A DNA stretch of 64,000 nt from a virus. Lineage: Duplodnaviria; Heunggongvirae; Uroviricota; Caudoviricetes. The DNA is taken from the IMG/VR virus record IMGVR_UViG_2609460125_000009; one strand, written 5' to 3'. Positions within the stretch are counted from its first letter, which is position 1. Every line of letters begins with the position of its first letter. This document shows, one piece after another, positions 1 through 64,000 of this stretch. Both the position numbers and the translations under genes were made by a program. Under the pieces are notes generated by a model, which ran no database searches, was not told where the DNA came from, and saw only the letters and a list, made by a program, of their open reading frames with translations.

Positions 1-72
1 GCGCGACAAAAAGGCGGAAGCCGAGTTTGAAGAATTTGTAGATTATCTGTTGAGTCTGGAGGAAGAAGAATA
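1..72 (+). CDS. 3' end of an upstream ORF truncated by the window edge (..EFEEFVDYLLSLEEEE*)
   Basis: Open frame from window start to TAA at 70-72, immediately followed by the next gene; function unknown. Confidence 0.3.
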
Positions 73-432
73 ATGTCCATGAAAATGGGTGACCTAGCAA
101 AGCGCAAAGAGCCTGATGCACCGGCTAAGAACACAACTCCTTTGCGCCAACCAGTCAGACCACAGGGACGCCCGACTCGTGGCAAAGAGAAAATTAAAAG
201 CCGCACAATGTCACTGGAGGACGAATACTTCGAACTGCTGGAGATGATGAAGTTCATCCCTCGCTTCGAGAAGTTCACTCGTTCTGACGTGATTCGAGCA
301 GCCATTTTCCATCTGGCAGAGAAGTCACCGCAGGAAATCGAGGACATCGTGAAATTGAATGAGGCGATCACCGCTGCCGATGTCACGATGCGTACCGATG
401 AAATCAAACGAGAGTTGATGAAGAAAGGTTAA
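73..432 (+). CDS. hypothetical small basic protein; possible ribbon-helix-helix DNA-binding protein
   Basis: 119-aa ORF; basic low-complexity N-terminus then a short beta-strand/helix pattern (TMSLEDEYFELLEMMK) typical of RHH proteins; inference only. Confidence 0.45.
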   Translation: MSMKMGDLAKRKEPDAPAKNTTPLRQPVRPQGRPTRGKEKIKSRTMSLEDEYFELLEMMKFIPRFEKFTRSDVIRAAIFHLAEKSPQEIEDIVKLNEAITAADVTMRTDEIKRELMKKG

Positions 433-484
433 AAATCATGCATTGGCGCGTACATTGCGCCAATGCATAACTACAGTGTCAGCT

Positions 485-1252
485 TTATGCCGCGCTAACA
501 CTATGTTCAGTCCTAACCACCCCAACCTTCACAAAAGGGCTACCGTAGCTTGGTGGCTTCTTGATTAATTTGCCTACATACAGTTTTCTAATATGCTCAT
601 CGGCTATTCTGCCAACAAATTCATAACGTTTTGTGTCGGGGCCAAGAGCTATATCCCTTGTAAAGTACTGCTGAGAACCGGCTTTGACCCAGCATTCAAT
701 CTGATAAACTTCCATTATCAGCCCACCATATGTAGCGTAGGCATATTTGAGATTCTCGTCTCTTGGAACCTTTGCCCATACGCCACGCGTAGCTTCATAT
801 AATGCCAGAGCGGACATTCCTGACTTGTAGGTGCTGTTTAGCAGGAAGGCAAGACCGGCGTGCTCAGGAGCAATTTCAGTTTCCTCTTGCAGCACTAAGT
901 GATGGTAGGCGTCCAGTGATATTCTGCCCATCATGGAACCACTTCCTCGTACCTTATTCGTAAGCTCTCCGACCCCCATAAGGTCGATGCATGTCGCCTC
1001 AACAAGTTTGGCTGTGGTTTCATCCATACCATGACGAAGTATATCTATGCCTAATTTTTTATTAGCCAAAAGTTCTTTGATCCGCATGGATTTGGGAGAG
1101 TCATCGGGATACTTGATGTGATCGAGACAACGAGTCGATTTGCCTTTTCCTATGTAAAACGGTCTTTTCATCTTGTCTTCTGTATCATAGAGACAGTAAA
1201 CATAGTATTTAGCCTTATCCAATGATCTCGCGTATACCGATAAATCGTCCAT
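485..1252 (-). CDS. GIY-YIG nuclease domain protein (possible homing endonuclease)
   Basis: N-terminal motifs YYVYCLY ... PFYIGKG ... R..H ... E ... N match the GIY-YIG catalytic core; C-terminal ~150 aa unknown. Confidence 0.7.
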   Translation of the reverse strand: MDDLSVYARSLDKAKYYVYCLYDTEDKMKRPFYIGKGKSTRCLDHIKYPDDSPKSMRIKELLANKKLGIDILRHGMDETTAKLVEATCIDLMGVGELTNKVRGSGSMMGRISLDAYHHLVLQEETEIAPEHAGLAFLLNSTYKSGMSALALYEATRGVWAKVPRDENLKYAYATYGGLIMEVYQIECWVKAGSQQYFTRDIALGPDTKRYEFVGRIADEHIRKLYVGKLIKKPPSYGSPFVKVGVVRTEHSVSAA

Positions 1253-1362
1253 TATTGCATCTCTTTGCTACTGACTAATGCGTTCTATTTTACACATAAG
1301 TTTTTAATCAATTTAACAGGCTCAAAGTGTAGAGCTTCTGGGCGTCTAAGACGACAAGTTAT

Positions 1363-1426
1363 GCCTGCTTCTGTATATATAAATAATAAGTAACTTATTA
1401 AATATATACGGAAGCAGGTCTTTTAA
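1363..1426 (+). terminator. long-stem hairpin (17-bp arms, conserved G.U position) followed by T-run; twin of the element at 48727-48791
   Basis: gcctgcttctgtatatat ... atatatacggaagcaggtc then tctttt; contains TATATAAATA. Confidence 0.45.
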
Positions 1427-1525
1427 AAGACACCACCAGAACAACTCCCTTCCGTTTCCACTTCCAAAAACTGCCACCAGTCGCTATCATCCGCTCATTG
1501 TGATAAGTAAGTAACTACCTACCAG

Positions 1526-2275
1526 GTGAGCCACATGAGCCAAATCTTTTTCGATACCATCGACAACGACCAGTACGACTTCATGACAGAGTGGAATACC
1601 GCTGTTATGGACAAGTGGGTCGCTGAAAACATTGGTTTGTCGCGCTGTAAAGACGAGGCTGAACTCTTCGAGACGAAGTGGTTTGATTACCGCGACATGC
1701 ATCCTCTCATGGCCACCTGTCTTTTTACGGAGGCATACAAACGTCAGTACTCAAATATCATGCTGACGCACGGTCGCGAACACTTTGAAACAGCTCCGTT
1801 CACCACCGGGTTAAAACGCCTGCCTTATCAGGAGTTGTCGACTGCCAATAAAACGTCGCTATGGAAAGCACGCCAGTTTGCGGATCGCTATTGCTGCTCA
1901 TACGACTACTTTATCTCCACCGTTCTTTCCGCAGCTGCACGACGGCTGTGGGACAAGCTGCCGCGCCCACAGCATTTGTGGCAGCCAGAGCTGATTGAGA
2001 TATTCGAAGAGAAATTAGCCAGACGCGCAACAACCCGTCTGGATGACTCTCTCGTTAGCTTTAAGCATATGGGAGACATGCAGTTCAACCCGATTCAGGA
2101 AAGCTATTTTGAGTGGATTCTGGAGCGTTTACGCACCATCCCCCGCAGCAAGCGCATACGCGCAATTTTCTCCGCTATCTGGCTAATGGAAATCGTTCCA
2201 GAGCGCCTTATTTCCGCCCACTTTCCAGAAGAACTGGAAGAAGCACGGCGGTTTATTGATCCCCTATCTAATTAA
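1526..2275 (+). CDS. hypothetical protein (candidate helicase-associated factor by position)
   Basis: 249-aa ORF with AGGTGAG RBS, directly upstream of the DnaB-like helicase; no recognisable motif. Confidence 0.55.
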   Translation: MSHMSQIFFDTIDNDQYDFMTEWNTAVMDKWVAENIGLSRCKDEAELFETKWFDYRDMHPLMATCLFTEAYKRQYSNIMLTHGREHFETAPFTTGLKRLPYQELSTANKTSLWKARQFADRYCCSYDYFISTVLSAAARRLWDKLPRPQHLWQPELIEIFEEKLARRATTRLDDSLVSFKHMGDMQFNPIQESYFEWILERLRTIPRSKRIRAIFSAIWLMEIVPERLISAHFPEELEEARRFIDPLSN

Positions 2276-2318
2276 CTAATACTAGAAAACAATTTGTTTA
2301 AAAAACAAAGGAAAGCAC

Positions 2319-3659
2319 ATGACCGAACTTTGCCATACAGGACGCGGGCTGTCCGAAGAGTTTGATGAAGATTTTCAGAACAGATTGACGGCCTATTTTT
2401 GTCGTGATCACGAGTTTCTTACTCGTGCTGGAGATCTGGTTGTACCTAGCCAATTTGCCAATGCGGCCAATGCCATATTGGTTAATATGGTTTCGGGCTA
2501 TTACCGTATGTACAAGAGCGCGCCCTCTTCATCTGCGATTCTGGATATGCTTAAGCGTGCGAAACGCGATAAGACTATCCGTGAGGAACTATTCGCCGAT
2601 GTTGTTGCTGCGTTTAAGCGCATCCTTGCAGAAAAATTGTCTGATACCTCGTACATGGTTGACCAGGTATCAACCTTCGCAAAAAGCGTAGCGTTTGATG
2701 ATGCTCTGATTAAGGCTGCTGAACTGAAAGAGAAGGGCGACTTTCAGGGGGCGATGGCAATCATGGCCAAGGTTCAGCAGATTGGATCGAACGAAGCGAC
2801 CGGAATCTATGACTACTACACCTCCGCAAGTGAGCGATTGAAAGCGCGTGAATATGAGGCTTCAGAGGAGTATGTGCCAAACAGCATTACAACTGGACTC
2901 CCTCTGCTCGATAGGTTGCTGTACCAAAAAGGCTGGGCGAAGCGTGAAATGGTGCTCTTCATGGGGTTCGCTAAATCCGGTAAATCGACCGCAATGGGTG
3001 AGTTTTCCATAAACGCAACGCTTGCTGGCTACAATGTTCTGTATCTCTCGCTGGAGGTTCACACCACCATTTTATCCGACCGTTTTGATGCAAGATTGTC
3101 GGAGACAGAAATGTCCAAGCTGGTGGAACGGCGCGATGAGGTTCATCGTAAGTTGGCAGAGTTGGGAGCCACGAAGGGGATTGGTAGTTTGTGGGTTGTT
3201 GAGCGTCCGTCAGGAAGTATGTCACCGGCAGATCTGGACCGTATGCTTAACAGCATGAAAGCCAATGGCATGGTGCCTGACATGGTTGTTGTCGACTACG
3301 CAGATTTGATGCGTGCCAGTTATGACCTTCGTGATGATCGCGCCAACATTCGTAGTATCTACACCGATTTACGTGCTCTTTATGACAAGCATAACGTTGC
3401 TGGGATCACGGCATCGCAGACAAACCGTGAAGGTGGCGCGTCAGAAGTTGCCACAATGATGCACGCTGCCGACAATATCGAAAAAGTACGTATTGCTGAC
3501 CTGGTAATAACGATCAACAAAACCGAAGAAGAAGAAGCGAAAGGAGAGGCTCGTCTCTACTTTGCTGGTTCACGTAACCAGCAGGGAGGGATCAGCATTC
3601 GCGTTAAACAAAACCTCGAACAAATGCGCTTCATTGAGCGAATCTTAGACGTTACCTAA
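2319..3659 (+). CDS. DnaB-family replicative DNA helicase
   Basis: Walker A GFAKSGKST, Walker B VVVDYADLM, RecA-like C-terminal domain typical of DnaB/T7 gp4 helicases; conserved AAAGGAAAGCACATG start context. Confidence 0.85.
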   Translation: MTELCHTGRGLSEEFDEDFQNRLTAYFCRDHEFLTRAGDLVVPSQFANAANAILVNMVSGYYRMYKSAPSSSAILDMLKRAKRDKTIREELFADVVAAFKRILAEKLSDTSYMVDQVSTFAKSVAFDDALIKAAELKEKGDFQGAMAIMAKVQQIGSNEATGIYDYYTSASERLKAREYEASEEYVPNSITTGLPLLDRLLYQKGWAKREMVLFMGFAKSGKSTAMGEFSINATLAGYNVLYLSLEVHTTILSDRFDARLSETEMSKLVERRDEVHRKLAELGATKGIGSLWVVERPSGSMSPADLDRMLNSMKANGMVPDMVVVDYADLMRASYDLRDDRANIRSIYTDLRALYDKHNVAGITASQTNREGGASEVATMMHAADNIEKVRIADLVITINKTEEEEAKGEARLYFAGSRNQQGGISIRVKQNLEQMRFIERILDVT

Positions 3660-3740
3660 AAAATAAGCGTGGAGAACACCTCCACGCTTGATTCATTGGT
3701 GAAACAACTTTTCTTTTGCCAAACCACAAAAGAAAAACAC

Positions 3741-4922
3741 ATGAGCCTTTATGTTATATCAACATTTAGGTTGGTCACAATATTGCCTGTTAAAAGTGGA
3801 ATTATCGTGAGCGAGCTGAAAGAGCTAATTACCGAATTAGATTTTGAACAATGGTTGGATACTGAAGGTATCGTTTATCGACGTGGAGGCGTGAGTACTC
3901 GCGGTCGTGAAGTGAATATCAAGGAGTGTCCGGTATGTGGCAGCTCCAACTGGAAGGTATATTTCAATCTGACCAGTGGCGTCGGTAAATGCTTCGCTGG
4001 TGATCATCCCGAAGAGATTCAGTTCAATAAGCTGGTCTTCCTCAAGCACTACAGCGGCAAATCACGACGACAGTTCGAGGAATATGTGCAGAACGCCCTT
4101 CTTTCCCAGGGGTGGGCACCAAAGAAAGAAGAGATAGTGCTTGCAAGCACAGTCGAGTTAGAGGGACCACTTGCACTCCCTCGTCATTACGAACTTCCTA
4201 TAGATGGCCGTCTTCCAGACTATCTGGTTGAACGAAACATATCGCCTGAAATGGCAAAGTATTTTGACCTACGATACTGCGTCGAAGGCAAGCACGCTTA
4301 TGTAGATCCGTATACAGATCAGGTTAAAGGACAGATATTCGATATGCGAATACTGATACCGGTTTACGATCTGGATGGGGTAATGAAGACATTTCAGGGG
4401 CGAGACATTACCGGTACAGCTGAACGTCGCTACCTCTTTCCTATGCAGCTTCCAGCTTCAGGTAAGTTTCTCTACAACGGCCATAATGCGGTCGGCAAAC
4501 AGACTGTAGTTGTCTGTGAGGGGGCGTTCGATGTTATGGGAGTTAAACGAGCTATTTTTGATGAAGAAACATTACGTGATTACGTGGAACCGATAGGAAC
4601 GTTCGGGATGCATCTATCTGGTAACACCACTCAGGATGCAGAAGATCAGTTGGGCGCGTTCCTGACGCTCAAGGCGCGTGGATTACGTAATGTGATCATG
4701 ATGTGGGATAGTGAAAAGCAAGCTATACGCAACACTATGGCCGCAGCCAGGCGACTGACCAGTATTGGTCTTAATGTCAAAGTAGCATGTTTGGGCGAGG
4801 AAGGACTCGACCCAGGCGATGCAACGCCAGAACAAATTATCAAAGCCTATTATCGGGCAAAACCGTATACCAAACAGTTGGAGTTGCAAAGCAAGGTTTT
4901 GGGCATTAAGGCGCTATCGTAA
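3741..4922 (+). CDS. DNA primase (zinc-finger + TOPRIM)
   Basis: CPVCGSS..C zinc ribbon, TOPRIM-like VVVCEGAFDVMG; start placed at the ATG with the conserved AAAAACACATG context (ORF in track begins at 3669). Confidence 0.8.
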   Translation: MSLYVISTFRLVTILPVKSGIIVSELKELITELDFEQWLDTEGIVYRRGGVSTRGREVNIKECPVCGSSNWKVYFNLTSGVGKCFAGDHPEEIQFNKLVFLKHYSGKSRRQFEEYVQNALLSQGWAPKKEEIVLASTVELEGPLALPRHYELPIDGRLPDYLVERNISPEMAKYFDLRYCVEGKHAYVDPYTDQVKGQIFDMRILIPVYDLDGVMKTFQGRDITGTAERRYLFPMQLPASGKFLYNGHNAVGKQTVVVCEGAFDVMGVKRAIFDEETLRDYVEPIGTFGMHLSGNTTQDAEDQLGAFLTLKARGLRNVIMMWDSEKQAIRNTMAAARRLTSIGLNVKVACLGEEGLDPGDATPEQIIKAYYRAKPYTKQLELQSKVLGIKALS

Positions 4923-4997
4923 CAAGTGCCGCTAAAATAAGTAGATGATTACTTATCTTTCTGTAAGAATACTTTCATCTGTTAGCTAGGAGTTGGT

Positions 4998-5780
4998 ATG
5001 AAAGACGAAATTCAGAAATTAGCCTGCGACATCATTGATAAAACTGGTTTAGAAATCAGCGAGTGCAATCGGCTAGACATCATTGAAAAAGCCGTAAAAA
5101 CAGCAATGGATCATATCGCCACTCGTTTGGTCGAGATCCCGCTACCGGGGCTACCTTATCTGAAGGTTAAGTTACACGTATGGGGTGAACCTTCTTGTGC
5201 ACGGCGTTATGCATTAGTTGTTTTTATTAGCAAAGAAAACCCGATCAGTCTTAAAGTGCAGGTTGGGGCATGGATGGATGGCAAAGTGATCTACACAAAT
5301 ACCGTTTTTTGTGCGTCAAATGACAGTATTATTGAAGAGGCTATTCAAGAATCACTTCTAACTATGCATAGCTTAGTTTTGCTGGAAGACAAGCAAAACT
5401 ACGAAGAGTACTTACGGTCGATAAAAGGTGAGAGAACATTGTCACTTAAAGCCGATTTCGTTACCCCGACAAACCTGTTGGAAGTCTTGCTTAATAAAGG
5501 GGCTAATGATGCCGTAAATGTAATCAGGGAGAGCGAATATTCGACTCTTTGGGACATGTGCAAAAGCCAGTTGGATCTGGTGCATATCGTTATTGATGCT
5601 GGGAAGGCATGTGATGGCGTAATGGCGGAATTTGCTGGGAAGGTGGTCAGGATTGCTAACGAATTACCGATGATAGAGCAAGAGGCCAAATCATACGCCA
5701 CCAATCATGTCACAGAGCTTCTTGTCCCCTATCGCTTAGAAAGCAATCAGCGCAAGATGGTTAGCTGGGGAAGTTGGTAA
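4998..5780 (+). CDS. hypothetical protein
   Basis: 260-aa ORF with AGGAG RBS. Confidence 0.55.
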   Translation: MKDEIQKLACDIIDKTGLEISECNRLDIIEKAVKTAMDHIATRLVEIPLPGLPYLKVKLHVWGEPSCARRYALVVFISKENPISLKVQVGAWMDGKVIYTNTVFCASNDSIIEEAIQESLLTMHSLVLLEDKQNYEEYLRSIKGERTLSLKADFVTPTNLLEVLLNKGANDAVNVIRESEYSTLWDMCKSQLDLVHIVIDAGKACDGVMAEFAGKVVRIANELPMIEQEAKSYATNHVTELLVPYRLESNQRKMVSWGSW

Positions 5781-5835
5781 TCTCTCCGCGCGTCGTTTTT
5801 TACGCAAATAACGATAGGTAAGTACAAGATTATTT

Positions 5836-6318
5836 ATGGCGGTAGTTGTGAAAGCTGATTTGTCAAAAATCCCTTCTATTTCAGGAAATAACGGTTATTC
5901 ACTTCGTTGTGAGGAAGTAAAGATAAACGGTGAGTCGGCATATTGCAGCTATTCCGTTTGCCAGCACACCATTCTTGCCTTCAAAGAAAACCGTCTTCCT
6001 CGAACTTCTTTCCAGTCGTGCGCAACCGCTATTAAAGCAGGCAAATGCAAGGCGTTAAAAATGATGGTTGAAGAGATTCGTAAAGGAGAATCTCTGTATT
6101 TCGAAGATATGACCGCGCTCATTAAGGAGGTTGAAGAACGGAATAAACAAGCCAGAACTATAAAACGAAAACGTGACAGTGTAACGATTAATAGCATGGT
6201 TAAGAAGAGCACCACATCACAAACAGCGATCACTGACGTGTATGCGGCGTTGCTTGAAGAAACAACAAAAGAAACACATGAGCAAATCGATCAACATATG
6301 GAGGCAAAACAACAATGA
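5836..6318 (+). CDS. hypothetical protein
   Basis: 160-aa ORF, stop overlaps ligase start. Confidence 0.5.
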   Translation: MAVVVKADLSKIPSISGNNGYSLRCEEVKINGESAYCSYSVCQHTILAFKENRLPRTSFQSCATAIKAGKCKALKMMVEEIRKGESLYFEDMTALIKEVEERNKQARTIKRKRDSVTINSMVKKSTTSQTAITDVYAALLEETTKETHEQIDQHMEAKQQ

Positions 6319-7637
6319 AAAAGTTGATCGCACTTAAGCATAAGCTGGACGAAATGAAAGCTATGGGAACCAATGCAAAAAAAGAGGCATTGGCCAACAT
6401 GGATGACTTCGAGCAAAGCATGGTTTCATTGATGCTCAACCCTTTCATCCGTTTTGGGGTAAAGAAATACAAAGTGGCAGAGCCGCTTAGTGAGTCCGTC
6501 CCAAGTGACGAAAAAGCCATTGATATACTGAATAAGCTGGCCTCTCGCGAGCTGACGGGGAACGCAGCAATAGCAGCTGTTGAGTCTATCGTGGCGTCAA
6601 TGTGCGCCGATGGGCAGGACGTGTTCCGTCGTTTCCTCTTAAAAGACCCGAAAGCAGGTGTTGGGATTAGCCTATGCAACAAGGTTTTTGAAAATCCCAT
6701 TCCGAAATTCGAGGTGCAGCTGGCGTCACCGTATAAAGAAAAAGGCGACAAATACCCCTTCAAGCCAAATCCTAAAGCCAAATGGCCGATGATTGGCAGC
6801 CTTAAGCTCGATGGTTTGCGAGTAATTTGCGAGGTTATTGTTGACGAGGAAGAGGTTAACTTCCTTTCTCGTACTGGTAATCCAATCACGTCTCTCGATC
6901 ACCTAAAGCCAGCCATGCTCGAATTAGGCAAACTTTCAGGCCACAAACACATCTTCTTCGATGGTGAAGGAACAGCCGGTTCATTTAACCAGTCCGTATC
7001 TGCATTGCGCAAAAAGAACGTGCAGGCAATTGGCGCTATTTATCATGTTTTCGACTTCTTCCTACCGGAATGGCGGGCACAGGCTAAATCCAAAGAGTAT
7101 GCAAAGACAGGTATGAAGCTGAAAGAGCGCCTGGCTATTCTCGTGGCGTTGTTCAAAAACGATCGCAGTGAAGACTACGCGCAAGACATTCACCTACATC
7201 CGTTCTACATCATCCATAGCCACGAAGACTTCATCGAACGCTTCATGAAACGCCTGGACGATAACGAAGAAGGGGAGATGGGCAAAGATCCGAACTCTGT
7301 TTACGAGTTTAAACGTACCCGCAGCTGGTGGAAGTTAAAAGACGAAGATTCAGAAGATGGTGAAATTATCGACTTTGAGCCGGGCGACCCGGACTCTGGT
7401 TTTGCCAACACACTTGGAAAAATTGTTATTCGTCTTGAAAACGGCGTCATCGTTCGTGCGAGCGGCATTAAGCATAAATATCTGGACGAGATCTGGAACA
7501 ACAAAGAGAAGTACCGTGGTCGTATTGTCGAGGTTCATTGTCACGAGAAAACACCGGACGGCAGCTTACGCCACCCACGACTGAAATGGCCGCGTTGCTT
7601 ACGCGATACAGAAGATCGAATCGGAGATAAAGAATGA
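6315..7637 (+). CDS. ATP-dependent DNA ligase
   Basis: KxDG adenylation motif (SLKLDGLR), size and context in the replication module. Confidence 0.8.
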   Translation: MKKLIALKHKLDEMKAMGTNAKKEALANMDDFEQSMVSLMLNPFIRFGVKKYKVAEPLSESVPSDEKAIDILNKLASRELTGNAAIAAVESIVASMCADGQDVFRRFLLKDPKAGVGISLCNKVFENPIPKFEVQLASPYKEKGDKYPFKPNPKAKWPMIGSLKLDGLRVICEVIVDEEEVNFLSRTGNPITSLDHLKPAMLELGKLSGHKHIFFDGEGTAGSFNQSVSALRKKNVQAIGAIYHVFDFFLPEWRAQAKSKEYAKTGMKLKERLAILVALFKNDRSEDYAQDIHLHPFYIIHSHEDFIERFMKRLDDNEEGEMGKDPNSVYEFKRTRSWWKLKDEDSEDGEIIDFEPGDPDSGFANTLGKIVIRLENGVIVRASGIKHKYLDEIWNNKEKYRGRIVEVHCHEKTPDGSLRHPRLKWPRCLRDTEDRIGDKE

Positions 7638-7813
7638 TGCTCGGCTGGATGATTGCATTTTTAGCGGTTGGTTTTTTAATCGGTATTGTGGTGATGTCCA
7701 GTTGCATCAATGACTACATTAAAAGCGGTGTTATAGAACGACGCGGTCGTATTTATCGCATTGTAGAAATAACCCGCACAGTGAAGGAGATTAAGGATGA
7801 TCGTATTAAGTAA
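7634..7813 (+). CDS. small membrane protein (59 aa), paralog of the 8009-8161 ORF
   Basis: ATG overlaps ligase stop; one TM helix then GRIYRIVEITRTVKEIKD, resembling GKRVYRVVHETKVRK in the 8009 ORF. Confidence 0.4.
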   Translation: MMLGWMIAFLAVGFLIGIVVMSSCINDYIKSGVIERRGRIYRIVEITRTVKEIKDDRIK

Positions 7814-8012
7814 GCGGGAGAAGGAAACGCTTCATGAAATCAGTAAGTGGCCGGAGTTCCCTGAGTACTGGAAGCCTAAAACGCGGGCTAAGTTAGAGCG
7901 GTTAGGGTTGGTTGCAAACGTTTCTGAAACGTGGTGTTCGGCCAACTACCAGTTAACTGATAAAGGGAAAGTATTGCTACAGCAATTAGTAGAATCAGGA
8001 GCGTTAAAATGA
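7797..8012 (+). CDS. hypothetical protein (71 aa)
   Basis: ORF in track, translationally coupled to neighbours. Confidence 0.4.
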   Translation: MIVLSKREKETLHEISKWPEFPEYWKPKTRAKLERLGLVANVSETWCSANYQLTDKGKVLLQQLVESGALK

Positions 8013-8161
8013 TTCCATACATCTCATTAGCTTTTATGGGTGGCTTCCTTATCGGCTTCGGCATCTGTCGTGATTTAATTAAGCAGGAACTTAAAACCAA
8101 AACACTGTGCATCGGAAAGCGTGTGTATCGGGTAGTTCATGAAACAAAGGTTAGAAAATGA
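8009..8161 (+). CDS. small membrane protein (50 aa), begins MIPYI on the recurring 13-mer AATGATTCCATAC
   Basis: ATG 8009 overlaps previous stop; TM helix; C-terminal similarity to the 7634 ORF. Confidence 0.4.
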   Translation: MIPYISLAFMGGFLIGFGICRDLIKQELKTKTLCIGKRVYRVVHETKVRK

Positions 8162-8448
8162 GCAATTTAACTTCTTGGGACTGGTGGTTGGCCACCTATT
8201 TCTTAGCGGCCGGAGTCGCATTCGCCTTTTACGTAGGTCAGTTAGTCGTAAAACTGCTGCTGATTAAATTTGCCAGTCATAAACGTATCGATGATGGTCT
8301 GTGGCGTCTTGGCACCCTGGTGGAAACTCGCTACGGGCAACTTAAGGAGAACGAAACCATTACTATCCAAGCGAAACGATTCACTGCCACCATCACAAGA
8401 ACACCTAGTCGTAGAGTGGCCTTGATCAAAAAAGTCACAACCGAATAA
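8158..8448 (+). CDS. membrane protein (96 aa)
   Basis: N-terminal TM helix (WWLATYFLAAGVAFAFYVGQLVV). Confidence 0.5.
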   Translation: MSNLTSWDWWLATYFLAAGVAFAFYVGQLVVKLLLIKFASHKRIDDGLWRLGTLVETRYGQLKENETITIQAKRFTATITRTPSRRVALIKKVTTE

Positions 8449-9224
8449 AAACATGGTGATAAGTATTTACTTACTTATCTTTTATGTATAAGATGACTTT
8501 GTTTTCGTTGAGACGCGACTGTTTGAACTTAAATACAAGTGCAAACGAAGAAGTCTATCTGGCAGTAGCCTAATAAGCCAAACACCAGCGAGGTCAGTTT
8601 CCAGCCTCGTTACCGAAATGGGACACACTGAGCGAGTGTGATTGCAGAACGCAGGAGGGAACATTCATGTTCCCTCCGATGAAGTAACAGAATGGGCGGT
8701 TGGTATATTTTCAACTCCATATGACTCCCGGATTCTTAGCCACTGACCGCCCATCCTGTTACGTCATTTTGTTCAATTATGTCGTTTATACTGGGTTAAA
8801 AAGCGGCGACGTAGCCCGGCTGGTATGGTTAGCCAGCACACAACGTTGAGGCCATTACATTTTTATCAATTCTAAGGTTCTATTCACAGAGATACCGGCG
8901 AGCGTTGATATGTAACATGTTGGGCAAACATTCAATCGGAGTAGTGGCCTCAACGTTGTGAAGACAGGATTGTTGTGTAGGTTTAACCACTGTTGCCATT
9001 GGTGCCTGTTTTCACAACAAATGATTCCATACATCACATTGTATAAATTACAAAGTAGGTGCTGTCCTCAGAAACATCATCTACTTAAAGATTTTGCCTT
9101 CTATTGAGCGAAGTCGAAAACGTCTGGCACTAACGGAAAGTGCAAGTAGCGGTGTGTTTCCTGGCAGAAACTAACACCGCCGCGATTGGCACTGTTGAGT
9201 AATAAATACTGGCAGTGCTGAATT

Positions 9225-9299
9225 GATGGTGTAGCTCAGCGGTAGAGCAGTTGGCTGTTAACCAACTGGTCGGTGGTTCGAATCCACCCACCATCGCCA
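9225..9299 (+). tRNA. tRNA-Asn (anticodon GTT)
   Basis: Manually folded cloverleaf: acceptor gatggtg/caccatc, D-arm gctc-agcggta-gagc, anticodon loop ctGTTaa, T-arm ggtgg-ttcgaat-ccacc, discriminator G + CCA. Confidence 0.85.
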
Positions 9300-9304
9300 A
9301 TTTA

Positions 9305-9391
9305 GGGGAGTTAGTCCGTAGAGGTAGCGGGGTAGACTGTAAATCTACTGTCATTGCGACTCGGGTGGTTCGACTCCATCACTCCCCACCA
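9305..9391 (+). tRNA. tRNA-Tyr (anticodon GTA), type II with long variable arm
   Basis: acceptor ggggagt/actcccc, anticodon arm gtaga-ctGTAaa-tctac, T-arm ggtgg-ttcgact-ccatc, discriminator A + CCA; D-arm pairing less clean. Confidence 0.75.
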
Positions 9392-9395
9392 AATT

Positions 9396-9471
9396 GCCGG
9401 TTTAGCTCAGTTGGTAGAGCGCCTGCCTTGTAAGCAGGATGTCAGCGGTTCGATCCCGTTAACCGGCACCA
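9396..9471 (+). tRNA. tRNA-Thr (anticodon TGT)
   Basis: acceptor gccggtt/aaccggc, D-arm gctc-agttggta-gagc, anticodon arm cctgc-ctTGTaa-gcagg, T-arm agcgg-ttcgatc-ccgtt, A + CCA. Confidence 0.85.
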
Positions 9472-9835
9472 ACACAACAGGTAAGAGCATTGGGCGAATC
9501 GGCGATACTGACCCACAAGCCCGTAAATCGATAGAGTCAGACCAGTGCTCTTACCGTTGTGAGGAAGTGCAGCTCTTTGAAGCAACCAGAAGATAAGCAT
9601 CTGGCTTCACAACACAACGATAAGATCATTACGGTTAATCGTCGTTCATGTGCACAATGACTGGTCGAAAGGTAGTGATCTTACCGTTGTGGTGGATTCG
9701 CAGACTGATGCGATAGCTTTCTTGGATGTTAGGGAAATGCGGCCGCAAATCTTCCCTTTCGCGAGCGGTGATCGTCCGTAGTCCTAATTGGCTGCACCGT
9801 ATGCCGGAGATTCAGTACCGGCCACCACAACGGCC

Positions 9836-9922
9836 GGAGAGTAGGGAGCATGGTGCTCAAGCGGTCTTGAAAACCGTCCCATTGCGCAAGCGATGATGGT
9901 TCGATTCCATTACTCTCCGCCA
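9836..9922 (+). tRNA. tRNA-like gene, probably tRNA-Ser (anticodon TGA), non-canonical D-arm
   Basis: acceptor ggagagt/actctcc, anticodon arm gcggt-ctTGAaa-accgt, long variable arm, T-arm gatgg-ttcgatt-ccatt, G + CCA; D-arm does not fold cleanly. Confidence 0.45.
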
Positions 9923-10077
9923 GACACAGCGTTGAGCGGTTTGGCCTTTTAATCACCCAGATTAAGACTCCGCTAACATAAACCAGACCGCTCAACGCTG
10001 TGATAGACAATTACGGCAGACGTTCTTAACCATAGCTTGCTAACATCCTAGCAACACTTTTTTTCAGCGCAAAATTC

Positions 10078-10100
10078 AAAGGGGCTTCGGCCCCTTTTTT
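10078..10100 (+). terminator. rho-independent terminator after the tRNA cluster
   Basis: aaaggggc-ttcg-gcccc followed by tttttt. Confidence 0.7.
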
Positions 10101-10143
10101 GCAACTGAAAGAGTCAAGTCTACGAACTTTGTAGGAAGAAATA

Positions 10144-10494
10144 ATGACCAGCAAAGATAACACACCACTAAAAGTCACCCCTGAACACATTGAACAACTC
10201 ATTCAAAGTGAACATTATTTCACTGCATATGATGCCAGCCACGGGGATAACTTCATCTCCGTTTACAATTCAAAAACAGATATCGACAAATGTCATGAGT
10301 CGTTAAAACTCTTAACGTTCTGCGTTATGGTTCTCAAAAATGGATATACCGTAACGGGAAAATCTGCGTGCGTAAGACCAGAAATCTTCAACTTTGATGT
10401 TGGTCGCGAGTACGCTCGAAAAGATGCTATCGATCAAATCTGGCCCCTGGAAGGCTATCTCCTGAAGCAAAAGTGGCATGAGGCAAAGCAATGA
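10144..10494 (+). CDS. hypothetical protein
   Basis: 116-aa ORF with AGGA RBS. Confidence 0.55.
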   Translation: MTSKDNTPLKVTPEHIEQLIQSEHYFTAYDASHGDNFISVYNSKTDIDKCHESLKLLTFCVMVLKNGYTVTGKSACVRPEIFNFDVGREYARKDAIDQIWPLEGYLLKQKWHEAKQ

Positions 10495-10736
10495 CGATCA
10501 CTATCTACGGACGAGATAACTGCTCATTCTGCAAACGTGCGGTCGAGCTGGCGAAGCAACTAAAGGGACATGGCTACGGTGATTATGAGTACATCGACAT
10601 CACCACTGCCGGTATCGACAAGGAAAAACTAAGTGAAATTGTTGGTAAACCGGTAGAGACTATCCCCCAAGTGCTGATCGATGGCCAACCGATTGGCGGA
10701 TACACAGAACTGGCTGCATACGTCAGCACCCTCTGA
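10491..10736 (+). CDS. glutaredoxin/NrdH-like redoxin
   Basis: 81 aa, N-terminal CSFC (CxxC) active site and thioredoxin-fold spacing (TIPQVLIDGQPIGGY). Confidence 0.7.
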   Translation: MTITIYGRDNCSFCKRAVELAKQLKGHGYGDYEYIDITTAGIDKEKLSEIVGKPVETIPQVLIDGQPIGGYTELAAYVSTL

Positions 10737-10815
10737 TTTTAACGGCTCACAGGAGCCGTTTTTATTCCCACCAAACTCACTCCCGTTTCCCTTAAAATTC
10801 AAAAAACAACGTCAA

Positions 10816-10848
10816 AATGATTCCATACCTACTATGTATGGAATCATT
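10816..10848. repeat. loxP-like site: perfect 13-bp inverted repeats AATGATTCCATAC flanking a 7-bp asymmetric spacer CTACTAT
   Basis: Read directly; lies ~100 bp upstream of the tyrosine recombinase gene; additional copies of the 13-mer at 8008-8020, 9020-9032 and (reverse) 16867-16879. Confidence 0.5.
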
Positions 10849-10902
10849 AGTAAAAATGAGTTACTTTTACTCTTGATCCTATAAGAATCTATGCCTAATA
10901 TA

Positions 10903-10918
10903 CTGTTTACTTATACAG
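10903..10918. promoter_or_regulatory. LexA-box-like palindrome CTGT-N8-ACAG upstream of the recombinase gene
   Basis: taCTGTttacttatACAGta, 29 bp upstream of ATG 10947. Confidence 0.4.
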
Positions 10919-10946
10919 TACATCGGCGTAACTCGGTGATTGTCAT

Positions 10947-12050
10947 ATGAAAAATAGCTTTGACAGAGCACGCGCTGCGGAGAACACCTCAAAAGAGGCG
11001 ATTGAGTATCTCGAAAGAGCATCTCAAATGCAGGCCGTTATGATCTCCCAGGTCAGCAATGACATGAGATTCTCGGACGCATTCATGTTATTCACTCGCT
11101 TATCTCTGCTGATAACAAGACGTCGGCCAGAGATCGCTGTTCATTGTATTTTGATACATGTTTTGCCGCACATTGCCGATGTAAAAGTAAGTGATATTAA
11201 TAGGTTCATGGTGAACCAACTGGTCAACCCACTAATACTGGATGGCAAAATTGTTATGGGTCGCCGCGTTTTCTCTCTGATGAAGCAGTTCCTCAGCTGG
11301 TGCGCCTTCCAGGGGATGATCGACGTGTCACCGTTAAACGATATGTCACTTAACAAAGTTGCCGGTGGCGCAAAGCCCACACCTCGCGAGCGGAAGCTGA
11401 CCGACGCAGAGGTATGGGTGTTCTGGAATATATGGGACTACTTCAATGTGTGTGCTGGTACAAAATGGGCGGCCAGGCTATGTCTTGTATCCGCAAGACG
11501 ACCTGACGAAGTACTGCGGGCTAAAAAAAGTGAGTTCAATCTTAAGCGTGGGGTTTGGAATCAAGGCAAGAGGAACAAATCTGCCCGTGAGCATTCTCTG
11601 CCTTTAAGCTCATTAATGCGCACTTGTATTGAAGAGTTGTTCGAATATGGTAAAGACAGCCAGTGGCTCGTGCCTTCGAATAAAAAAATCGGGAAAGACC
11701 TTCCTATGTCTAAAGTGGCAATAGCCCAGGCATTACGTCGTATTCTGGAACGACCAGAACTGATGGAGCTTGAGCCATTTACACCCCGAGATTTGCGCCG
11801 TACTGCGCGTAGTTACTTCCCAGCATTAGGCATAAGCCAGGAGGTATCACGTAAAATCATGAACCACAGTCTTGAGGGGATAGATCGGGTCTACGACCGG
11901 CACGATTATATGGACGAGATGCGAGACGCCTTAGAAAGTTTCTCGACGTACATCGCATCAATCGTAGAGCAACCGGATTTAGACGAAATTGACCACAAAT
12001 TTAAGGGAGATCGTCTATCAACAGAGCTTATTCGTGTAAATTTTTCATAG
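10947..12050 (+). CDS. tyrosine site-specific recombinase/integrase
   Basis: C-terminal catalytic domain with R ... HSL ... R ... Y pattern (RDLRRTARSY, NHSLEG, VYDRHDY); no clear RBS so start is uncertain. Confidence 0.75.
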   Translation: MKNSFDRARAAENTSKEAIEYLERASQMQAVMISQVSNDMRFSDAFMLFTRLSLLITRRRPEIAVHCILIHVLPHIADVKVSDINRFMVNQLVNPLILDGKIVMGRRVFSLMKQFLSWCAFQGMIDVSPLNDMSLNKVAGGAKPTPRERKLTDAEVWVFWNIWDYFNVCAGTKWAARLCLVSARRPDEVLRAKKSEFNLKRGVWNQGKRNKSAREHSLPLSSLMRTCIEELFEYGKDSQWLVPSNKKIGKDLPMSKVAIAQALRRILERPELMELEPFTPRDLRRTARSYFPALGISQEVSRKIMNHSLEGIDRVYDRHDYMDEMRDALESFSTYIASIVEQPDLDEIDHKFKGDRLSTELIRVNFS

Positions 12051-12431
12051 AGACTTTATGGCCTCAACAACCTTTTGTGATGCGCCTTTCTCTTTACCGA
12101 ATCGCTCGTTATATGCAGCAAGAACCTGTTTTTCGTCCTCGTTAAGAGGAGCAGTGCCTTCTTTGTATAAAAATGCTGCGAGTTCGGGTTGGCGTTCTTC
12201 CAGCACCATCATCATAAGACGACTTGGCTCAATACCCAGTGCCAGCGCCAGCGGACGAACCTTATCGATAGGCAAAGGAATTTTGCCGCTTTTAATTAAA
12301 GAAAGGTTGTTGGCGTTTTTATACCCAATTGTTTTGGCTATCTGGGCCTGGCTCATAGGTGAGGATTCAATCAACCCTGCGATAAAAGCAGCGTAGCGAC
12401 TTTCTATAAATTCAATCTTGTTATCAGACAT
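12045..12431 (-). CDS. XRE-family helix-turn-helix transcriptional regulator
   Basis: HTH SQAQIAKTIGYKNANNLSLIKSGK; convergent with the recombinase gene. Confidence 0.65.
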   Translation of the reverse strand: MSDNKIEFIESRYAAFIAGLIESSPMSQAQIAKTIGYKNANNLSLIKSGKIPLPIDKVRPLALALGIEPSRLMMMVLEERQPELAAFLYKEGTAPLNEDEKQVLAAYNERFGKEKGASQKVVEAIKSL

Positions 12432-12682
12432 GGTTACAACCTTTGCGCGTTCAATTCTCTCTGGTAAGTGCTTACCGATATTACATCAAAGGTTAGGGTT
12501 GTAAAGCTATTATCATTTTTTTCGATAGGCACTTAAAAGACCGGTTAAAGGCCATTGCACGGAGAAAAATTAGCCCAAAATAGGTAAGAAAATCAACTTG
12601 CATATGATATGAATGTATTCAGTATTGATACAAATTTTAGTAGTATTCCTTACCATAGTATAAGTTAGAATGGATTGATTGA

Positions 12683-12895
12683 ATGAACACCACTATTTCC
12701 AGCCTAATCGCTCTTGAGATCGGACACGTACAGAAATTAGCTGATGAGTGTGTAGCTGACATCCTCACCGATCTACCGAATGAGCAGATTCAGGTTGGTG
12801 TGAATGACACAACTGGATTTATATTCGAACTTAACAACAAACGCTTCACGCTTCTCAATACCGGCTCCGGGTCTTTAGCCGTCAGAATCTGTTAA
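12683..12895 (+). CDS. hypothetical protein (70 aa)
   Basis: ORF in track only; weak support. Confidence 0.3.
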   Translation: MNTTISSLIALEIGHVQKLADECVADILTDLPNEQIQVGVNDTTGFIFELNNKRFTLLNTGSGSLAVRIC

Positions 12896-12993
12896 CCCCT
12901 CTTCTCCCTGCGCGAATGGCTTAGTTCCCTGTTCGCGCAGTGCTACATTAAACACACTAGTAAATAATTTGTTTTCATAACAAAGGATTAGCC

Positions 12994-15102
12994 ATGTCTA
13001 AAAAACGTTCCATCAAAGAGGTTCAGGACTTCCGTGACAGTGTAAAACGAGTAGTCGCTCTCCTTTCAGGTAAAAACATCCCTGTTGCAGAACGAGGGGA
13101 CGACGCTTATGTACGCTATAACGATGATGGAGAGCCAATTCTCGTAAACATCCCATCAATCCCGGATAACGCAACACCGGCATTGATGAATGCTGTGCGC
13201 GGATTTCTCGATCATGAGGTTGCTCACATTTTGTTTACCGATATTCGTGTGTCCAACAAAATGAGAGAAAAAGGACGCGTTCCTTCCTGGTCGCTATGGA
13301 ATGCCTTAGAAGACGTGTTCATCGAGCGAAAAATGGGTCAGGTCTTTAACGGAACAAGACGTAATCTGATGGCAACTCAGCGCCTTATAATCGAAAAAGT
13401 CTTTAAACCAAAGGCTTCAGAGGCTATTGCTTATTGTGGCAAAGATCAGCGCGCGCTTTTTCTAAACTTCTTTCTCTGTCCGGTTGTAAGAGCCTGGGAT
13501 GGCCAAGCACCGTTCGTAGATTTCATGGATGAATATTGGCCTGTCATTGAGAAACCAATTTCATTATTAAAAGAACATGGTATCGATGTGGCCGTGCGTA
13601 ACATGTCTTGCACCGAGGATTGTGTAAAGGTGGCTGCGACCATAGCTAAGATCCTCAAAGACACTGAAAGTGAAAGCAAAGGTAAGGAGTCAGCTCCGGG
13701 AAAAACTTCCGATCCTTCAGACGCTGACCAGACGGATGCCTCTGGAGAAAACAATGAAGACAACGAAGATCATGAGACACCCTCAGCGTTAGATAATCAC
13801 AAATCTATCAAATCAGAATCACACAGTAAGCACAAACATGATAATAACGACGGTGATGATTCAGATAATTCTGAATCATCAGAAACAATATTCGATGATA
13901 CAGAAAATGATAAAGAGGTATCAGATTCTGATGCTTCTGATAACGCGGTGTCAGAATCATTTACCGCTGACCACGAAAAAAGAAAAACGACAGAAGACGG
14001 CTCTTCAGATATCCCAACTCCGTCAAAAATGAGTCTGGAAGAGGCTTTAGAGGAGCTGGATAGCATAGAAGATGAAGTCGGAGGCATGACAGAAGATGCT
14101 CTATCCGAAACGATTAAAAGCGAGTTAACAGAAACCTCGAAAAGCGAATACAGGCCATACAATCGCTCATACGACTTCATCGGCTCGATTGATCAGGCAG
14201 AAGCCCATATCAAACGGCTTATTAAAACATTCTCCGATATTGATTTAGGAGGATATCCAATCAGCCGCTATCGCATCGTTCCTGAAGGCAACCAGCTCTT
14301 CGACAAATATATTGAAAAGCATCTTTCGTCAGGTGTTTCGTCGACGCTGGCAAAAGACCTGGAGCGAGCAATAGCAAGCAGAAACAGAGTTCAGTTTATA
14401 CCGGGCCAGCGTCGGGGGCGCATTCATGGTTCTAGTATCTACAGATTAGCAATGAATGATGATCGCGTGTTTCGTAAAAAAGAAGAATCTAAAGCCGTTA
14501 ACGCCTGTGTTCAGCAAGTGATTGATTTATCAGGTTCAATGAGTGGTATAACGATACAATTGGCTCTTGCAAGTGCATATACCATCGCCGATGCCCTTGA
14601 TCGAATAAATGTTCCCAACATTATCACCGGCTTCACTACATTTGGTAGTCATATGGCGGCAGGAGAACTTAAGGCTGTCAAGTATGAGTTCTCTCGCTTT
14701 GAATCTTTAATGCTACCTATCATCAAAAATTGGAATGAAAAGGTAAATTCTCGCGAAGTTCGCTCACGTATGGGGTGCGTAGGCTACACATTCCCACTTC
14801 TTAATAACGTGGATGGTGAAAGCATAGCCAGCCTTGCATCGTTATTTTCCGGTCGCATGGAGGACAGGAAGATCATGCTTGTTCTGAGTGATGGCGCGCC
14901 GTGGGCTGTTGGGAGAGGTTTTGACGCTCATTTGCGTTCGGTTGCGAAGCAAATTGAAACGCAGACTGACATTGATTTGATGGCAATTGGCATCATGACT
15001 GACGCACCGGAGAGATTATACTCAAATCATGCCCTGGTAACGAGCGTTGATAGTCTTGGTTCATCTGTAGTTACTGAACTATCTCGTATCATTTTAAAGT
15101 GA
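12994..15102 (+). CDS. VWA-domain protein, CobT-like
   Basis: C-terminal MIDAS-like DLSGSMSG, long acidic/Ser-rich central linker; paired with the downstream AAA+ ATPase. Confidence 0.65.
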   Translation: MSKKRSIKEVQDFRDSVKRVVALLSGKNIPVAERGDDAYVRYNDDGEPILVNIPSIPDNATPALMNAVRGFLDHEVAHILFTDIRVSNKMREKGRVPSWSLWNALEDVFIERKMGQVFNGTRRNLMATQRLIIEKVFKPKASEAIAYCGKDQRALFLNFFLCPVVRAWDGQAPFVDFMDEYWPVIEKPISLLKEHGIDVAVRNMSCTEDCVKVAATIAKILKDTESESKGKESAPGKTSDPSDADQTDASGENNEDNEDHETPSALDNHKSIKSESHSKHKHDNNDGDDSDNSESSETIFDDTENDKEVSDSDASDNAVSESFTADHEKRKTTEDGSSDIPTPSKMSLEEALEELDSIEDEVGGMTEDALSETIKSELTETSKSEYRPYNRSYDFIGSIDQAEAHIKRLIKTFSDIDLGGYPISRYRIVPEGNQLFDKYIEKHLSSGVSSTLAKDLERAIASRNRVQFIPGQRRGRIHGSSIYRLAMNDDRVFRKKEESKAVNACVQQVIDLSGSMSGITIQLALASAYTIADALDRINVPNIITGFTTFGSHMAAGELKAVKYEFSRFESLMLPIIKNWNEKVNSREVRSRMGCVGYTFPLLNNVDGESIASLASLFSGRMEDRKIMLVLSDGAPWAVGRGFDAHLRSVAKQIETQTDIDLMAIGIMTDAPERLYSNHALVTSVDSLGSSVVTELSRIILK

Positions 15103-15197
15103 ACAAAACAGCCTTAACGATAAGTAACCACTTACGATAGATAATGATATATTTATATAAGAAGTTGAACGCTCATTAGAAAACAAAGGAAAAACGC

Positions 15198-16433
15198 ATG
15201 ACTACTACTGCACTGCAAAATGAAAACAATCCTTCTGATTACCTTGTTTGCAAGTGGTGCGGAAAATCATTTCACTATTTTAAGTCCCATGTTGCCAATG
15301 GTAATTGCGAGGGCATTCCTGAGTCAGTAAAAGATGCCGATCCTGACACCGTACTGAAAATGTACACAACACAGTTTCCAGATGAGCCAACGCTATCGAA
15401 AAAGGCACTTGATGCAATTCAAGCTAAACGTGCCGAGCAAAAAAGCGAAATGGCCAAATCATCTGGCGTGACCAGTAGCCCAGGCTACACAGGCACAGTT
15501 GAGTACAAGACAGATCTGGTCGCAGCTCACGAACTGCTAAATGTAACGGTGAAAGAACTCGGAACAAAACGTGGGACGCCGCTCATGGTTAGCGTCAACG
15601 TCAATACGCCGTTTCCAGAGTTCGTTCCAGAAGTGAAGAAGGGATACGTATATGGCGACTTCGAACTGATCAAAGACATTTTCATGATGCTTGAACTTGG
15701 CATACCTGGCTATTTGTGGGGTCATGCAGGAACAGGCAAATCGTCATTGCCTACACAACTATGTGCTTTGCTCAATCGTCCGTTGATCCGTGCCCAACAT
15801 ACAGCATCAATGGAAGAGGCACATGTTACGGGGCAAATTCTGGCGCGTGATGGCTCTACGTATTTCGAGCCTGGCTTGCTTGCGCTCGCAATGAAGCATG
15901 GCTGGGTTTACCTCGCGGATGAATACGACTTTGCGTTTCCACAAATTCTTGGCGTGTATCAGCCAGTGCTGGAAGGTGAAGCGTTAGTCATCAAAGAGGC
16001 GACTCCAGAATGGCGTCGCATTACTCCGCATGAACGGTTTGCTTTCATTGGCACTGGCAACACGAACGGATCTGGTGATGAAACCGGCTTGTACCAGGGT
16101 ACAAACATCCAGAACGCCGCGAACTTTTCGCGTTTTGGCATCGTTTCGAATGTGAAATACATGAGCAAAGAGGCAGAGATCAACATGTTGATAAATGCCG
16201 GTATCGTGGATGAATACGCAGAAAAGATGGTTAAGTTTGCCGGTATCGTTCGCGATGGATACGAAGAACACCTTATCAGTCAGCCAATTGGCCCTCGTGA
16301 ACTTTTGTTGTCGGCCAAGATTGGAATGATGCGAGGCGACTTTGTGACAGGTATTGAGCGTTCTTTCATTAACAAACTCCCTTCAGCTTCTGCACAAGCG
16401 GCTCGTGAAGTTGTTCAAAAAATATTTGGTTGA
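15198..16433 (+). CDS. AAA+ ATPase, CobS/MoxR-like
   Basis: Walker A GHAGTGKSSL, Walker B VYLADEYD, sensor region; conserved AAAGGAAAAACGCATG start context. Confidence 0.7.
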   Translation: MTTTALQNENNPSDYLVCKWCGKSFHYFKSHVANGNCEGIPESVKDADPDTVLKMYTTQFPDEPTLSKKALDAIQAKRAEQKSEMAKSSGVTSSPGYTGTVEYKTDLVAAHELLNVTVKELGTKRGTPLMVSVNVNTPFPEFVPEVKKGYVYGDFELIKDIFMMLELGIPGYLWGHAGTGKSSLPTQLCALLNRPLIRAQHTASMEEAHVTGQILARDGSTYFEPGLLALAMKHGWVYLADEYDFAFPQILGVYQPVLEGEALVIKEATPEWRRITPHERFAFIGTGNTNGSGDETGLYQGTNIQNAANFSRFGIVSNVKYMSKEAEINMLINAGIVDEYAEKMVKFAGIVRDGYEEHLISQPIGPRELLLSAKIGMMRGDFVTGIERSFINKLPSASAQAAREVVQKIFG

Positions 16434-16613
16434 TCGTGCGTAAAGGATGTTTCGGCTCTCTTATCGCTGCTTCTGAAACTGGTAAGGCTTGTCTGGTGTG
16501 TCCAGACAAGCCCGATTGTCACCAATCAGCAAAAGAAGTTGCGATTTCGATGCATGGGAAGTTCGTAGGCTTCCCAAATGACAAAATCAAAAAAACCAGA
16601 AAGGTAAAAACAC

Positions 16614-19600
16614 ATGAAGGCACTGATGGTTCGAACTGACTTCTCACTTGGGGAGTCGGCTTTAAAAGCAGAAAACGCGGTGAAGATTGCCAGAGAAGCT
16701 GGCTACACCGCTGTAATTTCAGCAGATAGCATGAATATTGCGAGCGTTATTCCACTACAACGTGCCGCTGGTGACGACATGGCGGTTATTTGTGGTGTGA
16801 AACTAAACATCGTTGATGATCCCACATACGAGCACCGGGCTAAACTTGCTAAAGAGTCTAAGGGATGTATGGAATCATTGGAGCGAGGACGTAACTACTC
16901 GTTTACCGCTCTAATTAAAAATGAGAAAGGATATCGCGACATCTGCGAACTAATGACGGCGGCCAACACACGAGAACAGTTCTACTTTGTACCGCGTCTC
17001 TCGCTCGAACAGTTGGTTTCTACATATGCCAAAGGCAACATCATCCTGCTTACTTCCGACATCGGTAGCGTGTTCCAACGCAACGATTTTGCAAAAATCA
17101 TAAGCACACTGATTACAGCGGGTGGAAAAGACAACTTCTATAGTGTGGTTTATCCGCACCCTACCCCATTCTACGACCAGATTAACGTCCGGGCGATGAA
17201 AGTCGCCAGCGCATTGAAAATAGAGCCAGTGGCGTTCTATCCCGCTTATTACGAATCGATCGACGATGCAGACATTAAAGACATTGCGCACATGGTTACG
17301 AACAACATAAAAATCGACCAGCCGCATCGTCTGCGTATCCCCCACCAGCGAGATAACGCCATCAATGGTCGTCGCCATCTCCTTGAGGCGCTTAAAGCCT
17401 TCTCCGTTCGCATGGATGTGCCGGTAACAGCTGCAATGGCCTCAACAACGCAGGACTCCATTATCGATGCCTGCACATGGCGCTGGCATGAATTGCCACC
17501 AGCACTGCCCAAGATGGCAGACGACGAACCTGCAACGCTGATGAAACTGGCTGTTGCAGGGCTGCGTAAACGTCTTACCACAAAAGAGTTTGGATACACA
17601 CCACCTGCTTCTGAGAACAGGGTTTATGTTGAGCGGCTAAAGTACGAAATGGACACGCTGACTCGCCTGGGATTCTGTGGTTACTTCCTGATGGTACGCG
17701 ATCTGATGAATCACAGCCGTGAAACTGGCATTCCTGTCGGGCCTGGTCGTGGTTCCTCTGCCGGTTCTCTGGTGGCGTGGTGCATAGGCATAACCAACGT
17801 CGACCCAATCCGTCACGGTCTTCTGTTTGAGCGTTTCATCAACCCTGAGCGTCTCGACTTGCCGGATGCTGACTTGGACTTCAGCCAGGCACGTCGCCAT
17901 GAGGTGATCGAGTATCTGAATGAACGCTACGGCGAAGATTACGTTGCAGGCATTCCGAACTTCACCTATCTGGGCGCGGCATCTGCGCTGCGTGACACTG
18001 CACGTATTTACGGTGTCGATGCTGCGGATATGGCGGTATCCAAAGAGTTCAAGAATATGGAGGACGACAGCCTGTCTCTGGAAGAGCTGCGCGAGCAACT
18101 GGCCAGCCTGGACAAATACGCCACGAAAAACCCGGAAGCGTTCAAAGCGGCGTGTAAGCTGCAAAGCCTGATGCGTGGTTTTGGTCGTCACGCTGCGGGG
18201 ATGATCGTCGCTGGCGTTCCATTAGTAGAGCGCACGCCCGTCGAGCTGCGTGGCAATGCTCGATGTATTGCGTTCGATAAACGTTACTGCGAGGCGATGG
18301 GGCTGATTAAGTTGGACGTTCTCGGTCTGGCAACACTCGATCTTCTGGATAGCGCGAAACGCTACATCAAAGAGAGTACCGGTGAAGACATCAATCTCGA
18401 CGCTATCCCACTGGACGATCGCAAGGTTCTGGATGGGTTCGCTGCAGGGTACACGCAGGGCGTATTCCAGCTGGAGTCCGGCCCCATGCGTAAGCTGCTT
18501 AAAGATCTGGGCGGTGGCATCGAGCCAATGAGTTTCAAAACCGTTGTCGCAACTACCGCCCTCTTCCGACCGGGACCGATTCAATCCGGCATGTTGGATG
18601 ACTATGTTTCCGTTGCGAAAGGATTTATGACGCCTACATCACTACATCCTGTCTTGGATGAACTGACCTCTGAAACAAATGGAGTGATTCTCTATCAGGA
18701 ACAAACGATGAACGCAACAAGGCTTCTTGCTGGTTTCACAATGGCCGAGGCGGATGGTGTGCGTTCAGCAATCGGTAAGAAGAACATGGAAAAGATGAGG
18801 AGCATGGGTGAGAAATTTGTCATTCAGGCTCAAGCTGGGTGGATCGACGTAGAGCTTGAAAATGGCGCAATACAACGGATTCATCGCGCAGAACATTTTA
18901 AATGCGAGGACGGTACTCTGAGGACAGTTGAAGAGGCGTTGGAGCATGGAGTGAAGCTGCCAATGCCAGTTGTGCGCGTTACAACGTCACATCCAGGTCT
19001 GTCTGAGACGAAGGCAAAAGAGATATGGACTGCATTTGAGAAAAACGGAGCCTATCAGTTCAATAAATCACACTCCGTTGCTTATTCTTTAATCAGTTAT
19101 CAGTCTATGTGGCTAAAGACGCACTACCCTGCTGAGTTCTTCGCAGCTGCGCTCACCATTCTGGGCGAGGATAAGCATCAGGGGCTGGTGAAGGATGCGC
19201 TGACCTATGGCATTCGCGTATTGCCACCAGACGTTAATGTGTCATCTAACCGAATTGAGATCCGCACACTCGAAGACGGCAGTCAGGCACTGTATGCGCC
19301 ATTCTCTGCTGTGAAAGGCTGTTCTGAAAATGGTTGTCAGGCAATTATGCGTGCGCGTGAGAAAGTTGGTGGCAAATTCGAGTCAGTGGCACAATTCGAT
19401 GAAGCGGTCGAGAAGCGTGCATGTAACAGTCGTGTACGCGAGTCGCTTCATAAAGTAGGGGCTTTTGCGTCAATTGAGCCAGGCAGTCTGCCAGCAACTG
19501 ATCCTGAACGACTGCGCGACCAGGCTGAGCTGATGGGCAATCTCATCATTGACGCTGTTAAAGCATCACGTCCGTTCGAAATGAATCCTAAGCGTTCTGC

Positions 19601-20132
19601 CGAAATCAACGTACTCATGACACGTATGGCGGCTGAAATGGGCTTGGGTGAGGAGTTGATACGCCCGACTATTGGTATTAAACCCAAAATCATGATCATT
19701 CTGGACAATGCGAACGGCAATGACGCTCGTACCGGCTACTTCATGGAGAACGGATACGACGACTTTAAGGCAAAACTACTGACAGTTGGAGATCTGCGCA
19801 TGGGCGATCTTTATGTCACGGGTGTTTGTAAGAAGGTTAAGGACAAAGAGAAAGACTATACCAAAGACGAGATAGGCCAGTTCACAGACTTTATGCGGGA
19901 AGAAATTAATCTTGTACGACCAACCTACATTTTGACGTGTGGTAGTCGTTCAACCGCACTATTTAACAATAAGAGTAAACCATCAGATCTGATTGGTCGT
20001 AAGGAGTACTTCCCAGAGCTTGATGCAACCGTCTTCTACGGATTTAACCCGAATATCCTGTACTTCCGACCGGAAGAAGGAGAGCGACTGGAGGCCATTC
20101 TGGCTGATATCGCGGAGACAATAAATAAGTAA
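16614..20132 (+). CDS. DNA polymerase III alpha subunit homolog (DnaE-like) with a divergent C-terminal domain
   Basis: 1172 aa; N-terminal PHP domain, polymerase core motif GPGRGSSAGSLVAWCIGIT; conserved AAAAACACATG start context. Confidence 0.9.
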   Translation: MKALMVRTDFSLGESALKAENAVKIAREAGYTAVISADSMNIASVIPLQRAAGDDMAVICGVKLNIVDDPTYEHRAKLAKESKGCMESLERGRNYSFTALIKNEKGYRDICELMTAANTREQFYFVPRLSLEQLVSTYAKGNIILLTSDIGSVFQRNDFAKIISTLITAGGKDNFYSVVYPHPTPFYDQINVRAMKVASALKIEPVAFYPAYYESIDDADIKDIAHMVTNNIKIDQPHRLRIPHQRDNAINGRRHLLEALKAFSVRMDVPVTAAMASTTQDSIIDACTWRWHELPPALPKMADDEPATLMKLAVAGLRKRLTTKEFGYTPPASENRVYVERLKYEMDTLTRLGFCGYFLMVRDLMNHSRETGIPVGPGRGSSAGSLVAWCIGITNVDPIRHGLLFERFINPERLDLPDADLDFSQARRHEVIEYLNERYGEDYVAGIPNFTYLGAASALRDTARIYGVDAADMAVSKEFKNMEDDSLSLEELREQLASLDKYATKNPEAFKAACKLQSLMRGFGRHAAGMIVAGVPLVERTPVELRGNARCIAFDKRYCEAMGLIKLDVLGLATLDLLDSAKRYIKESTGEDINLDAIPLDDRKVLDGFAAGYTQGVFQLESGPMRKLLKDLGGGIEPMSFKTVVATTALFRPGPIQSGMLDDYVSVAKGFMTPTSLHPVLDELTSETNGVILYQEQTMNATRLLAGFTMAEADGVRSAIGKKNMEKMRSMGEKFVIQAQAGWIDVELENGAIQRIHRAEHFKCEDGTLRTVEEALEHGVKLPMPVVRVTTSHPGLSETKAKEIWTAFEKNGAYQFNKSHSVAYSLISYQSMWLKTHYPAEFFAAALTILGEDKHQGLVKDALTYGIRVLPPDVNVSSNRIEIRTLEDGSQALYAPFSAVKGCSENGCQAIMRAREKVGGKFESVAQFDEAVEKRACNSRVRESLHKVGAFASIEPGSLPATDPERLRDQAELMGNLIIDAVKASRPFEMNPKRSAEINVLMTRMAAEMGLGEELIRPTIGIKPKIMIILDNANGNDARTGYFMENGYDDFKAKLLTVGDLRMGDLYVTGVCKKVKDKEKDYTKDEIGQFTDFMREEINLVRPTYILTCGSRSTALFNNKSKPSDLIGRKEYFPELDATVFYGFNPNILYFRPEEGERLEAILADIAETINK

Positions 20133-20138
20133 TAAAGA

Positions 20139-20162
20139 AAACCCGCCTGTTGGCGGGTTTAT
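20139..20162. terminator. bidirectional rho-independent terminator
   Basis: aaaacccgcc-tgtt-ggcgggttt between convergent genes. Confidence 0.65.
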
Positions 20163-20435
20163 AAAGAATTATGGCGCTTGTTGAGGAAGTCACTCCTCTT
20201 ACGCACTTTGTTTTGCCATGCCGGCAGTTAGCTTCTGCCTTTGACTATTCATGCGGCAACCCCGCATTTCGCCACAATGGGCAATTCACTTTTATGGAAT
20301 AAACTGGCCGTTGTGTCGATTTAATTAGCATGGCCTTACCATGCTAATTTATTCAACTTGTACAATCCTACAAATCTATCCACTCAGGCTTACACCGTCT
20401 TCGTTATTGTAGAAATGAGGATCATCAGCGTTGAA

Positions 20436-20651
20436 TCAGCTTAGAGCAACGACATTTGCTGCTGCTGGGCCTTTAGCCCCATTCTCGATAGAGAATTCGA
20501 CCTGCTGGCCTTCTTCCAAAGTGCGGAAATTATTACTCTGAATTGCCGAAAAATGTACAAAAACATCTTTACTGCCATCAGCAGGAGAAATAAAGCCAAA
20601 GCCTTTATCAGAGTTAAACCATTTTACTAAACCAGTCATTTTATTAGACAT
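20436..20651 (-). CDS. cold-shock protein, CspA family
   Basis: [21 protein letters not shown] ... VFVHFSAI with RNP1/RNP2-like motifs; start moved to the internal Met matching the CspA N-terminus; ~300-nt leader upstream. Confidence 0.85.
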
Positions 20652-20980
20652 AGATATTACCTTCTTAATTTTGTGAGCCACATAGTGCGGCGAGAATTTG
20701 ATCTGTATAGATTGGGACTTACTTAGGCACTTAAGGAGGAGACTCACGAAGAAGGGAAATCAGAAGATAACACTGAACTGAGACTGCTTTACTAAAACTG
20801 CTTACATAAGGTCTGTCTTGCAAACCAACGATGCTATTAACGCATACCCCTTCTTTTCATGCAACCTTTATTTTTCAAAGATAACTAATTTTTGTCACCA
20901 TTGGTTTAGTAAACGTTAACGAACCAGACGATGCCAGACACCTTTACAGAGAACAGATGCCCGCCAATTGGCGGGCATCA

Positions 20981-21544
20981 TTATGCGCATTTCGCAATAT
21001 CTTTGCGGCGTTTAATCAGTTTCTCCGCAATTTGCTCTATTTCGTTGAAATCTTTCGAGACGCTGTTTCGAAGCGCCAGATTCCATTTACTCAAAGTTCG
21101 GGCATTTTGGACAATTTGATCGCCCTCTTTAAGTCGTCCGTTATTCATGAGCCATTCAGCCACATCAGCCCAATCCCAGAGAGGAGACTGGCCTTTTATG
21201 CGTTGTACAGGGCAAGGGAAGTCGCCGCTTCCGCGCTTACCGTCTTTGAGCAACGCCACTGCCTGGCGAGACAGGTCTGTCAGTTCCGCGATATCGCTTA
21301 AGCCCACAAGAGCCGAGTCGACGGATTCAACAATTGCACCGATACCGGCTGATTCAATATTGTCGACCGCAGATGCGATAGCTGCATCAAGTGATTGTGC
21401 TTCGCGGTCAAATTCTACATAGACGGAGTTTCCATATGCGCAAATTAGCGCATCGTCACAGCCGTTTTGGTACAGCGCGTCTTCCAGTCCTTCCGTCTCA
21501 TACGATACGCCTGAGAGCGTCAGAGTGAAGTTATAAAGCGCCAT
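20981..21544 (-). CDS. hypothetical protein (187 aa), possible DNA-binding protein
   Basis: ORF with internal start MALYNF; terminator hairpin just downstream (20958-20980). Confidence 0.5.
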   Translation of the reverse strand: MALYNFTLTLSGVSYETEGLEDALYQNGCDDALICAYGNSVYVEFDREAQSLDAAIASAVDNIESAGIGAIVESVDSALVGLSDIAELTDLSRQAVALLKDGKRGSGDFPCPVQRIKGQSPLWDWADVAEWLMNNGRLKEGDQIVQNARTLSKWNLALRNSVSKDFNEIEQIAEKLIKRRKDIAKCA

Positions 21545-21604
21545 AGTTTTCCTTTGAAGATAGTTGGACAGTTTCTGCAAAAGGCGGCTAATGCCGCCTT
21601 GAAA

Positions 21605-21829
21605 TCATTTACAACGATCAACCATTCGTTTGATCTGTTTGGCATGGTTTTCGGGATTACCCGGAGTCGACCATACGCTCATTTGGTGAGTTTTGTGTTC
21701 ACCTTCTGGATTACCGCATCGCAGTCTGCAAAAACAATGTGCAGCACCACCAGCAGCTACCCAGATCCAGCCTTTACTTAATGCATAGTCAATGGCTGCT
21801 TGAATATGCTTATTCGGATGTTGCTTCAT
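21605..21829 (-). CDS. hypothetical Cys/His-rich small protein (74 aa)
   Basis: ORF in operon with the 20981-21544 gene; HCFCRLRCGNPEGEHKTH cluster suggests metal binding. Confidence 0.45.
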   Translation of the reverse strand: MKQHPNKHIQAAIDYALSKGWIWVAAGGAAHCFCRLRCGNPEGEHKTHQMSVWSTPGNPENHAKQIKRMVDRCK

Positions 21830-22083
21830 TCGCCTCCGATAATAGTATTCTATTCACAGTGTTGACATCTGTCAACGGCGACTGAATTTCATCCGTTCAT
21901 GCCACACCACCATCCATCTCATGTATGTGACCTAAAGATGGTCAGCACAGCTTACCAAAATAAGACAACTAATTATCTTCGGTGATCTCAATATCTTCCC
22001 CTGAACAAAGTTGACATGACGCCATAAACCCGTTCTCTGTTTGATATAATTGATACAGATTTTATAAGTAGGAACCTATTAGA

Positions 22084-22515
22084 GTGAACACTGATATTTT
22101 TTCTAAAATCATGGCCGATCTGGAGTTCGACCGCGACAACCTTGAGGAAGTATGGCGTAAACAGCCACGGCTTTTAATGGAGTATGGGTCAAAACTAGCG
22201 CAGGCAGATCGAGATGTCGCAGAGGCAAAACTTAACCTTGAAGCTGTTGAAGCAAAGCTATACGACACAGAGCGTAAGAACTTGAGTATGAACGGCATTA
22301 AGTTCAACGAGTCTGTACTGGACGCTAAGGTTAAAACAAACCCACAGTATCTGTCTAAACGGCAGAAGTTGGATGAAGCACGGCACATCGCAGACATATA
22401 CAAACATGCTGTCGCCGCCTTTTCGCATCGCCGAGACATGATCGTTCAGGCGTCAAAGATGGCCATCGTTGAATTAGAGCGATTAGGCTCTGAACGCTTT
22501 ATTACTCCCCGTTGA
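22084..22515 (+). CDS. hypothetical protein (GTG start)
   Basis: 143-aa ORF, AGGA upstream; first gene of the long plus-strand block. Confidence 0.5.
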   Translation: MNTDIFSKIMADLEFDRDNLEEVWRKQPRLLMEYGSKLAQADRDVAEAKLNLEAVEAKLYDTERKNLSMNGIKFNESVLDAKVKTNPQYLSKRQKLDEARHIADIYKHAVAAFSHRRDMIVQASKMAIVELERLGSERFITPR

Positions 22516-22632
22516 TTTTTGATAGATAATAAGTAAGTACTGATCTATCATTTAACAGCTCGAAAGAGCCACGAATGAACGAAAGCCCAACGCGCATAGC
22601 GCCATCGGCCAAATCACAACAAGGAGAAACAC

Positions 22633-23661
22633 ATGTCTAAGACATTACTTGATTTGCTTAACAAAACTCGTGAAGACATTGCCGCCAAACGTGGCAACAA
22701 CGTTGATCTGACTCGCTTAAAAGACGGCGTCAACTATATCCGCATCTTCCCGAATAAAGACGACCCAAACGGTAAGTTCTTCCAGACTTTCGGTATGCAC
22801 TACGTTAAGTATCAGAACGAGGAAGGTAAAGAAGCAACCAACGCTTATATTTGTGAGCAACATACTCACGGTCGCGCTTGTCAGCTATGCGAAATGGTGA
22901 TGGAAGGTCGCGCTCGTCACAAGGGTAACAAAGCAATGGAAGAACGCATCGGTCAAATGCGTGCCACTCCTCGCTACCTGGTCAACGGCATTCTTTCTGC
23001 TCGTGAGGATTTCGCAGATGCTGAGAAATGCCAGTTAATCGAGCTGCCGTCTACTGTATTCGATGATATCTGCAAAGCAATCACCGAAGACATCGCTGAT
23101 GATATCGGCAATCCACTGAGCAAAGAGGAAGGCTACGCATTCCTGATTAAACGTACTGGCTCTGGTCGCGATACCAAATATGACGTCTCGCCTAAGCGTA
23201 AAGTCTACAAAGGCGATATCGAAGATAAATTCTGGAACACCCAGCATGATCTGATCGCATACGCAAATCAGGCTGATGAAACTCGTCTTCTGTCGACAGT
23301 TCGCACTATGGGTCGTCTGATTGGCATCGCTGCACCAACTGCCGCAGCATCTGCACCAGCAATTTCCTCAACCGCGAAAACATCGGCTGCGGCACTACCT
23401 GGATTTGGCTCTGTCACTGGTCATACAGAAGGAGCGACGGCTGTAGCAACCGCGCACACACCGGCTTCTGAACCAACCAGTCTGGTTGATGAAGAAATCC
23501 TCCGTGCCGTTGAAACTGAATTTAAACCAGAGGCAAGTTCCGCTGCCGTTGCCGTATCAGTCAAAGAGTCTGAAGCAGTCGCAGCGACATCTGTAGCAAC
23601 CGCATCTGCGACGGAAGATGAAGGTCTGGATGACCTACTGAGAGAGCTGGACTCTCTGTAA
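22633..23661 (+). CDS. single-stranded DNA-binding protein, gp32-like
   Basis: Zn-binding C..H.H...C..C cluster (CEQHTHGRACQLC), Ala/Ser-rich linker and acidic C-terminal tail DEGLDDLLRELDSL. Confidence 0.65.
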   Translation: MSKTLLDLLNKTREDIAAKRGNNVDLTRLKDGVNYIRIFPNKDDPNGKFFQTFGMHYVKYQNEEGKEATNAYICEQHTHGRACQLCEMVMEGRARHKGNKAMEERIGQMRATPRYLVNGILSAREDFADAEKCQLIELPSTVFDDICKAITEDIADDIGNPLSKEEGYAFLIKRTGSGRDTKYDVSPKRKVYKGDIEDKFWNTQHDLIAYANQADETRLLSTVRTMGRLIGIAAPTAAASAPAISSTAKTSAAALPGFGSVTGHTEGATAVATAHTPASEPTSLVDEEILRAVETEFKPEASSAAVAVSVKESEAVAATSVATASATEDEGLDDLLRELDSL

Positions 23662-23678
23662 TCCCATTACGTGACCAG

Positions 23679-23707
23679 TAAGGCGTCTACGGACGCCTTA
23701 CTTTTTG
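23679..23707 (+). terminator. rho-independent terminator after the SSB gene
   Basis: taaggcgtc-tac-ggacgcctta then ctttttgg. Confidence 0.6.
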
Positions 23708-23721
23708 GAAGGAATGTACCG

Positions 23722-24666
23722 GTGAATTATCTCTTCGTAGATGGCAATAGCCTGGGTTATTACCACCAACAATCTGACAAATTGCACAACGGCGAAATGG
23801 AAGTACAGGCTGCTTTCGGCTTTGTTAAGAACGTCCGTCGTTATGCCTCCATCCTCCATGCCCGACCTATGATTCTTTGGGATGGATTTAGTGACAAGCG
23901 TCGCGACTTTTACCCGGACTACAAAGCAAATCGCGACGACGATCCTGATATGAAAAAGATGAAGGAAGGCTTTGCTATCCAGAAGCCATACATCCTCAAA
24001 ATGATGACCGCGCTTGGAGTTACCCAACTCATTGCAAAAGATGCAGAAGCGGATGATCTGGCCGGGCTGCTGGTATCCCGCATGGCACCGCAGCCAACCG
24101 TTGAACACATCTATCTGTTAACAGGCGATAGCGACTGGCTTCAGTTAGTTCGTGAAAACGTAAGCTGGGTAAGCCTGCGTGAAGACGCCAAAAACAAGCA
24201 GGTTAATTTTGAGCAATTTGCGGAGCTGACAGGATTCGCTACTCCTCGCGCATTTTTGGAAGCAAAAGCATTACAAGGCGATAAATCGGACAACATTAGC
24301 GGTGTTGGTGGCATTGGTGCTGGCGGTGCGAAAGAGCTGCTGCATGAATGGGGAAGTGTCGCAACGATGGTACGCGGCATCAACGACGGCTCAATCGTGG
24401 TTGACAAAGGACGCCATAAGACCGCCTTCAACAAACTAGCGAAGAATGCCTTCAACGAGAAAACAGGCTGTCGAATGCTCGAAGCGTTCAAGAGAAACAT
24501 CACGCTAATGAACCTGATTGAGACGAAGTTTCCGCCTACCGAAATCGAAACAATCAAAGGCAATCGTGACGTGAAAGCATTCGAGCAACTGTGCTACGAG
24601 CTGAATTTCCGTTCGTTCCTTGAAGACCTTGAAGTGTTTGTTCTTCCATTCGAAAGGTATTGCTAA
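23722..24666 (+). CDS. 5'-3' exonuclease / flap endonuclease (RNase H-like, FEN family)
   Basis: LFVDGNSLGYY N-terminal motif and TGDSDWLQLV helical-arch motif; start moved to GTG after the terminator with GGAAGGA RBS. Confidence 0.8.
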   Translation: MNYLFVDGNSLGYYHQQSDKLHNGEMEVQAAFGFVKNVRRYASILHARPMILWDGFSDKRRDFYPDYKANRDDDPDMKKMKEGFAIQKPYILKMMTALGVTQLIAKDAEADDLAGLLVSRMAPQPTVEHIYLLTGDSDWLQLVRENVSWVSLREDAKNKQVNFEQFAELTGFATPRAFLEAKALQGDKSDNISGVGGIGAGGAKELLHEWGSVATMVRGINDGSIVVDKGRHKTAFNKLAKNAFNEKTGCRMLEAFKRNITLMNLIETKFPPTEIETIKGNRDVKAFEQLCYELNFRSFLEDLEVFVLPFERYC

Positions 24667-24932
24667 TGCTTAAATCGATTATTAATGGCGCTACAACCAC
24701 CCCCACCCAACTGGCAAAAGAGATTGTCTTTTATCACGGTGAGTACGCTGTCATCGCACTGCCGTCAATTCTAGGCGCTGCCGGAATGAAAGCGACAGAT
24801 CGCGAGTTTGGATTAGTCAGCGAGCAGGTCGTAAAAATCCTCGCTCGTGTATCCAGACTCCTTAACCACGATGCGATTGTATTCGACGAATCCGCCGCTT
24901 TAAAACGAATCAACGAAACAAAAGGAGCCTGA
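24666..24932 (+). CDS. hypothetical protein (88 aa)
   Basis: ORF in track; ATG overlaps previous stop. Confidence 0.4.
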   Translation: MLKSIINGATTTPTQLAKEIVFYHGEYAVIALPSILGAAGMKATDREFGLVSEQVVKILARVSRLLNHDAIVFDESAALKRINETKGA

Positions 24933-24934
24933 TC

Positions 24935-27274
24935 ATGGCAAAAGGAAAATCCGCACTGGCACTTGCTCTGAAAAAGAAAATCGGTAGCAACGACGAAATT
25001 CAGAAAGTAACTCATTGGATTGACACAGGCTTTCCTCCGTTAAACAAAGCTATTTCCGGTCGTTACGATGGCGGTTTCCCATGTGGTCGTATCGTAGAAG
25101 TATTCGGGCCACCAAGCGCGGGGAAATGTGTTACCGCAGACACCATGCTGCTGACGGAGCGTGGAATGGTAACAGTGAAAGAGTTGTTTGAGATTGAAGG
25201 GTACAAAGCGACATGCACTACTCGCGATGTAGAGCATAACGTTGGACTCATCAATGAAAATGGCGTGATAGAGAAGACCTCACACCTGACATGGAACAAC
25301 CGTCGCAAATTCAAGCGTATTAAGCTGGCATCAGGCGGTTATATCGAGGCTACGTTCCGTCACCCAATCCGTGTGGTTGACGACTTAGGTAATGTCGTCT
25401 GGCGACATGCTGAAAAAATCAGTGTAGGCGACACGATTCCTTCAATGGTTGGCACACATCAATTCGGCGATCAGCACCTGGATGCCAATATCGCAAAACT
25501 GATGGGCTATTTAATTGCTGACGGATACGTGGCCTCTGAAAATTCAGTGAATTTTTCTAACACAGATCCTTTCATCAAGGATGAGTACTACCGCCTCATT
25601 TCGCTGGTATCAGACAAGATGCCAGTTACGAGAAAACATAACGGCTCGGAAGACCATGTGCTGTTTAGCAAAGAGGTGCGTTCGCTGCTTTTTAAAGAAT
25701 ATGGTCTGGAGTATGAGAAAGCTGCTGGCAAGCAGGTTCCGTTGAGTGTGCGTCGCGCCAATAGCGAGGCTCAAATTGCATTCCTTCGCGGCTACTTTGA
25801 GCTGGAATGCCACGTCAATGATGGTCGCTGCATTGAGGTTGTGAGCGCGAGTGGGCTGCTGCTACAGCAAATTCGCCTCATGCTCCTGAATCTGGGGATT
25901 ACGTCAACTATCTCTGAAAAACACGTCGCGGGTTATGAAAATACATATTACCGGCTGTCATTCAGTGGCTCTAATTACGACCTTTTTCTGTCAACGATTG
26001 GTTTCGAATCTCCGGCACGTTTATCAGTGGCAACCAAACGGGACATTGGTTTTGACCGCACTTACTCAGGCTATGTTCCGCACATCAGCGGCTTAGTGAA
26101 ATCACTCTACGAGTCGCTCACCAAGACCACCCGTGAAGACTACGCTCTGGTAGACCACGTTATTGGCCGCGGCGATCGTGTCGGAATAGACAAACTGCGA
26201 GAAATCTATGTCTCCTTCATTGGCAGAAAGAATCGTTTTAACGAGCATCTGTTTGCACAACTGGCAGCGGTAATTGGCTCTAACTTGTTCTACGACGAAG
26301 TCGTGGCTATTGAGGAAGGTGAAGCACCAACGTTCGACGTAGCGATGCCGGAAACACACTCTTTCTGGTCTAACGGGATTATCAGCCACAACACATTCCT
26401 TGCAACAGCAGCGATGATCTCCGCTCAAAAACAAGATGGTCTGGCGGTATTCCTCGATCATGAAAACAGTTTTGACGTTGGCCTGGCTGTAGCCAATGGC
26501 CTGAACGCAGATGAGGATGACGGTCAGTGGGTATACAAGCAGCCAGATACCTTCGAAGACTCTGTAGAGTTGATCGGCACAATACTTAAATTGGTTCGTG
26601 ATGAAGAGCTTATCCCCGAATCAGCACCTATCTGTATCGTGGCTGACTCTCTTGCGTCTATGGTTCCGAACTCCAAAGCCGAGAAGTTCGAAAAGATGGC
26701 TGAAGGCACAGCCAAAGACAAAGATCAGCTAAACATGAACGACAATACGGCACTGGCTCGTGCGACGAGTGCGAACTTCCCTACTCTGGCTTTGTGGGCA
26801 CGCAAATACAACGCCTGCATCATCTTCTTGAATCAGGTTCGCACAAAAATCGGTGTAATGTTTGGCGACCCTACTACGTCGCCAGGTGGAGATTCACCGA
26901 AGTTCTACGCTTCTGTACGTATCCGTCTTGGTGCATCGGTGATGAAGGATGGTAAAGAGAAGATCGGCCAGGACGTAGGCGCAGAATGCATCAAAAACAA
27001 AGTTGCACCACCGTATGGCAAATGCACCTGGAAATTCTACTTCGATCCTACTCGTGGCCTCGACGTTATCGAGTCGCTCGTCGAGTACATGCTGGAAGAA
27101 GGATACCTGCCAAAGAACGCCAGCGGTCGAGTAGAAATTGGTGACAAGAAATACACCAAATCACAGATCGTCGAGATGTATCGGGAGAAGCCACTAGCTG
27201 AAATCATTGCGGCTTTACAGGCAATCGACGACCGGAGATCAAAAGACAATCCCACCGAGTCAGTAGAAGAGTAA
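24935..27274 (+). CDS. RecA-family recombinase interrupted by an intein
   Basis: Extein: GPPSAGK|TFLATAAM P-loop and FLNQVRTKIGVMFGDPTTSPGGDSPKFYASVR, closely matching the RecA core; 422-aa insertion between K64 and T. Confidence 0.85.
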   Translation: MAKGKSALALALKKKIGSNDEIQKVTHWIDTGFPPLNKAISGRYDGGFPCGRIVEVFGPPSAGKCVTADTMLLTERGMVTVKELFEIEGYKATCTTRDVEHNVGLINENGVIEKTSHLTWNNRRKFKRIKLASGGYIEATFRHPIRVVDDLGNVVWRHAEKISVGDTIPSMVGTHQFGDQHLDANIAKLMGYLIADGYVASENSVNFSNTDPFIKDEYYRLISLVSDKMPVTRKHNGSEDHVLFSKEVRSLLFKEYGLEYEKAAGKQVPLSVRRANSEAQIAFLRGYFELECHVNDGRCIEVVSASGLLLQQIRLMLLNLGITSTISEKHVAGYENTYYRLSFSGSNYDLFLSTIGFESPARLSVATKRDIGFDRTYSGYVPHISGLVKSLYESLTKTTREDYALVDHVIGRGDRVGIDKLREIYVSFIGRKNRFNEHLFAQLAAVIGSNLFYDEVVAIEEGEAPTFDVAMPETHSFWSNGIISHNTFLATAAMISAQKQDGLAVFLDHENSFDVGLAVANGLNADEDDGQWVYKQPDTFEDSVELIGTILKLVRDEELIPESAPICIVADSLASMVPNSKAEKFEKMAEGTAKDKDQLNMNDNTALARATSANFPTLALWARKYNACIIFLNQVRTKIGVMFGDPTTSPGGDSPKFYASVRIRLGASVMKDGKEKIGQDVGAECIKNKVAPPYGKCTWKFYFDPTRGLDVIESLVEYMLEEGYLPKNASGRVEIGDKKYTKSQIVEMYREKPLAEIIAALQAIDDRRSKDNPTESVEE
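25127..26392 (+). mobile_element. intein with LAGLIDADG homing-endonuclease domain inside the RecA P-loop
   Basis: Begins with Cys directly after GPPSAGK, ends ...SHN followed by Thr; internal LAGLIDADG-type motifs MGYLIADGYV and FLRGYFELECHV. Confidence 0.75.
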
Positions 27275-27280
27275 ACACAA

Positions 27281-27304
27281 GGCGTCCACAGGACGCCTTT
27301 TTTA
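27281..27304 (+). terminator. rho-independent terminator after the RecA gene
   Basis: ggcgtcc-aca-ggacgcc then ttttttat. Confidence 0.7.
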
Positions 27305-27367
27305 TCTCTTGAAAATATATAAGTGCTTACTTATCATTTTTCACATAACAACCACATAGGAAAACAC

Positions 27368-27568
27368 ATGATCAAAATCTATCTATTGGCAGTAGCCACA
27401 GGCCTTTCAGTGGCTCTCATCTACGGATTACTGGTTCCGTCGCTGATTTCTGCAAAGAGTGATTTGGCCGTCATGCTTGGAGTTCTCGTTGGTTTTGGCG
27501 CTCCAGTAATCGGTCTTATTGGTGGTCGTAAGTTTATTAACTCATTAATCAAAGCAAAGGGGAAATAA
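27368..27568 (+). CDS. small two-TM membrane protein (66 aa)
   Basis: Start at the ATG with GGAAAACACATG context; hydrophobic throughout; directly upstream of the SPFH gene. Confidence 0.5.
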   Translation: MIKIYLLAVATGLSVALIYGLLVPSLISAKSDLAVMLGVLVGFGAPVIGLIGGRKFINSLIKAKGK

Positions 27569-27571
27569 GTA

Positions 27572-28402
27572 ATGAAGAAAGGTTTACTTGCAGTTGCTCT
27601 GGCGGCTATTTGCACAATGGGTCTTACTGGCTGTGATCGCGTGGAGCCTGGATACGTTGGCATCAAAGTAAACAAATTAGGTGAAGACAAAGGGATTGGT
27701 GAAGTGGTTGGCGTTGGTCGCCAATGGACAGGTCTTAACACCGAACTTTACGTATTCCCGACCTTCAAACAAATGAAGACCTACGACGAACCGTTCACAT
27801 TCCAGATGAGTGACGGTACTGCTATTGGTCACAAAATTGGCGTTGCGTATCTGGTTAATCGTGACAAGGTAACGACGGTGTTCCAGACCTATCGCAAAGG
27901 CGTAGACGATATCACCGAATCAGATCTGCGTCAGAAAATTGCCGACTCTCTAAACCGTTTGGCCAGCCGTATGACCACTGACTCATTTATCGACGGTGGT
28001 AAGGCACAATTGCTGGACAACGCACTGAAAGATATTCAGAAAGAGATGTCTCCGGTTGGTATTGAGGTACTGAGCCTGTCATGGGTTGGAAAGCCTGATT
28101 ACCCAAAAACCGTCATTGAATCTATTAACGCCAAAGTAACGGCTAACCAGCGTACTCTGCAACGTCAGCAGGAAGTTGAACAGCGTAAAGCTGAGGCGAA
28201 TATGCTACGTGAACAGGCTAATGGTGAAGCTGATGCTATCCGTGCTCGTGCGCAAGCAGAAGCAGACGCCATTCGTCTGCGCGGTGAAGCTCTGCGTCAA
28301 AACCCGAACGTTATGGAACTGGAAGCCATCAATAAATGGAATGGCCAGTTACCGCAGTACATGACTCAAGGGGCTAACACTCCTTTCATTACAGTGAAAT
28401 AA
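27572..28402 (+). CDS. SPFH/band-7 (prohibitin/stomatin-like) lipoprotein
   Basis: Signal peptide with lipobox LTGC, SPFH-like core, C-terminal coiled coil with AEA-rich repeats. Confidence 0.65.
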   Translation: MKKGLLAVALAAICTMGLTGCDRVEPGYVGIKVNKLGEDKGIGEVVGVGRQWTGLNTELYVFPTFKQMKTYDEPFTFQMSDGTAIGHKIGVAYLVNRDKVTTVFQTYRKGVDDITESDLRQKIADSLNRLASRMTTDSFIDGGKAQLLDNALKDIQKEMSPVGIEVLSLSWVGKPDYPKTVIESINAKVTANQRTLQRQQEVEQRKAEANMLREQANGEADAIRARAQAEADAIRLRGEALRQNPNVMELEAINKWNGQLPQYMTQGANTPFITVK

Positions 28403-28419
28403 CTCCCCTAAAAAGTTCA

Positions 28420-28444
28420 GGCGTCCAGTTGGACGCCTTTTTTA
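28420..28444 (+). terminator. rho-independent terminator after the SPFH gene
   Basis: ggcgtcc-agtt-ggacgcc then ttttttat. Confidence 0.7.
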
Positions 28445-28493
28445 TCGCAATTATCTTATTAAGAAAACAATTTGTTTAAAAGGATAAGAAAAC

Positions 28494-28919
28494 ATGACAG
28501 CTATTAAGAAACTCTACGATGCCGCAAACGTGGCTCTGGATGTTATTGATGATGAAGTAGCAAAAGGCTTTCCTGAACCTGATTGGGCGCATCAGCTACG
28601 AAACGCTATCGCAGAAATGACCCCACCAGATCCAACCCCCGACGAGACAGACTGGCAGCGATTCATCCGTATGTACGCTCAGGAAATAGGTCCAACGCCA
28701 ACGGCAGAGCAAGCAATGCTGCTGAAATACTTCAAAGAGGCGGGGGAGGATTTACCAATTGATGACTCAGCATATTGGTTCCACTGCGCATGGCGTAAGT
28801 ATGACGTGATATTCACACAAGGCATGGGGAGCAAAGATATGGTTGTGTGGCATCTACTCCATATAGACACAGCCGTTGACAGAGTTATTGAACAGTTTTT
28901 CCCTAAACAAGAAGATTGA
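28494..28919 (+). CDS. hypothetical protein
   Basis: 141 aa; conserved AAAACAATTTGTTTAA ... AAAACATG upstream context. Confidence 0.55.
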   Translation: MTAIKKLYDAANVALDVIDDEVAKGFPEPDWAHQLRNAIAEMTPPDPTPDETDWQRFIRMYAQEIGPTPTAEQAMLLKYFKEAGEDLPIDDSAYWFHCAWRKYDVIFTQGMGSKDMVVWHLLHIDTAVDRVIEQFFPKQED

Positions 28920-28974
28920 TCGCCTATTCATAACTACCAAAATAAGTAAACACTAACCACAAAAGGAAAAACAC

Positions 28975-29250
28975 ATGAGAGTTTTAGTTCGAATCGTTAC
29001 CAGCACTGTCTATGACGCATTTCCGCTTTTTATCGTCAAAGCCGATGGCCTTAACGACGAAGAAACTGACGCGCTGATCCAGCGTACTCTTGTTGAATAT
29101 ACAGGTCATGACGCTGATTCAGTGATGGTTGATGATGATGGTGTTTGTTGGCATAACGGCAACTGTTGGTACGTAGAAGAGACTCAACAAATCAGTGATG
29201 AAGATGCCGCACATCTTGAGCGTATTTTAAGCATCAGCACTTTTGAGTGA
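28975..29250 (+). CDS. hypothetical acidic protein (91 aa)
   Basis: Conserved GGAAAAACACATG context; Asp/Glu-rich. Confidence 0.5.
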   Translation: MRVLVRIVTSTVYDAFPLFIVKADGLNDEETDALIQRTLVEYTGHDADSVMVDDDGVCWHNGNCWYVEETQQISDEDAAHLERILSISTFE

Positions 29251-29289
29251 GTTTACAGTAAAATTTATATAAGTTAGTATCTACCTATC

Positions 29290-29469
29290 ATGAAGATTTT
29301 TATTGAATACTTGTTACTCATCGTTTCAATAGCTTTTGTCATCGACTGCATTTTCACCGGTGTCATTCGTAAAGTCTTTTCCCCGGTGAACGACGTAGTC
29401 ATAAACGCTTTGGCTATCGTGCTCGTATTTAATTCAGCATTTGATGTAATCAAAGAGGTGGCAGCATGA
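29290..29469 (+). CDS. small membrane protein (59 aa)
   Basis: Hydrophobic ORF below the track cutoff; stop overlaps next start. Confidence 0.35.
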   Translation: MKIFIEYLLLIVSIAFVIDCIFTGVIRKVFSPVNDVVINALAIVLVFNSAFDVIKEVAA

Positions 29470-29801
29470 AGGCCATCCCATTCACTCTGTTGTTCCTTTC
29501 CTCGATCGTTGTGGCCGACACCACTGTTTATCAGTGTGAAATGTCTGTAGCCGACGTTAAGAATGGCGCTCTTACCGACGTCATAAAAGCACCATATGGA
29601 GCGATGGTCGTAGACAGCGGCGACCAGTTCTATGTTGTGCGTGACGATCGAGTGTTGTCATCCCCATATCTCACAAACCGTAATGGCAAATTAACCGGCG
29701 TCGGAGAAGACCACTTCGTATACAACAAATACAAGGGCTTCTATGGCGTTCACGCTTCTCAGCAAAGCTACCTTTTCGATGACTGCAAGGAGGTTGGATA
29801 A
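29466..29801 (+). CDS. secreted/periplasmic hypothetical protein
   Basis: N-terminal signal peptide MKAIPFTLLFLSSIVVA. Confidence 0.5.
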   Translation: MKAIPFTLLFLSSIVVADTTVYQCEMSVADVKNGALTDVIKAPYGAMVVDSGDQFYVVRDDRVLSSPYLTNRNGKLTGVGEDHFVYNKYKGFYGVHASQQSYLFDDCKEVG

Positions 29802-30013
29802 TGGCATTAACACTGGCAGGTCTGGAAATCGAGAAAACAAGCGGCTACTGGCGTGCTAAGGGTTTCAAGCAGCCTGGCATTCTTGAGCGTCTGGAACGTG
29901 AAGATGGGTATATCGTCCACCAGCGGCGTGAATGGCGTATGTACGATCCAGAAACAGGAAAACTGACTACAAAAGCCGGAACACTTTGGGGCCTGTTGAA
30001 GAAAATACACTAA
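29801..30013 (+). CDS. hypothetical protein (70 aa)
   Basis: ORF in track; overlapping stop/start. Confidence 0.45.
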   Translation: MALTLAGLEIEKTSGYWRAKGFKQPGILERLEREDGYIVHQRREWRMYDPETGKLTTKAGTLWGLLKKIH

Positions 30014-30491
30014 TAGCACCAACCACTGCGGTGAGTAGCCAGCTCACCGCATTCGTATCAGCTCATTATCCACTGTGGTCTGCAGTCCTCTCTTCCTACA
30101 TATCTGCTAACCACTGTAGCGAGTAGACAGCCTTTCATTCGCATCAAACAACCACTATGGTGAGTATTGGAGTGAGATGTACAGCGGGTATCCACTATGG
30201 TGAGTAAGCCTTTGCTGTTTTCAGTGGATATCCACTCGCCACAGTGGATACGCTCAAAGATGAGGGCGACAACAACCACTATAGACAGTAAATTTTCCAA
30301 GATACCCAGTGACCACTAACCTCGCAGCCCTTGTTTCATCAGTGTTAGTGATCACTAACATTTGATTCAGTATTTGCATTCTACTGCCTACAGTGGTTAT
30401 CAACAGATAACGATACTCACTATAGTGGATAGCGAATTACAGATATAAGTAAGGCTCACTACAGTGGATAGTGAGCCTTACTACTAACTAC
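30011..30491. repeat. iteron array downstream of rep (incA-like): ~10 copies of the palindromic core CCACT(A/G)T(A/G)GTGG in both orientations
   Basis: e.g. aaccactatggtgagta (30141, 30181), accactatagacagta (30265), ctcactatagtggatag (30406), ctcactacagtggatagtgag (30445). Confidence 0.7.
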
Positions 30492-30501
30492 AGTGGTTGG
30501 G

Positions 30502-31557
30502 CTATTTGCGAGTCTTTGCCTTGCGCAACTCTTCGAGAAGCGCCAGTTCTTCTTTACTCAACATGACCATTTTGCCTTCTTTTTCGTCAGGCACAACGTC
30601 GATAATGTCATCTTGATTCTCATCTGGGAGGCTATATTCCGTCTCATCATTATCGATTTTTGTTGATATTTGTGCCTGGCGTAACTTTGGCCGCCTATAG
30701 TGGATGACGAAGTAGACCGAGTTTCCGCGCTTAACTTCCGTGTAATCGAGATATCCTATCTCTCGCAGCTGTTCCATAGCCTTTCTTACCGTCGCATTCT
30801 GAGTAATAGTGCGACTTGTCAGATTAAGTCTGGCGCGTAAACGGGCTAGTGATATTGGTGCCGGATCAGGCGGCAAACTTTCAATAAAAGTATAAAGCGC
30901 CTGAGCGGATTCTTTTCTTGAGAGTTCGTTTATAGCCCGGAGTTGCAGAAGAACCTTTTTGTCGAACTGGTAGAGTTCGAAAATCTTGGGATCTGCTTTC
31001 AGTTCGACCGTATCGTGCTTGACACTATATTTTGCCGTTTGCACAAGATGCGTTACGTAAAACTCATCAGAGCCTTTGCTACGGAACGAGATGGTATTTG
31101 TGGCAATACGGCTTAGCGAACTGTCCAGGCGTTTGCGTAACTTCGCTGATGACCTGGCGGTCGGAATGCCACACAGCCTTACAAACTCAACGAACGGCAA
31201 CGTGACAGTATCGCCAACGACCTTGTGTTTGGCAAACGCGTGGATTATTCCCACCCACGTTTTAAAGTCGTTATCCATATCAAGCCGAAGGCCAGAGATC
31301 CTTATGTCTTCGTACCCTTCGGCTTTTGCCAGAGACAGCTGTTTGAGTTCAGCAGAGGCATCCATAGAGACCATTTGCCCCTTTCTTCCTCTGGATGTCG
31401 ATTTCAGCGTCGGAACGAAGAGGCCCAGACGCATCAAAGCAACAGGCTGAACAGTGTTATTAGTGTTAGGAACCAACGTAACAACTTCGCCTGTCTTTTT
31501 ATCTGTTTCTGAAAATGCTTCAACGATCGCTATGTTTTTATTGCCGTTTTCGCTCAT
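30502..31557 (-). CDS. iteron-binding plasmid replication initiator (RepA/Rep_3-like)
   Basis: 351-aa protein flanked on both sides by iteron arrays, adjacent to DnaA boxes and GATC cluster; family assignment from architecture and general sequence character. Confidence 0.7.
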
Positions 31558-31602
31558 TCCAAATGTCTCTTGTTATTCGACGGCTTTGGTGGCCTTTGCT
31601 GA

Positions 31603-31722
31603 TTACAGTGGATAGTAGCACTCATCACAGCGGTTATCCTACCGTCTATAGTGGTTTTTCTCCTCTCTATAGTGGTTGCTTTGCTCCCTATAGTGGATTA
31701 TTCGCTCTCTATAGTGGATATC
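31603..31722. repeat. iteron array upstream of rep (incC-like): direct repeats ctctatagtgg at ~20-bp spacing
   Basis: ctatagtggtttttc, ctctatagtggttgc, cctatagtggatta, ctctatagtggatat. Confidence 0.75.
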
Positions 31723-31740
31723 GATCATGTCTGAAGGCAG

Positions 31741-32220
31741 ATGGCGCAACGGTTTGAGGTGGGCGGGGATCTTATTGGGTCTTTATGGGTCTCTTTGGTT
31801 CTCTTTGTGATCTGAATTACTGGATCGGGCCTGTGGATAAAAATCAGAGGATTTCAAGAACAGGTAACTCTACTCTTCTGTGGATATTTAAGGACATAAG
31901 AATCATGACTAAGAGTAGAGTTTAAAATATATCTATGTATATCAGTATGTTAATGAAGAATTAAGTCATTAAGTTATCCATAAAAGACAATGTGCTCTAC
32001 TCTCTACAGTGGATATATACAGCTCTCCAGAGTGGTTGTTTTACTCTTCATAGCGGTTATTCAGCTCTCTACAGAGGTTTCTTTGCTCTCCATAGTGGAT
32101 GGCAACACCCTTTCAGACCAGTAACCGCAACGGCTAGAGGCGATCGGGGATCTCTTTGGATCTTCTATTTGATCTTACTTGGGATCTCTTATTTGGATCT
32201 ATCCAGTGGATAACTGGGAT
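31741..32220. promoter_or_regulatory. origin-like region: two copies of a module (GCAACGG.TAGAGG..GGGGATCT + GATC cluster + DnaA box) separated by a second iteron array (31995-32102)
   Basis: DnaA boxes tgtggataa (31832-31840, perfect TTATCCACA on the other strand), near-matches at 31879-31887, 31974-31982, 32205-32213; six GATC within 32143-32200. Confidence 0.6.
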
Positions 32221-32300
32221 AAGTAAAACAGGCAAATGCAGATTAAGGTATGCCTAATGAGTTATCGTAGCATCGGCCAATAACTACTGAAAAAACGATT

Positions 32301-32945
32301 ATGGATCTAAAACGCACGCGCTGGGTTCGTCGTCTTGAGGACGGCTCCTACACTATCGAATCAAATTCCAACCTGAATAAGCAGAAGTTACTTTGTGATA
32401 TCTGCGGTATAGCGGCGAAGTGCCCGATCTACGAAACCAGAATTAAACTTGATAAGGCTGGTGTGAACTTTCATTTGAATAGTTGTATCAGGTACGTTCC
32501 ATTGCTCGCATTTCGTAAACCGATCATCGGATTGGATGCGCCCTACTTCAACACACTCCGTTCAGGAGTAACGTGGCGAGATCGTTTATCACCAGACAAA
32601 CTGATTTGCCTTGTATCCGCAGATACAGGAAAAATCATTCGTTTTGGGAAAGTAGACAAGGTTTACTCAGGCCCAGTTGACGAGATGTTGCGGAAACACA
32701 GCCGGTTTAATCACCTCTGCATGGGTGGTGAGAAAATAGAGAAGGTTGAAGAAGTGATCCGCAAATCCTACGGACACTTCCTGACCAAAGATAGCCTGCT
32801 CACTGCAATCTACATCAGACATGTAAAACGTGAGTTCGACCTTGAATACCATAGCGAAGAAGAACTGAACCTTGTCGATCCACGTCCTAAAGCTGGCGTC
32901 ATAAGCATAAATGCAGCGCGTAAAAAGCCCACTGACGCGCTGTAA
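32301..32945 (+). CDS. hypothetical protein
   Basis: 214-aa ORF followed by hairpin terminator ggcgtagat-agaa-tctacgcc. Confidence 0.5.
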   Translation: MDLKRTRWVRRLEDGSYTIESNSNLNKQKLLCDICGIAAKCPIYETRIKLDKAGVNFHLNSCIRYVPLLAFRKPIIGLDAPYFNTLRSGVTWRDRLSPDKLICLVSADTGKIIRFGKVDKVYSGPVDEMLRKHSRFNHLCMGGEKIEKVEEVIRKSYGHFLTKDSLLTAIYIRHVKREFDLEYHSEEELNLVDPRPKAGVISINAARKKPTDAL

Positions 32946-33199
32946 CCCTCCAGATCGTATATTGGCGTAGATAGAATCTACGCCCCCTCAAAATAGCTCT
33001 CATAGCGTTCTACAGTGATCCAGTCTTATTTTTAGTCATACAGACAAGCAAAGTTGCGCCACGATAAATAGGTATATACTTACTTATAAATTTTGTATAT
33101 TAAGGCGCTCGTTTCATTCCTAACATACCGTTATGCATAGTTGTTTACCTCCTCATTGCTCTTAGAATTTGTATCAAAATAACCACAAAGGAAAAACAC

Positions 33200-34285
33200 A
33201 TGACTTTGCCATACGGCGTCATTTCTGACTGCCACTACCACAAATGGGATGCGTTCTCCACGACGAACGCTGAGGGGCTTAACTCCAGACTTGAAATACA
33301 GTTGGAAGCAACGAAAGAAGCAGCCATCGCCATGAAGAAGGCCGGTTGTACGTACATGTTGGTTGCCGGTGATACATTTCACGTCCGAGGAACTGTGTCC
33401 CCTTCTGTTTTGCATTACGTAACTGAAACGTACAAGTGGATTATCAACGAGCTTGATCTGACAGTAGTAATGCTGGCCGGTAATCACGATCTTGAAACCA
33501 ACGATTCAGTATATAGCGCCAACGCAGCAGCATCGCTGAGTTCTATCGGCGTGGTAATCGTATGTGGCAAGTGCCCACACTCAATAAAAATTGGTGATGT
33601 GACTGTCCACCTGATTAGCTGGCGTAACAATCATGCGGAGCTTATCAGCGATCTGAAAGCATTACGTAAGAGCGTAGAAGGTGACAATCATGACGTTGTT
33701 ATCCATACATCCATTAACAAAGCCATTCCAACAATGCCTGACGTCGGTATCGATGCGCAGGAGTTAAAGGATATCGGCTTTCGTCTCGTGCTTAGTGGGC
33801 ATTACCACAACCACAAAGAGGTCATTCCTGGAGTTATCAGTGTCGGTGCACTGACTCATCAAAATTGGGGAGATGTTGGATCTCTGGCTGGCTACATGAT
33901 CGTAAACCCGGACGGCAGTTTCAGTCACTACGAAACCAGTGCGCCTAAATTCATTAACCTGGAAGATGATGTTGCTGATGACCAAATTCGCGGCAACTAC
34001 GTGCGTTTCCGCGCCGTAATTGAGAACGATGAAGAAGGCATTAAGTACCAGAACATCCTCAAAACAATGGGTGCAAAAGGTGTCGTGTGCAACTTCATCC
34101 GTAAGTCATCAATGATGGAAGGGACAGCCAGCACAACTGAAACCAGCAAAATCGATAGCCTGGGAGAGTCGGTATCTGCTTATTGCAAGATTGTCCACGA
34201 TACTGACGGCGGATTTGATCTGAGCAAATTGGATATTTTGTGTCAGGAAATCCTCACCGAAGCGGAGAGTTCGGAGGCTGTGTGA
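33200..34285 (+). CDS. SbcD/Mre11-like nuclease (calcineurin-like phosphoesterase)
   Basis: Motifs DCHYH, GDTFH, GNHD; followed by the Rad50-like ATPase. Confidence 0.8.
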   Translation: MTLPYGVISDCHYHKWDAFSTTNAEGLNSRLEIQLEATKEAAIAMKKAGCTYMLVAGDTFHVRGTVSPSVLHYVTETYKWIINELDLTVVMLAGNHDLETNDSVYSANAAASLSSIGVVIVCGKCPHSIKIGDVTVHLISWRNNHAELISDLKALRKSVEGDNHDVVIHTSINKAIPTMPDVGIDAQELKDIGFRLVLSGHYHNHKEVIPGVISVGALTHQNWGDVGSLAGYMIVNPDGSFSHYETSAPKFINLEDDVADDQIRGNYVRFRAVIENDEEGIKYQNILKTMGAKGVVCNFIRKSSMMEGTASTTETSKIDSLGESVSAYCKIVHDTDGGFDLSKLDILCQEILTEAESSEAV

Positions 34286-34514
34286 AGCAAAGTCGTTATG
34301 GGAGCTTTCGAGACTTTGCCATCACGATGAAAAGACTTGAACGAGGCCAGACGGTGATGTTTCACAAGCCCTACCCGCCACAAGGAAATCCCGTAGCGTT
34401 TTATCTTGGAAGGTTAACAAGAAAAGGCGTATTGAGACGCAGATCCTTCCCGGCGCATACGGAGTTCAGATTGAAAGAAGGCCAAAAGCTAACACACGGT
34501 ATCAGAGGTGTTAT

Positions 34515-36431
34515 ATGAAGTTTTTAAAGCTCCAGGTTGAGAATTTTATGGCTATCGCCAGCGCGGAGGTCGAGTTAGATCAGCGTGGTTTAGTGCTCAT
34601 TCAGGGTGTTAATAGTGATGATAGTTCCGCATCAAGTAATGGCTCTGGAAAGTCAACTCTAATGAATAGCCTGATGTGGTGTCTTTATGGCGAAACAGCT
34701 CATGGTGTGAAGGGTGACGATGTGTTGTCTACCGACCATGAAAAGAACTGTCGTGTTGCAGTAACCATCGAGGATGAAGGCAAGAGATACGCAATCATTC
34801 GTCACCGTAAACACAAAGAGTTCAAAAATCGTCTTATCGTTCGTGGTGAAGATGGCGATATGACGAAAGGCAAAGATGCGCTGACGCAGGAGTTCGTCGA
34901 GCGTCTGATCGGTGCATCTAAAGAGGTTTTCATGGCTTCCATCTATGCGAGCCAAGAAGCTATGCCAGATTTACCTGGAATGTCCGACAAAAACCTCAAA
35001 ACCATCGTAGAAGAAGCCGCTGGCGTTGACAGACTGACACGCGCCTACGCTATTGCTCGTGAGCGAGCTAATGCAGCTGCCGCACGTATGGATGTGGTTA
35101 AAACCAAATTGGAGTCGACAATCTCGACCATTGAGGCAACACAGTCAGAAATTGAGTCAGCGAAAGCCTCCTCTGAATCATGGGAGCAAGAGCGTTCTAA
35201 ACGTTATGACGATGCCCTGGCTGGGCTGGCCAGTGCCGAAGTTGAGTTAACGGAAGTTGAACTTGAGATCCGCACTCTTCCCGAACAGATACGTGATACC
35301 GAGAAGGCAATCGAAAGTGAGCGCAAAAAGTTAGCCTCAAAAGAAGAACATGACGCCAAGTTGCTCAAAGTTCGTGGTGCGATAACTGATATTCGGGCAA
35401 GCATCAAAGCTACAGAAAATAGTCAGGCTGATGCAATGAACCGCGCGCGTAATTTTAAGACCAAAGCAGAAGAGGTTGGTACTAAAGTGGGATCACCATG
35501 CCCTACTTGTGGCAAAGCCTACTGCGAAGAAGATCTATCAACGGTGAAGGAGAATTTCATTGAACAAGCACGTCAGGAAATTGGTCAGGCGAAGACACTT
35601 GCAGAGGCAATGGCTAAACACAAAACGAATCTTGAGAAAGCGTTAAGCATTGAGTCTGCCCTTGTTAAAACGACACCTGATGTAACGGCTATCATTGCCC
35701 GGATTGAAGAGCTTACGAAACAACTCTCATCTTTGCGTCATCGTGAGAAGGAGGTTGTTGCTATTGAGTCTCTTGTGACTCGTGCTCGTACTGAGGTCGA
35801 TCGTATATCAAAAGAGATTAATCCGTTTATTGCTCTTATCGCCAGACACGAAGATAACCTGGTATCCAGTAAGTCTACCTTCAAGTCCTTAAAAGATGAG
35901 TTGAAGGCTATTCAGGAACAAACGTTGCTATTGGAAAAAGCTCGTCAGGTCTACTCTCCTGCCGGGGTGCGTTCTCATATTTTGACGTCTGTTACGCCTT
36001 TCCTGAATACACGCACTGCCGAGTATCTCAATACGTTGTCTGACGGGAATATTACTGCTGAGTGGTCGACGATGGATGTCACTAAAAAAGGTGAGTATCG
36101 CGACAAATTCAACATTAGTGTGCAGAAGAAAGGTTCAAGTAAGTCGTTCCAAACCCTCTCTGGTGGTGAGAAGCGGAAGGTTCGCATTGCGTGTTCTTTG
36201 GCATTGCAGGATCTGGTTAGTAACCGGGCGAGTAAAAACATCGATTTGTTTATCGGCGACGAAATTGACGATGCACTCGATACAGCCGGTCTTGAACGCC
36301 TCATGGGTATTCTGGAGTCCAAAGCTCGCGAGCGAGGTACTGTGCTGATTATCTCCCATAAAGAGATGAAGTCGTGGTTCCGGGAAACTATTACGCTGGA
36401 AGTTAAAGAGGGGCGCAGCTATGTCGTTTAA
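34515..36431 (+). CDS. SbcC/Rad50-like ATPase
   Basis: N-terminal Walker A GSGKSTLMNSL, long coiled coil with CPTCGKAYC zinc hook, C-terminal signature LSGGEKRK and Walker B LFIGDEIDDALD. Confidence 0.8.
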   Translation: MKFLKLQVENFMAIASAEVELDQRGLVLIQGVNSDDSSASSNGSGKSTLMNSLMWCLYGETAHGVKGDDVLSTDHEKNCRVAVTIEDEGKRYAIIRHRKHKEFKNRLIVRGEDGDMTKGKDALTQEFVERLIGASKEVFMASIYASQEAMPDLPGMSDKNLKTIVEEAAGVDRLTRAYAIARERANAAAARMDVVKTKLESTISTIEATQSEIESAKASSESWEQERSKRYDDALAGLASAEVELTEVELEIRTLPEQIRDTEKAIESERKKLASKEEHDAKLLKVRGAITDIRASIKATENSQADAMNRARNFKTKAEEVGTKVGSPCPTCGKAYCEEDLSTVKENFIEQARQEIGQAKTLAEAMAKHKTNLEKALSIESALVKTTPDVTAIIARIEELTKQLSSLRHREKEVVAIESLVTRARTEVDRISKEINPFIALIARHEDNLVSSKSTFKSLKDELKAIQEQTLLLEKARQVYSPAGVRSHILTSVTPFLNTRTAEYLNTLSDGNITAEWSTMDVTKKGEYRDKFNISVQKKGSSKSFQTLSGGEKRKVRIACSLALQDLVSNRASKNIDLFIGDEIDDALDTAGLERLMGILESKARERGTVLIISHKEMKSWFRETITLEVKEGRSYVV

Positions 36432-37164
36432 ATTAAGCCGCTCGCAGTTTTTGCAGGTATTTGCAGTGATGCAGTCGATAAAACTGATCAATGGGCATAC
36501 TTCCAATGGTGCGGCTCCACGTATTCTGTGGGGCAGCAACAATATTGACGGAGTACAATTCGCCGCGTTGCTTGGTCTAATATCCGAGACGCCATTGATG
36601 CAAAGTTTGAAATCACTACCACCTGGATGTATTGCGCCGATCCTGATTAATCCTTTTGTTGAGGGGGGATATCTTCCCAACGTCGGGCCTGGGTTTATCG
36701 CAACCCATGAAACTGAAGATCTTAACATTGATAGCGAAGGGTTCTTTGGGGCAATGGATGCGCATCTCTGTATGGCTTTCACGAACCTTATTCGACTTGC
36801 CAATAAGCGGGTGGATAGTTTGGCATCGCCAGGTGATGCTTTTACTGGTTTCCTTATCCAAAGGAGGGATAAAAAGTACAGTGCGGACAAACTACAGTTT
36901 GTTGGTAAGTATGGAGAAATGGTAGAAATCGAACTTCAGCTCCCTCATGTTTTAGCAAACGATAGTGCAGACAGTCGGAGGCTGTTGGGCATCATGCGTC
37001 ATTTCATAGCAAGTGGCGTTAAACATGCCGTAGATAAACGTGTCACGCAGGAAAATGAGTATTCAGACTTTGCAAACTATCCCCAACCAACGTTGCAAAC
37101 GGCAATAGTAGCCAATTCGTTGGAGGCGAGATTATTGGAAAACCCTCTATGGGGAACATGGTAA
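36421..37164 (+). CDS. hypothetical protein
   Basis: 247-aa ORF between SbcC-like and RuvC-like genes. Confidence 0.5.
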   Translation: MSFKLSRSQFLQVFAVMQSIKLINGHTSNGAAPRILWGSNNIDGVQFAALLGLISETPLMQSLKSLPPGCIAPILINPFVEGGYLPNVGPGFIATHETEDLNIDSEGFFGAMDAHLCMAFTNLIRLANKRVDSLASPGDAFTGFLIQRRDKKYSADKLQFVGKYGEMVEIELQLPHVLANDSADSRRLLGIMRHFIASGVKHAVDKRVTQENEYSDFANYPQPTLQTAIVANSLEARLLENPLWGTW

Positions 37165-37173
37165 GGAGACTAT

Positions 37174-37743
37174 ATGAGTAAAAAAATCAGCGTAGTTGGT
37201 GTTGATCCCTCTATGAGCAACTTTGGGCTTGCTGTGGGCACTTTAGACCTTGAAACGGACGAACTTGAGATTCACGGCCTTACTCTTGTTGAGACTAAAG
37301 CGGGGAGTAACAAAAAGACCGTTCGTGTGAACAGTGACGATCTGCGCCGTGCCAGTGAAATATGGCGTGTTGCGAAGCCAATCATTGATAAGGCGAATAT
37401 GGTTTTTTGTGAACTACCGGTTGGGAGCCAAAACTCTCGTTCGCAGACGTCTTACGGTATTTGTATCGGTGTACTTGCGTGTGTGGATAAGCCATTGATC
37501 CAGGTCACTCCAAACGAAATCAAGCATTTTGTTGGCAATAAACTTACTACATCGAAAGAAGAGATTATCCAGTGGGCTACGAAAAAACACCCTAAAGCAC
37601 CGTGGCTGCGTCGTAAGCAATCTGGACAGGATGTTCTCGTGAACAAAAACGAACATTTGGCTGATGCGGTGGCTGCCATCCATACCGGTATGCAAACAGA
37701 TCAGTTTCGCCAGGTGCGCGATGTTCTCAAGTCTCTCATTTGA
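37174..37743 (+). CDS. RuvC-like Holliday junction resolvase
   Basis: N-terminal VVGVDPSMSNFGLAV and downstream acidic residues consistent with the RuvC/RNase H fold. Confidence 0.6.
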   Translation: MSKKISVVGVDPSMSNFGLAVGTLDLETDELEIHGLTLVETKAGSNKKTVRVNSDDLRRASEIWRVAKPIIDKANMVFCELPVGSQNSRSQTSYGICIGVLACVDKPLIQVTPNEIKHFVGNKLTTSKEEIIQWATKKHPKAPWLRRKQSGQDVLVNKNEHLADAVAAIHTGMQTDQFRQVRDVLKSLI

Positions 37744-37816
37744 TCTCATTGATAGGTAAGTGCTTATCTATTAACATGGGCCACTAAATATAGTGGCCCT
37801 CTTTATTTGGTGATAC

Positions 37817-40132
37817 ATGATAAGCATCGTAAAACGTAACGGCCAAACAGAGCCGTTATCCGAAGAAAAATACAACCGCGTCGTAATGTATGGCGTAGAA
37901 GGCATTCGTGGTGTAAGCGCATCCGCTGTAGCAATGGGAGCTGCGACCAGCATTTTTGATGGGATTACCACCAGCCAGTTGCATGAGGCTTTGGTTAAAT
38001 CTGCCGCTGATTTGATCTCACCAGATGCACCAAATTACTCGCAGGTGGCTGCCCGCCTGAACATTTTTAAAATCCGCAAAGATGCCTTCGGTCGTTACGA
38101 CTATCCGAACTTCTACCAACACATTGTCAAGAACGTTAACAAGGGCGTTTATGACAAGGATTTGCTGACACATTATTCATTTGAAGAGATCGAAGAACTC
38201 GGCAATTACATTAAGCCTAAACGTGACGATCTTTTTGGCTATGCAGCTACGGTGCAGTTGCAAAGCAAATACCTCGTTCAAAACCGTGTTACTGGTGAGA
38301 TTCACGAAGGCCCGCAACATATCTATATGCTGGTGGGCATGTGTCTGTTCCAGAATTGGGAAGACGACTGCGCGGGCAAAACACGTATGGAGATGGTCAA
38401 AGGTTTCTATGACGTTACAAGTACGTTCAAGCTGTCTCTGCCCACACCAATCATGGCCGGCGTCCGTACTCCAACCCGTCAGTTCTCCAGTTGTGTGCTG
38501 ATTGAGTCTGGCGATAGTCTGAAAGGGATTAGTGCAGCTTCAGCCGCAATTATCGACTACGTTTCACGTCGTGCTGGAATTGGTATTGGTTTTGGCCGTA
38601 TCCGTGCGCTGGGCAGCGAGATCCGCAATGGTGAAGCCACCCATACCGGAGTTATTCCATTCCTGAAGCATTTCCAGACGGCTGTTAAATCTTGTTCGCA
38701 AGGTGGTGTTCGTGGTGGCGCAGCAACAGCGTTTTACCCGATCTGGCATCTTGAAGTTGAAAGTCTGCTGGTGGTGAAAAATAACCGTGGTATTGATGAA
38801 AACCGCGTTCGCCATCTTGATTACGGCGTCATGAGTAACCGTCTAATGTACCGTCGACTCGTCAGAAGCGAGAACATCACTCTGTTCAGCCCGCATGATG
38901 TGCCTGATATGTACGAAGCCTTCTTCACAGACCAGGATCTGTTTGAAAAGCTGTACCATAAATACGAAGCCGATGATTCAATTCGCAAGAAGTCAGTACC
39001 TGCCATTGAGCTGTTCTCATCTCTGATGCAGGAACGAGCGTCCACGGGCCGAATTTATATTGCGAACGTCGATCATATTAACGAGCATGGCGCTTTCATT
39101 CCTGCTCTTGCACCTGTTCGCCAGTCAAACCTGTGCATGGAGATCACTCTACCCACTCGTCCACTGGCATTTACCGACGACCCGAACGGTGAGATCGCGC
39201 TATGCACTTTATCCGCTTTTAACCTCGGAGCCATCCGTTCACTGGAGTCCCTTAAAGAGGTGGCGTTCTATGCCGTTGCTGCACTGGATTCGTTACTGGA
39301 TTATCAAGACTATCCGATGGAGGCAGCCGAAGTGCCTGCCAAAGCTCGTCGTAGCTTGGGAATTGGTGTAACCAACTTTGCTTATTACCTGGCAAAGAAT
39401 GGCGTTCGTTATTCTGATACCGCTGGCAATAAACTGGTGCATGAAACGTTCGAAGCTATCCAGTATTACCTTCTTGATGCCAGCTGCCGACTTGCTGAAG
39501 CAAAAGGTGAGTGTGACTGGTTTGAGCAGACCAAGTACGCAATTGGTCAGTTGCCGATCGACCATTACCGTTCTTCATTAGACGAAAGTGGCGAAACCAA
39601 CTTTGAGTTAAAGATGCCGTGGGAAGAACTGCGTGAACGTATTGCAAAATACGGCCTTCGCAACTCCACACTGACGGCACAAATGCCATGCGAGACTTCC
39701 AGCCAGATCACTAATTCCACCAACGGCATCGAACCGCCTCGTGGCCCGGTGTCGGTGAAATCTTCTAAGGACGGCATCGTTAAGATGGTCGTGCCTGAGT
39801 TTGAAAAACTGAAGGAACAGTATGAATACCTGTGGGATATGCCGGACAACCGCGGCTATCTGACAAAGGTGGCGATCATCCAGAAGTTCTTTGACCAGGC
39901 TATTTCAGCCAATACCAACTATGACCCTTCTCGCTTTGAAGGCGATAAAGTCCCAATGATGACGCTACTGTCAGATTTGCTTCTCGCCTACAAGATGGGA
40001 GTTAAAACGCTTTACTACCACAACACCAGAGATGGTGCAGGAAAGCGTGATGACGACGAAGCGCAGAATCCACTTACGCAAGCTGTAGCCGTCGAGCCAG
40101 AAGATGAGTGCGACGGAGCCTGCAAAATCTGA
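37817..40132 (+). CDS. nrdA: ribonucleotide reductase class Ia large subunit
   Basis: N-terminal ATP-cone, active-site region SNLCMEI, C-terminal Cys pair; 771 aa. Confidence 0.9.
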   Translation: MISIVKRNGQTEPLSEEKYNRVVMYGVEGIRGVSASAVAMGAATSIFDGITTSQLHEALVKSAADLISPDAPNYSQVAARLNIFKIRKDAFGRYDYPNFYQHIVKNVNKGVYDKDLLTHYSFEEIEELGNYIKPKRDDLFGYAATVQLQSKYLVQNRVTGEIHEGPQHIYMLVGMCLFQNWEDDCAGKTRMEMVKGFYDVTSTFKLSLPTPIMAGVRTPTRQFSSCVLIESGDSLKGISAASAAIIDYVSRRAGIGIGFGRIRALGSEIRNGEATHTGVIPFLKHFQTAVKSCSQGGVRGGAATAFYPIWHLEVESLLVVKNNRGIDENRVRHLDYGVMSNRLMYRRLVRSENITLFSPHDVPDMYEAFFTDQDLFEKLYHKYEADDSIRKKSVPAIELFSSLMQERASTGRIYIANVDHINEHGAFIPALAPVRQSNLCMEITLPTRPLAFTDDPNGEIALCTLSAFNLGAIRSLESLKEVAFYAVAALDSLLDYQDYPMEAAEVPAKARRSLGIGVTNFAYYLAKNGVRYSDTAGNKLVHETFEAIQYYLLDASCRLAEAKGECDWFEQTKYAIGQLPIDHYRSSLDESGETNFELKMPWEELRERIAKYGLRNSTLTAQMPCETSSQITNSTNGIEPPRGPVSVKSSKDGIVKMVVPEFEKLKEQYEYLWDMPDNRGYLTKVAIIQKFFDQAISANTNYDPSRFEGDKVPMMTLLSDLLLAYKMGVKTLYYHNTRDGAGKRDDDEAQNPLTQAVAVEPEDECDGACKI

Positions 40133-40232
40133 CATATGGTGGGGTATATCCCCACCTTATCTTTGATTTGTAAGCCTTGTTTAAACACATAAGATAACAA
40201 CTTGTTTAAACACATCAAAAAAGGAAAAACAC

Positions 40233-41375
40233 ATGTCATATTCAACGTTCCGTTTGGGTGCTAATGATGCAACCAAAGAGCCTATGTTCCTCGGACAATC
40301 TGTCAACGTGGCACGTTACGATCAGCAAAAATACCGTGATTTTGAAAAGTTGATTGAACGTCAATTGTCTTTCTTCTGGCGGCCGGAAGAAGTTGATATT
40401 TCGAGTGATCGTATCGACTTCAACACGAAGCTGCGGGACCACGAACGTCACATTTTTCTGAGCAATCTCCGTTATCAAACGTTACTCGATTCAGTTCAGG
40501 GACGTAGCCCAAATGCAACGCTTCTGCCGCTTATCTCTATTCCTGAACTGGAAACGTGGGTTGAAACATGGTCTTTCTCTGAGACTATCCATAGCCGCAG
40601 CTACACCCACATTATTCGTGGCATGGTGGACGATCCGAGTATTGTTTTTGACGGTATTGTTACGGATGAAGAAATCATCAACCGAGCGATCAGTATCTCT
40701 GCTGAATATGACAGGCTTTATGGGATGACCTGCGAGCGCCAGTCGTTAGGTGAGAAAGAGTTTGAACGTCTGTACGTAAATGAATATGGCTGGGAGCCAT
40801 ACCCTTTGCACCGTCAGCTTTTCCGCACGTTGGTGTCCATTAATGCGCTTGAGGCGATCCGTTTCTATGTAAGTTTTGCATGTACGTTTGCCTTTGGCGA
40901 ACGGAAGTTGCTTGAGGGTAACACCAAAATTATGCGCTTTATTGCCCGTGATGAAGCTCTGCATTGCGAAGGAACTGAACGCATGATCCGCTTCATGCGT
41001 ACCGGTCGCGAAGGCTTATTGTGGAAAGAGATTGCTGCTGATGAAGAAAACGTCATTTACGACACCATGAAATCAGTCGCCGAACAAGAAATGAACTGGG
41101 CAGACTATCTCTTCAAAGACGGTTCGATGATTGGTTTAAACGCGGATATTCTGAAGACCTATGTAAAATACCGCACCAATCTGGCTATGAATCGTCTTGG
41201 CCTGAAGGCTTTATTTCCAGAAGTTACCACAGATCCGCTGGTCTGGATGAACAAGTGGTTGTTAACCGACACACTGCAAATTGCACCACAAGAGGCAGAG
41301 CAAAGCACATATCTGGTAGGTCAGATCGATTCTACCGTGGATAAGGCTTCTCTAAGCCAGTTTGCAGACCTGTAA
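40233..41375 (+). CDS. nrdB: ribonucleotide reductase class Ia small subunit
   Basis: Immediately downstream of the large subunit; length and overall sequence character typical of R2; conserved GGAAAAACACATG context. Confidence 0.85.
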
Positions 41376-41452
41376 ACCGATACAAAGCATTATGTGGCCT
41401 GGCAACGCTGGGCCACAATGGATCACAAGAATTAAGAAGGAACAAAACTAGC

Positions 41453-42322
41453 ATGAACTTTACCAAACTGACTGACCACCTGAAACTTGCCACCGATCGT
41501 CTCATTGGATTTAAGCCAGAACCATATGAGTTGCATGAAGGTCATGGTGTAGCTACTGAAAGTATTTACAAGATGGTCGATCAGTTTCATGAACTCTTCC
41601 AGCATCCGAGACGCGTTATGCCGACACCAGAGCTGCTTCGTCTCCGTGCAAGCCTGATTCATGAAGAAGCTGTAGTGGAAGGTATTCCAGCCGCAATGAA
41701 TGGGGATATTGAGCAACTGCTGGATGCAATGGCCGACTTTTTATACGTTGGTGTTGGTACGATGGTCGCCATCAAAGGTGGTATTTCTACCGGCATGACC
41801 TATTACACGCAGGAACAGAGCATTGATCGCTTTATGCAGACAATTTTTGTGCCCGGTAACACTGTTTTCGATGATATGGCAATGCCATTTCAGGAAGCTC
41901 GTGAGGCGTCATGTATGCTCGAAGAGCTGGCAGATAAACTTGAGAAGAAGACTGTTAAGGATTCTGAGCTGATTCAGGAACTGCGCCGTGTAATGAACAA
42001 AATCTATGTGGCGTGCATGATGACTTATCGACTGGCTGATTTCCTCGGTATCAATGTCGTCGAGCTGGTTGGCGAAATTCATCGGTCTAACATGACAAAA
42101 TTATGGCCTGCTGATGTTGAGGAACGTCGCCAGGCTGTGGCCAACTGCAAATACGACTCTTCAGATCTGGGATTCCGCCATGCTGATGGCACCGATAAGA
42201 TGATCGGTTTTCGAATTTCCGATGGAAAGATTATGAAGTCTCCAACCTATAGTGATGTCGATTTATCCTCCTTTGTTGAGCAAGCTAAAGCCTCAGCAAT
42301 GTACGGAATGATCAAAAAATAA
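41453..42322 (+). CDS. MazG-like nucleotide pyrophosphohydrolase (tentative)
   Basis: All-alpha character with E..E..D-type acidic motifs (IHEEAVVEG ... DIEQLLDAMADF); domain assignment not verified. Confidence 0.4.
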   Translation: MNFTKLTDHLKLATDRLIGFKPEPYELHEGHGVATESIYKMVDQFHELFQHPRRVMPTPELLRLRASLIHEEAVVEGIPAAMNGDIEQLLDAMADFLYVGVGTMVAIKGGISTGMTYYTQEQSIDRFMQTIFVPGNTVFDDMAMPFQEAREASCMLEELADKLEKKTVKDSELIQELRRVMNKIYVACMMTYRLADFLGINVVELVGEIHRSNMTKLWPADVEERRQAVANCKYDSSDLGFRHADGTDKMIGFRISDGKIMKSPTYSDVDLSSFVEQAKASAMYGMIKK

Positions 42323-42492
42323 TTGTAGGTAGTTATCTATCTGTGTATATTTAACATGCGTAATAAAACTCTGGAATGACTATTCGTTTTGGTGGCCTAT
42401 GGCCGCCATTTTTTTATCTGTCTGGTCTTGTTCTCTCAATGAATGTAAACTCACACGATGAATAAGTAATTACTTATCTTTGTGAGGTTTTT

Positions 42493-43596
42493 GTGTCACT
42501 CCTTTTGAATCGAGAGCATACGAACGGTCAGGTAACAAACGCATCGTATGCAAAAGTTATTGAGACGGTGCTTAAAAGCGGCGTGCAGGCTGATGATCGC
42601 ACAGGCACTGGTACTTTAAGCACCTGCTACGTTCCCTCTTACTACATGCTTACTGGTGGGACTGTGCCGCTTATTTCTGGAAAGGCGGTAAATCTTAAGC
42701 CACTGCTTGTCGAACTTGAGTGGTATCTGAAAGGCACGGGCAACATCCAATTTCTCAAGGATAACGGCGTTAAGATTTGGGATGCATGGGCCGATGAGAA
42801 TGGCGATTTGGGGCCGGTTTACGGTAAGCAGTGGCGTCGATGGGAAGATACCCGCATCGTGAGCCATAGTGAATATCTGAGCAAGATCGATACTTTCCGT
42901 GAACGCGGGTACAAAGTCGAGGGATACCTGGGTATCAGTGAAGATCGCGTAGTGCTGTCCCGTGAAATCGATCAGCTACAGCGTATTGTCGATACACTGC
43001 GCACGAACCCCACCGATCGTCGCATCATGCTTAACGCATGGAACGTAGGCGAGCTTGAGGATATGAAACTGCCACCTTGCCACTTTGTCTTCTCTTTGTG
43101 GAGTCGTGAGCTTGATTTTGAAACCCGTTTAACGATGGCAACTGACATTGGTCTTCAACACAGTCGCCTCGGTTATGAGTCTATCTACACCAAGATGCTA
43201 TACGATCTGGAGATGGACGGCAGTGTTACTGAAACTGAACTGGATGAACTTGGAATCCCCAAACGCATCCTCAACTCCTGCCTCGTACAGCGTAGCGTAG
43301 ACACTTTTGTTGGTATGCCATTCAATATTGCTGGCTATGGCATTCTCACTCATTTTCTCGCGAAGATTACGGGTCACATGGCCGGTGCATTTGTACATTT
43401 TGGCTTTGACGTGCATTTGTACAACAACCACATGGAAGGTGTGTGTGAGCTAATGAAACGACAGGCTCCAGAGCATTCAGATCCGGTCGTTATTTTCCCT
43501 CATGAATGGTCTGAGCTGGATGATTTCAAATGGGACGATATTCTGATTCTTGGCTATGACCCTCTACCGTGGATCAAGGTTCCAGTGGCGGTGTGA
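42493..43596 (+). CDS. thyA: thymidylate synthase with two insertions
   Basis: DRTGTGT, IWDAWADENGDLGPVYGKQWR, NAWNVGEL, PPCH, FNIAGY, HLY motifs align with E. coli ThyA; GTG start with GAGG RBS. Confidence 0.9.
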   Translation: MSLLLNREHTNGQVTNASYAKVIETVLKSGVQADDRTGTGTLSTCYVPSYYMLTGGTVPLISGKAVNLKPLLVELEWYLKGTGNIQFLKDNGVKIWDAWADENGDLGPVYGKQWRRWEDTRIVSHSEYLSKIDTFRERGYKVEGYLGISEDRVVLSREIDQLQRIVDTLRTNPTDRRIMLNAWNVGELEDMKLPPCHFVFSLWSRELDFETRLTMATDIGLQHSRLGYESIYTKMLYDLEMDGSVTETELDELGIPKRILNSCLVQRSVDTFVGMPFNIAGYGILTHFLAKITGHMAGAFVHFGFDVHLYNNHMEGVCELMKRQAPEHSDPVVIFPHEWSELDDFKWDDILILGYDPLPWIKVPVAV

Positions 43597-43597
43597 T

Positions 43598-44011
43598 ATG
43601 GCAATAGGTATGTATGTCTTATGCGAAATTGAAGGTGTGCTGGCAAATACCAGCCATCGTAAATCTGTATCTGACGCGGATGCAGGCCAGCTCATTGCCG
43701 GTGATGAACTCATTTTCCCCACCAGCCGTATGTTGCGTGGTTTTGCTCGCTCAGGGGCTGAAGTGGTGCTTATCAGTAGCCGCTCTGAAACTCTTGAAGC
43801 GCCCACTAAACGATGGTTGAAAGATTTTGGTGTTGATTACGACTGGCTTCATCTCGTACCGAATGGCGTCAGTTATGAGAAGCATATTAAGCGCACATTA
43901 GCGGAGCATAAAGGCGATCTGCTTATCGCTGCGCTGGTGCACGATCCTCGACTCCGTGCCGCTTTAGCTGACTCTCATCATAGACCGGTCATCTATGAGG
44001 TGAGCAAATGA
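43598..44011 (+). CDS. hypothetical protein
   Basis: ORF with ATG 2 nt after thyA stop; start uncertain. Confidence 0.4.
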   Translation: MAIGMYVLCEIEGVLANTSHRKSVSDADAGQLIAGDELIFPTSRMLRGFARSGAEVVLISSRSETLEAPTKRWLKDFGVDYDWLHLVPNGVSYEKHIKRTLAEHKGDLLIAALVHDPRLRAALADSHHRPVIYEVSK

Positions 44012-44484
44012 AGATGATAGCTGCTGTTGGCCGTAACTATGAGATCGGCATAGCGAACGAACTGCCCTGGCGTTGTTCTACCGATCTGAAGCTATTTAAG
44101 AGACTCACCAAAAACGCCACTGTCGTTATGGGGCGTAAAACGATGGAAAGTCTCAAACGCCCTCTTCCAGAGCGTCATAACCTCGTTTTGACGCGCTCTC
44201 ATGGCTTTGTACCAAATGGATTCTACCCTGCTGGTGTGGATGATGTGTTGCGATTACCAGAGCCTGTGTGGGTGATTGGCGGGGAACAAATTTACTCGCT
44301 ATTCATGCCGCATGTTGAAGAGATTTGGCTCTCCCACATCGGCGTTGATGTGCCAAACGCCGATGCATTCTTCCCGGCAAGCATGATGCGTAATTTAGGC
44401 TTTGTGCCTGTTGAAACAGTTTTTACCCAACGAGCCAGCGAGGAAGAGCTTGGCTTTTCGCAGATCGTATACAGAAGGTCGTAA
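44008..44484 (+). CDS. folA: dihydrofolate reductase
   Basis: MIAAVGRNYEIG ... LPW ... VVMGRKT ... VIGGEQIY motifs. Confidence 0.85.
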   Translation: MKMIAAVGRNYEIGIANELPWRCSTDLKLFKRLTKNATVVMGRKTMESLKRPLPERHNLVLTRSHGFVPNGFYPAGVDDVLRLPEPVWVIGGEQIYSLFMPHVEEIWLSHIGVDVPNADAFFPASMMRNLGFVPVETVFTQRASEEELGFSQIVYRRS

Positions 44485-45128
44485 TGGATTACCGGATTGG
44501 GATCACTGGTGCTCAGGGCAGTGGGAAAACAACCCTGGCAAAATATATCGACAAACATTACGGAATCCCTTACGTGGATGCTGGTGTCGGAAGTTTGATG
44601 AGCCGACTCGGTGTTCGAGTAGGTGAGTCTATGCCTCTATATGAGCGGCTTCAGATTCAAATGGAAATAGCAAAGCATATAGAGCTACTTACGCGTGGTG
44701 TTGAAGGCTTTGTTATCGATCGCACACCTGCTGATGTTATGGCCTACACGTTGGATTTGGTCGGCCATACCAATGAAGATCGATGTATTGAGTTAGCCCT
44801 CGATATCGAAAAGTTTTGCCACAAAACTGCTATTTCAAACTTTAACGCCATTGCTGGCTTACGCCCGGGAGTCGCTCTCTCAGAGCGAGATTACTTGCGA
44901 TCACAACGAGCATCATTAGACCGTCTGTATGTCGCTCGTATTGATGCGTTGATGTGCGGGGAACTGACAAAAATTCACCTGCATCCGCAAAGGGGGGATC
45001 TGCAAACCTTCGTCGTTTCCAACCGATATCGCACGGTTGAAGCAAGAGCCAGATCAGTGATGAGAATGCTAGATAACGCTGTAGAAAAGATAGAAAACCG
45101 GTTCTGTGGCCGAGTGACCGTTCATTAG
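44484..45128 (+). CDS. P-loop NTPase, putative (deoxy)nucleotide kinase
   Basis: Walker A GITGAQGSGKTT at N-terminus; sits in the nucleotide-metabolism cluster. Confidence 0.5.
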   Translation: MDYRIGITGAQGSGKTTLAKYIDKHYGIPYVDAGVGSLMSRLGVRVGESMPLYERLQIQMEIAKHIELLTRGVEGFVIDRTPADVMAYTLDLVGHTNEDRCIELALDIEKFCHKTAISNFNAIAGLRPGVALSERDYLRSQRASLDRLYVARIDALMCGELTKIHLHPQRGDLQTFVVSNRYRTVEARARSVMRMLDNAVEKIENRFCGRVTVH

Positions 45129-45189
45129 AAATTGTTCGCCTCTTCGACATTGCGACAATAAAACTCTCAAAATGGGTTAAGGATAAAAA

Positions 45190-45609
45190 ATGTTTAGTGA
45201 AATGTTGCTTGAAGATGAACTGGATCGGAAAACAACAGAGGCTTTGATTCGTGTAGCGGACGAACATTCCCGGTCTCTTATGAGCGATCGAGAGGCTCGT
45301 CTGGCTATTCGTGCCATATTCGAAACTGCGCAGGGGCTTGTTGGCGCACAAGTAGGTGAAGCCATTAACATCGCCATGTCTCAGTTCAGTGAAGGCAGTA
45401 AAAAGCCTCTGTTTCCTATGCATTTGATGCTGGCTGGTGGCACGGTGCTTTACGTCTCTGTTTGTCTGGATAGCAACCAAATCAACATTCTCAACACGGC
45501 GTCAGGTAAGTGGAAAGATCCGGTTGTCTGTGAAACCAGTGAAGAAACTTTGAAAAAAGCGGCTCAATTTGTACGTAGCGCACTACTTAAGGGCGCTAAG
45601 AAGTTGTAA
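45190..45609 (+). CDS. hypothetical protein
   Basis: 139-aa ORF with AGGA RBS. Confidence 0.5.
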   Translation: MFSEMLLEDELDRKTTEALIRVADEHSRSLMSDREARLAIRAIFETAQGLVGAQVGEAINIAMSQFSEGSKKPLFPMHLMLAGGTVLYVSVCLDSNQINILNTASGKWKDPVVCETSEETLKKAAQFVRSALLKGAKKL

Positions 45610-45618
45610 GGAGTAGTA

Positions 45619-46413
45619 ATGGGACAACCGGTAGACATAACAGGTAAACGTTTTGGAAAGTTGGTTGCACTTAAATATTCCGGTATTTCAAACAAACAAG
45701 GGCGACTTTGGGATTGCATCTGCGATTGCGGCAACACCTGCCTGGTTAGTTACGGGAAGCTAAATCACGGGGCGACAATATCGTGTGGCTGTGTCTACAA
45801 CGCACATCGCCGTAGCGTAAAGCCTCATGGTATGAGTAAAACGCCAATTTATCGTATATGGCTGGGTATGCGGGAACGATGTGAAAAACCAATCCATCAC
45901 GCCTATAAGTGGTATGGCGGCCGAGGTATCAAAGTCTGCGAGCGGTGGCAAATATTTGAAAACTTTTATGCTGACATGGGAGAGCGACCAGAGGGGATGT
46001 CTCTTGATCGCAAAGATGTGAATGGTGACTACGAACCTGAAAATTGCAGATGGGCGACTTTTGAAGAACAGGCCAATAACACGCGTTCAAACTTAATTTT
46101 GGAGCATAAGGGGGAAAAGCTGACTCTCTCACAATGGGCTAAAAGAGCCGGGATTCAGACATCAACTCTTCACTATCGAATCAAGAAAGGGTGGCCATTA
46201 GATCGCGCGCTTAACGCCAGCGTCGACACGTATGCCAACCGAGATAGTAAGCGTCTGATCGAGTGTCGCGGCAGAACTCAGCGAATTACCGAATGGGCTA
46301 GAGAGGTTGGCTTGACTGCGACCATTATCTCGCAGCGAATTTTGAGGGGGTGGGATGTTGAAGCTGCCATCTTCACACCGTCCAAACGACCAGTAAAAGG
46401 AGATAAAAAGTGA
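45619..46413 (+). CDS. HNH-like homing endonuclease family protein (degenerate) with C-terminal HTH repeats
   Basis: Cys-rich N-terminus, YGGRGIKVCERW and SLDRKDVNGDYEPENCRWAT..EQANN resembling HNH_3-type proteins, two helix-turn-helix-like repeats. Confidence 0.45.
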   Translation: MGQPVDITGKRFGKLVALKYSGISNKQGRLWDCICDCGNTCLVSYGKLNHGATISCGCVYNAHRRSVKPHGMSKTPIYRIWLGMRERCEKPIHHAYKWYGGRGIKVCERWQIFENFYADMGERPEGMSLDRKDVNGDYEPENCRWATFEEQANNTRSNLILEHKGEKLTLSQWAKRAGIQTSTLHYRIKKGWPLDRALNASVDTYANRDSKRLIECRGRTQRITEWAREVGLTATIISQRILRGWDVEAAIFTPSKRPVKGDKK

Positions 46414-46958
46414 TTGCTACAGGGGTGGACATCGAATCAACAGGTCTTGATTTCCTCTCAGGCCATAAAATCATTGAAATCGCAATGGTGAAGTACGAAA
46501 TTGAGACACAGACAATGGTTGATAGTTTTGTAATGCGGTTCAACCCGCGTCGCAGTATCGATCCGAAAGCGCAAGCGGTACACGGCATCAGTCTTGAAGA
46601 TTTAGCCGCCGAGCCGTTACTAGCCGATCACGCTTCATCTGTCGCTTCGTATCTCTCTTCTTCCGATATTTGGATAGCCCACAACGGCGAAGCGTTCGAT
46701 ATTCCGTTTATTAGGCATGAGCTGAAAAGTTACGGTTTTTCGCTTCCAGACATCCCATTGATTGACACTCTATTTTCCCTGTGGGCCACAGAAGACGGTA
46801 AACGTCCTCGCCTTGAAGAATTGGCCTTCTCTCTTGGCTTTATATACGATCATGCCAAAGCACATAGTGCCTTATATGACACAAACTTAATGATGCAATG
46901 CTTCTTTAAGGCACGTAATAAATACGGATTTTTTAAATTACCCTCTGAAATTGTGTAA
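46410..46958 (+). CDS. DnaQ-like 3'-5' exonuclease (DEDDh)
   Basis: Exo I VDIESTG, Exo II IAHNGEAFD, Exo III HSALYD; GTG start with AGGAG RBS. Confidence 0.75.
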   Translation: MIATGVDIESTGLDFLSGHKIIEIAMVKYEIETQTMVDSFVMRFNPRRSIDPKAQAVHGISLEDLAAEPLLADHASSVASYLSSSDIWIAHNGEAFDIPFIRHELKSYGFSLPDIPLIDTLFSLWATEDGKRPRLEELAFSLGFIYDHAKAHSALYDTNLMMQCFFKARNKYGFFKLPSEIV

Positions 46959-46963
46959 AACAA

Positions 46964-47002
46964 AAGCCTGCTTTAAAGAGAGTTTGAAGCAGGCTTTCTT
47001 TT
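46964..47002 (+). terminator. rho-independent terminator after the exonuclease gene
   Basis: aagcctgctt ... aagcaggctt then tctttt. Confidence 0.6.
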
Positions 47003-47118
47003 AAAGAACAGTCGCCTTTCAATCATTTCCTGCCTGTATTTAATACTTTTCCGCCTGATAGGTTTAGTCAAAATGTAGCCATCGAAACGCAAATGTAACC
47101 AAGCAGAAGGAGACTTAC

Positions 47119-47928
47119 ATGAGTTCGGTTGAAAATGTAATGACAAATGATGATCTGGACGAGCTGACAGCCATGTTGCAATCACTTGATGAACCAGTAA
47201 AAAAAGCCGCACAGGTTGAAAATACTGATGATATTGACGATCTGCTGCTCGGCCTCGATGCTGGCGTAGCCATGAGTTCTGATGATGTTGCCGAAGAACT
47301 GTTCAATGAAGAAAAAGCAGGTGATTTCAGCTCTGCTTTAAATGAGTTGGAGTTAGCGCATGAGCCTATAAACGTAATTAACGCTGAAAGTGTTGAAGCT
47401 GCCGAAAACGAGCCAGAACAATTGGGATTTATTGAGGTTGAAGAGTATGTTGAGGTTAATGACGAATTAAAAGTTCAACAGTCAAATGATAGCAACACAA
47501 ATAAAAAAGCGCGTACTGCAAGAGGTCCTCGTTTTACTTTAAGTGATAAAGATGATTCGTTTTTCAATAAAGCAGGCTTAGAAACAGATATTTTCTTAGA
47601 CGCTTACGAAAACGCGCCTGTCAAAGCAAAGGATAAGATATTAAACCTTCTTAATTGGTTTAGCGGAGGTCCAGATATTAGTGTTTACACGGTAATTTCC
47701 ATGAGACACCTTCTCACAGAAAAGAAGGCTACAAGTAATAGTATTAAGATTGCTTTAATGAGCAATCCAGAAAAACCGTATCCGCTTAACACTGCGTCAA
47801 CTCAGGCTGGGCAAATGATGGCTGTATTTCCAGCGACAGGAATTGCCGTTAGAGACGGTGGAAATCTAACATTGAACGAAGAATCACCGATCGTTAAGAA
47901 GTTTGTAGCGGAGTACACTATTGGATGA
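47119..47928 (+). CDS. hypothetical protein with highly acidic N-terminal half
   Basis: 269 aa; AGGAG RBS; Asp/Glu-rich first ~120 aa. Confidence 0.5.
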   Translation: MSSVENVMTNDDLDELTAMLQSLDEPVKKAAQVENTDDIDDLLLGLDAGVAMSSDDVAEELFNEEKAGDFSSALNELELAHEPINVINAESVEAAENEPEQLGFIEVEEYVEVNDELKVQQSNDSNTNKKARTARGPRFTLSDKDDSFFNKAGLETDIFLDAYENAPVKAKDKILNLLNWFSGGPDISVYTVISMRHLLTEKKATSNSIKIALMSNPEKPYPLNTASTQAGQMMAVFPATGIAVRDGGNLTLNEESPIVKKFVAEYTIG

Positions 47929-48111
47929 CGTCCCCCTACTGAAAATAAAGCCCATAGAGAGCTTTATAGTGCTGGGTAAGCCAATCACATACCCAGCACC
48001 ACAAAAACGCGCCAGAGAGCTTCTCGTTTGCATTTCTGGCGCGTTTTATTTGATTGCCAGACATAAAATCAAATGCAAAAATAGGTAATCACTTACCTAT
48101 CGAGAAAGAAG

Positions 48112-48705
48112 ATGATTGCAGCCGAAAAAATCAAACAGCGAAAGCGCGACAACTCTCTTCGTGACCTCTGGAGAACACCTGACTGGCTGTTTTCTGCCAT
48201 TCAACGTTATCTTGGAGTGACATTTGATGTTGACGTTGCCTGCAACAAGGACAATGCAAAGCTGCCTAATTTCATAGGCGTTGAGCGTGATGCTTTGAAA
48301 TCTGAATGGGGACAGCCAGGTACAATTGCCTTCCTCAATCCACCCTACTCCAAAATCTCCCCCTGGATTGATGCGGCTATACGTGAGCAGGCTCGCGGAG
48401 TTACAACAGTGATGCTAATTCCTCAATCCCTCGATACAAAGTGGTATGAGCGTGCAACAGAGTGTGCGAATGAGACGATTATTCTGTCTGGTGGCCGCGT
48501 AGCGTTTGTCGAGCCTGACGTCAATTTGGGTCAGGTAGAAGTAAACATCAACCCCGGTGGCAGTATGCTCGTTGTTTTTCGAGGATTTTGTCAGGACGCT
48601 GGGCACTCTATAAGCAAGATCCCTTTGGACGTCATGAAAAGTCTGGGAGGGTATGATCCTGCGAATGTGATCAGGAAAAAAAGACCATCAAAGAAGGCTG
48701 CTTAG
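48112..48705 (+). CDS. DNA N6-adenine methyltransferase (phage Dam-like)
   Basis: Catalytic NPPYS motif and overall organisation of the small phage N6-MTase family. Confidence 0.7.
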   Translation: MIAAEKIKQRKRDNSLRDLWRTPDWLFSAIQRYLGVTFDVDVACNKDNAKLPNFIGVERDALKSEWGQPGTIAFLNPPYSKISPWIDAAIREQARGVTTVMLIPQSLDTKWYERATECANETIILSGGRVAFVEPDVNLGQVEVNINPGGSMLVVFRGFCQDAGHSISKIPLDVMKSLGGYDPANVIRKKRPSKKAA

Positions 48706-48726
48706 TTTGTTCTGGAGTCTGTAATT

Positions 48727-48791
48727 AGCCTGCTTCTGTATATATAAATAACTACATATTAATTATTAATATACGGAAGCAGGCTGTTTTA
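48727..48791 (+). terminator. long-stem hairpin terminator, twin of 1363-1426
   Basis: agcctgcttctgtatat ... atatacggaagcaggct then gtttta; same G.U position as the first copy. Confidence 0.55.
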
Positions 48792-48891
48792 TATCAGAGA
48801 CTCCCAGACCTGAACACCACTACAGAATCCACTAGAACCCCTTCCCAGACGCTTTAAAATCGATTTTATGAACCACTTTAAGGAAACCAAC

Positions 48892-49122
48892 ATGTCATAC
48901 CCGACTAATGTCGTTGCGCTCGTAGAGAGCGATTTTCTGGCCCAGGCTCGTGAAATGATGAAAGATCGTGAGCAGGCTTTCAACTTGTACGAGTGGGCAA
49001 TTAAGTGCTTGCATCTTGGCGAGCATCGCGAACTTGTTGAACAGCTTTTAGGTGAGTTGATCAATGAGGTGTTTGCCTTGAATGTTCAACTACATGGTCG
49101 AGAAAATAATCAATCACAATGA
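48892..49122 (+). CDS. hypothetical protein (76 aa)
   Basis: Start moved to the ATG with AAGGAAACCAACATG context. Confidence 0.4.
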   Translation: MSYPTNVVALVESDFLAQAREMMKDREQAFNLYEWAIKCLHLGEHRELVEQLLGELINEVFALNVQLHGRENNQSQ

Positions 49123-49706
49123 TAGATAAGTACAAACTATTCATAAAGTGAATTGTAAGTGCTAAGATCTGATAGTTTCCAGTCGTAGACTGGAGGCTCG
49201 ACCTGATGGGTGGGGGTAAGCGTCACTGGCGTCAGGTTTAAAAAAGCTCACTACCAGCGTAGAACCGGTGCCGTATAGGTGTCGGGGAAGGGGGAACCAA
49301 AGTGAGCAGAGACAAGGGTCACTTTATGATTGTCGAGTCTGGGGTGTTTCGAGAGGTTGAATCCAGTACTCCCCTTCATAAAGTGTGGGAAGATCTCGGT
49401 TCTGGGGTGCTGTCATCCATAACTTCCCAAGTCTAAGCTGGCAGTAGACTTAGACCATAACTTTTCAGGTTATGAAACGACCAGGTTGGTGAGGGATTTT
49501 TATACTCACCTCCCTGGGAGAGTATTACCTGAAAAGACAACCTCTCACTTCGTTCGAGGTGAACTTCACTCACTTCGTTCGTTCAGTTCAGGTTTATAAA
49601 AACCTGTTCTGGGAAGTAATTTGTTTATTTTAATAATTATTAACACGCACGCGTGTGCGCACGCGCGAGGAAAAAAATCGGCGCGGCGCTTGATTCAGGA
49701 GTTTAT
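49123..49706. other. ~580-bp non-coding region with hairpins, tandem cacttcgttcg repeats and GC palindrome acgcacgcgtgtgcgcacgcgcg next to an AT-rich tract
   Basis: No ORF of 60 aa or more on either strand; structures read directly; function unknown. Confidence 0.4.
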
Positions 49707-50300
49707 ATGACGACGAAGACACCAGCCCGATCGCAAGCAAAAACTCGCAAAAAAGCCAAAAACAAAAATTCTCCCCGCACCAATCCCACAACGCCTGTCG
49801 TAGAGTTCAATCCCCAGCTTAAAACCGTGAAAATCTTCAGTGATGGCTCTTGCCTTAAAAATCCGGGTGGCCCGGGCGGTTACGGTATAGTTCTCCAGTA
49901 TCGTGGTGAGGAACGCGAGTTCTCAGATGGTTTTCATAGCACCACCAATAACCGCATGGAGATGATGGGGGCACTTATCGGGCTGGAGCGTTTGAAATAT
50001 CCATGCAACGTTATTTTGCACTCTGATAGCCAGTATCTGAAAAACGGCATGACACAGTGGATGAAATGGTGGAAACGCAATGGATGGGTGACTTCTGACA
50101 AAAAACCGGTAAAGAATGTTGATCTGTGGAAGCGTCTGGATGAGGCTGCAAGTCGACATAATGTTCGCTGGAAGTGGGTTAAAGGTCACGCCGGGCATCG
50201 TGAAAATGAAATATGTGATCGACTCGCGAAGATCGCAGCTTTTTCCGCAGCAGATATGCCTCACAAGAAAGATATTGGTTTTGTTTACAACAAGCAGTAA
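49707..50300 (+). CDS. rnhA: ribonuclease HI
   Basis: [57 protein letters not shown] align with E. coli RNase HI; start moved to the Met with AGGAG RBS; basic N-terminal extension. Confidence 0.85.
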
Positions 50301-50445
50301 GTAAGTGTTTACCTATCATTTTAAATCATGTATCTTATCGGCGTCAGGATGACAATGTGTCGGTAAGACACAGTTCCAGGATGGAACGAGAAAGGCGGCT
50401 GGCAATCGCCAGCCGCAACTCTTTCTGACACTGGATGGAGTCCAC

Positions 50446-50940
50446 ATGGCACGTCAAACCTATTTCACTTCTGCAACTAAACGTCCTCGTTCACTACGTC
50501 AAATTTTGGCCGAATTATTTAGCGGTCGTGTTCTGTCACGTCTTGATGAACTAGAGACTGCCGTTCGGTTGCTGAATGAACGTTTAGATAAGCAAGCGTC
50601 AGTTGTTGCGAACGTGGGGGCGATTGTTACCTCTGGTTCTTCACGCGAAGCGAAAAGTACACGGCCTTTAGTGAAGGAGAAAAACAACAAGGACAGTTCG
50701 AATGGAAAATTTTCAAAGAAAGAGGCTGAAACCAATGGCCTACGTTCTCATTATAGTTTCACTGGCGACGGTAGCCGTTCCAGCCGGCCAGAGCCTTTTG
50801 ATGCCGGGTTCATCCATCACCACACCTCCGTCGACGACAATTACCACCACTCCAGTAGAGCGTCCTGTCACTCTGGATGGGATGACGGTGGATGCGATAC
50901 CTCAAGTTCATCCAGTTACTCAGGATCATGCTGTGACTAA
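50446..50940 (+). CDS. hypothetical protein; C-terminal part overlaps an alternative frame (50702-50953)
   Basis: First ~85 aa protein-like, remainder low complexity; alternative frame encodes a TM segment plus Pro/Thr-rich linker. Confidence 0.35.
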   Translation: MARQTYFTSATKRPRSLRQILAELFSGRVLSRLDELETAVRLLNERLDKQASVVANVGAIVTSGSSREAKSTRPLVKEKNNKDSSNGKFSKKEAETNGLRSHYSFTGDGSRSSRPEPFDAGFIHHHTSVDDNYHHSSRASCHSGWDDGGCDTSSSSSYSGSCCD

Positions 50941-50949
50941 GGCGGTTGT

Positions 50950-51147
50950 ATGAACTGGTTTTCAAATCACTTTGGAAAAACTTGGCTGGCGATTCTGGCT
51001 TTCATAGCTCTCATGGCCGCCGGTTGGGTATCGAACATTGTAAAACTCGTTTGCTCTGGTGATCTCCAGTTTCAGGCTGGTATGACCTTGGCTCGTGTTG
51101 TTGGGATTTTTGTTTTTCCAGTCGGTTCGGTACTTGGTTATTTCTGA
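50950..51147 (+). CDS. small membrane protein (65 aa)
   Basis: Two hydrophobic segments. Confidence 0.4.
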   Translation: MNWFSNHFGKTWLAILAFIALMAAGWVSNIVKLVCSGDLQFQAGMTLARVVGIFVFPVGSVLGYF

Positions 51148-51240
51148 CGGTTGTTAGTGCATATGCATTGACCGTCTTTTCGTAAGCAATTCATGTAACT
51201 AGAAAACAACTTGTTTTAACAAATAACAAAAGGAAAGCAC

Positions 51241-51666
51241 ATGTTAGGTTTATTCAAAAAGAAAACTCGTAAAGCTGTTATCGAGGTCAAAAAAATGGAG
51301 AACCGAGATGCGGTTGAAGCCACCGTGTGGGGCGCGTACATGATCTCCTATGCCGATGGCACATGCGACGCAAAGGAAATTTCCATTCTTGAGAAAACAA
51401 TTGCAGCTCTGCCTGCGTTTTCTCCGTTTGCTGGTGAGATTGCCCAAATGAGCGCCAATATCCGTGCTCAATACGAAGCCTCACCGCGCCGCGCTAATGC
51501 CCAGGCTTTACGTGAGCTGGCTGATGTGGCCGGGACTAATGATGCAGTAGATGTACTGTGTCTGTGCCTTGATATTGCCGACCAAGACGGTATTGGCGAA
51601 CAAGAAGAGCTGGCCCTGAAAAAGATCGCACAGGCGCTTCAGTTGTCACTGGATGCTTATCTCTAA
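51241..51666 (+). CDS. TerB-like domain protein (tentative)
   Basis: Two ADG..(E) helical repeats (ISYADGTCDAKE, DIADQDGIGEQEE); conserved upstream motif. Confidence 0.45.
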   Translation: MLGLFKKKTRKAVIEVKKMENRDAVEATVWGAYMISYADGTCDAKEISILEKTIAALPAFSPFAGEIAQMSANIRAQYEASPRRANAQALRELADVAGTNDAVDVLCLCLDIADQDGIGEQEELALKKIAQALQLSLDAYL

Positions 51667-51824
51667 TGCTTGAGAGATTCCGGCTTGTGACCGTCATTGC
51701 TCTTCTGGTGATGGCGGTGTTGGTGGATTTTACGGGAAAGATGATGTCTGTCATTTCTGATGGCGTCCTCATTGGTCTGGCGATCTACTTCGCTTATCCG
51801 CTAGTCCGTAAAGCAACGTGTTAA
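51666..51824 (+). CDS. small membrane protein (52 aa)
   Basis: ATG overlaps TerB-like stop; hydrophobic; followed by terminator 51828-51856. Confidence 0.4.
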   Translation: MLERFRLVTVIALLVMAVLVDFTGKMMSVISDGVLIGLAIYFAYPLVRKATC

Positions 51825-51963
51825 TGACAAGGGCCAAATGGCCCTTGTGTTTCGTTGACCGAAATAGAGAGTTTGCACCTTTACGTTTAGCTTGCTCCCC
51901 TTTTATGCCACATCACAATAAAGCCAATAAGAAAACAACTTGTTTAAGCATTAGGAAAAACAC

Positions 51964-52530
51964 ATGTGCAAGAAATGCAAAGCGATAGCTGATGAACAAA
52001 ACGCCTTATTCGAAGAAATGGATGCTAATGAACTGGTCAAAATGTTAGCCATTCTTCGAGGAATAGAAGACGTTTCCATATTTGAGAGAGTGGTTACAGC
52101 ACTTAATTTTGAGTCCACCTTTGAAGAGCCAACTCAGATTGTAGCTTTAGCACATCATTTCGGTGTTCATTATCTTGCTGAAAAAGAGAGAGCTGATAAG
52201 TTGCAAGCGACTTTGGATATGGTGAGCGAGACTCAAGGATCTCATGACGGTAATAAAAGTGAGACGATTATTGCCAGCAAAGATCGTGAAATTGCCGGGC
52301 TTAAATCCTCTCTAACGATGTTGATGTCTGCAATTAACCTTATGTCTTCTAAAGCAGGTTATAAAATGCCATCACTAAACAGCGACGATCCGATGGCCGT
52401 TCGCCAGCTTTTAGGTGCAATGGCCGACCAGCTCGACGACACAAAGAGTCGCCTTGAAGACATGATGCGGGAGCTCACGCATCGCCATGACTTGAATAAG
52501 CAGCCGCACAAAACGCAATACGCACTCTAA
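51964..52530 (+). CDS. hypothetical coiled-coil protein
   Basis: 188 aa; conserved upstream motif; terminator gggggc-gaaa-gccccc at 52548-52570. Confidence 0.55.
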   Translation: MCKKCKAIADEQNALFEEMDANELVKMLAILRGIEDVSIFERVVTALNFESTFEEPTQIVALAHHFGVHYLAEKERADKLQATLDMVSETQGSHDGNKSETIIASKDREIAGLKSSLTMLMSAINLMSSKAGYKMPSLNSDDPMAVRQLLGAMADQLDDTKSRLEDMMRELTHRHDLNKQPHKTQYAL

Positions 52531-52671
52531 TACTGCACCAGTCGACAGGGGGCGAAAGCCCCCATTTTTACGCCTTAAATCTGCTGTAACGCCTATGAAT
52601 GCAGCTTTTATGCCTTTTCAAGTTTGCGATAATTACACCAATCAGAAAACAAATTATTTAATGGTGTAATT

Positions 52672-54357
52672 ATGAATACAGCCCTTTCTATCATCGACGA
52701 TGCCAGCTCAAACACGGCTATCGACTATCGTCAGGAAATGAATGTCATCCACGAAATTGTGGCCGAGTGCGAGAAAGAGATCGCCTTCATGTATCAGGTA
52801 CACGACTTCGTTTATGGCGACGAACGCCACAACATGATTAATCGCCTGCTGAGACTAAACCATCGACCAGATGAAGATCGCTCGCGTTTAAATCGAGGTT
52901 GGTTGGATAAAGTCGATCTGGAATGGGTGAAACAGAATATTTGGGCCGAGTACTGGAGGAAGGTCACGGACATGACTAACGTTTTGCTGATCATGCCAGC
53001 TTCCCGTCGAGATGAGTGGCGCGAGCAGTTTATAGAGGGCAAACAGGAAGTCATCAAAACTGACAGAACCGGCTACCAGATGAAGGTTAAAGAGTTCGTT
53101 GGTGTACCGGAGTTCAAAGCAGAAACGGTCATACCCACGATGCTTAATTTGCTGAATGACAGGCACAAATATCTCTCTGAGCGCGTGTATGGCTTGTTTA
53201 AGGCGCTGAGTCCTGCGCACAAGACAAATAAGACAAACGGTTTCAGCGAGCGTCTGATAATCGCTGACTGCATTTCTGATTTCTGGCGGGACAGCGTTAG
53301 CGTGAACTATCGCAAAGAGGACTACATCGACGATCTGCGTGTCTTGCTTCATTTCTTCGCGCACAAAGAATTTATTACCATCAACCGCACTGCTGAGGTG
53401 CTATCAGCTGCGTATAGGGCAAACGACTGCCAGACCGGTGACTGGATGAACGTCGATGGAAATCTGATGCGCGTGAAGATGTTCAAGAACGGCAACGTTC
53501 ACTTTGAAATACATCCTGACGTGGCCTGGAAGTTGAATGAGGTGCTGGCTTACAGTATGCCTGCTGCAATCCCCGCGCCATGCCGAACTGCGCCAAAAAC
53601 ACGGGCACCAAAGCAGTTCGGTTTAATCCAGAAGACGATCTCCGTGCCGGTTCGCACTGCGCTTCGTGACGGGCGATTGAGCAAAGACAAAGGCGTATGG
53701 TACTTCTCTGATTCAGCTCTCCAGAAGTCGCAGGTGGAAGAGCTTGAGCGCACACTGAGCTTCATTGGCGGCGTGCAGGAGAAAAAGCACTGGCAGTTCC
53801 CGTATGAGATCGGCCATACGCTAAATACGATTGTGGCTACCGGATTAATACCGGATACAAAATCACACCAGTTCTACCCTACCCCACGCTTGATTGCTGA
53901 GTACGTTGCCAGAGCCACTGAATTGAAGTCTGGTGAGAAGCTGCTGGAGCCTCAAGCCGGACGTGGGGATCTTCTGGCCTATATCAACGCCGATCTGGAA
54001 GATGTTACCTGCATAGAAATCGCACCTCTCTTCGCTGATATCCTGCGCGGAAAAGGGTATACGAACACGATTTGCTGCGACTTCATAAAGTGGTCTGAGG
54101 ACAACGTAGGTTATCAGTTCGACAAAATCGTTATGAACCCGCCGTACTCGCTTGGTCGTCATAGAGAGCACACGCTGGCTGCGCTGGGGCATCTGAAAGT
54201 CGGCGGGCGTCTTGTAGCAGTATTGCCGGGCACTGCGCCAATACTGGACTGGATGACGATGGATAATTACGTTTATGCCAGAGGGAAGTCGTTTACCAAC
54301 GAGTTTGAAGACACAGGGATCACAGTCAGCGTATACGTTTTCAAACGCGTTAAATGA
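52672..54357 (+). CDS. fusion protein with C-terminal N6-adenine DNA methyltransferase domain
   Basis: C-terminal SAM-binding LLEPQAGRGDL and catalytic NPPY; N-terminal ~400 aa of unknown function. Confidence 0.65.
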   Translation: MNTALSIIDDASSNTAIDYRQEMNVIHEIVAECEKEIAFMYQVHDFVYGDERHNMINRLLRLNHRPDEDRSRLNRGWLDKVDLEWVKQNIWAEYWRKVTDMTNVLLIMPASRRDEWREQFIEGKQEVIKTDRTGYQMKVKEFVGVPEFKAETVIPTMLNLLNDRHKYLSERVYGLFKALSPAHKTNKTNGFSERLIIADCISDFWRDSVSVNYRKEDYIDDLRVLLHFFAHKEFITINRTAEVLSAAYRANDCQTGDWMNVDGNLMRVKMFKNGNVHFEIHPDVAWKLNEVLAYSMPAAIPAPCRTAPKTRAPKQFGLIQKTISVPVRTALRDGRLSKDKGVWYFSDSALQKSQVEELERTLSFIGGVQEKKHWQFPYEIGHTLNTIVATGLIPDTKSHQFYPTPRLIAEYVARATELKSGEKLLEPQAGRGDLLAYINADLEDVTCIEIAPLFADILRGKGYTNTICCDFIKWSEDNVGYQFDKIVMNPPYSLGRHREHTLAALGHLKVGGRLVAVLPGTAPILDWMTMDNYVYARGKSFTNEFEDTGITVSVYVFKRVK

Positions 54358-54418
54358 TAGGTAAATACTTACCTAATTTGTGTAAGAATGTAGTTACTAA
54401 ACGATAAGAGAAAAACAC

Positions 54419-55123
54419 ATGAACAACCTCCAGTTAGAGCATTTTAACGTCACAGGCCATTCTGATTTTCCTTTCAAGTTTACATTGAAAGGTTATGCAG
54501 AGGATGCGGTAGGCCAGATCATTATTGATAAAGGCATCGTTAAGTTTGAGGGGGATTTTGATGAATCCGCGAAAACATTCATAGACTTCGTTGCCAAACG
54601 TTGGAGCGAGCAATGGAAAAACCTGGAAAAGCGCGCCAATGAGTTTGATCGGTTCATGGATGCAATGGATACAGCAAAAGAGGCTCTTGATGCCGGGACT
54701 CCGTTAGATCTGGAGTCACTTTTCAACGGCGAAGTGGCCTCTGCGATGTTCGCCACCATGTTCGCGGGTGAGTTCGTCCGCAGCGGTGCCAAAAACTACC
54801 TTGAGCTGGATTACAACGTCCCTGCAATTGGCGATTTCGTCGTTACCATCCAACGCAAAGAAGGTAAGACGCCAGGTGAACGCGTCGCAGAGCTTGAGGC
54901 CGTTGTGGATCAGCGTAACGGAGAGTGTGACCGTTTGATCAACGAGCTTCATGCACTTCGGGAAGAAAGAATATGTGCGGGTAGCAATACACGTAATGCA
55001 GCGGATATCTACTTCCAGTTAGTTGAGGAATGCCAGATTCCACCAGGTGGCTCTCTTGTCGATTACGTCAGACATTTAATGGCGGAAGTTAACTCCAGCC
55101 ATAAAGATGGTGAGGTGCGCTGA
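54419..55123 (+). CDS. hypothetical protein
   Basis: 234 aa; conserved GAGAAAAACACATG context. Confidence 0.55.
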   Translation: MNNLQLEHFNVTGHSDFPFKFTLKGYAEDAVGQIIIDKGIVKFEGDFDESAKTFIDFVAKRWSEQWKNLEKRANEFDRFMDAMDTAKEALDAGTPLDLESLFNGEVASAMFATMFAGEFVRSGAKNYLELDYNVPAIGDFVVTIQRKEGKTPGERVAELEAVVDQRNGECDRLINELHALREERICAGSNTRNAADIYFQLVEECQIPPGGSLVDYVRHLMAEVNSSHKDGEVR

Positions 55124-55503
55124 TGTTTGGCATTGACGCACAGCGTATAGCCGCTTTTGCAAAAAGCCCTCTTGATAATCCCTTGTCTCGTAGTGAGCAA
55201 ATGGAGCTGGCAAGGCTTTTTCTTCACATTCAAAAACAGGCAGACATTTTCAATAACATGCCTAATCAACCTATTCTGGATGGTCACATCCAGATGGTCA
55301 TTAACAGTCATGAGAAAGGCTGGGCTGCAATCGTCCCCTGCACAATTACATACAAGTTGGCGAAAGAGGTTCAAGAGTTTCGAAAAGCCAGTGTCGAATC
55401 GGAGTCTACCAAAGCCGCAATAAACACTCTTATTCGCATGGGGTTCACATGGACCGGTGGAGCCTACTGGCAAGCACCTCACCCCATTTTATCCGGCAAT
55501 TAG
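55123..55503 (+). CDS. hypothetical protein
   Basis: 126 aa; GGTGAGG RBS; overlapping stop/start. Confidence 0.5.
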   Translation: MFGIDAQRIAAFAKSPLDNPLSRSEQMELARLFLHIQKQADIFNNMPNQPILDGHIQMVINSHEKGWAAIVPCTITYKLAKEVQEFRKASVESESTKAAINTLIRMGFTWTGGAYWQAPHPILSGN

Positions 55504-55622
55504 ACGCTACAAATCCTTCGGCATGAATAAATAAAGGCCATAAGTTGTGGCCTTAAATAAATTGTTTTCTACCTTTTCTTATTTGTGAAAATAACAACAA
55601 CTAGAAAACAACGGAGTTAAGA

Positions 55623-56264
55623 ATGTCTAGTATTTCCGAAGCTCATATGTTCGCCGCTGGCGCTCATGGTGGCGTTGGTCAGAAAAGAAAATATACCGGC
55701 GAAGACTACATCAACCACCCGGTTGCTGTCCGAGAGATTGTTGCATTGCATGACGGAACCGTGGAGATGCAAATCGCGGCGCTTCTGCATGATGTGGTCG
55801 AAGACACCCATGTAACCATAGAGATGGTTCGTGATCACTTCGGTGAGCGCGTAGCTGAAATGGTTCAGGCTCTGACCAACATTGCAAGGCCAGAAGACGG
55901 CAATCGAATACAGCGTTTCATCATCAATGTCCGGGAGCTGGAGCAAAATCTCGACATGCAGACGCGCATGATCAAGCTGGCTGACCTGCTCGACAATACC
56001 TCTTCTATCGTGAGTCGCGATCCCGAGTTTTCAGCTGTCTACCTCGCAGAGAAAGAACTGATGCTGGACGTACTCTTTCACGGCAAAGAGATTGGTGCCA
56101 ACGCTGATGTTGTCGAGTACATGGAGAGGATAGGTATAGAACACCCGTTGCTATTAAGCGCAATGGCGAAAGTCACTGAAGGTATTGCGCTTCTGAAACC
56201 GGTACACATCAAACGTTATGAAAAACACAAATCGCTGATCTGGAGCGCGTGGGAGGCTGCATGA
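55623..56264 (+). CDS. HD-domain phosphohydrolase, SpoT-hydrolase-like (small alarmone hydrolase candidate)
   Basis: AALLHDVVEDT matches the RelA/SpoT hydrolase HD motif; ~210 aa with no synthetase domain. Confidence 0.65.
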   Translation: MSSISEAHMFAAGAHGGVGQKRKYTGEDYINHPVAVREIVALHDGTVEMQIAALLHDVVEDTHVTIEMVRDHFGERVAEMVQALTNIARPEDGNRIQRFIINVRELEQNLDMQTRMIKLADLLDNTSSIVSRDPEFSAVYLAEKELMLDVLFHGKEIGANADVVEYMERIGIEHPLLLSAMAKVTEGIALLKPVHIKRYEKHKSLIWSAWEAA

Positions 56265-56803
56265 AGGTCGAAAAAATAGATGTTCTTTCCTTTGTGCTGA
56301 CGGATCTGGAACGCCTCGATCCGGTTCGAGTGATGATTGAAAACTACGAACCTGGTAAGGGAAGAATCACCATCATCTGCTACGGAAAAGCGTGGACTGC
56401 GGCTTGGTTTGCTATGGGCGGTGATGATGTGCAGACGTTCATTAAGCGGGTCAGCAACGAGTATCTAATCGGCTATTTCGACTCTCAACTGCGAAGCACG
56501 GTCGACGATGACAACGATGCAAATCTGCTTTTCGTGAAGTCAGAAATCATAAAGTTACGAAGAGAGAGAGAAATCGACGCCGTACTGGCTCGTGAAATGT
56601 GGGACGAGGCGGAAAACACCGATGACGTAAAAGAAAGCTGCTGTTGTTTCGGCGTCGGTAACAAACTGCTGAATCTCTTTGGTGATGATCCGTGGTATGC
56701 CGACTGGCCAACGGTACCAAACCCGAAATACCAGTATCTGGAACGCATTGTGAACGCGGTACGTGAAGGGCTGAAAGAGTTAGATAAGTTAGAGGCATCG
56801 TAA
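56261..56803 (+). CDS. hypothetical protein
   Basis: Start moved to the ATG with GGGAGG RBS. Confidence 0.5.
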   Translation: MKVEKIDVLSFVLTDLERLDPVRVMIENYEPGKGRITIICYGKAWTAAWFAMGGDDVQTFIKRVSNEYLIGYFDSQLRSTVDDDNDANLLFVKSEIIKLRREREIDAVLAREMWDEAENTDDVKESCCCFGVGNKLLNLFGDDPWYADWPTVPNPKYQYLERIVNAVREGLKELDKLEAS

Positions 56804-57303
56804 TGAGAGAGAAAATCAAGAACCCGGTCGTCGTATTGTATAAACGGGAAACCAGCGATTCTTATGCGGTATCCATCACTGATGGAAGCCAGAACATGCA
56901 CGATGGTCTGCTAATGGCCTCCGTATCTCCTGATGATTCTGACTACCCTTTCGCCACTTTCGCTATGGTTGGTTACTACATGGCTGCCGAAATTGAGAAG
57001 TTGCGAGCGCAGAGAGACGCATTAGCGGCGGAGAATGCAGCCCTGAAAGAATCTGAGCGAGCATTCGATGCGATGTGTGCCGAGGAACACGGAGATAATT
57101 GGGTTAGCGAATTAACGGAGACTCCAGCCACCGATGCTTTTCTGGCTGAAGTACGTGCGCAGGGCGTGGATATGGCTCGTAACGCGATGATTGATTTTGT
57201 TGATGGTGAAGTTGGGCCAAACAAGAACGTTCCGGGGCTGATTAGAGGCGCAGAGATATGCGTAAGTATTGCTGAACAGCTTCGTAAAGGAGTCATCCAG
57301 TGA
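56803..57303 (+). CDS. hypothetical protein
   Basis: 166 aa; GAGG RBS. Confidence 0.5.
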   Translation: MREKIKNPVVVLYKRETSDSYAVSITDGSQNMHDGLLMASVSPDDSDYPFATFAMVGYYMAAEIEKLRAQRDALAAENAALKESERAFDAMCAEEHGDNWVSELTETPATDAFLAEVRAQGVDMARNAMIDFVDGEVGPNKNVPGLIRGAEICVSIAEQLRKGVIQ

Positions 57304-57701
57304 GCAAGATTGACTATCAGGCACTGCGTGAGGCGGCAGAGCGTGCAATTCCGGCAATGGAACGCCTGTTAATGTTGCCAGTTGATGATGATCTGATATG
57401 CGAACAGGAACTTAAAGATAGCGGTGTTGATATTGATGCCCTCAACGCCTTCAAATTTCTGGCCGGACCAGAAACCGTGCTGGCACTACTGGATGAGATC
57501 AACGCATTAGAGGAAACGCGTATCAACGATGTTTGCCGTATTGCGGAACTAACAAAACAACTGGAGTTGGCAAAATCAAAACTCAACGAGCAGCGTGAGT
57601 ATTACGAGGGCGTTATCTCGGATGGAAGTAAGCGCATAGCCGCTCTTCTTCGCAAGGACAATCTTGCCAGCGCCACGAACATTGAAGGTGAAAGAAAATG
57701 A
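57300..57701 (+). CDS. hypothetical protein (GTG start)
   Basis: 133 aa; AGGAG RBS. Confidence 0.45.
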
Positions 57702-58021
57702 CCACATCGCACTCTGCTATTACCCAAGAAAAAGCCTTCAACATACTCGAACGACTAGAGACGCTCGCTACGGAGGAGGAGATATCCCCGGAGAAACTGG
57801 TTGAGTTCAGCCGTGTGATATTGCGTCGCAAGAACGATATGGAGCGGCTGACATCTGGCGCTCCATCCTTATCAGTCAGGCGAACACTTTGTTGCAGCTT
57901 CTGCAACAAATCCCAGTACGCCGTCAAAAAGTTAATTGCTGGGGACGCCGTTTTCATCTGCGACGAGTGTGTGGATGTGTGCAACAGAATTATCCGGGGA
58001 GAGAAAGAGAGATCAGCATGA
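57698..58021 (+). CDS. ClpX N-terminal zinc-binding-domain (ZBD)-like protein without ATPase domain
   Basis: C-terminus [35 protein letters not shown] aligns with the E. coli ClpX ZBD ([34 protein letters not shown]). Confidence 0.7.
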
Positions 58022-58548
58022 AATTATCCAAATTTTCTGAGTTGGTGAATCGTATTTTGTCCAACAACCACAGCCATCGTCGCGATATGGATGTAACGAT
58101 CGTTGTTCATTCGCCTGGTCGCATCGGTTCAACACCATCAGTTGAGGTTCAGTCAATTCAGGCGGGTTTTGATTGGGATGCCGGGCAAGTGATGATTTTT
58201 CCATCACAGCCACTGACCACGCTAACACCAGAGCAGGTTGCTGATATCGCTGATAGTGTGCGCAAAGGTCAGTCTTGGCACGCGTATCAGGAATACAAGA
58301 AGCATAAAGAGCAGTTGGAAAAATTGTCGATGGAGTTGGAAGCCGCTAAACAGCGGGAAAAAGATCTGTTTATGGAAAATGTTCGACTTAAGTCAGGTAT
58401 AGCCGGTCTGATACACCTCGGTATTCGATATGCGGATGTTGAGGTCATGAAAATTGCTGGAGATGCCCAGCTTTCTACTCCATGCACTGACAGCATCATA
58501 AACAGCATTGCAGCAGGCATTTTCACCAAAGAGGGGGCAGCACGATGA
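58018..58548 (+). CDS. hypothetical protein
   Basis: Start at the ATG overlapping the previous stop (track ORF begins at 57889). Confidence 0.5.
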
Positions 58549-58730
58549 GAACACTAGAGGTTCGCGCTGAAGACGTAATCCCTGGTGATGTGCTCATAAC
58601 ATCTAAAGGTCAACAATGTGCGGTTAAATCTTTTTGGATGGAAAATGACAAAGTGACTCTGTTCGGTACGGATGGTTCCGAAACTGATTATGACTACGAC
58701 GAATTGCTTGTTGTTGAGAGAGCTGCCTAA
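58545..58730 (+). CDS. hypothetical protein (61 aa)
   Basis: AGGGGG RBS. Confidence 0.4.
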   Translation: MRTLEVRAEDVIPGDVLITSKGQQCAVKSFWMENDKVTLFGTDGSETDYDYDELLVVERAA

Positions 58731-59383
58731 TGACCACCGTTAACAATAAGAAATGCTACCCAAGCGAGAAATATCTTAATGAGCTGATCACCAACATTGA
58801 GTTTGCTGCAAGGGCACCAGTTGAAGTCGTGAGAGCGATTGCAGCAGAGCTACAGAAGCACCGTAAGGCCTATGCCAATACAGCCGCATCTAAGGATGGT
58901 TGGATAAGCTGTAGTGAGCGAATGCCTGTAATTGGCGAGCTAAATTGGAGAACTAGTTTTCCTTTACTGGTTACGTGTGAGATCGGCGTTATACCTGCTT
59001 ATTACGGCTTTGTGAGCGTTAATGGTGATAGGCATTATGGCTTTATGGAGAGTCTTAAATACGGAGACGATAACGGCAACCATCCTCAAACTAATGAATA
59101 TGGTCTGATTAGCAATGTCACACACTGGATGCCACTACCAGAACGCCGCAGGAGTCGAACAGTGAATAATGCAGAGTTATTTCAGAAAATATCGGCTCTC
59201 GCGACTGAATGCCACGCTATAGCATCTGAGCTTGATGTTGGCGATGAACGAACCGAGATGTTCGAAATATACAGTGTGCTGCGCAATCTCTGTCGGCGTG
59301 GCTACGCCACTCAAGTAGGGCGAATGACTAACCCACTACTCTCATCCTGTGATGAGGATGACTCGGATGAGGATGACGAATGA
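58730..59383 (+). CDS. hypothetical protein, possible DUF551-like region, acidic C-terminal tail
   Basis: GWISCSERMPV segment resembles the DUF551 motif common in phage proteins; tentative. Confidence 0.45.
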   Translation: MTTVNNKKCYPSEKYLNELITNIEFAARAPVEVVRAIAAELQKHRKAYANTAASKDGWISCSERMPVIGELNWRTSFPLLVTCEIGVIPAYYGFVSVNGDRHYGFMESLKYGDDNGNHPQTNEYGLISNVTHWMPLPERRRSRTVNNAELFQKISALATECHAIASELDVGDERTEMFEIYSVLRNLCRRGYATQVGRMTNPLLSSCDEDDSDEDDE

Positions 59384-59763
59384 TGCATAAATCAGTAGCC
59401 GGTGAGTTTCAGAAGGAAGTCGATAATACCACTGATCTATTGGACGATATTTTAAGCATTCTCGCGCTGCTTGAGGCTGGCGATTGGTCAGAACATTGCA
59501 CTAAAACAGAGCTAGGCGGTCGGCTTGAAAGAGAGATTACACGACTGATTAGCGATGCCCAAAATGATTTGTCACCTGAGCATCTCCCCTGCGATGTAGT
59601 TCTTGTGCCAGGGATGAGGATACACGAAGGCGTCAGAACGAAAACATTATTAACCGCATTACAGAGAAGAGCCGAACTAAGCTCGCGGATAAAGTTGATG
59701 CCATCCAAAATATTTGATGTCGTCAAATTTACGCCATCGCAACATACTGAGAGAGATAAATGA
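59380..59763 (+). CDS. hypothetical protein
   Basis: 127-aa ORF. Confidence 0.45.
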   Translation: MMHKSVAGEFQKEVDNTTDLLDDILSILALLEAGDWSEHCTKTELGGRLEREITRLISDAQNDLSPEHLPCDVVLVPGMRIHEGVRTKTLLTALQRRAELSSRIKLMPSKIFDVVKFTPSQHTERDK

Positions 59764-60392
59764 GCACGGTAGCGAAAGATCTCACAGAAGATATTCTCAA
59801 TGAAATTATTGCTGGTGCAAATACCTCGCTTGAGCAACTTCTTGCGTTAGCACTGAGAGCCGAACGTCGAGACAGAAATCGTTTTTATGAACGATTACCA
59901 GGGAAACGACCAGATAGATCAGATGAAGAAGGTTGCGATATAGACTACATGGAGCCTTCAGAGATTTATCAACTTGGTAAAGATGACGGCTGGAACGCTT
60001 ATCACGATGCTGTGATGAAGTTGGATGAAAAAGTTAAACCTCTTTCTCGACCGGTAGATCACGGTTTCCGCGATAACTGCGAATGCTCTAGTTGCCAGAC
60101 CACGGCCCGTATTTGTTCCGAATTGACAGATAAGTCCAGCCTAATCTACGAAGTTAATGTAGGCGGTAATACATGGGTCGAATGCACAAGAGCTGCATAC
60201 GTAAGAGCAAAAGACAAGGGTGAATTAACCAGAGTTGTTGCCCATCACCCAAATAATGAGCTTAAAGATCACCAGATTAGAGAACTGGTGAATGAGTTGC
60301 GGGATATTGCGGTTCAGTACCACGGAACGCAGCAATTGCGGGAGAAAATTGCCAGAGCAGTGAACAACTCAATTAGATCAGAAAGTATGTAG
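59760..60392 (+). CDS. hypothetical protein
   Basis: 210-aa ORF; last gene of the plus-strand block. Confidence 0.5.
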   Translation: MSTVAKDLTEDILNEIIAGANTSLEQLLALALRAERRDRNRFYERLPGKRPDRSDEEGCDIDYMEPSEIYQLGKDDGWNAYHDAVMKLDEKVKPLSRPVDHGFRDNCECSSCQTTARICSELTDKSSLIYEVNVGGNTWVECTRAAYVRAKDKGELTRVVAHHPNNELKDHQIRELVNELRDIAVQYHGTQQLREKIARAVNNSIRSESM

Positions 60393-60835
60393 TCAATACA
60401 ATAAAATGGCCCCATTTGGATGGGGCCGGTAACAACTAGCATTATGGGCGCTGGTTGACGTACTCAATGATCGCTTCGATGATTGCGAACATAGGCGGCA
60501 CGATTTTGAAAAGTAAGTTAAGCACTATAGGCCTCACTTAGTTTTATCGCACCTAGCTGCAAATACCTTTGAGCTTGCCTTTGCAGTTGCAATATCTGTA
60601 GTCGCCAGATACTTACGGCACGATTTCGAGTTAAGGTAAGGTTTTAGAGTCACCAAAAACCTGGACTTAAATCTTCTTTGAGAACAACGATGTTTGGTAA
60701 ATGGTCATTATTACCTAGCATGACGGCTCAACGTTTCTTGATGAATCCAGTACATTCGGTTAATCTTAGCTCAGTCGCCAGATACTTATGGCTCAGGAAC
60801 AGAGGCGCAAACTCTGTTTCCTTTTAAAAAGCCCA

Positions 60836-60869
60836 GCCTAGTCAACTGGGCTTTTTTAATGTCCGTTTT
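60836..60869. terminator. rho-independent terminator (bidirectional shape)
   Basis: aaaaagcccag-cctagtcaa-ctgggcttttttaa. Confidence 0.6.
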
Positions 60870-61154
60870 TAACCAAATGTACCCACAATACCGCAACATC
60901 AGTGTCTTGCGAATTAAGATAGGATTTATAGAGACTATGTGCAAGTGCATAACTTTGTGGATAACTCGTAAAGGAAAAAGTGGTTTCCGCGGACATTAGT
61001 TCAGACAAGGAGTCTGGGAAAGTCAATGGGAAGTAAAAATTTGTTAAAAATAACGTTTGTTGGAATTGTATATATTTATGCCTTTCAATAGTTAGCATCT
61101 TATTAACATCTTTTTTAAGAGATAGAGTTCAAAAATATATAGCTTCAACATATA

Positions 61155-61170
61155 CTGTATGCATATACAG
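61155..61170. promoter_or_regulatory. LexA (SOS) box
   Basis: taCTGTatgcatatACAGca, perfect CTGT-N8-ACAG with AT-rich centre, ~20 bp upstream of the UmuD'-like gene. Confidence 0.7.
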
Positions 61171-61188
61171 CATTAAGAGGCGAGTATT

Positions 61189-61578
61189 ATGGGCTTCCCT
61201 TCTCCTGCGGCGGATTATGCTGAGAGCCGTATTTCTCTTGATCAGCAGATAATTAGACATCCTTCAGCGACCTACTTCATGAGGGCGGCTGATAGTCATC
61301 ATCGTGAGGGAATATTGCAGGGTGCATTGCTGGTGGTCGATTCCTCACTGACTCCTGTTGATGGATCTCTTCTTGTATGTGCTCTGGATGGGGAATATCG
61401 CGTAAAAAGATACCGGAAGTATCCACGTCAGCATCTGGAGGATTTAAGAACTGGTAAGAAGGAAGCATTGCCAAAGGATGATGATGGATGCACGGGCAGC
61501 AATGCCGTGTTTGGTGTGATCACTCACATTATCAACGACGCAAGAAGTGGCGAGTTTGATGATTGTCCTGTGATGTAG
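61189..61578 (+). CDS. UmuD'-like protein (pre-processed UmuD homolog, HumD-like)
   Basis: Begins MGFPSPAADY, i.e. at the position where UmuD is cleaved to UmuD' (..C/GFPSPAADY); retains the Ser (DS) and Lys (RVKR) region; SOS box upstream. Confidence 0.8.
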   Translation: MGFPSPAADYAESRISLDQQIIRHPSATYFMRAADSHHREGILQGALLVVDSSLTPVDGSLLVCALDGEYRVKRYRKYPRQHLEDLRTGKKEALPKDDDGCTGSNAVFGVITHIINDARSGEFDDCPVM

Positions 61579-61590
61579 GAGAACTGTTTA

Positions 61591-61616
61591 GGTGGTGCAT
61601 TGCACCACCTTTTTAT
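61591..61616 (+). terminator. hairpin terminator between the umuD'-like gene and mrp
   Basis: ggtggtg-cattg-caccacc then tttttat. Confidence 0.55.
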
Positions 61617-62716
61617 CACACTGCGCGGAATGCGATTTCGCCAGGTATTACTTCACCTTGCCAATACATTTGGGCAGCAACGCGATCTGCGAGGTCACGA
61701 TAAATAGCCGTAAATTCGCTATCTGGACGACTAATAACGGTTGGTGTTCCGTTATCCAGATCTTCACGAAGAGAGATATGAAGTGGCATTTGGCCTAACA
61801 ACTGCGTGTTGTATTTCTCGGCCAGTTTCTGTGCGCCACCGGTGCCAAAAATTGGCTCGTGATGACCGCAGTTACTGCAAATATGCACACTCATGTTTTC
61901 GACGATACCTAGTACCGGCACTTCGACTTTTTCGAACATCACAATGCCTTTCTTCGCATCGATCAGCGCGATGTCTTGCGGCGTAGTTACCACAACCGCA
62001 CCAGTTACAGGAATGTTCTGCGCCAGCGTCAATTGAATATCACCAGTGCCCGGCGGCATATCGAGAACGAGATAGTCCAGATCAGGCCACAGTGTTTCCT
62101 GCAACATCTGCATCAGCGCCTTGCTGGCCATCGGTCCACGCCACACCATTGCATTGTCGTCGGTGACCAGATAACCAATAGAGTTGGTTGCCAGGCCATG
62201 AGACATGATAGGTGCCATGTGAGTACCGTCCGGTGAGGTTGGACGTTGGTTTTCCGCGCCCAGCATGGTTGGAATTGATGGACCATAGATATCGGCATCC
62301 AAAATACCAACTTTCGCACCTTCAGCAGCCAAAGCCAGTGCCAAGTTTACTGCTGTGGACGATTTGCCTACACCGCCCTTGCCTGAGCTTACGGCGATAA
62401 TATTCTTAACACCATTAATGCCTGGTTGGTTTTTGACGCGCTTAAGCGTGGCAATGTTGTACGACAGCTTCCAGTCAATAGCCTTTGCGCCAGTGATACG
62501 GAGCAGATCACCACTACATTGCTCTTTCAGGTCTTCAAAAGGCTTATTCCACACGAAAGGCATGATTAGTTCGACATGCAGTGTGTCATCCATCAACGCA
62601 ACATGGTGTAACGCTTTAAGCGTAGTCAGGTTGTGTTTCAGGGTTGGGTGCTGAAAATTAGCCAGCGTACCGGCTACCATTGCTCTCAGGGCATCCGGCG
62701 ATTTGGACTCGCTCAT
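61616..62716 (-). CDS. mrp: Fe-S cluster carrier ATPase Mrp/ApbC
   Basis: Near-identical to E. coli Mrp over its length (SSGKGGVGKSSTAVNLALALA ... CSNCGHHEPIFG). Confidence 0.95.
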   Translation of the reverse strand: MSESKSPDALRAMVAGTLANFQHPTLKHNLTTLKALHHVALMDDTLHVELIMPFVWNKPFEDLKEQCSGDLLRITGAKAIDWKLSYNIATLKRVKNQPGINGVKNIIAVSSGKGGVGKSSTAVNLALALAAEGAKVGILDADIYGPSIPTMLGAENQRPTSPDGTHMAPIMSHGLATNSIGYLVTDDNAMVWRGPMASKALMQMLQETLWPDLDYLVLDMPPGTGDIQLTLAQNIPVTGAVVVTTPQDIALIDAKKGIVMFEKVEVPVLGIVENMSVHICSNCGHHEPIFGTGGAQKLAEKYNTQLLGQMPLHISLREDLDNGTPTVISRPDSEFTAIYRDLADRVAAQMYWQGEVIPGEIAFRAV

Positions 62717-62873
62717 CCCGTCTCCTTTATTTTAATTTGCGCAATTGTCGCCTTGTAGTGTACTCCAGCTGCGACATTTAATCATTTATGAGAAATGCTG
62801 TTATCACATGGCAGACATAAGGCCATTTTGTTACTATCAAGCCCCTTTTCACTACAAAGAAGTAATGCCTACT

Positions 62874-64000
62874 ATGACCCAAGTCGCGAAGAAAATTCTG
62901 GTGACGTGCGCGCTGCCGTACGCTAACGGCTCAATCCACCTCGGCCATATGCTGGAGCACATCCAGGCTGATGTCTGGGTTCGTTACCAGCGAATGCGCG
63001 GCCACGAGGTTAATTTCATCTGTGCCGACGATGCCCACGGTACGCCGATCATGCTGAAAGCACAGCAACTTGGTATCACACCGGAGCAGATGATTGGCGA
63101 AATGAGTCAGGAACACCAGACTGATTTCGCAGGCTTTAACATCAGCTATGACAACTATCACTCGACGCACAGCGAAGAGAACCGTCAGTTGTCTGAGCTT
63201 ATCTATACTCGCCTGAAAGAGAACGGTTTTATTAAAAATCGCACTATCTCTCAGTTGTACGACCCGGAAAAAGGCATGTTCCTGCCGGATCGTTTTGTGA
63301 AAGGCACCTGCCCGAAATGTAAAGCGCCAGATCAATACGGCGATAACTGTGAAGTTTGCGGCGCGACCTACAGCCCGACTGAACTGATCGAGCCGAAATC
63401 GGTGGTTTCTGGTGCTACCCCGGTAATGCGTGATTCTGAACACTTCTTCTTTGATCTGCCCTCTTTCAGCGAAATGTTGCAGGCATGGACCCGCAGCGGT
63501 GCGTTGCAGGAGCAGGTGGCAAACAAAATGCAGGAGTGGTTTGAATCTGGTCTGCAACAGTGGGATATCTCCCGCGACGCACCTTACTTCGGTTTTGAAA
63601 TTCCGAACGCGCCGGGTAAATATTTCTACGTCTGGCTGGACGCACCGATTGGCTACATGGGTTCCTTCAAGAATCTGTGCGACAAGCGCGGCGACACTAC
63701 CAGCTTCGATGAATACTGGAAGAAAGACTCCACCGCCGAGCTGTACCACTTCATCGGTAAAGATATCGTTTACTTCCACAGCCTGTTCTGGCCTGCCATG
63801 CTGGAAGGCAGCAACTTCCGCAAGCCGACCAACCTGTTTGTTCACGGCTATGTGACGGTGAACGGCGCGAAGATGTCCAAGTCTCGCGGCACCTTTATTA
63901 AAGCCAGCACCTGGTTGAATCATTTTGACGCTGACAGCCTGCGTTACTACTACACTGCGAAACTCTCTTCGCGCATTGATGATATCGATCTCAACCTGGA
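62874..64000 (+). CDS. metG: methionyl-tRNA synthetase (5' portion, runs off the window)
   Basis: [46 protein letters not shown]... HIGH-type motif and E. coli MetG N-terminus. Confidence 0.95.

Follow-up and report, generated by a model that had tools for sequence, protein, structure and literature searches.

Introduction

E. coli, Klebsiella, Salmonella and Yersinia pestis commonly carry phage-plasmids of the SSU5/pHCM2/pMT1 type. The sole site-specific recombinase of the SSU5-type elements is annotated as an 'integrase', yet the elements have never been found integrated, which raises the question of what this enzyme acts on and what it is for. A literature search for the motif described below, or for a functional study of the SSU5-family integrase, found nothing. 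A survey of phage-plasmids places P1-, N15- and SSU5-type elements as exclusively extrachromosomal (PMC9600943). The DNA analysed here, a stretch of 64,000 nucleotides from IMG/VR record IMGVR_UViG_2609460125_000009 (hereafter the window), is an SSU5/pHCM2-like phage-plasmid with 98% identity to Escherichia phage Cyrano, which has a copy number of 5.5 and is induced by ciprofloxacin (PMC9928086).

Results

A palindrome adjoins the recombinase gene

A first-pass annotation of the window had described a perfect 13-7-13 inverted repeat at 10816-10848, about 100 bp upstream of a recombinase gene, as having the architecture of a lox/dif-type core site. The features concerned are:

10816-10848, no strand: predicted core recombination site, two perfectly inverted 13-bp arms on either side of a 7-bp asymmetric spacer
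10816-10828: left arm, AATGATTCCATAC
10829-10835: spacer, CTACTAT, asymmetric, 7 bp
10836-10848: right arm, GTATGGAATCATT
10947-12050, plus strand: int, tyrosine recombinase of 367 aa (Pfam Phage_integrase, 2.9e-10; Phage_int_M)

The site lies upstream of int at a distance of 98 bp, and the reading frame is indeed that of a Phage_integrase protein. The annotation had further held that the 13-mer recurs more often than chance allows, and this stands: five exact copies are present in the window (8008+, 9020+, 10816+, 10836- and 16867-), against a mean of 0.01 in shuffled sequence, with five or more in 0 of 100 shuffles. No copies with one or two mismatches were found in the window. The whole Cyrano genome (108 kb) holds the same five copies and no more, spanning 9.2 kb, and contains one full site.

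Roughly 75 Int-anchored loci were compared, made up of 62 from IMG/VR (at least 56% Int identity), 6 from GTDB and 6 homologues at 44-50% identity. The 62 IMG/VR loci are those that retain the upstream region; one further locus, L061, breaks off at the 5′ end of int. A 12/13-7-12/13 palindrome was present upstream of int at all loci found through the protein (44-100% Int identity), 17-175 bp from the gene, and it was intact in every locus examined, with no hybrid. When the site was instead searched for by DNA pattern, 177/177 instances adjoined an Int gene, six seeming exceptions being accounted for by locus ends or an intron insertion.

The arms read ATGATTCCATAC exactly in every Int-anchored relative at 56-100% Int identity, and (G/A)TGACTCCAGAC at 44-50% identity, the same two positions being altered in both arms; those of Photorhabdus are intermediate between the two forms. 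The proteins fall into two clades, each with its own arm allele. Moreover, the outermost arm base varies symmetrically (A/T in 80 contexts, G/C in 7 and T/A in 2). The spacer is constantly 7 bp long and occurs in 16 variants with the consensus wTnnTAG, in which the ends are conserved and the middle positions are free; four of the 16 were seen in both orientations. Since the spacer varies so freely, the recombination partner can only be another copy of the same site. As single-stranded DNA the core site forms a 13-bp stem (z = -6.6). Symmetric arm changes also keep such a hairpin, and therefore the co-variation alone is insufficient proof of protein binding. Taken together, the palindrome that is inseparable from its gene, the invariant arms and the varying spacer bear out a core of the lox/dif type, and the alignments support the 33-bp palindrome as the predicted target of the adjacent recombinase. 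A role for the palindrome as a terminator was rejected, as a canonical terminator is already present at 10741-10760 and the palindrome has no conserved T-run after it.

Int resembles lambda and P4 integrases

Int matches PF00589 in Pfam. Its catalytic residues R185, R284 and Y316 are invariant in an alignment of 39 sequences, and K211 and H307 are nearly so. The AF2 model (pLDDT 86) has the two-domain tyrosine-recombinase fold with an all-helical N-terminus, and its best fold matches in Foldseek were lambda Int 75-356 (E 4e-7), Tn1549 Int and XerH. IntI came 21st (2a3v, E 1.6e-4), whilst Cre was only 37th (E 0.018), after lambda Int, Tn1549 Int, Xer and IntI. A phmmer search of Int against the PDB gave zero matches at E<=1; with Cre far below lambda Int in Foldseek as well, the idea that Int is a relative of Cre was rejected. 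The closest relatives outside its own family are P4/CP4-57-type integrases. The PF13356 arm-binding domain was found only in Int homologues at <=34% identity and is lacking from Int itself. Judged by its modelled fold, Int is thus lambda/P4-Int-like and devoid of the arm-binding domain.

The int and site pair is confined to plasmids in E. coli

Among 5,426 complete E. coli genomes, 248 carried the site together with int, in 249 places, all of which (249/249) were plasmid-borne and none chromosomal. In PLSDB, 795 plasmids matched, and the records of PhiR41_1 and pJN2-26 are circular. The pair is the sole feature that SSU5-like phage-plasmids have in common with a 34-kb ParA/Rep3 plasmid, with contigs from Pantoea, Erwinia and Rahnella (220-510 kb) and with Chimaeribacter contigs that are devoid of phage genes. 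On sequence grounds, int and its site are best read as a self-contained module.

The site marks a cargo junction

Homology of the window to its relatives begins at 10813-10818. In pairs of elements whose right flanks are at least 95% identical, the left flanks are unrelated in 35%. In PhiR41_1, 6.3 kb of foreign DNA stops exactly at the site, whilst the left boundary of this replacement lies inside a ligase gene, beside a mobile-element fragment; the left boundary of the corresponding replacement in Cyrano is inside grx. The left-hand neighbour of the site in Cyrano is a moron that is expressed 723-fold over the prophage background (PMC9928086). PADLOC gave no hits in the cargo beside the site, and a search of PLSDB for the origin of the PhiR41_1 cargo and half-site matched just an unrelated repeat. 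Along with foreign DNA, PhiR41_1 also gained a replacement copy of the lone half-site (described below) on the plus strand.

A predicted LexA box overlaps the putative int promoter

Two further features separate the site from int:

10873-10901, plus strand: inferred sigma-70 promoter of int (-35 TTGATC at 10873-10878, 17-bp spacer, -10 TAATAT at 10896-10901)
10901-10920, no strand: predicted LexA (SOS) box, TACTGTTTACTTATACAGTA, with CTGT-N8-ACAG at 10903-10918

The promoter scores 8/12 by our own count, which is under the threshold of a simple consensus scan, and it is therefore putative. The hexamers recur in the 42 distinct relatives that bear the box: TTGATC or TTGACC in 40, and TAATAT or TTAAAT in 39. 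The box has an A/T-rich centre and overlaps the end of the -10 hexamer and the start region, and its 20-mer agrees at 17/20 positions with the E. coli LexA consensus. An exact CTGT-N8-ACAG was present in 42 of 56 distinct int upstream regions, with 13 different N8 sequences and always abutting the -10 hexamer. With its halves conserved, its interior in 13 forms and its position fixed, the LexA-like palindrome at this promoter holds up as the hint of SOS control that the annotation had seen in it. The 64-kb window contains only two matches to CTGT-N8-ACAG, the second of which precedes a Peptidase_S24 (umuD-like) ORF. Lineages whose Int is <=61% identical do not have the box; by this distribution it is specific to one lineage and lies outside the core module. 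Repression of int by LexA would be in keeping with the placement of the predicted box and, indirectly, with the induction of Cyrano by ciprofloxacin (PMC9928086). SOS-controlled integron integrases set a precedent for a LexA-switched recombinase (PMC3108266). SOS repression would, however, be unusual for a housekeeping resolution function.

Lone half-sites are conserved and face the core

The three remaining copies of the motif stand alone:

8009-8023, plus strand: lone half-site A, ATGATTCCATACATC, at the start codon, which it overlaps, of an ORF of 50 aa (8009-8161)
9021-9035, plus strand: lone half-site B, ATGATTCCATACATC, non-coding, about 200 bp upstream of a tRNA-Asn/Tyr/Thr/Ser cluster
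16864-16878, minus strand: lone half-site D, ATGATTCCATACATC, within a dnaE-like gene (16614-20132)

Each was located in relatives through its surroundings. Copy A, found independently of the motif, retained the exact 12-mer in 35/39 distinct contexts and persisted even where the neighbouring protein was only 38% identical. Copy B, anchored on tRNA-Asn, kept it in 36/37 distinct upstream regions, although the median identity over the surrounding 300 bp was only 0.69. Copy D, reached through DnaE homology, had the 12-mer in 31/35 distinct sequences; the conservation of third-codon positions there was 0.91-0.94 inside the motif versus a mean of 0.67 outside, and more distant DnaE do not conserve the encoded peptide, GCMES. 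Conservation of the lone copies spans 15 bp, ATGATTCCATAC plus ATC, and leaves out the leading A of the 13-mer. They lie 1.8-6 kb from the core on both sides, the upstream copies on the plus strand and the downstream copy on the minus strand, so that all face the core. Going by these alignments, the lone half-sites are under strong purifying selection and consistently oriented.

Coding constraint, which the annotation had raised as the possible undoing of the motif (MIPY), does not account for these copies: B sits in non-coding DNA, D runs antisense within dnaE over a peptide that is not conserved, and both A and D are invariant at synonymous sites. A short leader peptide of the form MIPYI-x-stop was likewise rejected, as the frames that follow it disagree from one lineage to another and neither B nor D has a Shine-Dalgarno sequence. 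No second, degenerate arm was found beside the lone copies, as a full site would have, and no compensatory variation among them, as RNA pairing would leave. Compared by eye with the IHF, Ter, dif and Fur consensus sequences, the motif matched none of them convincingly. Deletions or inversions between the lone copies and the core were not found in the databases, the outer flanks of A and D being constant; the flanks of A and D are identical in all loci and hence no A-D inversion is seen. Nor does any left flank of the core look like the sequence around A or B.

Neither the family with the distant arms nor Chimaeribacter has lone half-sites, which are therefore dispensable for the core function. 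The lone copies and the full site do not share the spacer, and the ATC extension is unconserved in the full site; that extension could reflect a different binding protein. Most simply, the lone half-sites would be extra sites for single Int monomers, to which arm identity is their only link.

One more sequence resembles them:

11553-11564, minus strand: degenerate half-site-like sequence, TTGATTCCAAAC, within int, in the codons for VWNQ, 2 mismatches

These codons read TTGATTCCATAC(ATC) in L065 and in a group with 84-86% identical Int. The sequence is far more variable than copies A, B and D, and the distant family has no consistent match, so it was rejected as a conserved fourth lone copy; it is possibly a relic or a chance resemblance.

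Discussion

On balance we think it likely that Int acts on the adjoining palindrome, that the two form a multimer-resolution module under LexA control, and that the lone 15-mers are most simply taken as Int sites. Each 13-bp arm would be occupied by one Int monomer. Two sites would pair in a synapse, with strand exchange over the 7 bp of the spacer, and the site would owe its polarity to the asymmetry of this spacer, which has wT on one side and TAG on the other. The main job would be the conversion of plasmid multimers to monomers, with use of the site as a junction for cargo exchange as a side effect. For a plasmid kept at about 5 copies per cell and carrying a single full site, multimer resolution is the most likely job, and this context and the likeness to other plasmids suggest it here. 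Multimers are resolved by Cre/loxP in P1, by ResD/rfsF in F and by TnpI/IRS in Tn4430. In the enterobacterial SSU5 lineage the predicted LexA box would cover the -10 and start region of the int promoter, and Int would rise with the SOS response, in which RecA drives multimerisation and prophages are induced. Each lone half-site corresponds to an arm with the first three spacer-side bases.

Several other readings of the locus were weighed. Public records annotate the gene as an integrase and, beyond its own family, it is nearest to integrases of the P4/CP4-57 type, as would suit a palindrome that serves as attP for integration of the phage-plasmid into a chromosomal attB. However, 0/249 E. coli occurrences are chromosomal, the int-adjoining palindrome is always intact and never a hybrid attL or attR, Int lacks the PF13356 domain of its integrative relatives, and the survey has SSU5-type elements as exclusively extrachromosomal (PMC9600943). 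Moreover, a 7-bp overlap with 16 variants and orientation flips makes a match to a fixed attB impossible. With its E. coli copies on plasmids only and always intact, the site is therefore not an attP, and integration is extremely improbable. An integron-like platform, in which SOS-induced Int inserts or exchanges cargo at the site, would account for the hypervariability of the genes to the left of the site. In otherwise near-identical elements the unrelated left flanks begin exactly at the arm edge, the foreign DNA of PhiR41_1 ends there too, the left neighbour in Cyrano is the highly expressed moron (PMC9928086), and the predicted LexA control of int is like that of intI. Nevertheless, no second full or hybrid site bounds the cargo, the left boundaries of the replacements are irregular (grx in Cyrano, the ligase gene in PhiR41_1) and no cassette-like repeated structure was seen. 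The need to keep the site itself intact would by itself also lead one to expect a sharp cargo boundary, and we hold a platform to be unlikely.

The remaining alternatives dispense with recombination. The palindrome and the lone 15-mers may be transcription-factor operators, bound by the HTH protein (12045-12431, convergent), by another small protein, or by Int as a mere repressor; the model would be C1 of P1, whose asymmetric operators are monovalent or bivalent. A putative repressor gene (HTH_19, phrog_8) abuts int, and this HTH gene is expressed in lysogens (PMC9928086). In addition, the lone sites share a conserved ATC extension that the full site is without, and lone copies are confined to lineages that also have the HTH gene. 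On the other side, the int and palindrome pair is kept without the HTH gene or any phage gene (Chimaeribacter, Pantoea, Erwinia, Rahnella), arm changes track Int and not context, and the SSU5-likes of Xenorhabdus and Providencia have no lone copies yet possess a small ORF, of unproven homology, at the HTH position. Five copies, none of them more than 9 kb from int in a genome of 108 kb, are unlike a genome-wide repressor regulon, and a 33-bp 13-7-13 layout is atypical for a small HTH dimer; we give operators a low probability. Lower still is that of a nucleic-acid structure, in which the palindrome is a hairpin or cruciform and the lone copies pair, for example the dnaE mRNA with the start of the ORF at 8009-8161. 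The stable 13-bp stem (z = -6.6) and the compensatory arm changes fit a structure, as does the inversion of the spacer, here the loop, which short hairpins can produce. On the plus strand, which carries nearly all genes, the upstream copies read as the motif and the downstream copies as its complement, and the few lone-copy variants are all transitions. The stem sequence is constant, however, across lineages in which the flanking non-coding DNA is randomised, and at 45% protein identity it differs at just 2-3 of 12 positions, where free drift would be expected of a structural stem. Changes in one copy go uncompensated in the others, neither a transcript nor an Rfam family is evident for copy B, and the site never occurs apart from the recombinase gene, leaving this reading very improbable.

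The multimer-resolution module that we favour resembles in its architecture Cre/loxP of P1, likewise a phage-plasmid in which one recombinase gene lies beside one target of two perfect 13-bp inverted repeats and a short asymmetric spacer, in which arm sites are not needed and whose role, multimer resolution, is the one proposed here. Several marks of this architecture are present here: the catalytic fold and residues, a 13-7-13 target that fits the general plan of inverted elements of about 11-14 bp with an asymmetric spacer of 6-8 bp, co-inheritance of site and gene with site changes that track the protein, and the lack of an arm-binding domain. The differences are a spacer of 7 bp, not 8, and a protein outside the Cre family (Foldseek E~0.02 for Cre versus 4e-7 for lambda Int). 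To our knowledge P1 has no counterpart of the LexA box or the lone half-sites. Dre/rox, Vika/vox, Nigri/nox and Panto/pox are comparable Cre-type pairs, and such enzymes have been found by the same route, from a recombinase and a nearby palindrome (PMC10250229).

TnpI/IRS of Tn4430 and Tn5401 shares the symmetric inverted core motifs, a polarity given by the spacer alone and a site just upstream of the recombinase gene. The accessory motifs of TnpI all lie inside a site of about 116 bp, whereas the lone copies here are 1.8-6 kb off on both sides of the core; there is no transposase, and the arm and spacer lengths differ. In Tn4430 additional single recombinase motifs, DR1 and DR2, stand in direct orientation beside the core, and in Tn5401 a copy of DR2 lies close to each transposon end (PMC2847244, PMC7157771), which sets a precedent for single binding motifs of a tyrosine recombinase beyond its core. 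Integrases of the lambda/P4 type (CP4-57 Int, lambda Int) are closest by fold and sequence. A 7-bp overlap region is typical of them, but the present system has no N-terminal arm-binding domain and no arm-type sites, its core is a perfect palindrome and no integrated state was seen in the 5,426 E. coli genomes. With IntI/attI it has in common a LexA box over the recombinase promoter and a site immediately upstream with variable cargo on the far side (PMC3108266); it differs in having no attC sites or cassette arrays, and in a target that is a double-stranded palindrome and not a folded single strand. Invertible segments and shufflons (Rci/sfx) differ in that here there is one full site per genome and no inverted segment was seen.

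A more speculative proposal, which we think possible but doubtful, is that the lone half-sites are single-Int-monomer sites that act orientation-dependently over kilobases and that, with the core, they make up an oriented architecture around the resolution site. If this were true, they might serve as a supercoiling-dependent topological filter for resolution, as a polar roadblock or fork trap analogous to the Ter sites around dif, or as SOS-timed protein-DNA barriers in the replication module. We know of no tyrosine-recombinase precedent for an oriented half-site architecture on the scale of kilobases.

In summary, the family appears to offer two natural and apparently orthogonal recombinase/target pairs, with ATGATTCCATAC and TGACTCCAGAC arms and a compact 33-bp site; both come from a lineage distinct from Cre, which makes them interesting in practice to genome engineers. 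The predicted SOS box and the half-sites, oriented and strictly conserved, one of which lies in synonymous dnaE positions, raise the question of what role a recombinase monomer may have away from the core. For the SSU5-type phage-plasmids themselves, identification of the predicted target indicates what int is probably for, and the same site is the exact junction of their cargo-gene swaps.

Recombinase and genomic setting

The window, together with Escherichia phage Cyrano (pLF82; 98% identity to the window region), the related PhiR41_1 and Klebsiella phage-plasmids such as pJN2-26 (~74% identity), belongs to the SSU5/pHCM2-type phage-plasmids. Its replication module holds both the site and the tyrosine recombinase gene int (10947-12050, +), in the gene order ligase, small ORFs, tRNA cluster, gp49-like gene, glutaredoxin, site, int, convergent HTH gene, cobT/cobS-like genes and dnaE-like gene.

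Features of the window and of two related loci (core site and LexA-like palindrome read from the sequence)
8009-8023, +: lone half-site A
9021-9035, +: lone half-site B
9225-9922: tRNA cluster (Asn, Tyr, Thr, Ser)
10816-10848: core site, AATGATTCCATAC-CTACTAT-GTATGGAATCATT
10903-10918: LexA-like palindrome, within TACTGTTTACTTATACAGTA
11553-11564, -: near-copy of the half-site inside int, codons for (D)VWNQG; degenerate in the window
16864-16878, -: lone half-site D, inside the dnaE-like gene
61155-61170: second CTGT-N8-ACAG box, CTGTATGCATATACAG, the only other one in the window
L002:6014-6020: inverted 7-bp spacer, compared with L035 (site 5995-6027)

A gene-free stretch of ~570 bp (non-coding, 8450-9020) immediately precedes half-site B and the tRNA cluster. 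Weak tmRNA-like Rfam matches at 8443-8624 (E 0.04-0.4, far under the gathering score) may reflect a structured RNA, or nothing. The CobS-like AAA_5 gene (773 aa) of a Xenorhabdus SSU5-like element (L184:10481-12802) carries a LAGLIDADG_3 domain and may contain an intein.

Int has catalytic and core-binding domains by Pfam, and a 39-sequence alignment shows no variation at R185, R284 and Y316 and hardly any at K211 and H307. The closest folds to its AlphaFold model (pLDDT 86) are lambda Int residues 75-356, Tn1549 Int, XerH/XerA and IntI; Cre resembles it only remotely (E~0.02), and a PDB sequence search with Int returned no match. The next relatives, at ≤34% identity, are P4-type integrases carrying the arm-binding domain PF13356, a domain that the Int family lacks; the N-terminus of Int is helical in the model. 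The enzyme is lambda/P4-Int-like and lies outside the Cre family, although its predicted working mode resembles that of Cre/loxP. No description of the int-site module, or of the motif, was found in the searchable literature.

The core site and its variation

The first-pass annotation had described a loxP-like 13-7-13 site at 10816-10848, and the site is exactly so built. Its claim that the 13-mer recurs above chance also holds, with five copies in the window against 0.01 expected and no near-copies of the 13-mer there. Across its complete 108 kb, the Cyrano genome contains these five copies alone, clustered inside 9.2 kb, and one full site.

Relatives were gathered by two independent routes, via the Int protein and via the DNA pattern of the site. 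The protein route retrieved 64 IMG/VR and 6 GTDB loci; wherever Int is ≥56% identical and the upstream region is retained, int is preceded by the palindrome with exact TGATTCCATAC arms. Three Chimaeribacter contigs among these loci keep int and the palindrome and have no other gene in common with the window. In the DNA route, IMG/VR was searched for the pattern TGATTCCATAC-N7-GTATGGAATCA; the Int gene lies directly beside 171 of 177 instances, the remaining 6 being accounted for by the ends of stored loci or by a group II intron-like insertion between promoter and int. By this sequence association, the palindrome is taken to belong to the recombinase.

The arms are invariant and the spacer is always 7 bp, with 16 variants that, oriented alike, give the consensus wTnnTAG. 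Fixed arms and a free spacer agree with expectation for a tyrosine-recombinase core site, in which the protein would read the arms and the ends of the overlap would be constrained, its middle free. The outermost arm base changes symmetrically in the window's clade (A/T in 80 contexts, G/C in 7, T/A in 2). Six homologues with Int at 44-50% identity (Photorhabdus, Rahnella, Xenorhabdus, Pantoea, Providencia and Erwinia) were taken with their flanks; in all six, a site of the same layout precedes int by 17-175 bp. The arms of these sites read (G/A)TGACTCCAGAC / GTCTGGAGTC(A/C), differing at two positions in both arms, and their spacers are similar in style (TTAATAG, TTATTAG, TACATAG); the Photorhabdus site is intermediate in arm sequence. 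These homologues sit in SSU5-like elements, in a 34-kb plasmid with ParA and Rep3, and in 220-510 kb contigs rich in metabolic genes. Such widely differing contexts argue that gene and site form a mobile, self-contained unit.

A loosely conserved A/T-rich motif, (C)AGAATTyAAAAAA (10788-10806 and equivalents in relatives), recurs 12-28 bp to the left of the core site in flanks with nothing else in common, and could be bound by a bending or accessory factor.

Four spacer families are seen in both orientations relative to int. Two loci, L002 and L035, are 99.9% identical across 12.7 kb, yet their spacers read ATAGTAG and CTACTAT, respectively. Legitimate exchange cannot alter spacer polarity relative to one flank. 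Template switching on the 13-bp hairpin is one candidate mechanism; by analogy with TnpI, for which the literature discusses such events, the other candidate is that misaligned symmetric sites recombine and the mismatched overlap is then repaired.

Lone half-sites

The conserved unit of the lone half-sites is ATGATTCCATAC followed by ATC. Copies A, B and D were each located without using the motif, so the conservation figures are unbiased by the search. Copy A, placed by reference to the ORF that follows it, matches exactly in 35/39 distinct contexts and is kept even where the neighbouring protein is just 38% identical. Copy B was found by anchoring on tRNA-Asn; 36/37 upstream regions carry it without a mismatch, although the median identity of these regions is 0.69. 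Copy D, found via DnaE homology, is present in 31/35 sequences; third-codon positions are 0.91-0.94 conserved within the motif, compared with 0.67 on average beyond it, and the encoded peptide is not conserved in more distant DnaE. Coding constraint, which the first-pass annotation had named as the explanation that would undo its reading, is thus ruled out as the cause of the lone copies by the third codons of D, the poorly conserved DNA around B and the divergent protein beside A. The conservation instead reflects selection on the DNA sequence (or its transcript).

Among 164 loci with assignable orientation, copies upstream are + without exception (156) and those downstream - without exception (128), counts that are not independent and represent some five or six distinct positions (A, B, a copy in PhiR41_1, an upstream copy in L065, D and a weaker int-internal one). 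The int-internal half-site is exact, with ATC, in a group with 84-86% identical Int (L071:10607) and in L065 (L065:7607). The dnaE of one IMG/VR locus has a 9-bp tandem duplication, ATCTCATAC-ATCTCATAG, directly beside the copy D half-site.

Neither Chimaeribacter nor any member of the distant-arm family, SSU5-like ones included, has lone copies, which are therefore dispensable for the core reaction. Variants in one lone copy are accompanied by no compensating change among the others. The simplest reading is that each would bind a single Int monomer, the ATC adjoining the arm perhaps making up for the missing cooperative partner. Additional single motifs of a tyrosine recombinase have a precedent in TnpI (DR1/DR2 in Tn4430, and a DR2 copy near either end of Tn5401; PMC2847244, PMC7157771). 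Unlike those, which lie tens of bp from the core or inside transposon ends, the half-sites here are kilobases from the core and on both sides of it.

The putative int promoter

The LexA-like box adjoins TAATAT, itself 17 bp from TTGATC. Of 56 distinct upstream regions, 42 carry an exact CTGT-N8-ACAG, in which N8 takes 13 forms. There the box always comes directly after a -10, in most cases TAATAT or TTAAAT, which is in turn preceded at a distance of 17 bp by a hexamer that is usually TTGATC or TTGACC. The proposed SOS control of int gains from this pattern of kept halves, varying N8 and fixed place, and is probable on sequence grounds. The second box precedes a Peptidase_S24 (umuD-like) ORF (61189-61578), a classical SOS gene type, by 18 bp, so that the phage-plasmid has at least two SOS-box-preceded genes. 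The box is absent where Int is ≤61% identical and from the distant family, which marks it as an add-on of the enterobacterial SSU5 lineage. Ciprofloxacin induces Cyrano (PMC9928086), and SOS-controlled integron integrases offer a precedent (PMC3108266). All three first-pass claims, on site, recurrence and SOS box, are supported, with the corrections that the enzyme is not Cre-like and that the box is confined to one lineage.

In L082 (~13230), L121 (~4320) and L131 (~14080), which represent two different site lineages, an insertion beginning like a group II intron (GTGCGCCGGGAGACCGGTA...GGGGTGAAAGTCCCC) lies between promoter and int, right after the ...ACAGT of the box. In NZ_CP061531.1, homology with the window begins at 10907, within the box, and the record has two places of homology, which suggests an insertion or rearrangement in the box.

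Mosaic junction and probable role of the site

Many independent comparisons of the window with its relatives place the start of homology at 10813-10818, and left flanks are unrelated in 35% of pairs with right flanks ≥95% identical (91 distinct contexts). Cyrano has an extra gene at this junction, expressed in the lysogen 723-fold over prophage background (PMC9928086), and in PhiR41_1 the site is the exact endpoint of 6.3 kb of foreign DNA. The far ends of the replacements are irregular and a second full site was never present in the loci examined; the junction is therefore read as recombination-prone or bounded by selection, in preference to an integron-like cassette system.

PhiR41_1 is without the ligase-to-glutaredoxin segment (window 6343-10815), which holds the tRNAs and half-sites A and B; a mobile-element fragment and the 6.3 kb of foreign genes take the place of this segment (L188:14095 to L002:6001, record 80.1-86.5 kb). 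The insert itself carries a half-site, in + orientation and 5.9 kb upstream of the core.

A survey of 5,426 complete E. coli genomes placed 249/249 occurrences on plasmids. The palindrome is intact in every locus examined, and the overlap varies freely and even flips. Together these observations are incompatible with an attP matching a chromosomal attB, and fit a site that would recombine with copies of itself. As a plasmid, Cyrano is kept at ~5.5 copies per cell (PMC9928086). For such a plasmid with one full site, we infer that multimer resolution is the most economical role of int and its site; the spacer flips, which imply that site polarity relative to the rest of the plasmid is immaterial, again fit this role.

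What the first reader, a model, noticed from the sequence alone, without database searches (positions are those of the whole stretch)
12994..16433. CobT-like VWA protein plus CobS/MoxR-like AAA+ ATPase pair in the replication module
A 702-aa protein with a MIDAS-type VWA domain and a long acidic Ser/Asp-rich linker is followed by a MoxR-like AAA+ ATPase. This chaperone-like pair is not a replication enzyme and its role on mobile elements is unclear (metal insertion, complex remodelling or defence evasion).
Basis: partly seen in the sequence, partly recalled or inferred. Interest (0 to 1): 0.4.

Follow-up and report, generated by a model that had tools for sequence, protein, structure and literature searches.

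The report
Phage CobS/CobT-like motor pair, not chelatase
Two adjacent genes of an E. coli phage-plasmid encode a relative of the ATP-driven motor and adaptor of the vitamin-B12 cobalt chelatase; here they carry an extra zinc finger and an intact protease-like metal site, sit in front of the phage DNA polymerase gene, and lack the chelatase's third subunit, so they almost certainly do something other than make B12.

Summary
ORF 12994-15102 (702 aa) is CobT-like: N-domain, about 200-aa acidic linker, VWA domain with a complete MIDAS. ORF 15198-16433 (411 aa) is a CobS-class AAA+ ATPase with every catalytic residue intact. The window is an SSU5-type phage-plasmid, 99.3% identical to E. coli phage Cyrano/pLF82.

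The pair is already catalogued as viral "cobST" or "porphyrin biosynthesis", and its function is unknown. New details found here:
- The ATPase has an N-terminal Ros/MucR-type zinc finger that authentic CobS lacks.
- The CobT-like N-domain keeps an intact HExxH...E zincin signature (99-100% of 128 diverse relatives). Authentic Brucella CobT has S-M-x-x-R at those positions.
- At only about 35-45% identity, relatives keep the order repressor | small ORF, cobT-like, cobS-like, (sigma factor), Cys-rich orfX, DnaE-UDG polymerase. In ICP2-like and T4-like cyanophages the pair also lies among replication genes.
- No CobN was found in the window, and E. coli has no de novo B12 pathway. The element's own RNR is class Ia.

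Best reading: an early-lytic, ATP-driven remodelling (possibly proteolytic) machine acting on a non-CobN client linked to replication. The client is unknown. Interest is moderate.

The parts
12045..12431 (-). HTH repressor gene transcribed divergently from the operon (context)
   Evidence: Pfam HTH_19 weak hit. It equals CYRAN_45 'putative repressor', which is expressed in the lysogenic state.
12683..12895 (+). 70-aa first ORF of the operon (phrog_2627, unknown function)
   Evidence: phrog_2627 E=8.8e-41. A small ORF occupies the same position in distant relatives.
12994..15102 (+). CobT-like adaptor protein, 702 aa
   Evidence: Pfam CobT_C 5.6e-82 and CobT 4.7e-26; phrog_1576 2.6e-299; TIGR01651 only 69.6 bits against a cut-off of 759.
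12994..13683 (+). N-terminal M48-like zincin domain (aa 1-230)
13213..13227 (+). HExxH motif (H74-E75-V-A-H78)
   Evidence: H74 100%, E75 99% and H78 99% conserved in 128 representatives of 33-45% identity. Brucella CobT has S81-M82-A-L-R85 at these positions.
13309..13326 (+). E106-D107...E111, candidate third metal ligand and acidic cluster
   Evidence: E106 100%, D107 99% and E111 100% conserved.
13684..14313 (+). acidic Asp/Glu/Ser-rich disordered linker (about aa 231-440)
   Evidence: Composition. Length and sequence are hypervariable among close relatives. Authentic CobT has a disordered linker of about 90 aa.
14380..14499 (+). segment homologous to the CobT 'shaft' (aa 463-502)
   Evidence: Aligns to Brucella Q373-R413, the segment that inserts into the CobS ring pore. 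G471, G475 and F493 are at least 97% conserved.
14500..15102 (+). VWA domain with complete MIDAS (D511, S513, S515, N605, D633)
15198..16433 (+). CobS-like AAA+ ATPase, 411 aa
   Evidence: AAA_5 2.1e-15; phrog_249 2e-106; PDB CobS 9ujv 1.8e-25 over aa 141-411; TIGR01650 only 84.8 bits against a cut-off of 558.55.
15231..15434 (+). N-terminal Ros/MucR-type zinc-finger domain (aa 12-79; ligands C18, C21, H31, C37)
15720..15743 (+). Walker A (G175-HAGTGK-S182)
   Evidence: Invariant in alignment A1. Maps to Brucella G71-S78.
15915..15929 (+). Walker B (A240-DEYD244)
   Evidence: Invariant. D241/E242 correspond to Brucella D141/E142. Sensor-1 N288, Arg finger R312 and sensor-2 R367 are also conserved.
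16430..16639 (+). orf69: truncated homologue of the Cys-rich phrog_3616 'orfX' that precedes dnaE in relatives; overlaps the cobS stop and the dnaE start
   Evidence: phrog_6337 2e-45 and phrog_3616 4e-5. phmmer hits to 7 of 7 orfX proteins from distant loci.
16614..20132 (+). DnaE-type polymerase with a C-terminal UDG family-4-like domain (last gene of the operon)
   Evidence: Pfam DNA_pol3_alpha 3.6e-73, PHP, finger and HHH_6 domains; TIGR00758 5.3e-7.
20139..20160 (.). GC-rich hairpin 7 nt after the dnaE stop; likely end of the operon
   Evidence: The T-run criterion is met on the - strand only; on the + strand the stem is followed by TTTAT.

Best explanation
The two genes encode a phage-type version of the CobS-CobT motor/adaptor pair, not a working cobaltochelatase.

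Shown:
- The 411-aa protein is a CobS-class AAA+ ATPase with all catalytic residues intact, plus an N-terminal Ros/MucR-type zinc finger.
- The 702-aa protein has an M48-like N-domain with an intact, strongly conserved HExxH...E signature, a long acidic linker, a segment homologous to the CobT shaft, and a VWA domain with a full MIDAS.
- The polar residues through which authentic CobT_N docks on the CobS small subdomain are conserved.
- The genes lie in one same-strand block with the element's DnaE polymerase, next to the divergent repressor gene. This order is kept in very distant relatives.

Inferred by homology with the Brucella CobST structures: six ATPase subunits form a ring, the adaptor's shaft sits in the pore, and its N-domain docks on the ring.

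Inferred mechanism: after induction, the MIDAS face and N-domain hold a protein client. In the chelatase that client would be CobN, which E. coli does not have. ATP hydrolysis then remodels the client, and the zincin site may cleave it, as phage DNA replication begins. The zinc finger tethers the motor to DNA or to a partner protein. The client itself is unknown.
For: - Family and residue mapping.
- Structural logic of authentic CobST: preprint 10.64898/2026.07.21.739949.
- HExxH/E conservation in 128 diverse relatives, and its absence from authentic CobT.
- Zincin-like fold. The N-zincin+VWA architecture recurs across viruses.
- Zinc finger.
- Not the chelatase: scores are far below the NCBIfam equivalog cut-offs. 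No ORF of 1000 aa or more other than DnaE exists in the window. E. coli needs about 30 heterologous genes, including cobNST, to make B12. The element's RNR is class Ia NrdAB.
- Replication linkage: synteny with DnaE-UDG, gp32, exonuclease and RecA at 35-45% identity. In ICP2-like phage the pair is next to helicase and Pol I. In a T4-like cyanophage it lies between gp46/47 and gp45/44/62.
- Early-lytic timing: the repressor is expressed in lysogeny, while CYRAN_46-49 are not on the list of lysogeny-expressed genes; the phage is ciprofloxacin-inducible.
- Operon structure.
- Cyanophage cobS behaves as a single-copy core gene of unknown function.
Against: - There is no experimental evidence for any activity, client or phenotype.
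- Synteny with replication genes may reflect only shared ancestry of a module, or shared early timing, rather than a physical or functional link.
- The HExxH is lost in Pseudomonas phage phiK7B1 (DSEISK), so proteolysis cannot be universally required.
- The zinc finger is degenerate in one subclade (C-D-Y-H, 8 of 112) and not detected in cyanophage or ICP2 CobS.
- The finger's net charge is neutral, so DNA binding is not indicated.
- Shaft-contact residues of authentic CobS are not conserved (S102->E, R147->F), and the C-terminal helix alpha10 is missing. The geometry of the complex may therefore differ.
- The absence of CYRAN_46-49 from the lysogeny-expressed list is indirect evidence.
Confidence: 0.5

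Rival explanations
1. Genuine auxiliary metabolic genes: viral CobS and CobT plug into a host CobN to boost cobalamin synthesis. This is the standing hypothesis in the literature.
For: Clear homology to CobS and CobT, with conserved ATPase site, shaft, MIDAS and CobS-CobT contact residues. The hypothesis is stated in PMC8651126 and PMC3037004. Some hosts of related phages (Rhizobium, Pseudomonas, haloarchaea, cyanobacteria) may have CobN; that is from my own knowledge and was not tested here.
Against: E. coli has no de novo corrin pathway or CobN and needs about 30 heterologous genes. No CobN-sized ORF is in the window. Scores are 7- to 11-fold below the equivalog cut-offs. The zinc finger and the intact HExxH are both foreign to authentic CobS/CobT. 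The element's own RNR is B12-independent class Ia. The genes are not among those expressed in the lysogen.
Confidence: 0.05
2. Virion-assembly chaperone and processing protease: a MoxR-vWA pair with a peptidase domain that matures structural proteins. This was proposed for T4-like jumbo phages, by analogy with the MoxR-vWA pair needed for tail development of Acidianus two-tailed virus.
For: Iyer et al. 2021 (PMC7824862) describe the same architecture and make this proposal. The intact HExxH fits a processing protease.
Against: In every lineage examined the pair lies among replication and recombination genes, not in the structural module. In this element it is in the repressor-proximal operon with dnaE. 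The zinc finger is not explained.
Confidence: 0.12
3. Host-takeover or counter-defence machine: an ATP-driven protease or unfoldase that captures a host protein (a defence factor, nucleoid protein or host replisome component) through the MIDAS and destroys or inactivates it, with no direct role in the phage replisome.
For: Early-operon position. Intact zincin site plus AAA+ motor. The hypervariable acidic linker may indicate diversifying interaction or DNA mimicry. A weak profile hit to anti-CRISPR AcrIIA26, E=0.0023.
Against: No match to known defence or counter-defence families; PADLOC gave only a spurious DrmE hit at 0.0037. The pair is a near-universal single-copy core gene in myo-cyanophages and highly conserved, unlike typical fast-turnover anti-defence genes. 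The AcrIIA26 hit is borderline.
Confidence: 0.15
4. Metal-insertion chaperone for a phage metalloenzyme, following the usual MoxR-VWA logic (NorQ/NorD, CoxD/CoxE, chelatases). Candidate clients are the di-iron site of phage NrdB or the PHP-domain metals of the DnaE polymerase.
For: The closest characterised relatives all drive metal insertion. The element encodes NrdAB and a PHP-containing DnaE. The conserved H/E cluster could hold a metal for delivery rather than catalyse hydrolysis.
Against: ICP2-like and T4-like phages carry the pair with different polymerases. No specific link to nrd genes is seen in the neighbourhoods. HExxH with a conserved Glu is the classic catalytic arrangement rather than a metal-transfer site.
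Confidence: 0.13

Closest known systems
CobS-CobT of aerobic cobaltochelatase CobNST (Brucella melitensis; PDB 9ujv, 9uka, 21vu, 21vt)
   Same: AAA+ core with identical Walker A/B, sensor-1, Arg finger and sensor-2. Adaptor with an M48-like N-domain, acidic disordered linker, shaft segment and VWA with the same five MIDAS residues. Conserved polar CobS_S-CobT_N contacts: E404/Q407/K408 with R69/D73/N124. The two genes are adjacent.
   Different: No CobN partner. Scores are far below the equivalog cut-offs. The ATPase has an extra N-terminal Ros/MucR-type finger and lacks the C-terminal helix alpha10. The adaptor keeps HExxH where Brucella has S-M-x-x-R. The linker is about twice as long. Shaft-contact residues differ. 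The genes lie in a phage replication operon.
Viral cobST clusters / phage 'MoxR-vWA with N-terminal metallopeptidase' pairs (cyanophage CobS plus 'peptidase', ICP2 ORF41/42, haloarchaeal tailed viruses, T4-like jumbo phages)
   Same: Same two-gene unit and the same HExxH + VWA-MIDAS adaptor architecture. In the phages examined here the pair also lies among replication genes.
   Different: Cyanophage and ICP2 ATPases have other N-terminal extensions without the CxxC finger. The cyanophage adaptor is too divergent to hit Pfam CobT or CobT_C. Polymerase types differ.
Other MoxR-class AAA+ / VWA pairs (NorQ/NorD, CbbQ/CbbO, RavA/ViaA, ATV p618/p892)
   Same: An AAA_5/CbbQ_C-type ATPase encoded next to a MIDAS-VWA adaptor that recruits a specific client.
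   Different: Those adaptors generally lack a zincin domain, and their ATPases lack a zinc finger. Their clients are respiratory or carbon-fixation enzymes or virion tails.
Ros/MucR prokaryotic Cys2His2 zinc-finger regulators (Ros87, PDB 2jsp)
   Different: Here the finger is a domain fused to an AAA+ ATPase, not a stand-alone DNA-binding regulator. The window variant is C-C-H-C with an insertion. The basic DNA-contact tail of Ros is not evident. Similarity is below Pfam's threshold.
FtsH-type AAA+ zinc metalloproteases (functional analogy only)
   Same: Combines an AAA+ hexameric motor with an HExxH zincin site.
   Different: The motor and the peptidase are on two separate polypeptides, from unrelated AAA+ and zincin clades. 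There is no membrane anchor. A proteolytic function has not been demonstrated.

Membership tests
Cobaltochelatase subunit CobS (NCBIfam TIGR01650 equivalog) | Whole-protein score at or above the curated equivalog cut-off | tested here: not met
   84.8 bits against a cut-off of 558.55.
Cobaltochelatase subunit CobS (NCBIfam TIGR01650 equivalog) | AAA+ catalytic residues (Walker A/B, sensor-1, Arg finger, sensor-2) | tested here: met
   G175/K181/S182, D241/E242, N288, R312 and R367 align to Brucella G71/K77/S78, D141/E142, N186, R210 and R271. They are invariant in A1.
Cobaltochelatase subunit CobS (NCBIfam TIGR01650 equivalog) | About 330-aa single-module architecture ending in helix alpha10, which binds CobT_N | tested here: not met
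   The protein is 411 aa with an added zinc-finger domain. The alignment ends at Brucella residue 315 of 328, so the alpha10 patch A322-V326 is absent.
Cobaltochelatase CobNST holoenzyme | A CobN subunit available in the element or the host | tested here: not met
   DnaE is the only ORF of 1000 aa or more in the 64-kb window, and none is annotated in the Cyrano regions inspected. At host level this rests on the literature: E. coli needs heterologous cobNST. No direct protein search of E. coli genomes was possible.
Cobaltochelatase subunit CobT (NCBIfam TIGR01651 equivalog) | Whole-protein score at or above the curated cut-off, covering the N-domain | tested here: not met
   69.6 bits against a cut-off of 759.05. 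The match covers only aa 299-697, not the N-domain. The N-domain profile does not retrieve 9uka_G at E<=10.
Cobaltochelatase subunit CobT (NCBIfam TIGR01651 equivalog) | VWA domain with MIDAS D-x-S-x-S...N...D, preceded by the shaft segment | tested here: met
   D511, S513, S515, N605 and D633 correspond to Brucella D422, S424, S426, N518 and D546. The shaft aa 463-502 aligns to Q373-R413.
Cobaltochelatase subunit CobT (NCBIfam TIGR01651 equivalog) | M48C-like N-domain without catalytic HExxH (pseudo-peptidase), as in Brucella CobT | tested here: not met
   The fold is shared, but the window has H74-E75-x-x-H78 where Brucella has S81-M82-x-x-R85.
MoxR-class AAA+ / VWA chaperone pair | AAA_5-type ATPase encoded adjacent to a MIDAS-containing VWA protein | tested here: met
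   AAA_5 2.1e-15; CbbQ_C in 11 of 16 relatives; PDB CbbQ and NorQ hits. The adjacent VWA-MIDAS protein lies 95 nt upstream.
Zincin (M48-like) metallopeptidase | HExxH plus a downstream Glu ligand, conserved across the family | tested here: met
   H74, E75, H78, E106 and E111 are 99-100% conserved in 128 representatives. The motif is present in Rhizobium, ICP2-like and cyanophage homologues and lost in phiK7B1.
Zincin (M48-like) metallopeptidase | Zincin fold | tested here: inconclusive
Zincin (M48-like) metallopeptidase | Zinc binding and peptidase activity | not testable with these tools
   Requires biochemistry.
Ros/MucR-type prokaryotic zinc finger | C-x2-C-x9-H-x3-5-H ligand spacing | tested here: met
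   70 of 112 relatives are C-C-H-H. The window and 25 others are C-C-H-C after a short insertion. 8 are degenerate C-D-Y-H.
Ros/MucR-type prokaryotic zinc finger | Significant profile and fold similarity to Ros/MucR | tested here: inconclusive
Ros/MucR-type prokaryotic zinc finger | Sequence-specific or AT-rich DNA binding | not testable with these tools
   The net charge of the domain is about 0, which is uninformative.

The most novel reading that the evidence does not exclude
Viral 'CobST' is not a B12 gene at all. It is a two-component, ATP-dependent metalloprotease or unfoldase built from a CobS-type ring and a zincin-VWA adaptor, and in the DnaE-phage lineage it is targeted by a Ros/MucR-type finger. 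It removes or processes a DNA-associated protein to license phage genome replication. On this reading, the cellular cobaltochelatase adaptor CobT, whose HExxH has decayed to S-M-x-x-R, would be a domesticated, catalytically dead derivative of such a protease-adaptor.
Probability: 0.2. Interest if true: 0.75.

Novelty: new variant of a known kind. Interest (0 to 1): 0.48.

Why it matters
Viral cobS/cobT are counted in many virome studies as auxiliary metabolic genes for vitamin-B12 synthesis, and cobS is a near-universal core gene of marine myo-cyanophages. Yet no function has ever been shown.

This E. coli phage-plasmid offers a clean test case:
- The host has no CobN and no corrin pathway.
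- The element's own RNR does not need B12.
- The pair is still strictly conserved, co-transcribed with the polymerase, and carries domains foreign to the chelatase (an intact zincin site and a Ros/MucR-type finger).

If the pair proves to be a replication-linked remodelling or proteolytic machine, a widespread annotation would need correcting and a new accessory factor of phage replication would be defined. The system is genetically tractable: Cyrano/pLF82 and SSU5 are inducible, and the proposed point mutants are obvious.

Tried and rejected
- **Related loci in viral contigs:** a scan with the CobS alignment returned only close SSU5-type relatives. Deep synteny had to come from the look-up of encoding contigs instead.
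- **Helix-turn-helix in cyanophage CobS:** I suspected one in the N-terminal extension. Pfam gave no hit even at E<=1, so the idea was dropped.
- **PADLOC defence library:** only a spurious DrmE hit (E 0.0037) in the acidic linker region.
- **Promoter scan of 11900-20600:** fewer sigma-70-like sites than the shuffled expectation (8 against 12.2) and no convincing + strand promoter call. The operon promoter is therefore not located.
- **Charge analysis of the finger domain:** meant to argue for or against DNA binding, but uninformative.
- **N-domain profile hit to anti-CRISPR AcrIIA26:** E=0.0023. Borderline and not followed further.
- **Literature search for a MucR-finger/CobS fusion:** nothing found. 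The library is incomplete, so this is not proof of novelty.
- **Window orf69 as a remnant of the sigma-70-like gene seen in relatives:** rejected. It matches the Cys-rich orfX (phrog_3616), not the sigma-like proteins.


Full report
**1. What is there**

The window carries two same-strand ORFs exactly as described: 12994-15102 (702 aa) and 15198-16433 (411 aa).

- The first hits Pfam CobT_C (the CobT VWA domain, E=5.6e-82), Pfam CobT (4.7e-26) and full-length phrog_1576.
- The second hits AAA_5 (2.1e-15) and phrog_249 'porphyrin biosynthesis' (2e-106).
- Against solved structures the best matches are the recently deposited Brucella cobaltochelatase subunits: CobS (9ujv, 1.8e-25, aa 141-411) and CobT (9uka_G, 3.3e-16, VWA half only).

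The DNA is 99.3% identical to Escherichia phage Cyrano (= pLF82), an SSU5-type phage-plasmid. It matches 454 PLSDB plasmids of Escherichia, Enterobacter, Yersinia, Salmonella, Citrobacter and others. Helicase, primase and ligase lie upstream. A DnaE-type polymerase, gp32-like SSB, exonuclease and RecA lie downstream. The observation and the 'replication module' setting are confirmed.

**2. It is a known gene pair with an unknown function**

A cobST two-gene cluster has been reported in tailed viruses of eight host orders. The proposal there is that viral CobST hijacks host CobN, and the authors note that cyanophage cobT is usually mis-annotated as a peptidase (PMC8651126). ICP2 of Vibrio cholerae carries the pair too (PMC3037004).

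Iyer et al. independently described a phage MoxR AAA+/vWA pair in which the vWA protein has an N-terminal metallopeptidase domain. They proposed a virion-assembly role (PMC7824862). A 2023 study states that it is unknown whether cyanophage cobS does what the host gene does, and shows that it behaves as a single-copy core gene (PMC9983427).

Public records of this very element name the genes inconsistently. Cyrano even calls them 'dimethylbenzimidazole phosphoribosyltransferase' and 'cobalamin synthetase', a confusion with the unrelated Salmonella CobT/CobS.

**3. Membership in the chelatase family fails on several defining features**

- NCBIfam's equivalog models score 84.8 bits (cut-off 558.55) for CobS and 69.6 bits (cut-off 759.05) for CobT. 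The CobT match does not cover the N-domain.
- The window has no ORF of 1000 aa or more other than DnaE, so no CobN.
- E. coli needs roughly 30 heterologous genes, including cobN, cobS and cobT, to make B12 (PMC6249242).
- The element's own ribonucleotide reductase is class Ia NrdA/NrdB, alongside ThyX and DHFR. The usual 'B12 for class II RNR' argument therefore does not apply.
- In LF82 the neighbouring repressor (CYRAN_45) is among the genes expressed in the plasmid state. CYRAN_46-49 are not on that list, and the phage is ciprofloxacin-inducible (PMC9928086). That is the opposite of what a lysogen-benefiting metabolic gene would show.

**4. What the pair shares with authentic CobST**

A July 2026 preprint (10.64898/2026.07.21.739949) gives the assembly of Brucella CobS, CobT and CobN:
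- CobS forms a hexameric ring.
- CobT_N, an M48C-peptidase-like fold, docks on the CobS small subdomain.
- A CobT 'shaft' (Q373-R413) inserts into the ring pore.
- The VWA MIDAS (D422, S424, S426, N518, D546) and CobT_N together hold CobN.

I mapped these residues through the printed HMMER/hhalign alignments.

The window ATPase keeps Walker A (G175, K181, S182), Walker B (D241, E242), sensor-1 (N288), the Arg finger (R312) and sensor-2 (R367). All are invariant among 16 diverse relatives.

The window adaptor keeps all five MIDAS residues (D511, S513, S515, N605, D633; 99-100% in 128 relatives) and a shaft-equivalent segment (aa 463-502).

The polar contacts between CobS_S (E308, Q311, R312) and CobT_N (R76, D80, N130) are preserved as E404, Q407, K408 and R69, D73, N124.

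So the two phage proteins very probably form the same kind of motor/adaptor complex. This is inferred, not shown.

Some features differ:
- Shaft-contact residues are not conserved (S102->E206, R147->F247, D110 deleted).
- The C-terminal helix alpha10 of CobS is absent.
- The acidic linker is about twice as long (about 200 aa; family median 210 aa, 35% Asp/Glu) and hypervariable even between close relatives.

**5. Two features foreign to the chelatase**

(a) The ATPase has an N-terminal extension of about 80 aa that is conserved in relatives of only 43-47% identity. It contains C-x2-C-x9-H-x4-H followed by 'Y..FPDAP.LS'.
- A 36-sequence profile of this domain finds Ros87 (PDB 2jsp), the prototype prokaryotic Cys2His2 finger, as its top hit among 177,635 PDB sequences. 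The E-value is 5e-4 and the alignment is in register over the ligands.
- Pfam ROS_MUCR gives sub-threshold hits in 6 of 16 members.
- Of 112 relatives, 70 have C-C-H-H, 26 including this window have C-C-H-C, and 8 have a degenerate C-D-Y-H.
- Among cultured phages the finger-bearing form is limited to about 52 records: SSU5-like, Klebsiella, Pseudomonas Nickievirus and Rhizobium phages. Cyanophage and ICP2 CobS align only from aa 115-142 onward and have other N-terminal extensions.
- I found no paper describing this fusion, but the library is incomplete.

(b) The adaptor's N-domain has an intact zincin signature.
- In 128 cluster representatives sharing only 33-45% identity, D73, H74, E75, H78, E106, D107 and E111 are 99-100% conserved.
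- I recovered the real sequence of the authentic CobT N-domain from PDB (21vu_H/9uka_G) and aligned it by hhalign (E=3.7e-4, probability 36%). 'RGLGDSMALR' lies opposite 'RGFLDHEVAH', so authentic CobT has S, M and R where the phage type has H, E and H. E112, E117, G126 and N130 are retained in the authentic protein.
- The same N-domain+VWA architecture recurs in siphoviruses, podoviruses, haloarchaeal tailed viruses and actinophages.
- The HExxH is present in the Rhizobium phage, ICP2-like and cyanophage homologues. It is lost in Pseudomonas phage phiK7B1 (DSEISK). Catalysis, if it occurs, is therefore not indispensable everywhere.

**6. Genomic logic**

In the window the order is: repressor (-) | 250-bp divergent region | orf70, cobT-like, cobS-like, orf69, dnaE. 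The gaps are 98 and 95 nt, followed by overlaps of 4 and 26 nt. No + strand terminator is predicted, and a GC-rich hairpin lies 7 nt after dnaE.

The same order holds at 35-45% ATPase identity in:
- metagenomic elements (L082-L086);
- an integrated element in Ectothiorhodospira;
- a 118-kb Methylobacterium plasmid, where the adaptor gene is split in two;
- Pseudomonas phage phiK7B1;
- Rhizobium phage RHph_N2_6.

In each case the order is small ORF, cobT-like, cobS-like, often a sigma-70-like gene, a 167-189-aa Cys-rich protein (phrog_3616), then a DnaE-UDG fusion polymerase, followed by gp32, a 5'-3' exonuclease and RecA. The window's orf69 is a truncated copy of that Cys-rich protein.

Outside the DnaE lineage the pair still sits among replication genes. 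In an ICP2-like podovirus it is upstream of helicase and Pol I. In T4-like cyanophage P-RSM4 it lies between gp46/47 and gp45/44/62.

This favours a role tied to the replication phase over a late virion-assembly role. Shared ancestry or shared timing could also produce the pattern.

**7. Most likely mechanism and its limits**

I commit, at about 0.5 confidence, to an early-lytic, ATP-driven motor/adaptor. It uses the CobST architecture to act on a client other than CobN. The MIDAS and N-domain capture the client, the ring remodels it, the zincin site possibly cleaves it, and the finger tethers the motor to DNA or to a partner.

The client, any proteolytic activity and any DNA binding are all unproven.

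The rivals and my estimates:
- true chelatase with a host CobN (about 0.05 in this host);
- virion-assembly chaperone/protease (about 0.12);
- host-takeover or counter-defence protease (about 0.15);
- metal-insertion chaperone for phage NrdB or the DnaE PHP domain (about 0.13).

No defence-family match was found.

**8. Verdict**

The gene pair is already catalogued, so the finding is not new as such.

Relative to the characterised CobST system it is a distinct variant: added Ros/MucR-type finger, intact HExxH, no CobN, and a polymerase-linked operon.

Its value is as a tractable E. coli system for settling what viral 'cobST' genes, widely counted as B12 auxiliary metabolic genes, actually do. 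Interest is moderate (0.48).

Noticed in passing
window 16614-20132 (aa 1053-1168 of the product): The DnaE-type polymerase carries a C-terminal family-4 uracil-DNA-glycosylase-like domain (TIGR00758 5.3e-7). The same DnaE-UDG fusion is present in most of the distant relatives examined; no UDG hit was recorded for L086 (Pfam UDG).
   Followed up: partly
window 16430-16639: A 69-aa ORF (TTG start) overlaps the cobS stop by 4 nt and the dnaE start by 26 nt. It is a truncated homologue of a 167-189-aa phrog_3616 protein with an N-terminal 'GCFGS...C..C.....C' motif. That protein sits immediately before dnaE in 7 of 7 distant loci. Its function is unknown.
   Followed up: partly
L082 9182-9856; L088 8209-8844; L092 5497-6123; L093 9254-9877: Many relatives encode a sigma-70-like protein between cobS-like and orfX. 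Three of the four pass Pfam's Sigma70_r2 threshold (up to 38 bits); L092 is assigned by BLASTP similarity only. The window lacks this gene. Some stand-alone CobT-like N-domain proteins also carry a weak Sigma70_r4 hit (P0398, P0343).
   Followed up: partly
L001 14395-17834 (Cyrano OV696614 CYRAN_47/48); L087 7022-8248 (phiK7B1_059): There are public annotation errors. Cyrano labels the pair 'dimethylbenzimidazole phosphoribosyltransferase' and 'cobalamin synthetase', a name clash with Salmonella CobT/CobS. The phiK7B1 ATPase is annotated from an internal ATG, which cuts off its zinc finger; the full ORF starts at a GTG.
   Followed up: yes
window 12994-13689 (profile A4, positions 96-186): The CobT-like N-domain profile's best PDB hit is the anti-CRISPR protein AcrIIA26 (9zq6_B), E=0.0023, over the 'lnivEDtfiE' region, rather than authentic CobT. 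The hit is borderline and may be chance.
   Followed up: no
window 24935-27274: The RecA-like ORF is 779 aa, about twice the usual length. The RecA gene of a distant relative (L093) has intein-splicing hits, so an intein or extra domain may be present here too.
   Followed up: no
L092 1064-3492 (Methylobacterium sp. AMS5 plasmid CP006993): The CobT-like gene is split into an N-domain ORF (346 aa) and a VWA ORF (462 aa), with three small ORFs before the ATPase gene. The literature reports the same kind of split for haloarchaeal virus HHTV-2.
   Followed up: no
window 12600-16700, compared with PLSDB: Besides E. coli, 89 Enterobacter, 63 Yersinia, 41 Salmonella and 23 Citrobacter plasmid records hold this region; 258 of the 454 matching records are at 60-80% identity. 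The pair is therefore a backbone gene of a large family of enterobacterial phage-plasmids.
   Followed up: no

Follow-up and report, generated by a model that had tools for sequence, protein, structure and literature searches.

The closest described relatives of the polymerase considered here are the 'DnaEX' DnaE-UDG fusions. In polymerases encoded by Yersinia pestis and Salmonella enterica plasmids, Timinskas et al. recognized a PHP-Pol3-(HhH)2 chain followed by an archaeal-type uracil-DNA glycosylase (UDG) domain (PF03167) that replaces the OB and C-terminal domains (2014, NAR 42:1393, PMC3919608). That account consists of one sentence and a figure panel, and is silent on lost catalytic or Fe-S residues, on spread among phages, on a linker motif and on function (PMC3919608). 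For viral polymerases of the A- and B-families there is a fuller literature. The UDG-like domains of the SPO1 and T5 PolA enzymes have been proposed to be intrinsic processivity factors, D4-A20 is the processivity factor of vaccinia (PMC3201878), and DNA binding by the UDG contributes to processivity in poxvirus D4/E4 (PMC3201878, PMC4889955). On SP15-like PolA the UDG is active and, like its counterpart in the mpox holoenzyme, is positioned on the template in front of the fork (bioRxiv 10.1101/2025.03.26.645540). The tail domain discussed below is not identified in the two virus-replicase surveys by Kazlauskas and Venclovas (PMC3201878, PMC4889955), and a DnaE-UDG tail goes unmentioned in a 2026 survey of bacterial polymerases; the 2014 paper aside, literature searches on the DnaE-UDG fusion and on the SSU5 polymerase returned nothing relevant.

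In Enterobacteriaceae, phage-plasmids of the SSU5 type are very frequent; they include plasmids of Y. pestis and Salmonella Typhi, and carry their own replicative polymerase. Since this polymerase is without the OB/tau-binding tail by which cellular Pol III alpha is anchored in the replisome, its mode of working is a mechanistic question, and for an answer the UDG-fold tail is the natural candidate. The question is all the more topical now that structures locate UDG modules on the template, for phage polymerases of the A-family as well as for the B-family holoenzyme of mpox. A disabled yet highly conserved example from the C-family would show whether the UDG fold has been recruited for DNA handling and not for repair.

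The window analysed here, a stretch of 64,000 nucleotides, contains such a polymerase. The ORF at 16614-20132 (+) encodes a DnaE-type C-family replicative polymerase of 1172 aa from an SSU5-type phage-plasmid of E. coli, and its features upstream of the tail are as follows.

16614..20132, plus strand: dnaE-like gene, 1172 codons and a TAA stop (ORF list, NCBIfam).
16629..17141, plus strand: PHP domain, residues 6-176 (Pfam PF02811, E=5.7e-13).
17538..18833, plus strand: polymerase core and fingers, residues 309-740 (Pfam PF07733, E=3.6e-73; PF17657, E=1.8e-43).
18837..19010, plus strand: variable insert at the boundary between fingers and (HhH)2, about residues 742-799 (sequence comparison).
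19209..19478, plus strand: (HhH)2 or beta-binding domain, residues 866-955 (Pfam PF14579, E=3e-16).

The product matches PRK05673/TIGR00594 with E<=1e-187 over residues 4-746 (NCBIfam). The gene is 100% identical to that of E. coli plasmid CP057127.1 and 87% identical to that of Salmonella phage SSU5, and 781 plasmid records carry it, 63 from Yersinia and 49 from Salmonella among them. Pfam, NCBIfam and a motif check agree on the DnaE-type layout PHP-Pol3 core-fingers-(HhH)2; the core holds PDADLDF (417-423) and KLDVLGL (566-572), which, by analogy with Pol III alpha, we take to be the conserved motifs that bear the catalytic aspartates in C-family polymerases. The variable insert is missing in two relatives (P0118 and P0119), and its site is occupied in other family members by inteins (P0164, P0254) or marks an HNH-endonuclease split (L005). 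Relative to phage Cyrano, residues 746-865 are only 63% identical, but residues 866-1172 are identical. The gene is split in Klebsiella relatives, where the (HhH)2 and the UDG-like part form a separate polypeptide of 389 aa.

Homology to cellular DnaE ends with the (HhH)2. The Pfam domains PHP, pol3_alpha, finger and HHH_6 are confined to residues up to 955, the alignment with E. coli Pol III alpha (5fku) stops at residue 959, equivalent to E. coli residue 896, and the DnaE homology as a whole gives out at about residue 959-979. The original prediction, made from the DNA sequence of this locus, had proposed that the last part of the chain is unlike the OB/tau-binding region of DnaE, and both the Pfam and the alignment limits bear this out. 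What follows is a different domain.

19551..20129, plus strand: UDG-fold domain, residues 980-1172, about 193 residues (AlphaFold2, Foldseek, family profile, TIGR00758, dN/dS).

Several lines of evidence establish the identity of this domain. Its AlphaFold2 model (pLDDT 96, pTM 0.92) shows the UDG alpha/beta fold in full, and not the OB fold or other standard tail that would have told against the original prediction. Model and Foldseek matches together display the four-stranded parallel beta-sheet architecture common to families 1-6 of the superfamily. Searched against the PDB with Foldseek, the model returns a best E=7.6e-12, with TM 0.80/0.81 to 4zbx over 192 columns and TM 0.77 and 0.76 to the other family-4 enzymes 1l9g and 1ui0. 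The top matches are exclusively family-4 UDGs and UdgX; in order, family-4 UDGs (TM 0.76-0.80) come first, then UdgX, family 5 and TDG/MUG. A family profile built from 50 homologous tail domains and run against PDB sequences finds family 4 with E=1.6e-20 to 4.6e-16, as against E=0.35 for family 5. Families 5, 2 and 1 were accordingly set aside as the nearest UDG family, because family 4 and UdgX score better by many orders of magnitude. The tail alone matches TIGR00758 with E=1.8e-8 (NCBIfam), so that the loose resemblance to family 4 first suggested from motif order proves to be far above chance by HMM, profile and structure alike. The curated family-4 thresholds are nonetheless missed (34.3 bits against a cut-off of 125.3 for TIGR00758, and 27.6 against 250 for Arch_udg). 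Homology that is significant and yet below these cut-offs indicates a divergent relative and not an equivalog. Pfam applied to the sequence of this polymerase alone gives the UDG family only E=0.014, which by itself would be a weak case, and it is the combination of NCBIfam, family profile and structure that settles the matter.

No OB fold or tau-binding domain of the DnaE1 type was found after residue 979 by AlphaFold2, Foldseek or the alignment to E. coli alpha, and an OB fold or standard tail is rejected because the UDG fold accounts for all residues past 979. The stretch 980-1172 is a complete alpha/beta domain of the UDG superfamily, of family-4 ('archaeal/thermophilic') descent, which directly follows the (HhH)2 and replaces the OB fold and tau-binding domain of cellular DnaE. 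The four peptides that the first description quoted can all be located in the +1 frame: MIILDNANG starts at residue 1027 (nt 19692), LYVTGVCKK at 1066, LVRPTYILTCGS at 1100 and FYGFNPNIL at 1141. That description was right to place a domain at the C-terminus and too short in giving it about 150 residues, since about 45 more belong to it at the N-terminal side; its start at 19690 falls near the M1027 codon, two bases out of frame. What is omitted in this way is the N-terminal helix, which in true family-4 enzymes bears the CxxC pair.

The residues that make a family-4 UDG an enzyme were compared by HMM alignment to 4zbx, using T. thermophilus UDGa numbering for the reference positions and counting conservation over 114 family members.

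19701..19724, plus strand: motif A remnant, L-D1031-N-A-N-G-N-D1037 for G-E41-G/A-P-G-x-x-E47.
19812..19835, plus strand: equivalent of Y-x-T-N80-x-x-K-C, reading Y1067-V-T1069-G1070-V-C-K1073-K (4zbx alignment).
19938..19952, plus strand: equivalent of the Gly-Ser phosphate-binding loop, kept, C-G1110-S1111-R-S.
20040..20054, plus strand: motif B remnant, G-F-N1145-P-N for x-x-H155-P-S (4zbx alignment).

Where motif A of family 4 reads G-E-(A/G)-P-G, this polymerase has L-D-N-A-N at 1030-1034, and the family consensus is x-D-x-P-(N/S/T), with D1031 in 101 of the 114 members and E or D at 1037 in 107. In the second segment the uracil-reading Asn (N80) has become G1070 and the Fe-S Cys a Lys; position 1070 is G in 32 members, S in 29, A in 27 and T in 20, and N in none. 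The residues around it are strongly kept (Y1067 in 111/114, T1069 in 113/114, K1073 in 107/114), and a Lys-rich loop (mean net charge +2.5 over 1072-1082) follows in the place of the Pro-rich DNA-compressing loop of UDGs. The 4zbx alignment further pairs the stacking Phe F54 with M1044, and N89 with Glu. The Gly-Ser loop, whose role in phosphate binding is known from UDG-DNA complexes, retains G1110 in 108/114 members and S or T at 1111 in 76/114. Motif B reads NPN for HPS, and the catalytic His is gone: position 1145 is N in 70 members, S in 27, T in 12 and H in none, next to a P1146 found in 111/114. None of the four [4Fe-4S] ligands (the N-terminal CxxC, the Cys of K-C-RPP and a Cys about 16 residues on) is present in this polymerase, and C1072 is out of register and unconserved; about half of the distant DnaE-fused members retain the CxxC and the last Cys. 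The word 'degenerate' in the original prediction is thus well chosen, as motif A, motif B, the uracil-reading Asn and the Fe-S ligand positions are all substituted. Judged by the aligned residues, the tail domain lacks what family-4 enzymes need for uracil recognition and excision.

Mutants of T. thermophilus UDGa give a measure of what these substitutions could mean. H155S lowers k2/Km about 2500-fold, and E41Q, N80A and F54A cost about 900-fold, 40-fold and 17-fold in activity (PMC5387724). The tail might nevertheless still be an enzyme, either a non-canonical glycosylase or a binder of AP sites or damaged bases that works through Asp1031/Asp1037 and Asn1145, resembles MUG/TDG in doing without the motif-B His, and surveys the template ahead of the polymerase in the manner of the SP15-like A-family UDG. 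UDG families 2 and 6 are active without that His (PMC5387724), there is precedent for a phage replicase with an active UDG attached (bioRxiv 10.1101/2025.03.26.645540), purifying selection on the tail is very strong, and N, S or T is conserved at the His position, as are acidic residues at the E41 and E47 positions. The conserved Asp that stands for E41 and the conserved Asp/Glu that stands for E47 do make some chemistry in the old pocket possible, which counts against the non-catalytic explanation that we prefer. However, N80 and F54, which read and stack on uracil, and the main catalytic His are substituted in every member, equivalent single changes each cost the family-4 enzyme 17- to 2500-fold in activity, the Fe-S ligands are gone in the SSU5 clade, and the score, 34 bits, lies far under the curated threshold of 125 bits for the family. 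We therefore consider continued enzymatic activity unlikely.

The fusion is widespread. An exhaustive representative search together with a full-length polymerase query established it in at least 132 sequence clusters, always at the DnaE C-terminus and ending no more than about 20 residues from it; word-indexed homolog searches, with the tail alone or the 50-sequence profile, yielded nothing but short fragments and a handful of free-standing UDGs and were uninformative on architecture. All 16 of 16 sampled homologs consist of DnaE with a C-terminal PF03167 domain, many of them above the Pfam cut-off. The DnaE-UDG fusion is common among phage DnaEs, and the architecture is already known from the literature (PMC3919608) and from Pfam annotations. 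The suggestion that the polymerase carries an unusual accessory domain is supported with a qualification in this respect: the domain is UDG-like, but it was published in 2014 (PMC3919608) and is no rarity in phages.

The tail also evolves slowly. Its dN/dS is 0.014-0.018 (about 0.02), the upper value being that of SSU5 against a Klebsiella phage, which is a constraint equal to or stronger than that on the polymerase core; differences from SSU5 amount to 96 synonymous and 18 non-synonymous changes. About 15 positions are near-invariant despite only about 25% identity among the family sequences. These include D1031, Y1067, T1069, K1073, K1076, G1110, K1120, G1128 and P1146, which map to loops equivalent to the DNA-contacting loops of UDGs, and those loops are basic. 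This substitution pattern indicates strong purifying selection on a domain that appears to be functional and not decaying. The loss of catalytic and Fe-S residues, in which the SSU5 clade is the most stripped-down of the family, would also fit an evolutionary leftover, a once-active UDG that now only aids folding or stability and has no particular role of its own. A dN/dS as low as that of the polymerase core, the near-invariant positions at such low overall identity, and the retention of the tail at the C-terminus across the clusters, even where the gene is split, make this very improbable, and a vestigial domain is rejected on the strength of the dN/dS and the deep conservation.

Between the (HhH)2 and the UDG fold lies a further conserved element.

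19521..19535, plus strand: QAELM, candidate sliding-clamp-binding motif, residues 970-974 (family conservation).

The clamp motif of E. coli alpha is 920-QADMF-924 (PMC3201878). QAELM resembles it and occupies the equivalent position after the (HhH)2, within a conserved linker R966..Q-x-E-L-[ML]-[PG]-G-L whose QAELM stands 6-10 residues upstream of the UDG fold. Among 89 family members R966 is kept in 84, Q970 in 77 and L973 in 68. Residues 925-985 aligned toward E. coli alpha gave chance matches only (TPR proteins, caspase); by its likeness to clamp-binding motifs of the QL[SD]LF type, QAELM may bind the clamp.

These observations can be joined in a model to which we give about an even chance, in which the tail is a non-catalytic accessory module that holds DNA beside the clamp and does the work of the absent OB/C-terminal tail. 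Clamp binding by the polymerase would go through the adjoining QAELM. The DNA-contact face kept from UDGs, formed by the loops of motifs A and B, the Gly-Ser loop and the Lys-rich loop that stands in for the Pro-rich one, would most probably hold the DNA adjoining the sliding clamp. The domain would then not be a working uracil glycosylase, and would serve the phage replisome by taking on the DNA-handling or stabilising role of the absent tail, a parallel to the UDG-fold modules on viral A-family (SPO1, T5, SP-15-like) and B-family (poxvirus D4/E4) polymerases.

The charge of the domain complicates this picture. The whole tail is slightly acidic (net charge -3, pI 5.3; family mean -1), whereas two genuine family-4 UDGs from the same homolog search have net charges of +8 and +19. 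A net acidic tail makes DNA binding in its simplest form less convincing and would suit a domain that binds protein. The UDG fold could be a protein-protein adaptor, a docking module in place of the tau-binding domain, whose partner is a DnaB-like helicase, the primase, the gp32-like SSB, the epsilon-like exonuclease or the host clamp, and not DNA. It sits at the chain position of the missing tau-binding tail, as also described for the plasmid polymerases (PMC3919608). A helicase, a primase, a gp32-like SSB and an epsilon-like exonuclease are among the phage's own products, and the Cyrano record, over 26.7-108 kb, has no clamp, clamp loader or separate UDG annotated; because the element encodes no tau or clamp loader, the tau-coupling function is left with no obvious counterpart. 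The 389-aa polypeptide of the Klebsiella relatives must reassociate with the remaining enzyme, and poxvirus D4 acts through the protein bridge A20. However, conservation is centred on the former active-site and DNA-contact loops and not on another face, and those loops are still basic. We regard an adaptor as rather less likely, and retain the DNA-holding module as the preferred reading.

Comparison with the known systems places this polymerase in the same lineage as DnaEX, from which its architecture does not differ. With the family-4 UDGs (T. thermophilus UDGa 1ui0, T. maritima 1l9g, S. tokodaii 4zbx) and UdgX it shares the whole-chain fold, recognizable sequence homology and motif order, having kept the Y-x-T...K segment, the Pro of motif B and the Gly-Ser loop; those enzymes, unlike the acidic, polymerase-fused tail, are strongly basic and free-standing. 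The OB fold and tau-binding domain of E. coli Pol III alpha (about 960-1160) occupy the same slot after the (HhH)2 and the internal clamp motif, for which QAELM is the candidate here, but their fold is unrelated. Phage A-family polymerases (SPO1, T5-like, SP-15/YerA41/phiLo) likewise bear a UDG-fold module covalently on a replicative polymerase, and BFVD matches of the tail fold include many PolA-fused UDG-like domains, for example those of SP-15 and T5-like polymerases. Those are N-terminal fusions to PolA, whereas the present module is C-terminal on a C-family polymerase of unrelated fold, and while the SP15-like UDG is catalytically active, the tail is without the catalytic His and Asn. In the poxvirus holoenzyme (E9/F8-A20/A22-D4/E4) a UDG fold is again part of a viral replicase, but D4/E4 is a separate, catalytically active, family-1-like subunit bridged by A20 to a B-family polymerase. 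Tentatively, and with less confidence than in the DNA-holding role itself, we suggest that the tail is the C-family counterpart of the A-family (SP15, SPO1, T5) and poxvirus B-family UDG modules, placed on the DNA next to the clamp or where the template enters. In a bolder version, the remodelled pocket (Asp1031, Asp1037, Asn1145) may still sense or process a template lesion. On the broader proposal, unrelated polymerase families would have recruited the same fold independently for DNA tracking or processivity, in the C-family case without catalysis.

The open reading frame at 16614-20132 on the plus strand, taken from the ORF list, encodes a 1172-residue DnaE-like polymerase in which Pfam recognizes the following domains:

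Residues 6-176, plus strand, PHP domain
Residues 309-571, plus strand, Pol III alpha catalytic domain
Residues 574-740, plus strand, fingers
Residues 866-955, plus strand, (HhH)2 domain

Beyond residue 955 Pfam finds no canonical DnaE domain in this protein, and alignment to the NCBIfam DnaE models ends near residue 750, with one fragment model extending to 956. Comparison with a cellular enzyme, E. coli Pol III alpha (5fku), bears out the suspicion that the C-terminus departs from the usual DnaE arrangement: the alignment ends at E. coli residue 896, equivalent to window residue 959. Residues 960-979 form a linker (nt 19491-19550), and from 980 to the end the chain is all uracil-DNA glycosylase (UDG) fold, which leaves no space for either an OB fold or a tau-binding domain. 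The gene matches that of E. coli plasmid CP057127.1 at 100% identity, that of Escherichia phage Cyrano at 95% and that of Salmonella phage SSU5 at 87%; 781 plasmid records contain it, most of them non-mobilizable and about 100-110 kb, with Klebsiella, Escherichia, Enterobacter, Yersinia and Salmonella as hosts. On the strength of these matches the window is assigned to the SSU5-type phage-plasmids.

The original prediction proposed a possible degenerate family-4 UDG-like fold in the last ~150 residues and quoted four peptides, which are present in the protein at residues 1027, 1066, 1100 and 1141. Several lines of evidence agree that the tail is UDG-like, far above chance. With the tail alone, the NCBIfam models for family-4 UDG (TIGR00758, E=1.8e-8) and archaeal type-4 UDG (1.7e-6) both match, each far under its curated cut-off, and Pfam UDG is marginal on the window protein (E=0.014). 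A single-sequence search of PDB sequences gave family-4 UDGs as four of five matches, all weak (4zbx 0.009; 1l9g, 1vk2 and 1ui0 0.2-1.5). An alignment of 50 diverse tails was the source of both a profile search and an AlphaFold2 model; the profile matched the family-4 entries 4zbx (E=1.6e-20), 1vk2 (2.1e-20) and 1ui0 (4.6e-16), UdgX at about 5e-14 and family 5 at only 0.35. The model of residues 980-1172 (mean pLDDT 96, pTM 0.92) is a UDG fold, so that the outcome which would have refuted the original prediction, an OB fold or some other usual DnaE C-terminus, did not occur. Foldseek matches the whole chain to family-4 UDGs (4zbx, TM 0.80/0.81 across 192 columns), followed by UdgX, family 5 and TDG/MUG. 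Within a viral structure library the model most closely resembles free phage UDGs, together with UDG-like domains carried by many A-family phage polymerases (SP-15 and T5-like enzymes among them). The observation is thus confirmed and the UDG-like reading supported, with a revised boundary: the domain starts near 980, and the start proposed earlier, ~1020-1027, is too late.

The fusion is widespread. An exhaustive HMMER search with the tail against 1.84 billion cluster representatives returned 132 clusters at E<=1e-3, 47 of them at E<=1e-10, and in almost all of the 132 the match ends no more than about 20 residues from the C-terminus. Each of the 16 proteins sampled from this list is a DnaE polymerase, whether complete, intein-containing, split or fragmentary, with a C-terminal Pfam UDG match, many above the Pfam gathering score and up to 48.5 bits; for closer full-length relatives (52-61% identity) the PF03167 assignment is precomputed. 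The family includes Pseudomonas nickie-like and Rhizobium RHEph10-like phages. Some E. coli relatives (P0108, P0112 and P0129) join the N-terminal two-thirds of DnaE to a region with a Pfam RecA match and are without the (HhH)2 and UDG-like parts; they may be deletion fusions or assembly artefacts, because recA lies ~5 kb downstream in Cyrano.

The gene is also subject to interruption. A free-standing HNH homing endonuclease (NUMOD4 + HNH_3, 233 aa) divides dnaE in many of the SSU5-like elements from Klebsiella, as at 4001-8253 of one Klebsiella locus (matching the window at about 18837-19010), into a 787-aa PHP-pol-fingers protein (whose cluster holds 1105 sequences) and a second protein of 389 aa with the (HhH)2 and UDG-like parts. 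The break falls where the window protein has a ~55-residue insert (residues about 742-799), which is also where distant homologs carry inteins. Window 18849-19208 (residues 746-865) shares only 63% protein identity with Cyrano (dN/dS 0.47), while the 307 residues after it are at 100% and the first 300 of the protein at 99%, a sharp recombination mosaic within the polymerase gene.

Mapping to T. thermophilus UDGa, by HMM alignment and the mutational study of Xia et al. 2017 (PMC5387724), gives the following correspondences.

UDGa residues and their window counterparts
E41: D1031
G42: N1032
E47: D1037
F54: M1044
N80: G1070
N89: E1079
H155: N1145

The window domain lacks all four Fe-S cysteines. 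In an alignment of 114 family members, N80 corresponds to G, S, A or T and never to Asn, and H155 to N, S or T and never to His. In UDGa, k2/Km falls about 2500-fold in H155S, 900-fold in E41Q, 40-fold in N80A and 17-fold in F54A (PMC5387724). Because the catalytic and uracil-reading residues are replaced and the corresponding mutants lose activity, canonical uracil excision by this domain is very unlikely, as judged from sequence and published mutants. Outside the SSU5 clade, about half of the more distant members retain the N-terminal CxxC, a His ~7-9 residues on and the last Fe-S Cys (alignment column 1090, present in 47 of 114), as in homologs P0139, P0149, P0150 and P0152; these members are already without the catalytic His and uracil-reading Asn, and their CxxC...H...C probably represents an Fe-S or metal site that has been kept. 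Because these cysteines persist there, the SSU5 clade is the most reduced version of what began as a normal family-4 enzyme.

The domain is under strong purifying selection. Comparison of the window with SSU5 gives 96 synonymous against 18 non-synonymous differences in the UDG-like domain; for SSU5 against a Klebsiella phage the counts are 75 and 9 (dN/dS 0.018), a ratio equal to or lower than that of the polymerase core (0.02-0.04). The domain is not a fossil, and these data contradict a functionless remnant, to which we give very little credence. Scored across sequences at only about 25% shared identity, D1031, Y1067, T1069, K1073, K1076, E1097, P1103, G1110, K1120, G1128, Y1132, D1137, G1143 and P1146 are near-invariant. 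Many of them fall on loops through which UDGs contact DNA in their complexes with it: the motif-A loop, the one that follows strand 2, the Gly-Ser loop and motif B. Locally these loops are basic (+2.5 and +1.5), although the domain as a whole is slightly acidic (window -3, family mean -1); two genuine family-4 UDGs, by comparison, carry +8 and +19. This acidity, together with the existence of split polymerases, supports a protein-protein adaptor in place of tau binding, a possible but doubtful alternative. Less likely still, though ahead of a remnant, is a non-canonical enzyme or lesion sensor acting through conserved Asp/Asn residues.

The linker immediately upstream of the domain carries R966...Q970-x-E-L-[ML]-[PG]-G-L, kept in 89 family members (DQAELMGNL in the window). 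Its QAELM resembles the internal clamp-binding motif of E. coli alpha, 920-QADMF-924 (position cited in PMC3201878), at the equivalent place after (HhH)2, which suggests use of the host beta clamp. Cyrano annotations include a DnaB-like helicase, primase, ligase, gp32-like SSB, epsilon-like (proofreading) exonuclease and RNase H, together with ThyX, a MazG-like NTP pyrophosphohydrolase, DHFR and ribonucleotide reductase; across Cyrano 26.7-108 kb the annotation lists neither a clamp nor a clamp loader, and neither a dUTPase nor a separate UDG. These features point to a DnaE that probably relies on the host clamp and could not be coupled through tau. For the domain itself we infer, at about even probability, a catalytically dead module: occupying the place of the OB/C-terminal tail, it would hold DNA next to the clamp through its retained DNA-contact loops and so stabilize the polymerase on its substrate.

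Other neighbors were recorded. Cyrano encodes a methionyl-tRNA synthetase and three tRNAs. Directly 5′ of dnaE, window 12994-16433 encodes a CobT-like VWA protein (702 aa) and an AAA_5 ATPase (411 aa), a synteny shared with SSU5, Cyrano and Klebsiella loci; records label these genes porphyrin or cobalamin biosynthesis proteins, an unlikely role in a phage replication module. A 69-codon Cys-rich ORF (…CLVCPDKPDC…) at 16430-16639 overlaps the dnaE start and has counterparts in SSU5_051 and a 67-aa gene of the split Klebsiella locus, with no Pfam match on record. Downstream, on the minus strand, 20436-21829 holds a cold-shock-domain gene and a two-gene pair (20981-21580/21605-21829) that corresponds in position and size to Cyrano's annotated HicB/HicA antitoxin-toxin pair.

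The architecture is real but already described: Timinskas et al. 2014 (PMC3919608) reported DnaE with a C-terminal UDG in Yersinia and Salmonella plasmid polymerases, from the same lineage as the plasmids carrying the window dnaE. An earlier virus survey noted only an unidentified C-terminal region in phage C-family polymerases (PMC3201878), and PMC4889955 makes no mention of it. The present analysis adds the domain's full span, its systematic loss of the residues for catalysis, uracil reading and Fe-S binding, the strength of the constraint on it, how broad the family is, and the conserved clamp-motif-like linker. Relevant examples in other polymerase families include the A-family SPO1 and T5-like enzymes, whose UDG-fold domain was proposed as an intrinsic processivity factor (PMC3201878), SP15-like A-family enzymes, in which an active UDG domain reads dU in front of the fork (bioRxiv 10.1101/2025.03.26.645540), and, in the B family, the poxvirus D4/E4 UDG, which is used in trans (cited in PMC3201878 and PMC4889955).
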